A stretch of 64,000 nucleotides of DNA from Octopus vulgaris (taxonomy: Eukaryota). The position numbers and the translations under genes are program-made. Where the stretch lies: positions 36,580,001 to 36,644,000 of the forward strand of contig OX597821.1 of NCBI GenBank assembly GCA_951406725.2. Direction: 5' to 3'. This document shows positions 1 to 64,000 of this stretch, piece by piece (position 1 is the first letter of the stretch; every line of letters begins with the position of its first letter). The notes under the pieces are model-generated. The model had not been told where the DNA came from, made no database searches, and saw only the letters and a list, made by a program, of their open reading frames with translations.

Positions 1-365
1 TTCGGTTTTCTTCCGGAGTTTTATTTCGACGATGTTTTTACCTCTTTCTCAAAGGCTGTCATTATTTTTGAGACAGCACTTCTTGATACACGAAACATTT
101 CAGCTGTTTTCGTCACTCTAGCGCCTGCCATACGAGCACCAACAATTTGACCTCTTTGAAAGTCCGATAGATCTATCATTTTATTGAATTCGAATTACCC
201 TTTTCTGATGATATCTGAAAAGAAAAACCAATTTAGCAAAACATATTCAGTAACACTGATAATGAATCAAAAAGCATAAAAATAAACAAGCGTTTGACGG
301 TTTTATAAATATTTTAAAATTATGATGCTATGATGCTAGGTGTTTCCATTATTTTGTCCAACCCC

Positions 366-367
<2 letters not shown>
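1..367 (-). mobile_element. Tc1-family DNA transposon, 5' end with dead transposase N-terminus (runs off window)
   Basis: Minus strand 179->3 reads MIDLSDFQRGQIVGARMAGARVTKTAEMFRVSRSAVSKIMTAFEKEVKTSSK*NSGRKP (Tc1 paired-like HTH plus GRPR-like motif; stop at 21-23). TIR-like end GGTGTTTCCATTATTTTGTCCAACCCCT at ~339-366 abuts a (TA)n tract. Confidence 0.85.
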
Positions 368-446
<79 letters not shown>

Positions 447-700
447 GAAAGAAAGGGGCACTCAACACATTTAGTAAGGGTTACATATACAATATTTTAA
501 AATAGTTTGATTCGTATCCAAGCAATTCCCACAGCTAAAGTTGTTACTGAATGACACGAAGAACATTCTAGTGAAGTTTGCTTGATTTCTGTAAGAAGCC
601 TACTAAAATGCAAAGCCTAACGAAGTTGCAAAGGGGCGAAACAAACTATTTTAAATAATACGTAACTCTTACTAAATGTGTTGGTTGCCGCTTTTCTTTC
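447..700. repeat. Small foldback/MITE-like element with ~65-bp imperfect inverted arms
   Basis: 447-514 (...CAACACATTTAGTAAGGGTTAC...TTTAAAATAGTTTGATTCG) is the reverse complement of 637-700 (CGAAACAAACTATTTTAAA...GTAACTCTTACTAAATGTGTTG...). No clear TSD. Confidence 0.65.
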
Positions 701-810
701 TTCTGAGATCGGTGATTGTGGTAGTGGTGATGATGAGTATAATGATGGCGGTGATGGCGGTGAGTATAATGATGAGTATAATGATGGCGGTGATGGTGAT
801 GATGATGATG

Positions 811-841
<31 letters not shown>

Positions 842-1386
842 ACGTCGTCGTCATCATCAGCATCATCATCACCACACCACCACAACCACCACAACGATCA
901 TCACTAATACTACCACCATCAACATCGTCATCTTCACCGTCGCCACCACCAGCACCACCACCATGATCTGATCGGGATCATGGTGGTCATGATAATATTG
1001 TTGATAATTGCTTGTATGTATTTATTCTTTCTGTTGTGTATTTATTTTGTTTTCTTTACCACCCAAAAGATATTATCCGATAGCCTATCATTTGATATTC
1101 TGATACCACAAAAAGTGATAGGAGATACTCGAAAAGTAACATGAACATCTAGGAATGAAAACATTAACAATGACAAATATGAACCAAAAAAAAAAAAACT
1201 AAGCAGCAATAAAATGACGAGAACAGCCACGGCAAAAAAAAAATAATATCAATAACGAAAATAATAACAACAATAAAAACAACATCAGCCACAGTAAGTT
1301 AACTATTAATGTAAGAAAACGTAAGATTAGAAAAGTATATAGCCATGAACCTATCGGAATTAAAAGTTTCACGTGTGAGCGATTAG

Positions 1387-1485
<99 letters not shown>

Positions 1486-1531
1486 CACATACATATATAT
1501 GTATGTATGCATATACATATATATACATATC

Positions 1532-1575
<44 letters not shown>

Positions 1576-1642
1576 CATATATATGTATGTATGCATATAC
1601 ATATATATACATATCTATATACATATAGATATATGAGTATAC

Positions 1643-1704
<62 letters not shown>

Positions 1705-2049
1705 TTATACAGACACACGAACATATATACATATGTGTGTCTCTGTGTCTCTATATCATGATGCCTGTGTGTATAAAATGTAGATTCCAGTTCTAATCCA
1801 TATGATTTATTGCGTGAGACAGGAGAACAGAAGTGCATTTTTTGTCAAGCTGTAAAAATGACAAGAATATACCTGCCAAATGAAAACCAAATTGATTTTT
1901 ATTGGCTTTTTGACGCGTAATTTATAGGTAAAATTAACTTTTTGCATTCTAAAGAAGGCCGAGGACACATATATATATGTGTGTATTGTGTGTGTATGAA
2001 TATATATATATATATACGTGTGTATGTATATATGTATAAGTGTATATAT

Positions 2050-2300
2050 ATACGCGGAGTAGATGAAACATAGGCGGCTGAAGAAGGGAAATTTTCCTTG
2101 TTTTGTATGTCTTGTACTCTATTCTTTCGTTGTTTAAGATAAATGTCCATTTCTTTGGTTTTGTGTTTATGTTTTCGTTTCTCATTGTGTCCGACGTTTT
2201 TTTGGTGTTCTGTACCCATATATGCATGTATATATACATGTAGAGGTAGGTACGTACATATATGTATGTATATATGCATGTTTTATTTTATTTATTAATT
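2050..2300 (+). repeat. Dispersed T-rich repeat, homologous to 47165-47480; possible Penelope-like pLTR fragment
   Basis: Shares GCTGA(A/T)GAA(A)GGGA..TTTTCCTTG..TGTCTTGTACTCT..GTTTTCGTTTCTC..ATATATGCATGTATATATACATGTAGA..GTAGGTACGTACATATATG with the second copy; both are next to (TA)n. Confidence 0.6.
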
Positions 2301-2323
2301 TATTATATATATATATATTTATA

Positions 2324-2475
2324 TATATTATATTAAATTAGAGACAAAACCACTATTAGGCAAATCAAACAATGAAAAACTTAAGCCAATACATATGATT
2401 AATTTATATTATTTAAACCTCGCCAAGAAAAATATTTAAACCACCTGATGAATGACTGCTTCGTGTGTGTGTGTG

Positions 2476-2556
<81 letters not shown>

Positions 2557-2862
2557 CTAATCGCTCACACGTGAAACTTTTAATTCCGATAGGTTCATGA
2601 CTTTGAAGACAGCAGACATGAAACGATCGTAGTGTGATATTAATTATATTTTTTAATAATTTTGTTACATATTTAAATAATATAAATTAATCATATTTAT
2701 TGGCTTAAGTTTTTCATTGTTTAATTTGCCTAATAGTGGTTTTGTCTCTAATTTAATATAATATAATATTTTACTATAAAATTGGATTCAATCCTAAATC
2801 TGATTTTTCCCTGTAAGTTTGGATTTATTCCCTAATATTTATTATTATATTTATATATATAG
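2324..2862 (+). mobile_element. Penelope-like pseudo-LTR module with inverted 5' partial copy and hammerhead
   Basis: 2324-2417 is a 94-bp inverted copy (2 mismatches) of 2672-2765. A hammerhead core lies between them, and (TA)n-like tracts flank both sides. Confidence 0.6.
2441..2634 (+). ncRNA. Type I hammerhead ribozyme-like motif interrupted in loop II by a 140-bp insertion
   Basis: CAC-CTGATGA(2445-2451)-ATGaCTGCT...AGCAGaCAT(2611-2619)-GAA-ACGATCGT(palindrome)-A-GTG. Confidence 0.65.
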
Positions 2863-3581
2863 AGAGAGAGGGAAACATATGATAAACGTCGCCCTTTTCA
2901 AGCCTAGTCAGGCTCATGGGCCCAGTTTCTGTGGCGTATGTGTTCCCCAAAGCTGGACGGGACCACCATTTACTGATCCCCATCATTAACCAAGTCCCGA
3001 CGCATGCCAGTCCACAACGCTTACCAATCCGCAACGCTTGTTTTGCGCGTGTATACGTGTGCACGGGCCTGCGTGTGTGCGTGCACACTGGTATGCATGC
3101 ATACATGCATACAAATATATATATTACATATGCATGAATACGCACGTGTGTCTATTTATGTACGTGCGCACATGTGTGCGTTTGGCTGTGTATGTGTATG
3201 CGTATACGCGCGTGCGTATTCGTCCAAGCGTGTGTATGTATATGTGTGTGTGCGCACGCGCAGGTGAGCGCGCCCATGTACAGATGTGCGCACTCACATC
3301 AATATACTCATGCACAAAAAAATATATGAGCGTGTCTACACACACATAAAACATTATATACTTGCATATGCCGCCCCCTTCTATTTCCACCTCCAACAAC
3401 CTGACCGACTTCTCATCGCCATATGCTCTATTTCCAGTCCTCCACGTGGTCAAATGTCTGTTTGCCATGCGGTATTTTCCAACTAACTATTACCCATAGA
3501 CCAATACCAAACCATGACACCGCGTGACCTTTCTCGACCAATCGCAGCTCGCCATGCGATAATAACAATCACCTCTGTCAC

Positions 3582-3644
3582 TCAAATTCAAAATGGCTGA
3601 CGACTAGCATTATGCATGAAACTCAAGAGTACCAACGAATTTGA
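3582..3644 (+). ncRNA. Type I hammerhead ribozyme-like motif
   Basis: TCAAATTC-aaaa-TGG-CTGACGA(3597-3603)-imperfect helix II ctaGCATtATGCat-GAA-ACTCaaGAGT-A-CCA-ac-GAATTTGA. Cleavage triplet GUA; helix I has an internal loop; (TA)n starts at 3663. Confidence 0.7.
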
Positions 3645-3660
3645 ATCAAACTGTTTTGAT

Positions 3661-3787
<127 letters not shown>

Positions 3788-3827
3788 GAGGTAGTTAGGT
3801 ATGTAGATTGATAGCTAGATAGCTAGC

Positions 3828-3881
<54 letters not shown>

Positions 3882-4009
3882 TAGTGGGTGTACGTTTATA
3901 TATATATGTGTGTGCGTGTGTGTGTGTGCATATGTACTCATACACATTTACATATTGTACATAGCAGTTTATATGTATATATACTTATATATATATATAA
4001 TTATTTACA

Positions 4010-4043
<34 letters not shown>

Positions 4044-4081
4044 CACTTACCCGTACATACATACTCTTATACTTACCTACC

Positions 4082-4145
<64 letters not shown>

Positions 4146-4514
4146 ATTGCGCATGTACGTATTATCCACAAACACGAACACATACAAACAGGCATACACA
4201 CACAAATAGAAACACTCCAAAACATGTGTATTGCGTATTGCTGTGCAATGTAACATTTTATATATTTCCCATAGTTTTCGATAATATCCTTGAGAGGGAA
4301 TAGTTAGTCAACACCCCATGAGATAAATCTTGTCATGTGTCAGATTTTACTAGGAACATAAGACCATCATTACGGATAAAGGCAGAATTACACGGAATCT
4401 GGTCTTAGCAACTGTACGCTTGTGTCAAAACTGTTTATCTAATGTTGACAACTTAAAAGTTAAATATTGCCAGCATATGCCTCTGTGTGTGTTTGCGTGT
4501 CTTATATATATCTA

Positions 4515-4588
<74 letters not shown>

Positions 4589-4597
4589 GCTAGCTAG

Positions 4598-4660
<63 letters not shown>

Positions 4661-4678
4661 TATGTATATATATATATG

Positions 4679-4712
<34 letters not shown>

Positions 4713-4832
4713 TATATACATATACATGTATATTTGTGTGTGTGTATATATATACATATATATATACTTATGTACATATATTTATATGTATATATACTTA
4801 CTCTACACTGACACAATACATGTATTCATATA

Positions 4833-4898
<66 letters not shown>

Positions 4899-5409
4899 TA
4901 TATATATATATATAGGTGTGTGTGTGTGTGTATGATAACGACGGCGATATATCTGTAGTATGCGTATCAGCATGGTGTTTTGTGTGCGTGTATCAAGATA
5001 TGTATATATGTTGAAGTATGAGTGTGCTTGTGTGTTTATGTGTGCGTCTGTATGCGTGTCTCTGTTCGGAGATGTGCATTTAGGGTAAATACGCAAATGC
5101 GCATGTCACTGTATTGCTGCATGCATCAGTCTGTATACACAAAAAAAATCACATATGTAGACAGACACAAACACACACATGAACATGCAAACACAAACGC
5201 ACACACATACCCACACATACACACACGCAATTACCGCATGCGCACACATTCATATACCCGTTTGAATTTGTAAACTATATGACTGAATGCATATTGAGCG
5301 TATTCGTTTAGAAGCTGCTGAAAACTTTTCCCTTTTTGCTTCTCTTAGTCTGTGCTTCTCCAATTTGTTTTTCACAGTAACAACGAAATGATGCTCCAGC
5401 CTTGCTTGA

Positions 5410-6098
5410 ACACACACACACACACACGCACACACACACACATACACACACACACAAGCACATACACATACGCACACACATCCATACACATTCACACACA
5501 CACGTTCACACACACACACGTGCACACACATGCACATACACATACGCACACACACACATCACACGCACACACGCACACACACACACACACGCACACACAC
5601 ACAAGCACATACACACACACACATCCATACACATACGCACACACATCCATACACATTCACACACACGTTCACACGCACACACGTACACACACAAGCACAT
5701 ACACACACACACACACATTCACACACACACACACACACACGCACACGTGCACAGAAGCACATACACACACACACATCCATACACATACGCACACACATCC
5801 ATACACATTCACACACACACGTACACACACAAGCACATACACATACGCACACACATCCATACACATTCACACACACGTTCACACACACACACGTACACAC
5901 ACACGAGCACATACACACACATCCATACACATTCACACACACGTTCACTCACACACACACGTACACACACGTACACACACACATCCATACACATTCACAC
6001 ACACACACACACGTACACACACAAGCACATACACATACACACACATCCATACACATTCACACACACGTTCACACACAAACACGTACACACACACACAT
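5410..6098. repeat. Compound (CA)n-derived minisatellite with higher-order units
   Basis: Recurrent blocks CACATCCATACACATTCACACACACGT and CAAGCACATACACATACG embedded in (CA)n. Confidence 0.85.
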
Positions 6099-6379
6099 GC
6101 ATAAATATATGTGAATATGCACGAGCCACATACACATAGATAAATAACTAGCTAACTAGCTAGAGAGACAGAGGAAGAGAGAAAAAGAGGGGGAGGAAGG
6201 GAGTGTTATTGATGATTATTTGATTGAATGATTAATTGGTTACCCATATGTGATCTAGTGTCCACCGTAATATCTCAACAATAAAGAGTACGGCTGTTTA
6301 GATTTTTGTCTTACCTGACCAGTCTGTAAGAAGCCTATAAAAACTAAGTATTATGCGTAAGTATATGTATATAAAGTAA

Positions 6380-6500
6380 ATAAATGCGCCCTTTTAAAGC
6401 CTAGCCAGGCTCATGGGCCCGGTTTCCCGGTTTCTATGGCGTATGTGTTCTCCAGCCAGTCCATCGCAGCGTTACTCATTTTTGCCAGCTGAGTGGACTG
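6380..6500 (-). mobile_element. SINE family D, 3' fragment (tail 1)
   Basis: Reverse complement of CAGTCCACTCAGCTGGCAAAAATGAGTAAC...GAAACCGGGAAACCGGGCCCATGAGCCTGGCTAGGCTTTAAAAGGGCGCATTT, as in 15653-15900. A similar tail fragment lies at ~2888-2960. Confidence 0.8.
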
Positions 6501-7148
6501 TGCCAAAATTTGATAGCATTGTTCTAGCTTCACGTCATAACACTAAGTCTACTAAATCCGCTGCATAGAGATGTTGCGAACGATTTGTCTAGCTGTGCGT
6601 GTGTGAGTGATTGAGTGAGTGGGTGAATGATCGAGTACATCTGCGTTGTTCTTGTTTAACAAGTGCTATGAATTAAGTGTGTTCAAACTGAATTAATTAC
6701 TTCGGGAAAGAGTTATTCTGAGCTATTTCAAATCATTCATTTTCTTTTATTTCGTAGTCTAAATACTTATTCTGAATTTTCAAAAAGTTTGCTCACTGAC
6801 ACAATTCTACTGCAGTAGAATTATGCTTGTGATATATTTCTTCATTCTTAATTAATTCGTCAAATCTAGACGGTATGAATGATAACGATTTTCTAGAACT
6901 AATCGTATTGATCAGATGCTGATTAGATACTCGGACTGATCGTCCTATACTTAGATGATATAATCAAAAAGAAAGCATTTTATAGAATAAGAAATGCGTG
7001 AATCTATTGCAAGCACTCGTAACATAAAACTACAATAAATAAAACGAATACGAGCCAGTGATGGAGCTTCTACGCGGTCGTTCAATTTGCTAGAATCCAT
7101 GATAATAATATCCAATAAATCACATCCTAACACCTTAAATATGATACC

Positions 7149-7478
7149 TTTTTACTTTTTACTTTCTTCAATCATTAGACAGCAGCCATTTTGGGGCACT
7201 GCGTTGAAAGATTTAGTCGAACGAATCGACCACAGGACTTTTTTTTAAAGTCTGGTACTTATTCTATCGATCTCTTTGGAGGGCCACTAGTGTAGCAGCA
7301 ACTAAAACAAACAGCACCGGTTGTGAAGTAGTGGCGGGGGACAAACTCAAAAATACGCATATACATATGTACACACACACATACATACGCACACACACAT
7401 GGCGGGCTTCCGCACATTTTCTGTATACCAAATTCGTTCCATAAGCAAGCTTCTTAACTACACAGTCCCGCCAGCACC
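7149..7478 (-). mobile_element. SINE family A, decayed copy
   Basis: Degenerate match to the family A tail and body (TTTAGTCGAACGAATCGACC..GGTACTTATTCTATCG..GGGGACAAAC). Confidence 0.65.
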
Positions 7479-8679
7479 TTGGATATCGTAATACACGATT
7501 GGGGGGAAATGTATAGACGATACTCTTGGGTTTGAGCTCTCTTGATCATAAATCTACCAAAAGTTTGTGTCAAAATTTGAAATGAATGTTTGGCTAGTTA
7601 ATTCTGAATGGTGAATAAGTACTTTTCTATTTGCAACCACAAAAACTATTTTAATGTACAGTAGGCTTCACACGACGTTCGATTCACCAATATTGGAGGC
7701 TGAAGGCATCCAAGGATGTCTTCTTTAAAATTTTGCAGCTAAAGAATTCGGAACAGACTTACGGTTCTGTTTTCATCCACCTTTATCTTGTAGACATTGA
7801 TCTGTAGATGTTCAGGCATAGCAAAAGCTGCATCAGTCTCATTACTCTTAAAGCACTTTCAAAGTATACATGACTAATATGAGCGAAGTGACCCTGTTAA
7901 GAATGAATACACTCGTCATTATTTTGATTTTCACTGTTGTATGTATTGGTCTCGTTTATATTCAGAGACTAGCCTTCTGATCAGGGAGAATGTTGGCCAG
8001 CTTGCCTAGCCAACAGGATGACATCATTTGAGAGCTAAAACGGTGCAAAGCACATTGTGACCAGTGACATAACAACACCCAAGAGTCTGGTTAATACTGT
8101 ATTTATGCATACATACACAGACACACACACATATATATCATGATACGTGAGTGGGGAGTAGCTTTGACTGGAGAGACACAATCAGATCGAAACAGAGGTT
8201 TCTCAAAGTGTCCCTGCGTCACAGAATCGAGTATTTTGTCAACACACATGGCCTCAAGAAAGAAGTTATACTCTGTTATAGCTTCTGTCCTTTGTATCAG
8301 AGTAAACTAATGCAGCAGTACGAGAGTTCGGTTTGCACAAACTGAGTTTTCCTCAGGACTGAGTAAGTAGTTGTTATATGTGATCGTTTTAGGAATTTAA
8401 CTTTGATTCGTATCCATCGTTTAAAATAATCTTGCAACTCAAAATATAATAAATTATAGCTAACCGATGCCCCCCAGCATGGTCGCAGTCACGTGACTGA
8501 AACTAGTAAGATAAAGGAAAAAAAATATTAATTGCTCACTTTCTGTTGTCATGCTTCAAATTAGATATGACACAATGTGCCGCCTCCAGAAGATATACAT
8601 CCAACAACCAATATGTAAACACATGTATGTATGTTTGTGTATATATGTACATATGTATAAATATATACATCTACGTAAA

Positions 8680-8764
<85 letters not shown>

Positions 8765-8769
8765 GTATA

Positions 8770-8823
<54 letters not shown>

Positions 8824-8959
8824 ATATATATATATCTCACTTGTATATGTAGCATACATATATAAACATACAGACAGAGATATAAGCACAAACACACACA
8901 CAGAAGCACGTATAACTAAGTAAACACAAACACTCTCACACACAAACACACATACACAC

Positions 8960-9025
<66 letters not shown>

Positions 9026-9668
9026 ATACATACATGCATACATACATACATAGACATATGCAAAGATATATACATATAACATATATATATATGAATATAC
9101 ATTCACGTATAAACACACACACACACACACACATACGTGCACATACACAAACATGAATGAATGTATATTGAATTATAGTAGGCGCCGATTACAGCTTATC
9201 CGACTGCCCTATCATAATAATTTCAAACTGGAAACAAATAAATCTCCGTTAATCAGTCAAGTTGATATCGAGAATTATTTTGATATGTTGATATGTACAT
9301 AATACTGACACTGCAATAATCGGATGACATGGCGCCAACTTGTTACCCATTTTAGAGACAACACGATCATTTCGGAAGACGGTTGAGCTTCTGGAGTCAT
9401 AGGTACTTGTACTTTTGTTTGCACGTATGTTTAACTTTATACATTTGTACATGTGTATGTATGAATATATATATATATATATATATATAGGTATGTATGT
9501 ATATATATATGTATATATACACATGTATATACATATACATATATATATAAATATACATATATATATGCATATATATATGTATGTATATATATATACATAT
9601 ATATATATTCTAGGAGGTGTGGACTGTGCTCAGAGGAATCTCTATACATACATACATACATACATACA

Positions 9669-9716
<48 letters not shown>

Positions 9717-10067
9717 CCGGCATACGAAGAAGGAAAGATAAATAGATAGAGAAGGAAAGGAAGAAAGAAAGAGAAAGAGAAATTTGATTATAATAACCGT
9801 TATCACATGTAAACGCATAGCCACGCATACCTACTTACACACATGATGCTCACGTTTTACATTTTATGTAATAAATGCACTTCATTATTTTACCTCTTTC
9901 TTTCGTATTTCTTCATATCAAACCCTTATTTTCACGCTATATAAGTCACCTGTCATAGCCTGTTACACATGCTAAAACAATACCTGGCAAAAGAAAGAAG
10001 AGAGTACCCCTCCGAAGGGTCGACGGTTAACTTGGAGGAATAACGTTTAAGATTTAAAAACCTGAGT

Positions 10068-10335
10068 ATCCTCCCGAAGAACCTGAGAGACCTGCATGGG
10101 GTGGATGCAGATGTCTTTAAAATAAAACTGGATCTCTTCTTGTCAGGTGTCCCAGATGAACCAACTTCACGGCAGGAGGTGCAGATGAGGGCAGCTGCAT
10201 CGAACTCTCTCATGCACCAAATGGCAATTGCAAAAAAGCATTCGTGAAGTAAAATCATGTAGCAACACCAAGTGTCGGTGCCCCAGCATGACCACAGCTC
10301 GTGAGCTGAAACTAGATAAAGATAAAGATAAAGAT
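10068..10335 (+). mobile_element. CR1/L2-group LINE 3' end (ORF2 C-terminus plus 3' UTR)
   Basis: 10068-10247 translates ILPKNLRDLHGVDADVFKIKLDLFLSGVPDEPTSRQEVQMRAAASNSLMHQMAIAKKHS*, matching the FKxxLDxFLxxVPDEP..RAAxSNSL end typical of invertebrate CR1-like elements. Ends in (GATAAA)n. Confidence 0.75.
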
Positions 10336-10706
10336 GTCTGGCGCGCTGTAAGACACAAGACTTCTTCAAAACATATAATAAGGGTATGTTTAACCCTGAG
10401 GTACATGATTTCTTATCCAGGGTGTGGTCGTGACCGTTTGGGAGTTCTCCAACTCCAATATTCTTCAGCTTTCAACTTTCATTAAGAGCAAATATTTTGT
10501 CTTGACTGGCATCAGGTTCATGCCAATTCAATGATGTATTAGCATCGCTAACTTTCTTTTAGACAGTAATTATTTACTTTGAGTACCTAACGCTTACACA
10601 CCCCAATACCCACGCATTCACTCACACATACATTATATGACAAGCTATATATATGTATATATATATATATTATTCGTATCGTTATATATACATATATCTA
10701 TACCTT

Positions 10707-10843
<137 letters not shown>

Positions 10844-10847
10844 TGCC

Positions 10848-12230
10848 AGAAGTACTTAAGCATTGATAAGATACTGTGAATAGAGTGACCCAAGAATATA
10901 GAAAAATATAGCAGCTGGAACTCTCCTCTTACTACAAGAGAATATCCCACAAAACATTTGCCATACCAGTGATGATTCCACCATTTGGTCCTTAGAGGAA
11001 ACCTGTAGAAGAAATCAACTCTATGGACGTTAAAACTCGCAAGATCCTGACATGAAATGGAGGTCTCGACAGAAATAGTGACGTCGACAGGCTCTACCTA
11101 TGAAGAGATGAAAGAAGGTGAGGCATGAGGTCAGTGCAGACAGTTCTCGAATATCGCATAGTCTATCTCAGGCAGCACTTGCTAAACAGCAGCAAAAATA
11201 AATACATTAGCTTAGCGCTGAAAAGTAAAGAGATTTATATCCTACATGTCGGTAGCGAACTCTCTGGAAACATTCTCTTCCAGATGATCTCCCATACAAC
11301 CCCAGAACTACCGGACTAATATACCTCAGAGATGACCTGGAGGTGAAGCACTCACCATACCAATAAGAGACAATGCACGGGAATGTTCCCTGAAGATTTG
11401 ACGATGACAGTAATAGCGACATTAAGCGCAGCCTCTTTTGGACCTGTTACTCTCCATCACACTTTGAAAGCTATGCATTTGCATAGAGATTGTTACGGAA
11501 TACCTAACAAACACAAGAGATAGTGAAGCCCTTCGATCTTCAAAATGCAACCGAAAATATAGGTCGTCATATTTCTGTGGAAGACCTCAAACATGTGATT
11601 ACCAGCTGCTCAAAATGTCATCATGTTATTACCTCCCTATACGACACGACGTTAACACAAAACCAATATACGATGCCCTACGGAAAAATGTTTGTCCTGA
11701 AATAAATATAGTGTATCCCAGTTATTGAAAACGTACACAGATATCAGTACAAGGAATACTGGTGGAACATTCCCATCAAAACATCTGTTAACAGTAAACA
11801 TAACAGACCAGATATTGTTGTTTGGGCTAAACGAGGAAACCATCATACAGGTTAGCTATCTTACTGGTGCTTGAAAGTCAAAGAGAAAGAAGATAACTAT
11901 GGACAATTACTTCGAAACCTCCAGCTTCTATATCCAGATTAAAATTTCACATTTATACCAAAACTAATTGGTGCACATTGTTTAGTGACTAAATGCCTAA
12001 GTGACAATCTGAATAAGCTAGGGTTTTCAGAAAAAGAAATCAGCCAACTCACCCGCACGTTACGAATACAATCTGTAAGTAGAACGGTAAAAAATATGCA
12101 AGACTTTCCTCACGTTTAAAAGGTGTCATTGTTTAGTTCTTCGGTATTCCAACGATGAAGCTTTGTATCGATTTTAGAAACCAGCTCCTTCTCTAGAGAA
12201 AGAATTCAAATAATTCAAAACAGAAGAGAT
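10848..12230 (+). mobile_element. R4/Dong-like RLE-type non-LTR retrotransposon, 5'-truncated and decayed
   Basis: Broken frames give MDVKTRKILT*NGGLDRNSDVDRLYL (ending 11100), the zinc-knuckle region EDLKHVITSC..YYLPIRHD, EYWWNIPIKT..HNRPDIVVW (11799-11825, restriction-like endonuclease) and KEKEDNYGQLLRNLQLLYP. Many stops and frameshifts. Confidence 0.8.
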
Positions 12231-12265
12231 CATGCATGCATGCATACACACATACATACATACTT

Positions 12266-12313
<48 letters not shown>

Positions 12314-12361
12314 TTACATGCATGTGTATATATATATATATATATATACATACTTACATGC

Positions 12362-12407
<46 letters not shown>

Positions 12408-12409
<2 letters not shown>

Positions 12410-12934
12410 TTATCAAGCTTCTGTGTTTCTAGTACATACTTTGCCTTTTAATGTACTTATATATGAATAATATATGGCTTGTGCTAGAAATACCAGCGAT
12501 AATAATTAATTTTATTTTATCGCACTTCGACTTTGTTTACATATTTCTCGATAAATTTTGAGCGTTAGACAATATACCAGAAATCCCTAGTTTGTCGGGT
12601 ACGTTCTGCGTCTGCGCAGTGATCTGATCAGTTAGAGAGAGCAAATTATTAGACGCACATGTTTCTAGTGAGGTGCGATTTCACAATAACAGGGCTCTTA
12701 CCGATGAATTCTCCCTGAGTAATTAAATTATTTTTATTACTGAAAAGAACGAAACTGCAGTCTAAGAGGAACCGAGTTAGTAAACGTTTTTATTTTCATT
12801 TCACTAAATTTATCAAGCTTCTGTGTTTCTAGTACATACTTTGCCTTTTAATGTACTTATATATGAATAATATATGGCTTGTGCTAGAAATACCAGCGAT
12901 AATAATTAATTTTATTTTATCGCACTTCGACTTT
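12408..12934 (+). mobile_element. Hammerhead-containing 400-bp unit with exact 127-bp terminal direct repeats (retrozyme-like or non-autonomous Penelope-like)
   Basis: 12408-12534 equals 12808-12934 (period 400 bp). Hammerhead at 12695-12768; (TA)n on both flanks; no meaningful ORF. Confidence 0.75.
12695..12768 (+). ncRNA. Type I hammerhead ribozyme-like motif (U4C variant)
   Basis: CTCTTA-CCGATGA-aTTCT..AGTAAT..ATTACT..AGAAc-GAA-ACTGCAGT(palindrome)-C-TAAGAG. Perfect 6-bp helix I; GUC triplet at 12760-12762. Confidence 0.75.
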
Positions 12935-12959
12935 ATATACATATATATATATATACACA

Positions 12960-13179
12960 CGATCAGACACCATAATAGATCGTTAGCCACTGCACAAATG
13001 TTTTTCTCTCCTTGTTTCTCTCCTTGTTTCTCTCCTTGTTTTCTGTGTCCCTTTCTATAGAAGAGCGTAGGCTCGAAATGTAAAAGACTTTTTCTATTCC
13101 TGAGCGTTATACTACTATATCTGTTTGTTATGTACACCACCTGTCTTCGTCTTTTGTTGTTGTTTTTTTCGTAAACTCT

Positions 13180-13184
<5 letters not shown>
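12960..13184 (+). mobile_element. (TA)n-inserted short repeat with variant hammerhead-like core, copy 1
   Basis: Homologous to 26654-26833(-). Contains CTATAGAA-GAGC-GTAG-GCTC-GAAATGTA (13055-13082). Confidence 0.65.
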
Positions 13185-13265
<81 letters not shown>

Positions 13266-13797
13266 GCACATACACACATACACTTCCTGATTACGTCCCA
13301 TATGAACTTAGAGGGACAGGACTTGCATATTTCAGCAAATAAGGAAAGAAAAAGTCGCTGCATATCACAAAAAGCACGGCTGTTTCTCATAAAATTGGAA
13401 AGGATGACATTATTAATATGTAGCCTCTCTTTGACTTTGAACGATACATCACGTGTCATCTCGAAGGTAACACTTTAGCAATGGATATGTTATTCATTGA
13501 AGATTTAACAACTACAGTTACGAAAGCGAAATCTGAAACTTACTTTAACGACATACAATTACAATACCTTACTCTGCTTTCTAATGTCAATATAATTCTA
13601 CCATTTTCCATCTATTTAGGTAGGTTGTTCTCCTCTTTGCTGAAATATCCAGGCACACTCATTTACTCATATCAAAGCCACTAAACTCTCCAGCAAAATA
13701 ATACGGTAAAAATCCAAATGCAGAAAACATAACTATGTATTTCTATGCTATACTTTTTCTTTCATATAGTGTCACATCGAACTGTCTTTTTTTTTTT

Positions 13798-14053
13798 ATC
13801 TTTTACTTGTTTCAGTTATTGGATTGCAGCCAATAACTGGGGTACTTTCTTCAAGGGTTTTAGTCGAACAAGTCGATCCCAATCCTTTCTTTTTTAAACC
13901 TGGTACTTATTACATCGGTTTCTTTCGCTGAACCGCTTATTTATGAAGACATAAACAAACCAACACCGTTTGTCAAAAGGTGCTGGGGACAAACAGATAC
14001 AAAGACAGACATTTATATATGTATATGTGTGGGTATATAAGTGGATATATCTA

Positions 14054-14092
<39 letters not shown>

Positions 14093-14297
14093 TTTTCTCT
14101 CTATCTATCTTTCTATCTGTCTATCTATCTATCAATATATAGTCATTACAGATATTTATTATAATTATATAAACCCTTATCATTATAATTATATAAATTT
14201 TTACCGAATATGGTCCTTTTCCATACCGAAATAGTACTAGGTGAAATTTGTTGATTTTATTAAATTAATTATATTTCACCCTATATCTGTAATATCA

Positions 14298-14372
<75 letters not shown>

Positions 14373-14553
14373 TATGTATGTATATAATATGTATGTATGT
14401 ATACGATGGACCTTCACTCACTCTCCGCCTACGAACGTCACTGGTCGGCTCAGGGCTATAACAGAAGACACTCAAGTTGCTGCAGAGTGGAACTGGACCC
14501 AAAACCTCAGTACTGCTAAATGAGTTTCTTAACCGCACGGCTTCGCTTGCGCG
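13798..14553 (-). mobile_element. SINE family A, decayed copy with expanded internal microsatellites
   Basis: Tail/body at 13798-14010 and head at 14402-14553, separated by (TATC)n, AT-rich and (TG)n sequence. Confidence 0.65.
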
Positions 14554-14838
14554 TACGCATAAGAAATAAATCAACGTAAGAAATTTAGTGTCAGAGATTT
14601 TAAAGTGAATATGGCAGAGCTAAGCGCAAGCTATTGGCAAGCTTATACGAGAGATATAGTTTTAATTCTAGCTTGTAGTTATTAATGATGGCAAAAAACT
14701 ATTCTAAATAACGTTATGTTACATCTTCCCTTAAGACTATAACATTTATACCTGATCTGATATTACAAGCATCTAATCGCAAATCCTGTGTCACAATCAA
14801 AATTTTTCGAATTGAAACTGTGATGTAATATTAATATT

Positions 14839-15257
14839 GGATCTTTTCGGTTTGAACGGCAGTTTTTTTTTAGCGGTGTCATATGAAATTGTCACCCATA
14901 ATTATGACCCTAGTATCGATATATTGCATCTCAATCTGTTTTAGGGTTAGGGTTAGGGGTGGGGGGAATGGTATCTTTTTTTCTTCAGAAATGTAAATAA
15001 ACCCAATCTGTTTCTTAAACGAGGGACATATTCATACGGCACAAAATGCTTTTTACCTCAATAGACGTCACTGATTGGTTGAAATTGCAGAAATTGAAGA
15101 AGAAAAAAACAACAAATATCTTACAAACTATAGAATTTTCTCAATAAAGACAAGAGAAAAGATGTTTTATAAACACATTCTACTAGTATACGAAGTTTAA
15201 AATGTTTTAATTACCTAGAAATTATGTTAAAAACTGCCGTTCAAACCGAAAAGATCC
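14839..15257 (-). mobile_element. ~418-bp MITE (GG-ended TIR, 8-bp TSD; Merlin-like), copy 1, opposite orientation to the other three
   Basis: TIR GGATCTTTTCGGTTTGAACGGCAGTTTTT at both ends; TSD TTAATATT at 14831-14838 and 15258-15265; internal (TTAGGG)3. Confidence 0.92.
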
Positions 15258-15545
15258 TTAATATTTTGAGAAATGCATGCATCGAAAATCGAAAATATAG
15301 AACCATTTGCTTCTTTTATAGAAAGAACCCGAGCAGGCGCAGCAGTGTTCCTTACTTAAGGATACAGCCAGACTGTTGATGATATAGATGCGGATAATAT
15401 TCAACGTGAACATTGTCTATTGGAAAAGCATGTGCCGAGGTTCGAAAACATTAGTCTCACGGTTTCGTCACTGTTGTTTCTATTCTCCATGTATTTTCGT
15501 CAGCTAAAGGTAGATACACACGCAAACACACGCGCGCACACGCAC

Positions 15546-15592
<47 letters not shown>

Positions 15593-15652
15593 TGAGTATG
15601 TTTGACTTACAAATAACTGCACGAAACTTTCAGTTATGTATAAGTTATCGAA

Positions 15653-15900
15653 GTGGAAGGAGCGTGGCTTAGTGGTTAGGGTGTCAGCATCATGGTCGTA
15701 AGATTGTGGTTTCGATTCCTGGACCGGGGGACGCATTCTGTTCTTGAGCAAAACACTTCATTTCACGTTGCTCCAGTCCACTCAGCTGGTAAAAATGAGT
15801 AATGCTACGATGGACTGGGGAACACATATGCCGTAGAAACCGGGAAACCGGGCCCATGAGCCTGGCTAGGCTTTAAAAGGGCGCATTTATTATATTTATT
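15653..15900 (+). mobile_element. tRNA-derived SINE family D, full length (tail 1)
   Basis: A box TGGCTTAGTGG, B box GTTTCGATTCC, CORE-like central TGTTCTTGAGCAAAACACTTCA; 14-bp TSD TATAAGTTATCGAA (15639-15652, 15901-15914). Confidence 0.88.
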
Positions 15901-16745
15901 TATAAGTTATCGAAAGTGGCAAAACTCATGTACATGCACATGTGTTTACACATACACACACACACAACACAGGTTTCACAGAACATCTGTTCACCAAATT
16001 TCCTTCTGAATACATTTGCCAAACCGAGGCTACAGTTATTTTTTAAAAAAGAAAAAGAGATGGCACACAATGCTACGTTGTAGAGTCGAACCCGGAATCA
16101 GCGTGTTTGTACGGTAAACTTCTTAGCCACACAGCCATGACTGCGTTCATCAGTGGTAGGTGGTGGGTAAAAGAAACCAAAACACAGGTTCTATTCAACA
16201 CTACTCCACCGAAACATGATTTATACTACTTTGCAGAGAAGAAAAAACAAACACTGTTTATTTTATTCCAGGAGTTTTAGGAGATTCGGGTGAGGGTGAA
16301 AAATGGCGGCGATCCACCTTAATTTCTCCGGAGTGATGTTTTGAGATGCGGCGGCGGCGGCGGCAGTAGTAGTGGCGATGGTGGTGGTGGTGGTGGTGAC
16401 ATCGGCGGCGGCGGTAGTGGTGGTAGTAGTGATGGTAGTGGTGGTGCTGGTGGGGCCGAAGTGGCCTTGAGGAAAGACTCTATCAATTGAAAGCTATTGA
16501 TTATAACATTGAAGATGTGTATTGTGCGTGTATGGGAGGGAGGGTGTTCTATTTAGTGTTTTATTGATTTGTTAGGGTTTGCGATTTGTTTGTTTTTGCT
16601 GTTGGTTGAGTGATTGGTGCTTTCCTGTCACTTTTTTTTTTTGGTGACAGGTGGGGGCGGGGGTTCCTTTTGTAATGCTTATAATTCTTTCTTTTCTACT
16701 TTTTGTTATTGCCACTATTAGCGGCGTTGTCGATGCTGACGACGG

Positions 16746-16833
<88 letters not shown>

Positions 16834-17100
16834 TGACGATGATTATGACGATGATAGGGAGGAGGAGGAGTTTATGCTTATAATAATGCGATTCTGGTAG
16901 TGTAGATGACGCTCACGACAATAATAGTCAACACGATCTGGATAAGGATGGCAATGATAATGATGACAAGGAGAAGGAGGAAGAGGAAGGAGGAGGAGGC
17001 GGAGGACGACGACGAGGAGGACGGGGAGGACGAGGAGGACGGGGATCCCGAGGAGGTTGGTGATAAGGATAATGAAATGACTACTGTTATTATTATTATA

Positions 17101-17151
<51 letters not shown>

Positions 17152-17704
17152 GAGTGAGAGAGCAGTTCATGCCATCAAAGTGACACTGGGGTAAAATATA
17201 CGAAGCCCAATATACCCATCATGACTACCCGTCTGATAAAGGTACACCAGGCACATGCATCACAACCATATGTGCGCGACATGGTGATCTCATATCAAGA
17301 TAAACAGCACATGACCTTGCAGGTGGGGCCCAGTTAGAATTTTCTTCAGGTTGAGTAGCCCATCCCGCTCAAACGGTCCCTGAATAAGGGTTGTTTAAGG
17401 ATGTTGAAAGAACCACCCATGTTTCCACAGGTGAACTATTCAAACTCCAAAGAATCCCTCTCAACACATGGCTATGATGCTCCCCCACTACTTCTGCTCA
17501 TGATCAGAGATGCACATATCGTCAGCCACTAAGGGACATGCTCAACTGGTTAAGGTCAAACAACTGACAAGCAAATCTGTGGTATTGAGCAGAATATTTG
17601 CTGTAGCCCATCTTTTATACCAAGACAAAACAATGTACATGATAACACTTCCAATCAGTTAAGATCAGAAGCCATGAGAGCCACTGCCTGGTACTGCATC
17701 AGGG

Positions 17705-17706
<2 letters not shown>
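17152..17706. mobile_element. 555-bp non-coding element embedded in an (ATT)n microsatellite
   Basis: Complex, GC-richer block with sharp boundaries, flanked by (ATT)n at ~17088-17151 and ~17707-17792. No ORF, TIR or tRNA boxes. Confidence 0.55.
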
Positions 17707-17792
<86 letters not shown>

Positions 17793-17920
17793 GCCTTTGC
17801 ACAGCTTCTAACGCTGGAGATGTAACTACGGTATCAGCTGCTCACCACCAGTGAACTAAGATAACACCTCATATTTTTCGAGCACGTTCCGGAGTATTCG
17901 AGCAGTTCCAAGCAGTGCTT
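17793..17920 (-). mobile_element. R4/Dong-like LINE extreme 3' end with (AAT)n tail/target
   Basis: Minus strand reads ALLGTARILRNVLEK (typical R4/Dong ORF end), then a short 3' UTR running into (AAT)n. Confidence 0.72.
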
Positions 17921-18043
17921 TTCCTTTCATCCTTTTGCGGTCGATAAATCAAGTACCAGTTGTGTACTGTGGTCGATCTAATCGACTGCCCCCCTCCTCC
18001 CCAAAAAATTTCGGGCCTTGTGCCTAGAATAGAAAAGAATATT
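17919..18043 (+). mobile_element. SINE family B, 3' fragment
   Basis: CCTTTCATCCTTT..GGTCGATAAATCAAGTACCAGTTGTGTACTG..GGTCGATCTAATCGACT..GGCCTTGTGCCTAGAATAGAAAAG. Confidence 0.8.
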
Positions 18044-18860
18044 TAAAAGAATGTTGATGAGTACTACACAAGTGTATAATATATGTTTGTGTGTATGTGT
18101 ATGCAAGTATGTATATCAAGATAAACGTTAAAGAAATGGATGTGAAAAGATAAATAGGAAGAGAAAGTTCATGAGAGAAGAGGAAGATGTAAAGAGGGAA
18201 AAAAAGAGAATGGGAGAGAGAGAAAGATAGAGTCACGGACATATAAAGGAATAAAAAATATATAAAAAGATGTTATAAGAGAAAAGCCGTAAATATTAGC
18301 ACCAATAATATGACCAAAAAAATGAAAGAAAAATTACACAAACTAGAACAATATAGGAAGCAGCATATAAAAGAATGTTAGCAACACCAACATGAATAAA
18401 GAAAATCTACACTACACACCAGAAGATTAATAAAACAAGCAGCAGAATAAAAAAATATCAGAGGCAAAAGCAAGTTCTGAAAATGTCAGCAATAGCAACG
18501 ACAAGGCGGTCGTCTGCCATTGAGTTTTCATTTAAAAGAAAATGTTGTTTTTTTTTTTCTCACCCAATTGCTATTTGTCCTTTCCGTTATATTATTACCA
18601 TCTCAAGGAAATCTCTTCACTGAACTTTCTCTAAAGAACTGCATTGCCCTAAAGTGTATGAACCTCTGTGCGTGTGGGAGATGGGGTTGGACGGGTGCTA
18701 TTTTTGATGTATGCATGTTTAGGTATACTTTCTTGCATTCAGGTGCTTATGTAACTCTGTATGTATGTCCATATATATCAGCGTATATGTGCTTATATGT
18801 GTGCATATCTACCTTATTTTTTTCTGTGAAGGTCCCTGTGTTTGTGCGTGTTGAATATAT

Positions 18861-18911
<51 letters not shown>

Positions 18912-18955
18912 TGTGCGTGTTGAATATATACATACATGTGTATATATATATATGT

Positions 18956-19505
18956 ACGGGACTATCACTCAGACGTAGATGCACTCTGCATCGACAACAG
19001 ATTGCATTCCCAGAATACAGAATGATACCGTTTAGTGAGCATATTGAGAAATGCGCAAAGCAACTACTACCACAATTTTTAATCTTTTCATTCTATCAAT
19101 GTGCTATTGGAACACCAACACAAATTAGATTAAACAAGGAAACATTCTTCATTGAAAAATATAAACCCAAACTTAACCACTCGAACATTCTTATACAGAG
19201 AAACTCACCCCTTTAGATAAAGGGAAAAGAAATATAAAGCGATTATCTCCCTTATACCGGAAGAAATCGCTCATTACCTCCCCCTACCTGGAACTCTTCT
19301 TTGCACTTCATAACGAAGACATAACACCATGTACGTAAAGACACTTGAGAAATTTGAAAAGTTAACACGAAACCGGTAATTTCTTCAAAAACTATGTTAC
19401 GTATGAAAAAATGTTATAACATTCTTCCAACATAATGACTCAAATATATTCTTTAACCTTATAAAACAAGCCTTGTGTAGTTTTTTTCACTTTTTACTAT
19501 TTTCT
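18956..19505 (+). mobile_element. Penelope-like element 3' end: GIY-YIG endonuclease C-terminus plus pLTR
   Basis: The tail of ORF 18842..19216 reads TGLSLRRRCTLHRQQIAFPEYRMIPFSEHIEKC...IRLNKETFFIEKYKPKLN (GxT..L..R..H and E..FI...P.LN motifs). Degenerate hammerhead at 19337-19386; (TA)n flanks. Confidence 0.78.
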
Positions 19506-19683
19506 ATATATATATATATATATATATACATATATATTCTATGTAAATATGTATATATGGTTCTTAGTATTATTTGTACGTTTATGCATATACGTCAGTT
19601 GTATATATATATACACGTTTACAACCACATGCACACACACATGCACACAATTTCACACATACACATAAATATATATATACATA

Positions 19684-19714
<31 letters not shown>

Positions 19715-20136
19715 ACAGAGACAGACAGACACGCTGACAGACGGCCATGAAAATGTTGCTAACATTTATTTTTTTTAACTTGGTCATGTTAAAAAATGTT
19801 TAATTGACAATCTTGAAGAGTTAGGATTTTTGGACAATAATAATGACCTACTAACACACACACTGTACAAAACCAGTCAACCTATAAGATGAATAAAACA
19901 TGCTAAACATTTTTCTGAAATTCAGCTTATAATGCATGTAGTCGTTGTATTCCAATTTCCAACCAAACCGATTTGATTCCTTGGTACAGACCAGCTTCTT
20001 TTTTGTATGAAGACTTAAGGATAATTGAAAAATCAAAGAAAAATATCGCTAAGTACCTACTTACATGCATACATACATACATACATACATACATACATAC
20101 ATACATACATACAAGCATACATATATACATACATAC

Positions 20137-20167
<31 letters not shown>

Positions 20168-20619
20168 CATACATACATACATACATACATACATGCATAC
20201 ATACATACATACATAAATACATACATACATAAATACATTCATACATACAAGCATACATATATATATACATACATACATACATACATACATACATACATAC
20301 ATACGTACATACATACATACATACATGCATGCATGCATGCATGCATGCATACATACATACATACATACATACATACATACATACATACATACATACATAC
20401 ATACATACATACATACATACATTCGAACCCACGATCCCTCGACCGTGAGTCCGCTGCTCTAACCACTAGGCCATGTACCACCACTACAGTAGCACTAACA
20501 ATAACATACGTGCAAATACACATACACACACACGCACACACACAGGCACACACGCACACACATGCACATATATATTCTTTTATTATTTTACTTGTTTAAG
20601 TCATTTGACTGTGGCTATG

Positions 20620-20656
<37 letters not shown>

Positions 20657-21168
20657 TAGATCGATAGATAGATAGATACATACATACATACATACATACA
20701 TACATACATACATACATACATACATACATACATACATACATACATACATACATACGATGACAGTGAAGATATGAAATTTTTAAAAACTCTACTAGTATTT
20801 CATATTAGAATTTCAGTAATATCATTTCAGAAAATGCGCATAAATAAAAATCGAGTCACAGCCAAGTAACAAACCCGGAAAATATGCAAAAGCGTCATCC
20901 ACCTATTGTTATTTACAAACGGGTGTATGTATATGAAATGAATTCATTTGAAAATTATTAGAGCGAAAATTAGGTATCCAAAACTGTTCCTTGAGAAACA
21001 TTTGTACTTAAGTACCGCTATGGTCAAATATCAGGAAAAGGAAAAGCATCAGAACTACAAAACGATGTTCTCATTGATATCACCCACAACCTTAGATAAA
21101 CATTATAAACCTGAGGCTACTCTAGTGAAAGATGTCTTGCTATTGATGCTGTTATTATTACTGTTCGC

Positions 21169-21858
21169 AGTAAGGCGACGAGCTGGCAGAATCGTTAGCA
21201 CGCTCGACGAAATGCTTAGCAGTATTTCGCCCGTCGCTTCGTTCTGAGTTCAAATTTCACCGACGACGACTTTGCCTTTCATCCATTCGGGGTCGATAAA
21301 TTAAGTACCAGTAGTAGGGTGCTGGAAATCGATGTTATTGACTTAACCCTTCCACCGAAATTTCAGGACCCGTGCCTGTAGTAGAAAGGATTAACAATGT
21401 CAGTAGTAAGGCGGCACGCTAGCAGAATAGTTACTACGCCGGACAAAGTGCTCAGAATAGTTACTACGCCGGACAAAATGCTTAGCAGCATTACGTGTGT
21501 CTTTACGCTCTACGTTCAAATACTGCAAAAATCGACTTTGCCGTTCATCCTTTTGCGGGGTTAATAAAATAAGTACCAGCTGACTATTAGGATCTGTTTA
21601 ATCGACTTTTCACTTCCCACGAAACTGCTAGTCGAAATTTGAACTCTGCAAGGCGACGAATTGGCAGAAATGGTTGTGCTCCGGGCAAAATGCTTAGCGG
21701 CATTTTTCTCTGTCATTACATTCTGAGTTCAAATGCCACTGAGGTCGACTTCGCCTTTCATCATTTGGGTCGTTGAAATAAGTACCAGTTGAGTACTGAG
21801 GTTACAAATCGACTCACTTCCTCCCATATAATTTCAGACTCTGTATAGAAAGGACTAT
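21169..21858 (+). mobile_element. Head-to-tail cluster of three SINE family B copies
   Basis: Heads AAGGCG(A/G)C..GCAGAA at ~21172, ~21408 and ~21649, each followed by (G)TTCAAAT..GACTT.GCC.TTCATC. The second copy has a 30-bp internal tandem duplication. Confidence 0.8.
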
Positions 21859-22059
21859 TACAGTTAACAGTATAAATATTATGCTTCCGTTGTTGCTATC
21901 CTTGTTGACATGGTGTTGTTGTTGTCCCTGCTACTGCTCTTTTGTGCAGCTAATGATACTGTCAGTGCTATTGCTGTCGCTGCAGCTGATAAAGCTACCC
22001 TTGTTTAACTTTTAGTTGTTTTTTTTCTTTTGTCCCACCATCAGTGCTGCTGTTGCTGT

Positions 22060-22687
22060 GGATCTTTACCTTTTGACCGACAGATTTAAAAAATAATTTT
22101 TTGTAACTAAACACTTTCAAACTTCGGACACTGGTAGAATGTGTCATATAAAACATCTTTTACTCTTAGCATTTTTGAGAAAAACTTATATTTACGAAGT
22201 TATTTCAAGTTAAAGTAGTCCTGTTTCGGTTATTTCAACCAATCAATGACGTGTATTCAGCTGAATAAAATTACTGCCGTTGTTTGTCAACAACAACTTC
22301 CGGCTGTGTATTTTTCTTTTGTTACTGTTATTTATGGCAACCCTAACCCTATAACCCTAGCCCTAACCCTAAAACCTTAAAGCTAAAACTAGTACAAACG
22401 CACGGATGATGTCATAAATAACTGACAAACGAAAAATACACCGCCGATAGTTGTTGTTGACAAACAACGGCAGTAATTTTATTCAGCTGAATACACCTCA
22501 TTGGTTGGTTGAAATTACCGAAATACGACTACTTTAATGTGGAATAACTTCGTAAATATAAGTTTTTCTCAAAAATGCTAAGAGTAAAAGATGTTTTATA
22601 TGATACATTCTACCAGTGTCCGAAGTTTGAAAGTGTTTAGTCACAAAAAATTATTTTCAAATTCTGTAGGTCAAAAGGTAAAGATCC
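22060..22687. mobile_element. 628-bp palindromic (foldback) MITE, GG-ended, 8-bp TSD; Merlin-like
   Basis: Arms 22060-~22339 and ~22410-22687 are reverse complements. Ends GGATCTTTACCTTTTGACC / GGTCAAAAGGTAAAGATCC; TSD GTTGCTGT (22052-22059, 22688-22695); spacer has CCCTAA-type repeats. Confidence 0.92.
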
Positions 22688-22942
22688 GTTGCTGTTGCTA
22701 ATAATGTTGTTGTTTTGCCACTATTTTCATTTGCTTTTATAGCAGTAGTGCAAAATTTAAAGTTTGAACTTTGAACTATCAGCTACGAAAATTCGTCCTC
22801 TTCTTCCATGAGCAGAATGCCATTGTTGCTACCATTTTTGCTGCTGCAGTTTCTTAAAACATTTATCAAAAACGCTTGCGAGTTCGGGTGAAAAATATAA
22901 AAACTATTCGAAAATTTTGAAAATTGTTATTGTTATTGTTGT

Positions 22943-23765
22943 TAAGGCGGTAGTACATGGTACAAAATGCTTAGCGACATTTCTTCCGACCCTTTACATT
23001 CTGGGTTCAAATTTCGTCATGGTTGACTGCATTTCATACTTTCTGGGTACTATTTAAGCTCTAGGATTGATGTAATCGACTAACCCCTTCAGGCATTGTG
23101 TCTATAGTAGAAAGGATTATTATTATTGTTCTTGTTCTTGTAGTTTCGATGTTGTGTAGCGGTTCTGATTTTTGTCTTTACAATCACTGCTTTTATTATC
23201 ATGGTTAATATTTTCTAGTATAATTTTAGTTTTCATCCTTTCGGTGTCACTAAATTAAGAATCAATAGAGTGCTGGGGTCGATGTAATCGACTTAACTCC
23301 TCTCCCGAAATTTCAGACCCTGTCCCTATAGTAGAAAGGATTGTTAATGTTAGCAGTGAGGCGGCGAGCTGGCAGAATCGTTAGCACGCCGGGCGAAATG
23401 CTTAGCGGTATTTCGTCTGTCGTTACGTTCTGAGTTCAAATTCCGCCGAGGTCGACTTTGCCTTTCATCCTTTCGGGGTTGATAAGTTAAGTACACACTG
23501 GGGTCGATATAATCGACTTAATCCGTTTGTTTGTCCTTGTTTGTCCCCTCTGTGTTTAGCCCCTTGTGGGTAGTAAAGAGATAAGTATTTCGTCTGCCGC
23601 TACGTTCTGAGTTCAAATTCCGCCGAGGTCGACTTTGCCTTTCATCCTTTCGGGGGTCAATAAATTAAGTACCAGTTACGCACTGGGGTCGATGTAATCG
23701 ACTTAATCCGTTTGTCTGTCCTTGTTTGTCCCCTCTGTGTTTAGCTCCTTGTGAGTAGTAAAAAA
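22943..23765 (+). mobile_element. SINE family B cluster, including a young copy (23356-23765) with a tandemly duplicated ~180-bp body
   Basis: GTATTTCGTCTG..GTTCTGAGTTCAAATTCCGCCGAGGTCGACTTTGCCTTTCATCCTTTCGGGG..CCTTGTG.GTAGTAAA occurs at ~23408 and ~23586. Older fragments at ~22943-23120 and ~23228-23345. Confidence 0.82.
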
Positions 23766-23804
23766 AAAAGAAAAATACATATATATTTACGTGTGTGTTG
23801 TGTC

Positions 23805-23850
<46 letters not shown>

Positions 23851-24400
23851 GTGTTCATTTAGACATTCTCAACTGATTTTTTAAAAAAATACTTTAATAA
23901 ACTTCCAGATGAAATGCCTGAAATGCTTGAATGAACATACAAGACTATCTATTAGAGTGTGTGCAAATGTGCTTCTATACGTGTGTGTGTGTATGTGTAC
24001 GTGTGTGTGTGTGTGTATGTGTGTTTGTGTATGTGCGCGAGTGTGTGTGTATGTATGCGTACACATAAGTATGCATGTATGTAAATATATGGACATGTAT
24101 GTTTATATATTTCTGCGTATGTTAAGCGTGTAGCGAGTGAGAGTAAGAGAGAGGGGGGAGAGACAGACAAGCAAGCAGACAGACAGACAGACAGACAGAC
24201 AGAAAGACAGACAGACCGACAGATAGACATAGAGTATATATAATATAGGTGGAAATTGGATTTTTTCAAGATAGTCAAACAACCTGTTATTTTTCTCTCC
24301 TCACTGTAACGACCTCTGACACAAAATTACCGGAAGTAATAGATCATCTAACTTTCAATATAGCTGCATGTGTGTTTGTGTGAATGTGTGCGTGCGTGTG

Positions 24401-24452
<52 letters not shown>

Positions 24453-24792
24453 ATCATATTGCGGAAGGGATGGAGGAAAAAATAATGAAAGAACGTAAAT
24501 AGAATTGAAATTAAAAAAAAAAGTGAATAAATGTGAGAAAAGGAACCATGAAAGGGAAGGTATAATAATAATGTATAATAAAATAAGGAAATACCGTTGT
24601 TTAATAATACGAGGAAGTGGGAAGGAAACACAGGGCATAGAAAAACTTATAGAAAATGAAAGGTGAAAATAGACACCTAGTGAACATATTGTAAAATGGA
24701 TGTTGTGAAGAGCGAGCTAGGCTCTAATCAAGCATACCGAAGGGACGTAATTCATCGACTGAACGACGAGGCGTAACCTACAGATTTATTGT

Positions 24793-24850
<58 letters not shown>

Positions 24851-24854
<4 letters not shown>

Positions 24855-25140
24855 CGTGATCACCGTGACCGACCAGGCTATCAGATGTTGCTACACATCG
24901 CTGGTCACAATGCGCTTCGCATTGTTTTAGCCTTCATATGACGCCACCCCTTTGGCTAAGCGAGCAGGCCAACAGAAGAAAGAGTGAGAGAAAGTTGTGG
25001 CGAAAGGGTACAGCAGGGTTCGCCACCACCCCCTGCCGGAGCCTCGTGGAGCTTTAGGTGTTTTCGCTCAATAAACACTCACAACGCCCGGTCTGGGAAT
25101 CGAAACCACGATCCTACAACCGCGAGTTCGCTGCCTTAAC

Positions 25141-25144
<4 letters not shown>
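24851..25144 (-). mobile_element. tRNA-derived SINE family C with tail 2
   Basis: Minus head GTGGTTAAGGCAGCGAACTCGCGGTTGTAGGATCGTGGTTTCGATTCCC; tail ..GCGCATTGTGACCAGCGATGTGTAGCAACATCTGATAGCCTGGTCGG(TCACGGTGA)2; inserted in (TA)n. Confidence 0.85.
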
Positions 25145-25206
<62 letters not shown>

Positions 25207-26592
25207 GTCTACGAATAGATGACAACTATACAGCACACGCTGATATGCAGTGTTTAATCGTATGGGAGTGCAATGTGTCACACTAGAAATTGTCGTATTC
25301 TCGAGTCAACGAAAAACCTTTGCTCGTTCACTCGAACTAGTAGAATTAGTAAGCAAATCTTTTTGAACGTTCGTCGTACTGTCTTTGGATGAGTGAATAT
25401 TCTGAATAAATTCTTCCTGAATACGATATACCAGAAAATAAGACCAGATGCTTTCGGCCGGTATTTCTGTCAAACGACAAAATAGAAGTGGGGAAGTATC
25501 GTAAAATATTTCACTATTTAATTATTCAATTGTTGGTTAAATAAACAACAAACCATTTAGATTGCAGTGAAGACTAAATGCTGAGCACTTTGGTACACAC
25601 GAAAACACACACGCATTCAGCTACTAAATTTACGATATACCTAAAATTGAGATTGAACATTTGTAAGATTGCTGTTGAGTATATTTACACAGAAGCATTT
25701 GTGTATGTGTGGTCAATAATATCAGTAAACCAAAGTTTATGAAAAAGTACAGGCAATACAAACAGAAGTGAATTTCCTATTTAAGACAACTAGTAAAAGC
25801 AACAGACTCATTTCGAGTATGTTAGAACTCATCGAAAAAGATCGAATTTTTTTTTTTTTTTTTTTTTTGATCATGCAAGATACCTGGAAGTATTTATACT
25901 TTAAGAAAAATTAGCAAATCCAAAATCATTTTTCTTTCATTTCATCCTGTTCAGTTTCGGTTAAACGACGACTATTCAGTGCCGGCTTTGTACATCCAAT
26001 ATTTTGTGATGGAAATATTATAGACCCGTTTGTTCAACTTGAGAACAAAGCAAGTCTCAAATTTGACTTGCAGAAACAAGCCCTCTTTCAGCGTTGAATA
26101 ATTATTTTCCCATGTGTTTGATATGGATTTTTTGTTTTTGGTTTTTTGTGTGTGTGTGTTTTTTTTTTGCGCTGCTTTTTCATATTCATAGTAATGTGAA
26201 TTAATGTCGTAGCAATAAATATCGTGATTTCTTGCTAAATATATCTCGAACACTTAATGGTTTTATGTTTGAGATCAATCGAAATGTTTAAATCCTCCAC
26301 ATATATGCACGTATACACTTGCATAGTTGTAGGTTGAGCATACACATATTTGCATATATACGTCTGTCGCAAGCAGGATCGTTGGAGATGTGGACAAAAC
26401 ACCTTGTGATGTTAAATTAAATCCACTTTAAGTTCAAATCCCTAGAAAATACAAACACACACATATATATGAGTGTTTATATATATATATATAATATCAA
26501 AGGGTAATCAGAAATATTAGAAATTTCCATTACCAGTGGCCTAGCGCGTTTAGTCAATAGACTATATGTTATTTACATGAATACAGAGTACA

Positions 26593-26956
<364 letters not shown>

Positions 26957-27912
26957 CATACATACATATATACATACATACATATATACATACATACATA
27001 CATACATACATACATACATACATACATACATACATACGTGCGTACACACACACATATATATGCACATACATAACGACATATAGGTTAGGGGATTGTCATC
27101 CTGGGTTCGATTGTCAAACCGATCGACGTTTATGGACCTTGAACAAAGCACTTCACTTAACGCACCTTAATTTACTCACCTAAAAATGAGTGCCAGTTGT
27201 AACTACGGGTTTAAAAACCGATGAACTGGCGCCCCATCCTGCGGATAGTTTTGTGCTTCCAGCAGTTTATACACCTTGAAATCCGGAAGAATCTTTTACT
27301 GAATGGGACTGTAATTTTGAGATTAACATTAGCATTTTGACTAACCGGTGTGTGTGTGGAGGGTGTATGTGTGTGTGCGTGCGTGTGAGTGAGCAAGAAA
27401 GGAGGCTGGACCTTAAATCTTTAGTATCATCATATGAGACAACGACTGTATCACTTGAAGCAACAGCTGCAGTAGTGAAAAGAACTCAAAAATACCAACT
27501 ACAATATCAATATCAGTAACAGCATCAACAGTAACAAAATTAACAATAACAGCAGGTGTAGTTAACTTTAATAAAAGTACATACAACTAAATTATAGAGG
27601 TTTCTGTTTAGCTTGACTGTAATTGTGCCTCTTCAAGTTCATATGACGCCTGTGAATCAAGGCGACACTTTCAATTGACAATGAGAATGCATGGAGTGTT
27701 GAAGTTCACCTGTTAATGGGATGCGAAAAGATCTCTCACAGGTAAATGGAAAATATTAACTCACCTGTCAACAGACAGTAGTCATCTTCCCAGTCAATTC
27801 ACTTACTAAGCAGGTCCATGCATTTACTGGGCTATTGGCAGAGTTGTAATATAAAATGATCTTCTGGCTTAAGCCTACAACATGATTTTATCTAGCAACT
27901 ATAAGAAAATAG

Positions 27913-28050
27913 CTGCAGGTATGGCTGTGTGATCAGAAGCATGCTCCCAACCACGTGGTTCCGGGTTCAACTCCAATGTGTGGTACCTTGGGTGAGTGTC
28001 TTCAACTATAGCCCCGGCCAACCAAAGCCTTGTGAATGGATTTGGTACTT
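27913..28050 (+). mobile_element. SINE family A, head only
   Basis: GCAGGTATGGCTGTGTG..CCAACCACGTGGTTCCGGGTTCAACTCC..CCTTGGGTGAGTGTCTTC. Confidence 0.75.
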
Positions 28051-28111
28051 AAACAGACGAGTCAACAACATCAGCAGGCACAACACGACAATAGAACCAC
28101 GTATACACATT

Positions 28112-28334
28112 CTTTTATTCTTTTATTCTTTTATTTGTTTCAGTCATTTGACTGTGGCTAAGCTGGAGCACCGCCTTTAGTCGAAACAATTGATCCCAGG
28201 ACTTATTCTTTGTAAGCCTAGTACTTATTCTATCGTGCACTTTTGCCGAACCGCTAAGTTACGGGACGTAAACACACCAACATCGGTTATCAATCGATGG
28301 TGGGGTGACAAACACAGACACACAAACACACACT

Positions 28335-28402
<68 letters not shown>

Positions 28403-28550
28403 CGACAGGTTTCTTTCAGTTTCCGTTCTCCAAATCCATTCACAAGGCTTTGGTCGGCCCGAGGCTATAGACACTTACTTAAGGTGCCACGCAGTGGGAC
28501 TGACCCCAGAGCCATGTGGTTGGTAAGCAAGCTACTTCCCACACAGTCAC
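28112..28550 (-). mobile_element. SINE family A, near full length
   Basis: Family A tail, body, internal (CA)n(TA)n(TG)n and tRNA-like head. Confidence 0.85.
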
Positions 28551-29209
28551 AGATCTCTTATTTTCCACTTGTTTAGTCATTTGACTACAGCGAAATCGAC
28601 CCTAAGACTTATTTTTAAAGCCTAGTAAACATGCCGCCACCGGTTGTCAAGCGGTAGTGGAAGACAAAGACAGACACATACACATACACACAGACACACA
28701 TACACATATATATATGCATATGTTTATATATATATATATATATTGTTGCTATTACGCAAAAGTGTCGTAAGTGTACCATTCCATAGCAAAACCGTTATAC
28801 TACACTTTGACAACTTTTGATATCTTGGCAGCTGAAGCAGCTGGACATACAATAGTTTGACTAAAAGAACTCGTTATTGCAAGCAAAAATAAATACTGAA
28901 TAAAAAACTCTTTTGGCCAAATTTGAACATAGACATTTTAACGTAACTATATATATATATAAAATTTAAAATAATAAGGGTGAAAAATTTAATATTATTA
29001 TTTTAAATTTAAATTTAAATAACTATGTTCTCTAACCGACGAAATTCACTGCAGAGAATTATTTTCTGCAGAATTATTTCCGGTATTTTGGCGCGCCAAA
29101 ATTAAGACTTTTGAAATATAACCCCAAATGTAATTGGTAGAACTATATACATGTTCAATCTCATGCGAACGCCTCGTGTATAGTTCTGCAAATTATATTT
29201 TGCTATGAC

Positions 29210-29270
29210 GATCACACTGACGAGTTGCGGACATCTACGTAAGTGGTAACAACGAAACTAGTTTGAGATT
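29210..29270 (+). ncRNA. Type I hammerhead ribozyme-like motif with canonical core
   Basis: GATCACA-CTGACGA(29217-29223)-GTTG..22 nt..CAAC-GAA-ACTAGT(palindrome)-T-TGAGATT. Helix I 6/7 paired; triplet GUU. Confidence 0.75.
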
Positions 29271-30133
29271 AACCTGTATATTTTGTATATTTTGTATATT
29301 TTCATTTTTCTTGCTCGCTTACGTTCTGGCGTTTGCTAAATTTTCTTGAGAACATTCCTTTCTTTGTGGTAAGACCATAGGGGGTCGACTTCTAGAATAT
29401 GGATGTCCACTTAGTGGTCATCCCTCTTATATGTATATATACTTTTTTGAGTTTCCGACAACCAAATCCACTCACATGGCTTTGGTTGGCTTGGGGCTAT
29501 AGATGAAGACACTTGCACAAAGTGCCACGCATTGGGACTCAGTTTAAAATATCTTTTTCTACTCTAGGCACAAGGACCTCAATTCTGGGGGAGGGACCAG
29601 TCGTTTAGATCGACCCCAGTATGTCCCGACGTGCTAACGTTTCTGCCGCCTTACTGAGTTTAAAATATCATCAAAAAAATGTACGCATAGGAACAAGCAA
29701 ATAGATTTCGGAAACATTTGTCTACATTTCTAGACTTACATATTCATATACACAAGAATGCGATGCCCATTATGCCCTTAGAAGCATACACATACATATA
29801 CAACCACATTCAATCGCATAGAATAAGTAAATAAAGGTTCGACGGGAGGTGAAACAAATCAAGACGAAATCAAAATAAAAAGGCTAAAAATGAGGCAAAA
29901 CATTGAAGAAACTACAGACAAAACAAAGGGAAACAATTTCGAAGATTCGCTTGTTCCAAACCGTTTATTAACAGGGTTCGTGTCGATTATTTTTCATAGA
30001 AAACTAGAAGAAAGAAAGGAAAGAAAGAAAGAAGGGGGAGAAAAGAAAGAAAGGAAGAAGGAAGGAAGGAGGGAAGAATGGAAGAAAGGAAGGAAGGAAG
30101 ATACAAGGAAGGAAAGGAACAAAGAAAGAAGGA

Positions 30134-30168
<35 letters not shown>

Positions 30169-30190
30169 GAAGAAAGGAAAGAAGGAGGGA

Positions 30191-30247
<57 letters not shown>

Positions 30248-30929
30248 AAGAAGAAGAAGAAGAAGAAGAACTGATGATGATGATGATGATGATGATGGCG
30301 GTGGTGGTGGTGGTGGTGGTGGTGGTGATATCAAACAGGAAACTAAGAAAAAACGGCAAAAAAAAACGTAACATGCATAGATCTGATGAGAAGGTTAAAA
30401 AGGAAAAAAAAAGTGGCTTGGTTGGCTGTCCGGTTGGTTGGTTACAAGGCAAAAACGGAACGTTGGCTATAAACAAACATTTGCTACGCTGTCCATTTCT
30501 ATAGAGAAAAGAATGCCATGCTACAGGCCATAAAAGTAACTAAGATGCGTCTATCTGTCTATAGAATCATCCAATCCCACAATGCCCTTCCAGCGATCGA
30601 CCAACCGTCAAAAGGCAGCCAAATGCTTCGTTCACTTCACTTCATTGGCAAAACATGTTAGATAAGAAAAGATAACGTCATCAATGTTTGTGCTGGAGGA
30701 GGAGGAGGAGGAGGGGGAAATGATGATGGTGGTGATGGTGGTGGTGGTAATGATGATAACAATGACATTGATGATGATCAGGGAAGAGGAAAAGGAAGAG
30801 GAGGGGAGGAGGAAGAGGAGGAGAAAAGCAAGGAGGACGAAAAGATGATGATTGTAATGGTGATGATGATGATGATAATGAAAGAAGAGAAGCGGCAGCA
30901 GCAGCAGCAGCAGCAGCAGTAGCAGCAGT

Positions 30930-30987
<58 letters not shown>

Positions 30988-31574
30988 AAAGAAAGAAAGA
31001 AAACAAAAAAACAAACGAAAAATAAAAATAGGTTTAATATTTCAGTTCATCGAAGATTGCTGTTTCCTAATGTGTTTTTGATTGATTTTTTTGTATTTTT
31101 ACATTTTTATTTATAATCAGATATTTATATATTTATGCTGTTTAAGGATTCTTAACATCTTCCTTGCGGCCATTTCTTTCTTAAACGAACTTCTTACTTC
31201 TTCTCTTCCCTCTTTATTCATGTCACCTTTTTCGTTTCCCTTATTTATTTTTTTCCTTTTTATATCTTCTTTCTTCTTTTCACCATTTTCTTTCTTCCAT
31301 GTCCTCAACATCCTCAGATCCTTGGATAAAAGAAAAAAAAATCCAAGAAAAAAAACCTTAATTACTACAAAAAGCAGCTTAATCTACCTCTTGCCACACC
31401 CTGCAATCTTAAAATAGGAAGGGCATAATGAATAAAGTTGTTCTTGACACATTATACCTGAAACAAAAAGATTTGTGGTGGTTACGGTCGGAACGCCTTT
31501 CGCCGTACGTTCTGTGAATTATTTGCAGCCGAAACTTTGAGCTTTGAATTTGTTATTTATGTCACACACGTAGT

Positions 31575-31925
31575 TTACTCTTTCTTTACTCTTTTACTTG
31601 TTTCAGTCATTTGACTGCGGCCATGCTGGAGCACCGCCTTTACTCGAGCAACTCGACCCCGGGGCTTATTCTTTTGTAAGCCCAGTACTTATTCTATCGG
31701 TCTCTTTTGCCGAACCGCTAAGTAACGGGGGCATAAACACACCAGCATCGGTTGTCAAGCAATACTAGGGGGACAAACACAGACACACAAACACACACAC
31801 GCATATATATATATATATATATATACATATATACGACGGGCATCTTTCAGTTTCCGTCTACCAAATCCACTCACAAGGCTTTGGTCGGCCCGAGGCTATA
31901 GTGGAAGACACTTGCCCAAGGTGCC
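31575..31925 (-). mobile_element. SINE family A, head-truncated
   Basis: Near-consensus tail and body through GACACTTGCCCAAGGTGCC. Confidence 0.85.
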
Positions 31926-32199
31926 TTCAGTTTATTAAAATTATTTAACAAACTGATCCAACATTTGTAATTAATGATCAAATGTTTCTGATCCATTATC
32001 AAAATATTGAAATTAATCTCATCATTCAAAATATCCTTATCACTTCTGTTATAAAGGTAGGAGAGGTAAATAATCGGATCAATGTACAGCCGACAGCGCA
32101 CATGGAGACCCACAGCCACAGACAGATGATAAATAATATATACATACATATATACATATATACATATCCATCTATGTTTAGCCCCTTGTGGGTAGTAAA

Positions 32200-32246
<47 letters not shown>

Positions 32247-32462
32247 CATACATACATGCACATATATATGTATAAATATATATATACATAAACACACGTA
32301 CATATATATATATACACACCCATGCATTTACATATAAATGTATATAGACACAGATGTGTGTGTGCGCGCGCGTGCGTGTGTGTACTTGTGTATTTGATAA
32401 CCACACAGCGGGATAGATTCATAGTTCTAGATAAAGATGCAGACAGCATATATATGTATATA

Positions 32463-33195
<733 letters not shown>

Positions 33196-33855
33196 GGGAG
33201 AGAGACTGATCATTCAATAAAATAATTATGTTTTTGGAACCTTCGACCCATGCTTACTTAGCTTGGTTGTAGTGTTATTCAAAATATGAATTATATAAAA
33301 TAATGTGTTGAAAATAGCAACAGTAATTTTCTTTAAATGATTTGTTCGTCACGCCATTTGGTGTAAAAATATTTCAATTCGTGTGTACTGTGATTAGTCA
33401 ATGATGTTTGACTAAAGAAATATTGTTTACCAAGGTGGTGCTCCAACATGACTGCAGCTGCATAGCTGAAACGAATAAAAGAATAAAAGAATAGAGAGTC
33501 TATTAGGCAGAGAAAGTAAGGGGAACTGTGGAAAAACAGACGATAACAAGGTGGGGAAGTTTTGTGAGAAAGAGAACGTTGTTGGATGCATGTTTGTGTA
33601 AGAGAGATAGGGGTGAATAGAGAATGTATGCGGGGAGTAAGTAAGAGAAGGAGGAGAAAGCGGGAGTGGGGAGAGAGAGGAGAGAGAGAAACATTGAAAT
33701 ATAAAGTGGAATGAAGGACGGAGAGAATAATTGAAGTAAGAAATAAGCAAACAAGAAGAGGGGGGAAAAGGGAGAACGAAGTGGAGGTGGATGCATATGA
33801 GGAAAGAATAGTGAAGGAAGAGAATGTGTTCGAAACTGAAATGATTGAAGTTTGT

Positions 33856-33894
<39 letters not shown>

Positions 33895-33932
33895 TTGTGT
33901 GTGTGTGGTTATATACTTGATAAATACACATA

Positions 33933-34328
33933 GGCGCAGGAGTGGCTGTGTTGTAAGTAGCTTGTTTACCAACCACATGGTTCCGGGTTCAGTCCCACTG
34001 CGTGGCACCTTGGACAAGTGTCTTCCACTATAGCCTCGGGCCAACCAAAGCCTTGTGAGTGGATTTGGTAGACGGAAACTGAAAGAAGCCCGTCGTATAT
34101 ATGTATATATATATATGCGTGTGTGTGTTTGTCCCCCTAGCATTGCTTGACAACCGATGCTGGTGTGTTTATGTCCCCCGTTACTTTTTGCGGTTCGGCA
34201 AAAGGGACCGATAGAATAAGTACTGGGCTTACAAAAGAATAAGTCCCGGGGTCGAGTTGCTCGATTAAAGGCGGTGCTCCAGCATGGCCGCAGTCAAATG
34301 ACTGAAAGAAGTAAAAGAGAAAAAGAAA
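33933..34328 (+). mobile_element. tRNA-derived SINE family A, full length (reference copy)
   Basis: Head GGCGCAGGAGTGGCTGTGTTGTAAG (A box) ..GGTTCAGTCCC (B box); internal (TA)n(TG)n; tail GGCGGTGCTCCAGCATGGCCGCAGTCAAATGACTGAAA.AAGTAAAAGAG. Confidence 0.9.
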
Positions 34329-34697
34329 GATATGGGCAGATACGTTGTTCGAGATAGAGATTGTCTATGATCGATGCCATAGTCGAAAAGGAGGAATAAT
34401 ATGTAGAATGCCATTGTACCCACGACTACATTATGGAATGTGCCCTTACTCTTTTTAAAGACTTTGGTGTTTGGTGATTTGAAGATCTGGTAGTTATTTG
34501 TGGATCGTTGGTGGATGGAAAAGAACATAGAAAAGTAGAAGAAACAAGAACCAAGAAATGTCTGGTAGATATGAAAAGAGCTGTACGAAAAAAAAATGAG
34601 TAGAGATACAGCAAGTGTTGAGAACAATGTTACGACACCCGCGAATATCTTACAACTCCGTTCTACTCATGTCATTAGCTTTACTGTGACTCAATCC

Positions 34698-35903
34698 CAG
34701 TAATGGACACGTTTCCGCTAATCCGCAAACAGCTAATTAGCGAAGCTAACTTTTTGTTTAGAGGATTAGCGTTTTCGCTAACTTTGGAAACCGTTAGCTT
34801 CAGCTAACTTTATGTCCGCAAGCAAAATTCATACGTTTCTTCCTGTCTGTTGTGGGTGTGTCTTGAATAGTCCATCAGGCACGCTATTCGCTGACTAGGT
34901 GTACACGTGACAAGACGTGATTGGGATCTTAACCGATAGATTTAAAAAATAATTTTTTGTAACTAAATACTTTCAAACTTCGTATACTCTTGGCGTTGTT
35001 GAGGAAATTCTGTATTTTAGAAGGGATAAGAGTAACGCCAAAATCCTGTGCTTCCAATGCATCGTGTGTGGCCCAAGGAGGCCACCATCAAAGAACAAGC
35101 TGCGAGCCTCTACAACTTGAAGTTGCATGTCAAGCGGAAACACCCAACGCATGCCATCCAGTTTGAGGAGAGAATCAAGGCCGGCTCTTCTCGAGGAAAA
35201 TACAATCTTGTGGTAGCAGTGCCAGTAGTCAGTTGTCGCAGCCATGTGCAAAGAAAGCACGCTAGCTCAGCATTGGCGAGACATTTACCGAAACTGGTGG
35301 CACTGGCGTCCATCAGTTAATGGTGGACAGAAGGATTGTAAACCTGTTTGTCGACAACATGCTACTGCCGCATGTAGTGGAGTCACCTACTTTGGTCGGC
35401 CTGATCAAGACGCTGAACCTCAGCAAGACGTCAATGTCCTATCACACTCTGGGCGAGATGATCTTGGCCAGCCATAAACAGCTGGAGGAGCATATTACAA
35501 AGTATTCATAAATTAAAATTATACAAAATTATTAAATTGTTATGGCGTACTTCATATTTTTTTTTATTTGATTTAATTATTTACTTATTTATTAAATAAT
35601 TATTTTCTTAATTAATGTATTAAAATGTATAATAGCTAATTGAAATAAATCTCATAGTATAAGATATACAGAATATATATATATGAAAATTTCAGCTGTC
35701 TAGGTCTGTTTTTAGGGATTTTAGCGCCAAAAAAACCAAACCGAAACTAAACTCATATGATAAAAATCAGCGGTTATCCGTTAGCGTTAGCTTCCGCTAA
35801 TTTTTCACCTATTTTGCGGTTTAGCGTTTACGAAGCTAACTTTTTTAGTTAGCGGATCAGCGGTCAGCGAAGCTAACTTTTTGGTTAGCTGTGCACACCA
35901 CTA
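34698..35903 (+). mobile_element. Internally deleted hAT transposon with BED zinc-finger transposase remnant
   Basis: Imperfect TIRs CAGTAATGGACAC / GTGCACACCACTA; subterminal GCTAA/TTAGC arrays; degenerate 8-bp TSD CTCAATCC vs CTCTTTCC. Frameshifted coding CFQCIVCGP/KEATIKEQAASLYNLKLHVKRKHP (BED) and VDRRIVNLFVDNMLLPHVVESPTLVGLIKTLN. Confidence 0.82.
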
Positions 35904-36388
35904 CTCTTTCCCATTAAATTCGTAAAAAGGAAAAAAAAAAACCTTTTCTCAATCAATTCTTTTCGGAGCTGTATCCTCTCTTGTTTCCTCTACATGCGTC
36001 AACATGCAGAATTTCATGTTAAACCTCAAAGAAATCAACCACACCAAGACCGAAGTTGGGTTTTGCAACGGGTTATAAGTTCTACCATCGAGTTTCCAGC
36101 TAAATAATCTTTTCTACTATAGGCACACAGCTTGAAATTCTGTTTAGCGGCATTTCTTCCAGTTCATTACGTTCTGAGTTCAAATCCCACTGCAGCTCAC
36201 TTTTCCTTTCATCCTGTCGGGAACGAAACATAAAATACCAGTCAAGTATTGGCGTTCATATATTTGACTTCTCGCCACCCCCTCAGAATTGCTTGCCTTG
36301 TGCCAAAACTTTGATTGATATCCAGTTGGTAACAGAGTTTCGATTCTCGATCCACGAAACTTCATTGGATTACGTTGATATAGGTCTA

Positions 36389-36696
36389 GAAGCGTGGCAT
36401 AGTGCTTAAGGTGATGCACTCACAATTGTAAGATGGTAGTTTCAACTTCCAGACTGGCGAGCGTTGTAGTCTTGAGCAAGATACTTCATTTCACGTTGCT
36501 CCAGTCCACTCAGCTGTAAACGATTAACCCTGCATCAGACCGGCATTCATTTCACTGGAGAACATTGGTCTGCTCACCACAACAGTGAGGAGGCATCGTT
36601 CGAAAGCAACAACAATGCGAGGAAGCGCATTGTGACCAGCGGTGTATAATAACCACGATAGTCTAGCGGATACAGTAATACAGTGATACAGTGATA
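36389..36696 (+). mobile_element. SINE family D body with tail 2 (decayed)
   Basis: CTTGAGCAAGATACTTCATTTCACGTTGCTCCAGTCCACTCAGCTG followed by AACAATGCGA..AGCGCATTGTGACCAGCGGTGT..(TACAGTGA)n. Confidence 0.75.
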
Positions 36697-37656
36697 GTTG
36701 ATATAATTCAACAGTTTATATAATTTACTTGGAAACAACGTGAAACATCACTACATCCACCCAGCGAAATGTTAAAAATGAGATCGTTCATACCTAGTCA
36801 AAAAGAACGCATTGTGAACAGTGAACAACTAATATACTGTTTCGCTCAACACATCTATTTAATGATGGGTACAAGATACTTTTCGTTAACATTTCATTAA
36901 AGGTGAATCGTCTGATTAAACGAAACTTGACTATGGCGTCTTCTGAAATCTTGTTATTCTTATTTTCCTTTTATTTATTACTTTTGTGTTGACGTTTAAA
37001 TGTAATTTGGTGCCATTGTAAAACATTTTCTTTCTTTTTTTTATCTTTTCTTATTGAATTCATGAACGCCCAGATCAAGCAAAAATGCTTTTCTTCTTCT
37101 TCTTCTTCTTCTTCTTCTTCTTCTTCTTCTTCTTCTTCTTCTTCTTTTTCGTCTTTTTCTTCTTTTTCTTCTTCTTCTTCTCCTCCTCCTCTTCTTTCTT
37201 CTCCTTCTTCTTCTCCTTCTTCTCCTTCTTCCTTTCCTTCTTCTTCTTCTTCTTCTTTTTCTTCTCCTCCTCCTCCTCCTCCTCTTCCTTCTTCTCCTTC
37301 TTCTTCTCCTTCTTCTTCTCCTTCTTCTTCTCCTTCTTCTTCTTCTTCTTCTTCTCCTTCTTCTTCTTCTTCTTCTTCTTCTTCTTCTTCTTCTTCTTCT
37401 TCTTCTTCTTCTTCTTCTTCTTCATAAATGTTAACATACGAGACATTTAGAAAGATGCAATAACGATCATTAAGAAAACAAAAAACAAACAAAAATGATA
37501 AAAAGGGAAATTAATAAAATTAATAAACGCATGATATAAAATATAACAAAAAATTATTATAGACACACACACATATATAAATTTAAATAAACAGAGATAC
37601 ACTTATAAGAGAAAGCAAGACGTGTGTGTACACACACAAACACACATACACACGCG

Positions 37657-37712
<56 letters not shown>

Positions 37713-37810
37713 AATAATAACAATAATATATATATGCGTGTGTGTGTGTTTAGATAGATATGAATGTATGTATTGTGTGTGTGTGTGTTTAGATAGATAT
37801 GAATGTATGT

Positions 37811-37920
<110 letters not shown>

Positions 37921-38167
37921 AAGGAAATAGAATGGAAAGAAAGATTTTTTAATGATAGGAGAAACAGAGACTGAAATGCAAGAAAAGTGGAGAGGAAGGG
38001 GGGGGGGCAAAAGAGGAAAAGAAAGAAAGAAAGAAAGGAAGGAAGGAAGGAAGGAAAAAGGGAAGGAAAGAAAGGAAGGAAGGAAGGAAGGAAGGAAGGA
38101 AGGAAGGAGGAAGGAAGGAAGGAAGGAAGGAAGGAAAGAAGGAAGGAAGGAAATAAATAAATAAATA

Positions 38168-38227
<60 letters not shown>

Positions 38228-38571
38228 AAAAGAAAAAGCAACAAACGAGCCAAAACCAAAAGTGCAGAAAGTAAAATAAGGGCGGGGGGAAACATGAAGA
38301 AGATTGATTAAGAATAAAGGGAACGAAAAAAGATAAATGAAACGATAGAGAAATAAGGAAGGAAAAGAGGAAAGAGAATAGAATATAATAAGATTTAAAA
38401 GACATTGAATTTGAGTAAAAGTCACGAAGTCCTTTCAGTATCAACCTAACTTCATATATACATACGTCTGTGCGTGTATGTGTTTATACCTACATTTATA
38501 TACAGGTATGTTGATATACTCTGGAATATATATATATATATATATATATACGGGTATGTTGATATACACTG

Positions 38572-38680
<109 letters not shown>

Positions 38681-39033
38681 GTGTGTACGCAGATATATTT
38701 ATGTGAGTGTGTGTGTGTGTGTATCAGAGAGAGGGTGGTGGAGAAAGACATACACGCACAAATGCGTGTATATGTTTGTGTGGGGGTAAGGATGTGTATC
38801 GTGTGACACAGCGGGTGTACAATACAGAAAGTGAGATCACATTTTTTCATTGTTAGTAACCAACCAATTTACCAACCCCCCATTAAGTATTTTCAGTGTC
38901 AAAGAATGCCGATTACTAAAACAGAATCTCTTTTGTTTGTCGACTGGATACGAGTGTTGCAGCAGTTCAACTGGATTCTTTATAAAATAGCCAAGTTAAA
39001 TGTGGGTTAGTTAGGAAAGGGAATTTCAATCGG

Positions 39034-39082
39034 TTTCCTTTTTTTCTTTTTTTTTTTCTTTTTTTTCTCTCTTTAGGTAAGA
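39034..39082 (+). promoter_or_regulatory. Candidate recursive splice site (3' acceptor fused to 5' donor)
   Basis: Uninterrupted ~41-nt pyrimidine tract, then AG (39075-39076) immediately followed by GTAAGA (39077-39082). Confidence 0.35.
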
Positions 39083-39595
39083 TATTTCATTCACGAAAGA
39101 TAATTACTAAAATGTAAGGAACAAATTGGTGTAAATATTAGCACAAGTTAAATTATTTACGAGCAAAAGGTGGGGGTCCGTAGACGTACTTCAAGAGGAA
39201 GAAATAAATATGTCATTTCATGATGACGGGCCCTACCTATAACGTGAGATGTACTTCAGTGTATCTCACTTTACGTTTGCTTTTTAAAAAGAGAAAGCTA
39301 CCAAATAGCTTAAATATTTTTAACTTCAGCTTTACAAGTCATGAAACATGTTGGAATGTGTTGCCTTCCTCGATGAGGAACTTAATTTGGAAGGCCGCGG
39401 AATAATTACGTAACAAAGACGCCTGACCAGTAAAGAAGACAAATGTTGGAGAAGTTCTGTATAGAAGAATTAACAGATTGATCCCGCAATTTCACGAGTA
39501 ATATATTTTTCTTTTTCAATCAGCACAGAAAAGATAAAATGTAAAGTCAAACTCGGCAGTAGAACTTGAATAATGTTGGGGTATAAAGAAATTAT

Positions 39596-40287
39596 TTTTA
39601 AGTTTATCTCAACAAATTATCAATAAAATTTAGAATCAGCATTGAAGGTAACCACATTTCATATATGAATACGTCTGCTGAAACACTGCGTTCGAAGATA
39701 GAAAAATAGGTGTATTTGCGTGTATATGCATATTTCGGGAATCATTGCTCCTTCTTCGGCGTCACATCCAACCGAATAACGATCCACGAACACATTACTT
39801 ATATAACCACGAAAGTTTAGCGGTGTAACTTGATTGGATAGACCTGGCAACTTGTATGTACATATCATTTGGATGGTAAGGACACCGTACCTCGTTTTGC
39901 AATCATAATATACTATTAAGTATATTATAAAAGTTTTTGAGTAATATTGTGTCCTGCATTTGTACTATCATTGCGTTGTTTTCATTTTAAAATTTATCTT
40001 TATCAATTGTCCCAACCAGCAATTAATATGTAATGTAAATTTCTCTGTCCAGTAATGCTACACCGCTAAACTTAGTGGTTATTTAAGCAATGTTTTCGTG
40101 GTTGGTTAATGAGTTGGATGTGGCGCTGAAGAAGGAGCAATAATTCCTGAAATATGCATATACACCCATTAGCTACTTTTCTATGTTTGATCGCATTGTT
40201 TACGTAGACGTATTCGTATACGAAATGTGATAATTTTCAGTGCAGGCTCTGAATCCTATTAATAAGCTGTAGACATAAACTTAGAAA
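39596..40287. mobile_element. Diverged ~245-bp inverted-repeat pair, each arm with a hammerhead-like motif (Penelope-like inverted pLTRs)
   Basis: 39596-~39843 aligns to the reverse complement of ~40044-40287 (shared GAATACGTCT, TGTATATGCATATTTC.GGAAT.ATTGCTCCTTCTTC.GCG.CACATCCAAC, AAGTTTAGCGGTGTA). Confidence 0.75.
40118..40170 (+). ncRNA. Type I hammerhead ribozyme-like motif (mirror copy at 39718-39770, minus strand)
   Basis: CTGAAGA(40126-40132)-AGGAG-caataa-TTCCT-GAA-ATATGCATAT(palindrome)-A-CACC. Helix I is partly decayed; the mirror copy has CCGAAGA. Confidence 0.65.
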
Positions 40288-41290
40288 TGAAAGCAACGCA
40301 CTGCAAACACAAAGGTATCACACAGTATTGACTTACAAACTTTTAATATACTTGGTAGTATATTATGGTTCCAAAACGAAATATGGTGTCCGTACCAGCA
40401 TTTAAAACAAATCATTATACGAGAAAGAAATATTGGCTTCAAATAGCGTTACAAGGGCAGCAATTTCGAATGGACGGCAATAGTCGGTTACATTGGCCCC
40501 AGTGCCTAAAATGGTATTTATTTTATCGACCTGGAAAAGATGAAAGACATTTGGTGTCATTTGAACTTAGAACGAAAAAGACGGAAGAAATGTCGCAAAC
40601 TATTTTGTCCGATTTGTTAATGAGTCAGCCAGCTCACTGCCTCAGAAATAAGGGATATTAAATTTCATTTATATGCTGAAATATGGAAATGGACCAACAA
40701 AAGAGCATCTATGTGGTCGTGCAATTTGCTTGAAATAGGAGTTAAATCTCTTACAAATCTCAGCCAACTTTTTTTTTCTTTTTCTTTTAAAGAAAACACA
40801 TAGTATGGTATTGTTTTAGAAATGCTATAGATAATTTTTTTTTAAATAGGTACTGAACGCTGTACACAAAATTCTTAAGAAGTTAAATTTTTTATTAGCT
40901 GGAGAAAGAAACCAAAAACTTAACAGCAAATATATAGGGAGCCTGAAAGAAAAGGAAAGATAATTTTGAGAAATCAAAAAATCCTCCCTTACAGCCCCAT
41001 CACCATCATCATCATTATCAACAACAGCAACAACAACAACAGCAATAACAACAACAACAACAGCAATAACAACATCATCATCATCATCATCATCATCATC
41101 GTCGTCGTCGTCGTCGTCGTCGCTTTCTTCTTTTTTCTTCTTTTCTCCTTCTTCTTTTTCTACTACTACTACTACTACTACCACTATTGTGATAATCAAA
41201 AATGCAGCTGTTACTACTACTGCTGCTATTACTTTATCTTTTCTTTATTATTTCACTTCCTTTTTCTGTTCATCATCATCATAGCCGTTT

Positions 41291-41383
<93 letters not shown>

Positions 41384-41961
41384 TCTGTGTAGACCAATAG
41401 CAACTGTAGTGATGTTTCGGTTTATTGTCTAAATGTCTTCAAAAAGCCGAGATGGTCGAATGACTTTTGTTTACAGGTATACTCATTTAGTGCCATCTGT
41501 GGACTATATGACAAAAACAACAATATAGTTGTTATCGAAGAATTCGTATCAATTTCAACAATGGAACTGAAACGGGTGGTACATTTTTTAAGCATTACAT
41601 CACGTTCAAGGGAAAATAATGAATTTTTTTTTTGAGAATTCGTAAAAATATACCCAATGTTACACGGTAATTGCCTCACTGCTGACCTGTTTATTCTCAT
41701 GCTCAAAAGAAATACTCGCCAGGGAACCAAAATTATTTGAAATATTGAATCTACTGGATATTGAGAAGATCTGAACAGAAGAACGATCTAAAAAAAATGT
41801 TATAAAAAAAACAAAGAAAAGAAAAGAAAACTGGAGCTAAACGTATCCGATCAACATAAATTGATGATACAAAATCATTTTCATTGAACAGATAATTCAA
41901 AAACAAGTTATTTTATTCAGCTTGGCAGACATAGAAGTGAGGACGATTCTCATCAAATTTC

Positions 41962-42379
41962 GGATCTTTTCGGTTTGAACGGCAGTTTTTAAACATAATT
42001 TCTAGGTAACTAAAAAATTTTAAACTTAGTATACTGGTAGAATGTGTTTATAAAACATCTTTTTCTCTCGGCTTTATTGAGAAAATTCTATAGTTTGTAA
42101 GATATTTGTAGTTTTTTTTTCTTCAATTTCTGCAATTTCAACCAATCAATGACGTCCATTGAGGCAAATAACATTCTGTGCCGTATGAATATGTCCCTCG
42201 TTTAAGAAACAGATTGTGTTTATTTACATTTGTGAAGAAAAAAGATACCCTTCCCCCCACCCCTAACCCTAACCCTAAAACAGATTGAAATGCAATAGAT
42301 CGATACTAGGGTCATAATTATGGGTGACAATTTCATATGACACCGCTAGAAAAAACTGCCGTTCAAACCGAAAAGATCC
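41962..42379 (+). mobile_element. 418-bp Merlin-like MITE, copy 2
   Basis: Same TIRs; TSD CAAATTTC (41954-41961, 42380-42387); internal (CCCTAA)3. Confidence 0.92.
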
Positions 42380-43036
42380 CAAATTTCTTCTGAGATTGAG
42401 GGACAAACGGCAACCGAGATCTGTGAAAGAGTTGAGCTCGTTTCTGAACAGAAACAGATGTGAAATGATGATCTGTTACTTCTAAATCTCAGATATCGCG
42501 GAGAAAGATCGGGACACAAGAGAGAGACAGAGAATGAAAGAGAAAGAGGGATTAGAGTTATGACGTTATGATCAAAGGTTTTGTATCCATTGAAGTTTGT
42601 CATAAAGTTGCAATCAAACACTAAAAGACATTTATAAATATATTGCCTTCTCCCAACCCTAGAAGAAGAAGAAGAAGAAGAAGAAGAAGAAGAAGAAGAA
42701 GAAGAAGAAGAAGAAGCGGAGGAGGAGGAGAAGGAAGAGGAAGGAGGAGGAGGGGGGAGGGCGTAGGGCGTAGGAGGAGGAGGAGGGGAGAGTAAAGAAG
42801 AAGAAGAAGGAGGAGGAGGAGGAGGAGGGGGAGTAAAGAATAATAATAACAAGAAGAAGAAGGAAGAGGAGGAGGAGGAGAGGAGGAGTAAAGAATAATA
42901 ATAAGAAGAAGAAGAAGAAGAAGAAGCGGAGGAGGAGGAGGAGGAGGAGGAGGAAAGAATAATAATAAGAAGGAAGAGAAGGAGGAGGAGGGGTAGTAAA
43001 GAATAATAATAATAATGATAATAATAATAATAATAA

Positions 43037-43067
<31 letters not shown>

Positions 43068-44920
43068 AAGAAGAAGAAGAAGAAGAAGAAGAAGAAGAAG
43101 AAGAAGAAGGGTCTTAAAAAGGAAAATGCAAAAGTAGAGAGCCGTATAACTTCCATGTCGATATTGTCAAAATATCGTGGCGTTTTATCTGATTACTCCG
43201 TGAAATGTTTTGGCTATTTTATTTTTCCCTTTTTATAAACAACTAATAAGTTTGTCTACTGGCTATTTAAGGGAGTAGTGGAGTATTGAATGTTGGGTTC
43301 ATGCTTCTTATGATAAAATGGGCTCACACTATAGAATAAAATATTGATTCCTGCTTCAAAAGACTTCCTTTACTATTCTTAGTATATTCGACAAGGTTTA
43401 ATTTCCATTCTTATAATAATGATTATATCTGAAAATCTTGCCTTTTAGGAATAGTTAGAAAAGAGATAAATATGATTTAGTGAAGCTGGTGTGTAAAGGT
43501 GAAATCCAATGATTTATATATTTGAGACAGGATTGTATGAAACAGCACTAAGGTCAGAGTTGGCATCTGTAACTGAGATACGAACTCAACTTTTTACGCG
43601 ATACGTCAGTTGTAATGTCTTTGGTTCGCAAACAGTAATAAATAACTTAGGCCTCAGAATAAGGCCTAGGACTCCTAGGGCTGGTTACCCAGTTTCTATA
43701 GAGTATAAGTGGCTGAGATTACAACTTCCCCTCTGAACGAACCGTCACAGGACTATTCATTTACAGCTGAATAGACTAGGACAACGTGAATTGAAGTGTC
43801 TTGTTCGAGAATACAAGACACCATCTGTTCCAGAATTCGAAACCCCGACCTTGCGATCGTGAGTACAACACCTTAACCATCAGGCCTCGCGACTTCACAT
43901 TAGCACTCTGAGATGAAAATATCGTGGTTATGGATAAGTTTATAATCTATCTATCTATAGACTACTAAAACTTTGTGATTGCTTGCTTGCTTGCTTACGT
44001 GTTTGCGTGTGTGTTTGTGTGCTTGTCTGTAATTTAATACAGCCAAACCAGTGCATAATAGAAAAATACTCTGAAAGTAAGTTACTCCTGAAACGTGAAT
44101 ACAAACAGTATAAAGCAAATTTTGCGTAAATCGGACCACGGATTCCTGAGATACACTGTTTTGGGGAGTACCTTCATAAATACTCCAAAAGTAACATAAC
44201 CTTGAAATGGGAATATTCAATACTGGAAAATTGTTTCCATTAATTTTATGTTTACGATATATAACAATTCTTTTTGTATTTTTGTAGACGTGTACACATA
44301 TGTCATAAATAAGCGACGTTACTGGCGTTCAAGTTTATCCCGGAAGTTCTATTTCTATTAGATTCTGTAAATAATCAATAAAACCTTAAACATCAACTTG
44401 TAAACCAGACCTATGATGACACGAACGAATTGAAATATTTAACTGAATCATCATAAAATTAACTTCCATTTCAATGCAATGTTGAAATCAGTTTCAATGT
44501 TTTTTTTAACCTGAACTGTCAGTGACCCAACAGGTCATGGGTAGTCTAGTTAACACTAAACCTTTATGGAAAGTGTAAAAGATATAAAATGAAAAGAACA
44601 AAAGAAAATTAAAATATTTCCTCTTCGGTCGAATAGTATTAAATGTTTTGTGGTTTGTGGGTTATAGCGGAAGGGGAACTTCCCGTAACTTACTGGTGAG
44701 GTCGAATCTGTTAAAGATACTTATTCACCGATAGTTAATAGCTTATAGTAATAAAAATTATTTATCGAATTCAGTATCTACCAATAAAATGATGACAAAC
44801 CCACTGCTAGAACTCGAACTATTTACCAATGTTACAATTAATGCAGTATAAATGAAAATGCAGAGTTCTTTCTCCCCGTTTCTGATTTTATGCCACTTTC
44901 ACTGACACCAATTTCTCACC

Positions 44921-44973
<53 letters not shown>

Positions 44974-45047
44974 CACACACACGCACACTCTCTTGTCATC
45001 TGTATTATGTCCATCCTACTGGATTCTGCACTAAGCACTACACTCAG

Positions 45048-45103
<56 letters not shown>

Positions 45104-46058
45104 AGAACATCATCCGTCTCGAATTCCTACCGGTTCATTTTTTTTATTGCCGTTGATTTGCAAACGTTTGAGGACGTCAACCAGGCTGACCATACTGGTT
45201 TAAGAGGGTCTGCAAAGGCACCGGTCACAACGCCTTCCTACTATCGAAACTGATAAGAGAAAAACACAATAAAAAAATATAATTAAATTAGACATATTTC
45301 TGCGATATCCGTTTTCCTCTATACACGAATCCCATAGCGCAGGATTACATATTCGGACTGTTACCTAATATTCTGTTGAACCCTTAGTGCGAAACCCATC
45401 GTAATCGATATATGATATTGTACTGTTCCGTTATTGGTAAGATTAAAAAAATGTACTCCATTCAGCGAAAGACAAACAGCGTTTAATCATTTTGAGCTTG
45501 GAGGATTGGATTACAGGATGGACACATGACACAAGTTCATTCGATTACTGTTCTATGGGAGTATAAAACTTGTAGCATTTTGAGAACAATACTCTGAAAT
45601 CTTATTATATGGAAATTGAAATGACTAAGATGGCTCACCAGGATTTTACATCCTGCTCAAAAGTACATACCATCTACCTTTATAGTAAATTAATGCAATT
45701 AACGTACAATAACTTTTTTTGCATTCCTAAAATGTGACAGAACAAACCACCATACCCACTTGGTGGTCTCGAAAGTTAGATGTCATTTTCACATGACAAA
45801 CTAAAGTTCAGAAGTATTAAATCAGCAGGGTATCTTAGCACTGTTTTCCCCTTTTAACACGTCTCAGCCTAGATTCCACTGGTCCTTGAATTGACTGTTG
45901 ACGATAACACTTTGACAGCAGTGTTGTTGGAACGTACTAGCAATTATCTGAAATATGAATATGCTTCTCTAACAATCTAACGATCGATCGCAATGGCGTG
46001 AAACTCGAGTCGCGATACAGACTCTCAGCTTCAGATTTAATAAAAAAAAAATGCGAGG

Positions 46059-46109
<51 letters not shown>

Positions 46110-46982
46110 TGTGTGTGTCCTTGTGTGTGAGTAGGTGTCTTTATGTTTGTTTCCCTAGAGGTTGACTACCATTGTTGGTTTGGTTATGTTCCCATAGCAG
46201 TTCGGTAAAGGGCTGATAGAATAAGTACTAGACTTTAAAAAAAATATTAGGAGCAATTTGATCGCCTAAACTTTTCAAAGAGATGTCTAGCGTGGTCAAA
46301 GCCCAATGAGTGAAATAATAGAAAAAAGAAAATAAGATGTTGATTGTCAAAATCGTTTGACCTCGGACAAAACATTCAGTATGTAATTACGGCTCTTCTC
46401 ATCTTGATATGCTCTTTGCTTTTGATTTCTCAAGTGTCTATAAAATAACGACTTTTCGACTATTGCAGTTGGTATGTTAGTCTGTTCCCCATGGAATGAT
46501 CGTTAAGCTATTGTTCATTTATCCGCACAAGAGCGACATAGGAGACTGAGATCTTTGCTGATAAATCATTAGTATGTTATAGCTGCTTTTTAGTTTAAGC
46601 CTACTAATTTAAACGGTCGCAGTTTGGTATGACCCTTTGGTGTAGTGACTGATAGCACAGCCATAAAATTTACATGATACGTATGCGTAAATGAGATTGC
46701 AGCCTCACCAACAGTCAATATATTTAAGCTAATTATGCACGTTACCTACATAGAAAGCCCAGTTTTTTTTTCCTTTCTCTATCGCTGATTCTTTAAACTA
46801 CTAGGATCTATGTGTTCGTAATTTATAGGGGTTATACCAGGCATCTATCTGTGTCTCATTCATGTCACCAAAGGGATCACGCACAATTCTCTAGCCCACA
46901 AGCATTATAGAATGTATAAAGTTGCTTTTTCATTAGAAACAAAGATGATAAATTTTTCGGGAAATGGGAAAATGAAGATTCA

Positions 46983-47524
46983 TACTCTTTTACTTGTTTC
47001 AGTCATTTGAGCAAATCGACCCCAGGACTTATTCTTTGGAAGCCTAGTACTTATTCTATCGGTCTCTTTTGCCGAACTGCTAAGTTAAGGGGACGTAACA
47101 CACCAGCATCAGTTGTCAAGCGATGTTGGGGAGACAAACACAGACACACAAACGTGTATACACACACGTGTTCTGTCCTCACCTTCGAAACGCGCTGGAG
47201 TTGAACTAGGGACAGCTGATGAAAGGGATTTTTCCTTGTGTAGTTGTCTTGTACTCTGTTTTTTCGTTGTTAAAAAAATGGTCCGTTCCATGCTGTTTTT
47301 ACGTTTTCGTTTCTCGTTGAGTTCTACGTCTATTTGTGGTGTCCTGTACACACGTATATATATTTATATATGCATGTATATATACATGTAGATGTAGGTA
47401 CGTACATATATGTTTGTATGTATGCATATATTTTATTTATTACACTATTGTATGACTGAGCACCTTCGCGTTGATTCGATTCGATTCGTTTGGTTTCGTT
47501 TCGTTTCTTCTTCTTTTCTAAGCT

Positions 47525-47578
<54 letters not shown>

Positions 47579-47753
47579 TTTATATATATACGACAGGCTT
47601 CTTTCAGTTTCCGTCTACCAAATCCACTCACAAGGCTTTGATCGGCCCGAGGCTATAGTAGAAGACACTTGCCCAAGGTGCCATGCAGTGGGACTGAACT
47701 CGGAACCATGTGGTTGGTAAGCAAGCTACTTACCACACAGCCACTCCTACGCC
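46983..47753 (-). mobile_element. SINE family A interrupted in its internal microsatellite by another repeat (47165-47480)
   Basis: Tail/body at 46983-47160 and head at 47585-47753; the insert is homologous to 2050-2300. Confidence 0.8.
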
Positions 47754-48434
47754 ATGATGTTTTTTTTTAAAGTTTGACTGTGTACACCTATGACAACCCC
47801 AACCTACTTTCAGGAATAGCATATCTAGGACTATATTGTTCAATGTGTTCCTCCCATTTTGACTTGTATAATTTGAGTGGGATTTAGCTGCTTTTTCTAG
47901 CATATCGAACGAGCGATTACGTAGAGGCTGGCCACGATTCCGCCTCTCTCTCTCTCTTTCTCTATCTCTTTCTTTCCTTCTCTCTCTGTCTCTTGAATTT
48001 TCTATCTCCCTACTTATCTTTCTCTCTCTCTCTTTCTATCTATCTTTCTCTCCGTCTCTCCGTCTCTCGTTCTCTCCTTTTCTCTCTCTCTCCCCAGTGT
48101 TTGTATATTACATACATTACTTACGTAACTACATACAATGAATAAGAAAGAGATTAAATGCAGTATAATAATAGTCGTTTCAATTGTTGTATATTATTCA
48201 ATCACCAGTTACGCTTGACTATCCCCAGCAATGACTATCATATCCTATTTTTAGACATAGTATTTCCAAGACAATAATATTTGACATATCTTCCTATGAT
48301 TAAGATGGCATGGTATGATTCTATGGAGGTTTGGCTTTTATTTCTAACAGGTCGAGCACCCGCGTTAATGTTCACACTTCGGTACCTACCCTAAAGTCTA
48401 TGAAACGAAAGTTGTTGATATTATTATTAGTACA

Positions 48435-48990
48435 GAGAATCATTAGCACGCGAGACTAAATGCTTAGCGGTATTTCGTCTGTCTTTACGCTCCGAGTTCA
48501 AATTCCACCGAGGTCGACTTTGCCTTTCTTCCTTTCGGGGTCGATAAATTAAGTACCAGTTTCGTACTGGGTCGATGTAATCGACTGACCCCCTCCCCCT
48601 AAATTTCGAGCCTTGTACCTAGCGTAGAAAAGGGTATTTCATCCGTCTTTAAATTTTGAGTAAAGACTCTGCCGAGGTCAATTTTGCCTATCCTCATTTT
48701 GTAGCCGATGAAATAAGTACCAGTTGAACACTGGGACCGATGCAATCAGCTGCACGTTCCCCAAACCTTTCAGTTTTTCCGCTTATTGTAAAAAGGATTG
48801 CTATTATTACTGTTGTTGTAAAGGTGTCAACAGTATCAGCGGATTAAATGCCTTTTAGCATTTGTCTATTTCATTTCTGACTTCAAATACCGCTAAAGTT
48901 GGCCTTACGTTTCATCTTTCCGAGATTGATAAAACAACTACCAGTCATGTACTGACGTAGATATATAATTGATTGCTCTCTCTTCCAAAA
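48435..48990 (+). mobile_element. SINE family B with successive decayed tandem bodies
   Basis: Best copy at 48435-48635, followed by two degenerate repeats of the GAGGTC.A.TTTGCCT..AAGTACCAG body. Confidence 0.75.
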
Positions 48991-49764
48991 TTTTGGTCTT
49001 GTTCATGTAATAAGTATTTCTTTTTCCTCTTTTTAAAACATGAAGCTTTGTGGTTACGTTAGGGATCAAGGTACTGGATGCCAAACTTAGCAGATTTTTT
49101 GATTTCTGAAAGTCTTCAAGCTGGCGACCGTACCTCTGCGAGATTACTCGACCCACTATAAATCACACCCTACAGCCTCCCTAAAATCACATCTTGCAAG
49201 CTTAAAAAAATACACACAGGATAATGTCGTCTTGGATTCCTTGAACATAGAAAATAAATGAAATAATCATGAATGGAGTACTTTTCTTTATGGGCTCGAT
49301 TTAGGTTGGCCTCGAATCAAAAAACAATTAAAAGCCTTTCCTCATTTACTTCTGTCTTCTTTATCATTGGCGTCTTTATATAAATTGTAGTCTTTGATTT
49401 ATAAAAACTGTAGTCTTGGATTTATATTTGAAATTAATCCATTTTCAAAGCATTTGGGTAGAAGAACGAATAGTGTGAAACAGGAGTTCCCAATCACCAG
49501 ACTGCTGGGAAAAAATAATTTTTAAATTTTGAGTTGTATATATATTACATTGTAATAACCGTAGAAACAAGCGCACTACGTAACAATAGGGCCGTGAGCT
49601 GGCGGAATCGTTAGCACACCGAGTGAACTGCTTGGCGGCGTTTAGTCCGTCTTTACAGTCTGAGTTCAAATTCTTCTGGAGTAGTCTTTGCTTTTCGTCT
49701 TTTGGGGTTGCTAGCTGAGCACTGTGGTCAATGCAATGACTTAACCTTTCCAAAAATTGCTGAA

Positions 49765-49976
49765 TTTACTCTTTACTCTTTTACTTGTTTCAGTCATTTG
49801 ACTGCGGCCGTGCTGGACTACCGCCATTAGTCGAGCAAATCGACCCCAGGACTTATTCTTTGTGGGCGTAGTACTTATTCTATCGGTCTCTTTTGCCGAA
49901 CCGCTAAGTTACGGGACGTAAATACATCAGCATCGGTTGTCAAGCGATGTTTGGGGACAAACACAGACACACAAAC

Positions 49977-50041
<65 letters not shown>

Positions 50042-50313
50042 CATATATATACATATATATATTTATATATATACATACATATATGTATATATATATACAT
50101 ACTCACACACACACACACACACATACATACATACATATATATATATATGCGACGGGCTTCTTTCAGTTTCCGTCTACCAAATCCACTCACAAGGGTTTGG
50201 CTGTCCCGTGGCTATAGTGGAAGACACTTGCCCAAGTTGCCACGCAGTGGGACTGAACCCAGAACCATGTCGTTGGTAAGCAAGCTACTTACCACACAGC
50301 CACTCCTACGCCT
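49765..50313 (-). mobile_element. SINE family A, full length
   Basis: Complete tail, body, long internal (TA)n/(CA)n and head ending CACAGCCACTCCTACGCC. Confidence 0.88.
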
Positions 50314-50404
50314 TGTTCAAAAATTTGAAATTTATATAAATCTATAATATATGTAATAATTAAATTATTTATTATGTACTCTATCGTTTTGTTATGTGCG
50401 TGCT

Positions 50405-50460
50405 TCCCCCGGTCCGTGGAAAATCTGTCTTACATGAAATAGGTCCGTGGTGCAAAACAG
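50405..50460 (+). mobile_element. Possible hAT-Charlie (MER1-like) subterminal fragment
   Basis: CCCCCGGTCCGTGGAAAATCTGTCTTACATGAAATAGGTCCGTGGTGCAAAA resembles the MER1-type end motif (recalled, not searched). Confidence 0.4.
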
Positions 50461-50712
50461 TATAGAACACAAAATTTAGTTTCATGCCTTCCCCCTCACC
50501 CCGACCACTTTATGTCTTAAATTAATATCCCATGATGTCGCTTTAACCTTTTATCGTTTAATGAACGATAAAAGGAAATATTTGCCAAGTACAAGGAAAA
50601 GAGGTAAATTAAATTGAATTATTCTTCTACTGACTAAAAATAAAATTGATACACTTGTGTCTATTTCAGAAATTAATTACCGCTGGAAATATTCTTTAGG
50701 TATTAGAATAAG

Positions 50713-50930
50713 GGTGGAAGCACATGGCTTAGTGGTTAGGGTGTTGGAATCATGGGCCGGGCGACGCGTTGTGTTCTTGAGTAAAACACTTCATTTCACG
50801 TTGCTCCAGTCCACTCAGCTGGCAAAAGTGAGTAATCCGGCGATGGACCAGCGTCTCGTCCAGGTGGGGTAATACATACGCCATGGCAACCGGGAATATG
50901 GCCCTATGAGTTAATATGACTCGGGGAAGG
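50713..50930 (+). mobile_element. SINE family D copy
   Basis: TGGCTTAGTGGTTAGGGTG head, CORE-like body and decayed tail 1. Further decayed D-like copies at ~27082-27250, ~43665-43900(-) and ~62410-62690. Confidence 0.75.
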
Positions 50931-51936
50931 AACTATCAGAATAATGAGAAGATCGTGGTACTTAGTTGCACTACTTTGAGTTCTGAGTTCGAATTTCTTG
51001 GCGTTTGGCTTTTTTTATTTCATCATTTGGGGAAGCCAAAAGGAAAAACACAAAGTAGTCCCAGTCAAGTACTGGAATCGATTTAATCGACTACACACAC
51101 ATACATCTGCCCCACTCTACTCCCAACCCTTCGAAAAATGTGTGGCCTTGTGCCAAAATTAGTGACTACTATTTGTATTATTGTATTTGTTATTTCTCAC
51201 TCGTTATTTTCTGGGTGTAACAAGGAAATAAACTAGAGTAAAAAATAAATAAATAAATTTAAAAAAAAAGAAAAGAAAATGTTGAAGAAGAAAGAGTGAA
51301 AAGCTTTTTTTTTTTATATATATATTTTCGTTTACTTGTTTTGCCTGCTAGTTGTTTTTATGTATTTATTTTAAATACAATTTAAAAAGAGAAAGGAAGA
51401 GAATTTCACGCTAGCTGTGTCTTTGACGTTTAATGTAGCTCAACTTTCAGGTGTCAATTATTAAGGTAGATAGAACCGTGGGAACCACTCCTGTTGAACC
51501 AGCATCTAGCCTCGTAACTGCGCCTGACTTGTCCTGCTTAGCTAATTTATGGGAAAGTTTTTCAGTCTCTTCGGCTTAAGTCTTGCTGTTTGTTATTGCT
51601 CATGTTATTGTGTTTGTTGGTTGGTGGTGTTATTTTTATTTTCGTATTCTTATCGCTGTAGCAGCTCTTCTTGTTCTTCTTATTACTGTTTGCTGCCATT
51701 GTTACTTTTGTTGATGTCACCGTTGTTGTTGTTGTTGTTGTTGTTGTTGTCGTCGTCCTTACATTCGTTGCTTGTTGTTGATAGTATTCTTGTTCTCGTT
51801 CGTGTTGTAAACAGTTTTGAGGTATACGGAGATACAAGATTTGTGAAATCTCGTATCTCTGCCGTAAGGCTTCATTTCCACACACGCCAGCTTAACTCAA
51901 TTCGTCCCCAGTCGAAAGACACCTGTTGTTATATTC

Positions 51937-51974
<38 letters not shown>

Positions 51975-51975
<1 letters not shown>

Positions 51976-52382
51976 GTGGCTGTGTTGTAAGTAGCTTGCT
52001 TACCAACCACATGGTTCCGGGTTCAGTCCCACTGCGTGGCACCTTGGGCAAGTGTCTTCTACTATAGCCTCGGGCTAACCAAAGCTTTGTGAGTGAATCT
52101 GGTAGACGGAAACTGAAAGAAGTTTGTATGTATATATGTATATATATATGTGTATATATATATGTGTATGTGTGCGTGTATGCTTGTGTGTCTCTGTTTG
52201 TCCCCCTAGCATTGCTTGACAACCGATGCTGGTGTGTTTATGTCCTCGTCACTTAGCAGTTCGGCAAAAGGGACCGATAGAATAAGTACTGGACTTACAA
52301 AGACTAAGTCCTGGGGTCGATTTGCTCGAGTAAAGGCGTTGCTCCAGCATGGCCGCAGTCAAATGACTGAAACAAGTAAAAG

Positions 52383-52386
<4 letters not shown>
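51975..52386 (+). mobile_element. SINE family A inserted in (ATT)n
   Basis: GTGGCTGTGTTGTAAGTAGC head through CTGAAACAAGTAAAAGAG tail; (TTA)n on both sides. Confidence 0.88.
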
Positions 52387-52448
<62 letters not shown>

Positions 52449-53029
52449 TGTATTTCTGTAACACTGTCCGTTTTTTTCCGTCCTTGTTTTTGTATACATT
52501 CGCTGCTTTCTTCCAAGGAATCTAATGCTCTTAGCTTAGTTTTTCCTAGCAGCTGGCTAGATTGAAGCAATCTCAAGTATAATCATCCGAAATTGCGAGG
52601 ATAATCTGGTGCTTGACTGAGAAAATAAAACTTCTAATGACCCGCCCTTGTTACTTTGTATCGTCTATCTGGATGTTTTGTTGTCCCATTTTTGTATCAC
52701 CTAACTGATACTGAGAGGGGCTATATGTCATATTCCATTCAGTCTAAAACTTCTCTGCGGTGCACTTTCCCACGTCATCAATTGTTCCAGTTCGCACAAT
52801 AGCACAGTTCCGTAGGTTCTTTATTGTAGACTTTTCCTCCTTTACTTCCGAAATTGCTATATCTTCATTTGTTTTCCCTTCTGCCTTTGACTGTCACTCC
52901 ATAGAACCTACTTGTTTCTTATTGATTTGCGTCTATCATAGTATTTATCTAACCTTAGAGCTCTCCTTTCTGCAGTCGCCATCTTGCAAAATTTCCATTT
53001 ACTGTCAGTTTTCCCCTTGAGCTGGATAA

Positions 53030-53425
53030 ATAAATGTTTTCTTTTTCACATGTCTTTAACATTATGTAGACATCTTCTGTGCGACTGATTTCAGCTTTTG
53101 TGCATAGTTTCTTTTATCTGTCCCTGACAATTATCTCTCATGCATGCAATTTACTGAAGTTTTAGCAGGGATATCCCACCTGTATTCTTTCATATGCGCC
53201 GTTATGCTCCCCACCACATCATCCTAGCTTCTTTATGTTTGTCAGCTCGGGATTATCTTTTCTACGGATTTTGTTTTATAAGGTTCTAGCCACGACGTAT
53301 TATCTCATAATACCGTTATGACAATTTCGGACAACCACTTAATATGTCGGCGACATCATCAATGTTATTTCCGCACAGCCTGCATTAATTGTCACATCTA
53401 AGTCATGTACCTGCATCCCTAACCA
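53030..53425 (-). mobile_element. R4/Dong-like LINE fragment (zinc knuckle plus RLE), decayed
   Basis: Minus strand CRLCGNNIDDVADILSGCPKLS*RYY..VVARTL..KEYRWDIPAKTSV..CEKENIY; parallels the 10848-12230 element. Confidence 0.7.
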
Positions 53426-53583
53426 TGTTGTGGCATTTTGTGGTTATTTTCTATTCTCTCTCTTTCTATTTCTCTCTCTTCTCTCTCTCTCCCTCTCTCT
53501 CCCTCTCTCTTTCTCTCTCTTCTCTCTCTCCCTCTCTCTTTCTCTCTCAGTCTCTCTCACTTTTTCTCTATATATATATATTA

Positions 53584-53632
<49 letters not shown>

Positions 53633-53648
53633 CTATATATGTACAGAC

Positions 53649-53755
<107 letters not shown>

Positions 53756-53756
53756 C

Positions 53757-53850
<94 letters not shown>

Positions 53851-53919
53851 GAGTTCAAGATTCAAGAGAATCAGGTACTTGAACAGTAAAACACCGGGTC
53901 GGTGTATATATATATATGT

Positions 53920-53970
<51 letters not shown>

Positions 53971-53976
<6 letters not shown>

Positions 53977-54203
53977 TGGCCAGAAATCACCCGACAGTAA
54001 ATCAAAACCATTTAATTCCAAGATTTATTTATGTTTAACAACTGAGTGAATTTCATAAAAGCATCTAAATATGAAACATCATGAAAGTTGTTCAAACTGA
54101 AGTCCTTCTTGAGTGACATATTTTTCCATTCGAGTCAATACAGAATTACAGATAGTATTTATGGAATTTTGATCTACTGTCGGGTGACTTTTGGCCAACT
54201 CTG
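53971..54203. mobile_element. Tc1/mariner-type MITE with TA target
   Basis: TIRs AGGGTTGGCCAGAAATCACCCGACAGTA / TACTGTCGGGTGACTTTTGGCCAACTCTG|TA. Internal minus-strand RMEKYVTQEGLQFEQLS* resembles a transposase C-terminus. Confidence 0.85.
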
Positions 54204-54274
54204 TATATTTATAAGCGTTTATGTATGTATGTATGTATGTATGTATGTATGTATGTATGTATGTATGTATGCAT

Positions 54275-54666
54275 GTCTTGCTTTATGACTACAAAGATGA
54301 CTCTTGAGTCCAGCTTTACTGAGATAGGGTCAAGCACAGACACTGCATGTCAGCATCATAGGAAGATGAGTGACAACCTGGCCACTGGTGGTGGTGCAAC
54401 ACACCATACTAATCATATCTGTCGGGCATGTGGAAGAGAGTGTAATTCGGCAGGAGGACTTAAACGACATGCAAAAGTACATGAAGCCCAGTTACCATCC
54501 GGCTATTACCAGTAAAGGTTTTAGTTGTCAATTTTGTACAAGACATTGTAGATCTTTAGCTGGGCTAAAAAGTCACATTCGATCACAGCACCAGTAACAG
54601 TTAAGCTTTGCGCAATGGCCATACTCGATAACGAGGGGGCAGCCATCATGTATGTATGTATGTATG
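54275..54666 (+). mobile_element. RTE-group LINE 3' end with two C2H2 zinc fingers
   Basis: HICRACGRECNSAGGLKRHAKVH and, after a frameshift, FSCQFCTRHCRSLAGLKSHIRSQH*; 3' stem-loop ATGGC..CTCGataaCGAG..GCCAT (54615-54646); (TATG)n tail. Confidence 0.7.
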
Positions 54667-55292
54667 CTTATTTCTTCTTTTGTACGTTTATACGATGACT
54701 ACATTATATAATCAAGGCCTACGCGAACTTTCTTTCGATCTGGGAACACTAACTTTGATCTCCACTACAGAACTTTCCGTTCGAATCAACCATGGATTTT
54801 CAGTGGATATCTCTTCACTATTTCTATACCACACTAACCTCCCATGACATCCTGTTTCTTTACCTTTCCTTTTCATTTCCATTTTTACTTCCCTGTTCTT
54901 TCTTTTCATCTCTTTACTTGTGTAGACATTTTCACCTTCCTTATTTCATTTCTCCTCATTTCCTTTTCTCTATTTTCTTATTTTTATATAAGTTTTCCCA
55001 CACACACACTCACACACATGTACACATACACACGTCGCACACATACACATACACTCGCGCGCATTTTCTCTTAGTATATTTCCTCTTTTTTTTTCAGAAA
55101 ATTTAACCATCCGAAGGTTCAAAGTTTATTTCCTGTTCTCCTTTTAAGCATTAAACCAATACGTTTCTCTTCATTGTGAATGTATGTTTGTATGAATGTA
55201 CACATGTACCAAAACTGTAGATTAAAAAAAGTTTGCTTTTATTTATTCCCCATTACACACGTTTCATTTGCTAATAGGAGCTACAAAATCGT

Positions 55293-55612
55293 TGTAATTT
55301 ATTATTTATGCGCCCCTTTTCAAGCCTAGTCAGGCTCATGGACTCGGTTTCCCGGTTTCTGTTGCGTATGTGTTCCCCCTAGCTGTACGGGACGTCAGGC
55401 CGTCGCAGCGTTACTCAAGAAACAGGAAGAAAGAGTGAGAGAAAGTTGGGCGAAATAGTACAACAGGGGTCGCCACCACCCCCTGCCGGAGCCTCGTGGA
55501 GCTTTAGGTGTTTTCGCTCAATAAACACACACAACGCCCGGTCTGGGAATCGAAACCGCGATCCTCCGACCGCGAGTCCGCTGCCCTAACCACTGGGCCA
55601 TTGCGCCTCCAC
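55293..55612 (-). mobile_element. tRNA(Arg)-like SINE family C, full length (tail 1)
   Basis: Head GGAGGCGCAATGGCCCAGTGGTTAGGGCAGCGGACTCGCGGTCGGAGGATCGCGGTTTCGATTCCC (TCG at the anticodon position); 10-bp TSD ACAAAATCGT (55283-55292, 55613-55622). Confidence 0.9.
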
Positions 55613-55923
55613 ACAAAATCGTACATGTAGGAAAATCATGTAAAACATCTCCTATTTGAAATCCTTCTGGCAAGAATCAAATAATATTTTATTACTATTA
55701 TTTGATTCTCTGTCTGAATTATTTCTAATAGAAGATATCTTACATGTTTGTCCTACAGGTACGATTTTGCAACTCCTATTAGTAAACGAAACACGAGAAA
55801 TGATGAAAAAATAATACCAAAAATGTTTCCATATCCTCTCTTGATATGTAATTACTCTATAAATGCTATTCTCCAGTATTTTCTAACTCTTATGCATGCC
55901 TCACACAATCATAACATTATTGA

Positions 55924-55997
<74 letters not shown>

Positions 55998-55999
55998 CA

Positions 56000-56270
56000 G
56001 GGTAACGACCAGGCAATCAGGTGTTGCTACACATCGCTGGTCACAATGTGCTTCGCATTGTTTTAGCCTTCAAGCGAGCAGGCCAACAGAAGAAAGAGTG
56101 AGAGAAATTTGTGGCGAAAGAGTATAGCATGGATCGCCACCACCCCCTGCCGGAATATCGTGGAGCTTTAGTTGTTTTCGCTCAATAAACACTCACAACG
56201 CCCGGTCAGGGAATCGAAACCGCGATCCTACGACCGCGAGGTCCCTAACCACTGGGCCATTGCACCTCCA
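56000..56270 (-). mobile_element. SINE family C with tail 2
   Basis: Same body as 55293-55612 but ends in the GCACATTGTGACCAGCGATGTGTAGCAACA tail; inserted in (TA)n. Confidence 0.82.
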
Positions 56271-56283
56271 TATATACATATAT

Positions 56284-56790
<507 letters not shown>

Positions 56791-57279
56791 CTGATCGGGA
56801 ATGCTAACTTCGATCACTTGCTTTTAACTACATTCACTGTTCTGTTCTGTTTTTACTTTGACAGATTTCATATGCATATATATTTATACATATGCACACA
56901 CACGTTTAGAATAAATGTGAATATACTTAATACAGAGGATAGAATTTATTCCTTCACTCAAAACTAGGTTTTCACGACATCAATAATCTGAGTTCCTTGG
57001 CATGCTCTTCAGAAACAAGGAATTAAAGAACGAAGCATCGGCTTAATATAAATGGCCTTATGGACATATATTTATTGATAGAATAAATAGAAATATTTAT
57101 GAGAACCATGTCTTTCCTATATTGTTTTTTACTTTTAATTAAAATTCGTCCAACTGCGAATCGAAATCATATTGCCGTGTTAACTTTTGAAAAGTGCATG
57201 GTTGAGAAAATAGTACTCGAATACCAAATGTAGAGTAAAATACTATTTTATAGAAGCTGGAAAAACATAACCTTCACAC

Positions 57280-57319
57280 ACTGTTACTCAGAGTTTCATA
57301 TAACCATTCATCGGCCAGT
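57280..57319 (-). ncRNA. Minimal type I hammerhead ribozyme-like motif (U4C variant)
   Basis: Minus strand ACTGg-CCGATGA-ATG-gtta-TAT-GAA-ACTCtGAGT-A-aCAGT; triplet GUA. Confidence 0.65.
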
Positions 57320-58058
57320 TAAGGGAGTTCAAAATAATACAATCTGAAGTTTCGCTGTTGTCAAATGAACGGTTGCGTGAAACATTAAGTATGAGTTAGC
57401 GAAATTTTGTCTCTCGGCTTCAAAGTGTGTGTTTATGTGCGTGGGGGAGGGGGTGCGTGTGTGTGTTGTTATTGTTGTTGATGATGATTATTTTATATAC
57501 ATGTCTGTATATAAATCAAATTGTATACAACTGAAATATCTACAGGAATTTATGCTTTTGTATGTATGCATGTCTGTGATTAAGTATTAAAGAAAAAAAA
57601 ATCCTATTTTATATAACCCTGTCACCTTACACAGCGAACAAAGTGAGTTGTGTCTTCATTAAAATAATGTGTAAGCTAATCTCTTAATCATTAACTACAA
57701 AGCTAAACATTTGCTCATTAATACTGTAGTTCTTTTGTCTACTGTATCTACCTGTAATCTTCAGTTTCACCTGTGATGGTAGATGAATGAACGGTATTCT
57801 CAAATATTCCAAGTTAATTCGGGTCGAAAGTTCAAAGATATTACAAAATAAGAGTTCTCAAGTAATAAGATTTTGACATGGAAAAATAAATTGAAGAGTC
57901 AGGCGATTTGTAGTGTAATGAGCAACCGATAGATATGGGGTTTGGGTTCTGTTTGGTGGAACTGTTGTTATAATTGTCAAGTTACAAGTCAGCTTTGATC
58001 CAATAGGCCAATGACGAACGATGTTCCAGCCATAACCATCTCGTCTTTTTTCTTTTTC

Positions 58059-58089
<31 letters not shown>

Positions 58090-58694
58090 GTCATGTGTGC
58101 ATCGAAATGTACTATCAAAAGCTTCCTTGAAATGAAATTTGGTTGCTATATCCATCTGGTTCTATTAGCCTGTTGTTATTTACGATGGTAAATGTAAGGA
58201 TTGGTAGAACCTCGACCAAAATACCAAGTAGTATTTGGTTGCATTCTTTACATTTTAACGTTGTTTGACTTGGCCTATCATCCGAGTGGGGTCCATGTGA
58301 TAGGTATCAGTTAACTAAAGGCCAACAGAATTGCCAATACTCTTCAAATCAGATTCCTAACATAGTAGCAAATGAAAAGGTTCCTCCAGTAGCGACGATA
58401 GAATTGCTAAATCTTGATTCCTGCTTCCTTTAGGATCATCATCAGCTAATATGTACTAGCAACCGCATGTTTAGACAAATTTAGCCTGTACTAATAGAGA
58501 AAAACAGTGATTAACAAATCACTAGTGTCGCAAATAGGTTGCAGGCTGGGAAATAAATCATTATTAGCAACAAAAGCTGATTTAGTTCAAAACAGCCATA
58601 CGATTTCTTAATGTGGATATAATGTAGAAAACCACAAAACTGCGGTATATGTCTCGACACTGCATGACGTATTATGCTAAAAAGCACAAAATCA

Positions 58695-59112
58695 GGATCT
58701 TTTCGGCTTGAACGGCAGTTTTTAACATAATTTCTAGGTAACTAAAAAATTTTAAACTTCGTATACTGGTAGAATGTGTTTATAAAGCATCTTTTTCTCT
58801 TGACTTTATTGAGAAAATTCTATAGTTTGTAAGATTTGTTGGGTTTTTTTCTTCAATTTCTGCAATTTCAACCAATCGATGACGTCCATTGGGCAAAAAA
58901 ACAACATTCTGTGCCATATGAATATGTCCCTCGTTTAAGAAACAGATTGGGTTTATTTACATTTGTGAAGAAAAAAAGATACCCTTCCCCCACTCCTAAC
59001 CCTAACCCTAAAACAGATAGAAATGCAATAGATCGATACTAGGGTCATAATTATGGATGACAATTTCATATGACACCGCTAGAAAAAACTGCCGTTCAAA
59101 CCGAAAAGATCC
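58695..59112 (+). mobile_element. 418-bp Merlin-like MITE, copy 3
   Basis: Same TIRs; TSD CAAAATCA (58687-58694, 59113-59120). Confidence 0.92.
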
Positions 59113-60555
59113 CAAAATCATATCAGTAGCGGAAGAAAAGTGTCCAGTAACAGTAGTGGAATTGCTGAGTCTATATTTTTGAATCTTATCGCTATAACGA
59201 ATTTCACCCATTTAATGCTTCCTTCGAATTTGCATTTGTTGCTGTTTGTGCAGCAAGATGAAGCAATATGGGGTTGATTTGTTAACTGCATGTCCAATTC
59301 CTAACGTGGAAGACCAGGCACCGCTCTGTGAACTGGCCTATTCCCTAACATCAGCCTCTTAGGTTCAATAGCCCCCAGAGGTACAGTCCTCTTGGTTACG
59401 GAGGTGTACAAGCTTCCCACTTAAAAGAAAACCGGTCCAAGCACGGACTTTCTCCAAGTACTAGCAAGGTAGGATATATCTTTCCTAGTTAGGTACTTGC
59501 TGGTTGTATCTTAGTCGTAAATGCTAAGCCCATTGGGGTATATCACCTTCAGTGATAATTGTTCAACGTTATTCATATCTTATCCCTTTTTTATCCCGAT
59601 GTCTAAGTGCTGCTACAGTAGTTAATTACAGGTACTTTAATTATGGTGGCCACTTGCTCGTAAATCTTGCTGTTGTCTTCTTCTTCTCCTTCTTCTTCTT
59701 CTTCTCCTTCTTCTTCTTCTTCTTCTTCTTCTTCTTCTTCTTCTTCTTCTTCTTCTTCTTCTTCTTCTTCTTCTTCTTCTTCTTCTTCTTCCAATCAGGA
59801 CTCACGCCATTAGCCACAAAGAATAATCTCTAATTCGAGCCTACTCTAAGCTAATAAGAATGTGTGTGGCAACTTGAAGATCCACCCACCACACGCGATA
59901 GACTGGTGGTTGCACGGGCGCGAAAGCTACATTGTTATCCTCATTCCGTAAACGGTGGCTTATATGGGTGGAGAGCTGAACCATCCTGGGGTACAGAGGA
60001 TTCGCAATCTAGACTAGGGTCTGAAAGTTTACCACACCATAGTGGGTTACACCATGGTTCCTCTGCTTTGTGGAAGAAGTAGGAAGAAAGAGAGAGAGGA
60101 AGTTGTGGTGAAAGAGTACTGCAGGGTTCACCACCACCACCCCGCAGTTCAAGAATTTTGACCTACAGATCTCCATTTCCAGCGACTTCGAGGGCTACCT
60201 CCCAAAGGTGTCGGGCGTCAACGTAGAGCACTCGACTACAAGTCAACCAAAGTTTTTGTTTTTTTCCAAGGTCTGGGGTCTCCTGCCCCTAAGCCCTAGA
60301 CCATCACCTAATCACTCTTATCCATCTTGCTGCTTAGCAACAACAACAACAACCCGCCGGTGCCTCGTGGAGCTTAGGTATTTTTTGCTCAATAGGGAAT
60401 CGAAACCGCGTTCTTACGACCGCGAGTCCGCTGCCCTAGCCACTGCACCCCCACTGTTGCTGTTGTTGCTGTAGCTGCTGTAGTTGCTGTTGTTCTTCTT
60501 CTTGTCTATCTCTTCATTTTCATTCTCCTCCTTCTTCTTAGTCCTCTTTGTCTTA

Positions 60556-60984
60556 TTACTCTTTACTCTCTTTACTCTTTTACTTGTTTCAGTCATTTGA
60601 CTGCGGCCATGCTGGAGCACCGCCTTTAATCGAGCAACTCGACCCCGGGGGGCTTATTCTTTTGTAAGCCCAGTACTTATTCTATCGGTCTCTTTTGCCG
60701 AACCGCTAAGTGACGGGGACATAAACACACCAGCATCGGTTGTCAAGCAATGCTAGGGGGACAAACACAGACCCACAAACACACACACACACGCATATAT
60801 ATATATATACATATATACGACAGGCTTCTTTCAGTTTCCGCGTCTACCAAATCCACTCACAAGGCTTTGGTCGGCTCGAGGCTATAGTAGAAGACACTTG
60901 CCCAAGGTGCCACGCAGTGGGACTGAACCCGGAACCATGTGGTTGGTAAACAAGCTACTTACCACACAGTCACTCCTGCGCCTA
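60556..60984 (-). mobile_element. SINE family A, full length
   Basis: Repeated TTACTC(T/TT) tail, body, internal microsatellite and head ending CACTCCTGCGCC. Confidence 0.9.
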
Positions 60985-61441
60985 TTGTCTTCTTTACTTT
61001 TATTTCTATTCATACGTTTTTCTTTTCCATTTTACTTCGTCGTTAACATTGTCCTGTTACTATATCGTTATTAATTCTTCTGTAGTTGTCAGACGATTTT
61101 GTCCTTGTTATTGTTTTCGTTTCGCTTCGCTATTACACTTTGGCCTCGTTTTCATTGTCTTGAACACACTGACTTTATCGTAATATTTATCTCTTACAAT
61201 TATGGCAAATAAAAGATGTTTGGAAAAGATAAAATAAACAACAACAACAGGGAATGTTTACCTATTGTATTGGCAATTTATAACGTATTCAAGATAGAAC
61301 TTGCACAGACGAAACTATTCTGAAGTTACCAAGCGAAAAAACAAAAACAACTGTATGTATGTATGTATGTATGTATGTATGTATGTATGTATGTATATAT
61401 GTATGTATGTATGTATGGAGGCATGCATGTATGTATGTATG

Positions 61442-61493
<52 letters not shown>

Positions 61494-61501
61494 TGTGTGT
61501 G

Positions 61502-61559
<58 letters not shown>

Positions 61560-62205
61560 TATGTATTTATGTGTGTATGAACGTATGTGTATGAATGTGC
61601 GTATCTGTATTTATGTGTGTATGTATGTAAAACCAGAAACAGCATACTGAAGAATGAGTCTAATACAAGATAAAAACAAAACGCTTGGGTAGAGTTTTTT
61701 TTTTTTTTAAACTTTGACTCAAATAATTTATGCTGAGGCTCGGATGACTTTTAAAATAAATCCAATAATATATACATATGTACGTACGGCTGAGCACTAA
61801 GATAAATAGATAAAAGGATAAATACATATGATGTATACATATGTATATATATGTGTATATATGTGTGTGTGTGTGTGTATTTTTCTTTTATTCTATTTTC
61901 TTTTTTTGTATATTTTATTTTTTTTTTTGTAAATTATTTTTCACCGCTTAAACTCATGTTATCTTTCTTTTAAAATAACTATTCCGTTGAACATAAAGAA
62001 TTTTTTAAAATTACGCAGAAATAGGATGAAGAAAAATCCAATATCTATACGTGTGCTTGCTGAATGCGTAATTTTGTGAATAAAGCACTTATGATTAAAG
62101 ATGTTTATATAAAGGGTACATGTGTTTATATGTGTGTATGTATGTATTTTATGTATATATGTATGTATTTTTAATATATTTATCTCTCTCTCTCTCTCTC
62201 TTTCT

Positions 62206-62276
<71 letters not shown>

Positions 62277-62295
62277 TTACACACACACTCATATA

Positions 62296-62326
<31 letters not shown>

Positions 62327-62709
62327 TTGTGTATATGTGTGTGTGCGTGTGTGTTTGTGTGTGTGTGTTGTGGGAGGCGTGTCTGTGTGTACGTTTACAC
62401 ATACTGTGTACGGATCAGTGGCTAGCGTATTCGGCTCACAATTGTAAGGTCGTAAGTTCGATTTCCAGTAGCATATTGTGTCCTGGAGCAAGACACTTTA
62501 TTTCACAGGGCTCCAGTTCACTCAGCAGGCAAAAATGAATTGTACTTGTAATTCAACGGGCCAACCTTGTCACATTCAGTTCACGTTAAATCTCTCTGGG
62601 AACTACATTAAGGGCACGCGTGTCTCTGGAGTGTCCAGCCACTTTCATGTTCATTTTATGAGTAGGCTCCTCCATTGATTGGATCTGTGCCAGTTTAGTT
62701 TTATATATG

Positions 62710-62752
<43 letters not shown>

Positions 62753-62756
<4 letters not shown>

Positions 62757-63030
62757 AGGCACATAGCCTAGTGTTCGAGGAATCGCGGGTTCGAATCTCA
62801 GGCCGGGCGATGTGTGTGTTTATGAGCGAAACACTTAAGCTCCACGCGGCTCCGGAAGAAGGTAATGGTGAACTTCTGCTGACTCTTTCGCCACAACTTT
62901 CTCTCACTCTTTCCTCCTGCATCTTGCAGCTCACCTGCGACAGGCCGGTGTCCCGTCCAGGTGGGGAACCTATAGGCCAAGGAAACCGGGAAACCGGCCC
63001 TTATGAGCCATGCATGGCTCGAGAAGGAAC
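62753..63030 (+). mobile_element. SINE family C-related copy (tail 1-like)
   Basis: GTGGAGGCACATAGCCTAGTG..GGGTTCGAATCTCAGGCCGGGCG..GAGCGAAACACTTAAGCTCCACG..GGAAACCGGGAAACCGGCCC. Confidence 0.75.
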
Positions 63031-63080
63031 AAACGAAATACACACACACACACACACACGCACACACACACACACACACA

Positions 63081-63719
63081 CCTGGTGTTCAAAAAGTTTC
63101 GTCGCAGTGAATTCAACCTAGGAAATGCTCACACGGCAGTAAAACAAATATATATTTTAAGTATTGAAAATGAAGGACAACACTTTCAACACCACTTGTA
63201 AAGCCTAATATATTTTTTTGTAGTCTTATACCATCTTATAAATATTTATCTTGCAATAAATACTTACTGCAGAGAGACTTTGGATCTTTTCGGTTTGAAC
63301 GGCAATTTTTAACATAATTTCTAGGTAACTAAAAATTTTAAACTTCGTATACTTGTAGAACGTGTTTATAAAACATCTTTTTCTCTGGGCTTTATTGAGA
63401 AAATTCTATAGTTTGTAAGATATTTGTTGTTGTTTTCTTCAATTTCTGCAATTTCAACCAATCAATGGTGTCCATTGAGGTAAAAAAAAAAACATTCTGT
63501 GCTGTATGAATATGTCCCGCTTTTAAGAAACAGATTGGGTTTATTTACATTTGTGAAAAAAAAAAGTTACCCTTCCCCCCACCTAACCCTAACCCTAAAA
63601 CAGATTGAAATGCAATAGATCGATACTAGGGTCATAATTATGGGTGACAATTCCATATGACACCGCTAGAAAAAACTGCCGTTCAAACCAAATAGATCCG
63701 AGACTTTTTGAACACCCTA
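63081..63719. mobile_element. Mariner-type MITE hosting a nested Merlin-like MITE in its right TIR
   Basis: Left TIR GGTGTTCAAAAAGTTTC..GCAGT; right TIR ACTGCAGAGAGACTTT[insert]TTGAACACCCT. Internal SIENEGQHFQHHL* is a transposase-like end. Confidence 0.75.
63282..63699 (+). mobile_element. 418-bp Merlin-like MITE, copy 4
   Basis: Same TIRs (right one has 2 changes); TSD GAGACTTT (63274-63281, 63700-63707). Confidence 0.92.
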
Positions 63720-63742
63720 TATATGTGTGAGTGAGTGAGTGT

Positions 63743-63783
<41 letters not shown>

Positions 63784-64000
63784 TGTGTCTATTGTGCATG
63801 TAAATTTGTCTATACATGTGTATATGTGCGCACATGCACGTATGTGGTGTATAGTTTTGCACGACTATATTTGTGTAGTAAAAATGTTCACCTCGCCATT
63901 CGTTGTTCTCATATTCGATTCTGTTGCATAGTGATAACTTGAGCAAGTACTTTCTGTTGTTTCCGCGGAAGGACAAACGCATCGTATGTAGAACATAGAA

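Follow-up and report, generated by a model that had tools for sequence, protein, structure and literature searches.

A 400-bp non-coding unit is present as 1.3 units at positions 12408-12934 of the window (the whole 64-kb stretch of DNA that was analysed). The features recognised at this locus are as follows.

12388..12406, + strand: left copy of a possible 19-bp target-site duplication, (TA)n followed by CACA, identical to 12941-12959
12408..12534, + strand: 5'-truncated upstream partial copy (pseudo-LTR-like), formed by the terminal 127 bp of the unit and lacking the hammerhead, an exact repeat of 12808-12934
12423..12493, + strand (second copy 12823-12893): predicted stable hairpin of 14 bp in the repeated part, pair probabilities 0.9-1.0
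12496..12523, + strand (second copy 12896-12923): predicted hairpin directly upstream of the apparently fixed 3' end, outer pairs ~0.93
12535..12934, + strand: full 400-bp non-coding unit, period 400, 33.75% GC, its cyclic order recurring in the diverged contig X5 record 25
12695..12768, + strand: type I hammerhead motif, match to Rfam RF00163 (Hammerhead_1)
12762..12763, + strand: predicted cleavage site after GUC (C12762), at the hammerhead consensus position and intact in this copy
12935..12944, + strand: ambiguous 3' junction, in which 8 of 10 letters equal the unit's continuation and the TA target is resembled too
12941..12959, + strand: right copy of the possible 19-bp target-site duplication, identical to 12388-12406

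The initial annotation had described two identical 127-bp direct repeats exactly 400 bp apart, the lack of a meaningful open reading frame and (TA)n on both flanks, and all three observations hold. The segments 12408-12534 and 12808-12934 are identical at 127/127 positions with a spacing of 400, the longest ATG-started frame is 36 aa when the unit is read as a circle, and (TA)n flanks the copy on the left and on the right. BLAST prolongs the repeat match to 12944 with two mismatches, which places the 3' end of the copy between 12934 and 12944. The 19-bp target-site duplication is weak, because CACA trails 13 of the 136 (TA)≥6 runs in the window. No further copy of the unit was found within the 64-kb window, and a reading of the repeat sequence showed none of the LTR hallmarks (TG..CA ends, PBS, purine tract).

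The locus of 1.3 units carries a single hammerhead, located outside the duplicated part, and would therefore be unable to release a unit-length monomer by self-cleavage alone. Taken as a single locus it is an ordinary copy and probably a dead end. The identity of the repeats had also been read as the mark of a recent event; this is weak evidence when taken alone, as 0 differences over 127 sites only bounds the divergence of the pair below ~2.3% (95%, by arithmetic).

The window as a whole is rich in microsatellites and, by its repeats, resembles animal DNA of octopus type. In the left flank (12262-12406), a compound microsatellite, a CTTACAT-(G)CATG-TG block recurs as three near-copies set between TA runs. 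No tRNA was found in the window, and matches to miRNAs, which fell on (TA)n runs far below the cut-off, were rejected.

Upstream of this microsatellite, and ending just before it, lies the 3' part of a decayed non-LTR retrotransposon (10845-12120, + strand) with many stops and frameshifts. The remnant was missed by Pfam, PDB and two word-index searches and was recognised by a full HMMER scan, which returned 145 protein relatives at E≤0.001. RVT_1 is present in three of the seven relatives tested, one relative matches R2 proteins in PDB, and an upstream frame of the remnant aligns with the top hit at E 6e-29. These similarities make the neighbour of the unit an R2-superfamily element (reverse transcriptase plus restriction-like endonuclease), which by its motifs may be R4/Dong-like.

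The hammerhead motif and its predicted fold

A type I hammerhead with a GUC site, as proposed in the initial annotation, was recovered by Rfam: RF00163 matches 12695-12768 with 29.3 bits and an E value of 1.5e-5 (for a scope of 261 bases × 4227 families), though this is below the curators' cut-off, a gathering score of 34. It is the sole Rfam match in the 261-base stretch scanned. Helix I (12695-12700 with 12763-12768, CUCUUA/UAAGAG) forms six of six pairs, the core reads CCGAUGA..GAAA, and helix II is long (12708-12750). Helix III, ACUGCAGU, is a palindrome (12754-12761); it consists of two pairs closed by that palindrome, and with a second copy is predicted to form an 8-bp duplex of -11.1 kcal/mol. 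A palindromic helix III suited to dimers is a trait of metazoan hammerheads (PMC4209133).

Two departures from the consensus are found in the hammerhead of this copy, namely U4C, carried by the segment 12701-12707, and, in place of the opening pair of helix II, an A-C mismatch (A10.1-C11.1). The initial annotation was silent on both, and on the single hammerhead lying outside the duplicated part. PMC3088659 reports that U4C has considerably lower activity in vitro and yet supports viroid infectivity.

Neither the circle nor the linear locus is predicted to fold into the active hammerhead (helix I probability 0.01), and forcing it has a predicted cost of 6.8 kcal/mol. In the predicted fold, a competing pairing joins CAGGG (12690-12694) to CCCUG (12713-12717); the GGG of this CAGGG is also present in a canonical-core variant among the contigs described below. 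This pairing might serve to switch the ribozyme off or, alternatively, represent contact between stem I and stem II, comparable with the pseudoknots in PMC3088659. Compared with shuffled sequences, the circular fold is only modestly better (z -1.65; 5 of 60 shuffles were as good).

Helix changes in other members keep pairing, and one of these members has a canonical core, which argues that the ribozyme fold is real. X2 record 23 carries 12768 G>T together with A at the partner position 12695, giving A-U instead of C-G in helix I, and X5 record 25 carries 12699 T>C with G at 12764, giving C-G instead of U-A; the linkage of such paired changes on single contigs was deduced from distance columns. 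The same X2 record has a canonical core, CUGACGA, and GUC/GAC where helix II starts (12747A/12748G). Moreover, X2 record 22 (139 nt, depth 2805) and X1 record 6 (78 nt, depth 415) carry exactly the hammerhead sequence of the present copy, U4C and the A-C pair included. Both departures thus recur in numerous identical copies and are a subfamily trait rather than decay confined to this locus.

A second hammerhead-like pattern in the window, at ~56950-57022 (57012) on the - strand, is loose with weak helices and probably arose by chance. Sequence-pattern scans gave 0 hits in viral contigs, 0 and 1 in metagenomes and 0 and 0 in prokaryote genomes. The single hit, in a eukaryote-like metagenome contig (L001, 799-855), is an unrelated type I hammerhead-like motif whose helix III is also ACUGCAGU; it shares with the unit only 14 nt of the hammerhead core.

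A repeat family in public contigs and its ends

The unit or part of it is present in 20 of 24 listed runs, all of them contig sets and none listed as RNA, which counts neither way (run X10 is RNA by guess and may hold DNA); at least a fifth of its words is found in 16 of the 24, and four species labels are represented. Contigs of four of these runs were placed on 12470-12869, a permutation of the unit with both element ends inside, the small-share runs X17-X20 being left out of the placement. Altogether 331, 523, 2 and 71 contigs of the four runs were placed, across all identity bands, in keeping with the earlier proposal of a multi-copy, retrozyme-type unit as opposed to a local duplication. 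The X2 contigs divide by identity into 133, 143, 186 and 61 at 99+, 95-99, 90-95 and <90%. Single-contig depths in X2 reach 21,882 and 25,000, with 20-53 the lowest listed; depth is not copy number, but these values suggest hundreds of unit copies or more. Judged from these contigs, the unit is a diverged multi-copy family. Literature searches yielded no description of the family, nor of any retrozyme from a cephalopod, though supplementary species lists may include the family.

Contigs also read through the 12534|12535 boundary (X2 record 17, X5 records 25-26 and X10 records 10-11). X5 record 25, a diverged contig of 430 nt, passes once round the unit with an overlap of ~30 nt, like a closed loop of an assembly graph. 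This wrap-around could reflect a circle, an array or collapsed 1.x-mers; in short contigs 1.x-mers, arrays, circles and dispersed copies look alike. The joint from 12869 to 12470 occurs in all four runs, but lies inside the repeat and is expected from the locus alone.

The analysis of ends covered 19 of 62 loose-end rows and 28 of 936 pieces, and other 3' ends may exist. Three of the nine listed rows behind the unit run into (TA)n, and together these comprise 19 contigs from two runs. Their 3' ends lie at 12544 (five X1 contigs and nine X2 contigs) and, for a variant end, near 12539 (five X1 contigs), which is equivalent to the copy's own 3' end within ~10 nt. An X2 row at 12524 (five contigs) has the same variant letters with no printed TA run, and is not counted among the 19. 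Two X10 contigs (the row behind 12847) leave the unit near 12858 into (ATC)n, a possible second end or target, and in the remaining four listed rows behind the unit diverged unit sequence goes on. The best TA-like stretch of the unit, 12854-12869, is away from the end site, so TA homology alone is insufficient to account for that site.

None of the 10 listed rows before the unit contains (TA)n, and variable 5' truncation is not visible there; nor was a 30-40-bp tail seen in the listed rows. The depth profile along the unit was set aside as a guide to such truncation, since it sums the depths of overlapping contigs. Other upstream sequence is joined to the unit's 3' part before 12787 (one X2 contig and three X10 contigs) and before 12816 (five X2 contigs, mixed). 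These sequences may come from a different subfamily or from an autonomous partner; the motif upstream of 12787 is absent from the window.

Taken together, the ends suggest that the unit's 3' end is largely fixed and TA-targeted. The initial annotation had proposed insertion into (TA)n in a Penelope-like fashion, and this gains support from the other copies whose 3' ends also appear to run into (TA)n. It had further envisaged circular permutations with variable start points, which were not borne out: among the listed rows the (TA)n 3' ends cluster at 12539-12544.

Comparison with known elements

Non-LTR retrozymes are 150-450-bp, low-GC, non-coding units with a type I hammerhead (PMC7229834; bioRxiv 10.64898/2026.07.22.740005). 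The present unit shows the same marks, with a type I hammerhead in a unit of this size range, no ORF, a GC content under 50% and many genomic copies. It resembles metazoan non-LTR retrozymes in size, low GC, copy number, palindromic helix III and the absence of LTR, PBS and PPT, the mussel units being 350-390 bp against 400 bp here (PMC7229834). Target-site duplications longer than 4 bp are a further mark of such retrozymes; the 19-bp match at this locus, mostly TA, would be one if real. An 'active' copy as defined by Li et al. has at least two tandem units with complete hammerheads; the present locus has one and fits their monomer class (bioRxiv 10.64898/2026.07.22.740005). Fixed 3' ends in (TA)n, as seen here, are not described for non-LTR retrozymes in the accessible parts of these sources (PMC7229834; Li et al., 2026), and the core with U4C and the A-C pair is likewise unlike those of the non-LTR retrozymes described there. 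That the element is a retrozyme-type repeat is well supported by its sequence features; it appears new to the literature found, but its kind is known from many animals.

Animal retrozymes have been argued to be non-autonomous derivatives of Penelope-like elements (PLEs), related to PLE pLTRs (Li et al., 2026, bioRxiv 10.64898/2026.07.22.740005). A typical PLE insertion consists of a full copy with a 5'-truncated copy ahead of it, and several clades favour microsatellites or (TA)n (Craig et al., 2021, PMC8557442). Indeed, the locus shares with EN+ PLEs the partial tandem (its orientation, 5' versus 3', being taken from the hammerhead strand), a defined 3' end past the hammerhead, AT-rich or (TA)n targets, a long helix II and a palindromic helix III. 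It differs from them in having no RT/GIY-YIG ORF and a hammerhead outside the duplicated part; their 30-40-bp tail was not visible in the listed rows. The Poseidon protein of the anole makes nicks in AT-rich DNA and begins reverse transcription at internal sites, ~85-92 nt beyond the hammerhead cut (Frangieh et al., 2024, PMC11167929), whereas the cut site and the 3' end are 172-182 nt apart here. In vitro this protein uses uncut RNA, and cleavage is not needed (PMC11167929). Non-autonomous Chlamys PLEs such as MRC1 also have non-coding units, pLTRs and head-to-tail copies and were once mistaken for LTR elements; unlike the present unit, they come from green algae and mostly lack hammerheads (PMC8557442). 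Plant LTR retrozymes are, as here, non-coding and hammerhead-bearing with direct repeats at both ends, but have a hammerhead in each LTR (type III according to Li et al.), PBS, PPT and 4-bp TSDs, none of which is found at this locus (PMC6765202).

An LTR retrozyme or TRIM was rejected as a candidate, the hammerhead being in the single-copy part and not in both LTRs, with PBS, PPT and a 4-bp TSD absent. An autonomous PLE was rejected too, as the unit contains no RT/GIY-YIG ORF and its flanks are a microsatellite and an unrelated LINE remnant.

Mode of insertion

We consider it quite probable that the locus is a copy of a multi-copy 400-bp hammerhead repeat whose 3' end is almost invariant and lies in (TA)n, the repeat being likely a non-autonomous PLE (non-LTR retrozyme) inserted by a borrowed Penelope-type enzyme. 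Against this reading, no autonomous partner was found in the 64-kb window, and Naiad, the PLE clade best documented on (TA)n, is without hammerheads (Craig et al., PMC8557442). The sub-threshold Rfam score, U4C, the absence of the active hammerhead from the predicted fold, the modest stability of the circle and the lack of (TA)n in the 10 listed rows before the unit count against it as well, and the covered rows are a minority of the ends.

The unit might instead be mere pLTR debris of an autonomous PLE, not mobile as a 400-bp unit. The contigs that join other upstream sequence before 12787 and 12816 would suit this, as would the 5' truncation that is the rule for PLE insertions (Li et al., 2026, bioRxiv 10.64898/2026.07.22.740005); however, the unit closes on itself at 400 both at the locus and in the diverged X5 record 25, it holds no ORF over 36 aa, and the upstream motif of 12787 is not in the window, so that we regard debris as unlikely. 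Were reverse transcription to start anywhere on an RNA circle, genomic copies would be random circular permutations. A more-than-unit length with identical repeats and a contig wrapping once round the unit are what such a process could leave, but the 19 contigs from two runs that end in (TA)n within ~10 nt of the copy's end, and the absence of any other (TA)n end among the 19 rows listed, speak against it. The clustering of 3' ends thus argues for a fixed reverse-transcription start, as in PLEs, and makes random permutation very improbable.

The nearby remnant brings in a further explanation: an R2-superfamily LINE, with its restriction-like endonuclease, would have carried the unit as a SINE-like passenger. 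The decayed LINE on the same strand, whose end lies ~290 bp upstream, would be an example. The segment 10845-12120 is indeed a broken RT/RLE non-LTR element, and some clades of R2-superfamily type target microsatellites. The unit and the remnant nevertheless share no sequence, the many stops and frameshifts of the remnant contrast with a unit that has identical relatives at high depth, and partial tandems are a PLE trait (Craig et al., PMC8557442); a LINE passenger is therefore decidedly unlikely, if marginally less so than random permutation. The last alternative, and the one to which we give the least credence, is a satellite monomer partly duplicated in place or by unequal crossing-over, with no RNA step in the insertion. 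Contigs cannot separate arrays from dispersed copies, and local amplification as satellites is possible for retrozymes (Li et al., 2026, bioRxiv 10.64898/2026.07.22.740005), but a satellite origin fits poorly with the sharp ends within a microsatellite, the possible target-site duplication and the same type of 3' junction in many other contigs.

For the preferred reading, insertion by a borrowed Penelope-type enzyme, the following route may be envisaged. A donor copy would be transcribed and a (TA)n tract nicked by a PLE endonuclease, upon which the PLE reverse transcriptase would start at a fixed internal RNA site, about 170-180 nt downstream of the hammerhead cut site. One whole unit would be copied, and the second pass would come to a halt 127 bases later, so that a 1.3-mer is left with TA runs on either side. 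Two RNAs come into question as the template: a circle produced and ligated by way of the ribozyme, or a linear multimer that stayed uncut. Since the copy reads across an intact cut site, one of these two is indicated, and the only template thereby ruled out is a cut linear monomer on which the enzyme made no jump. We infer the steps of transcription, cleavage and circle formation, as well as the identity of the enzyme.

The choice between a circle and an uncut multimer as the template is about even. The initial annotation took the more-than-unit copy as the trace of a circle, with which it is compatible; it is not diagnostic, since a PLE partial tandem and uncut RNA fit as well. That the two repeats are identical although the family is diverse somewhat favours a circle, in this generation or a previous one, and the weakened core somewhat favours an uncut template. 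The hypothesis that circles serve as templates is itself in print, both for PLEs (PMC4209133) and for retrozymes (PMC7229834).

A more specific scenario, which we put forward tentatively and hold to be possible but doubtful, is that this (TA)n-targeted retrozyme family records Penelope-type target-primed reverse transcription round a ribozyme-made 400-nt circle from one fixed start, with a young, doubly altered-core subfamily (U4C, A10.1-C11.1) that spread by slow dimer cleavage or without cutting. If true, this would provide genomic evidence for a still hypothetical route of retrozyme mobilisation, and the altered-core subfamily would offer a natural experiment on the need for hammerhead activity. 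The dependence of retrozymes on PLEs has so far been proposed from co-occurrence and pLTR similarity, and not from insertion mechanics. Two features deserve attention, the 3' end fixed in (TA)n and the subfamily with an altered core: a family that combines such an end and target with canonical as well as altered cores could serve to test which enzyme moves retrozymes and whether the circle is the template.
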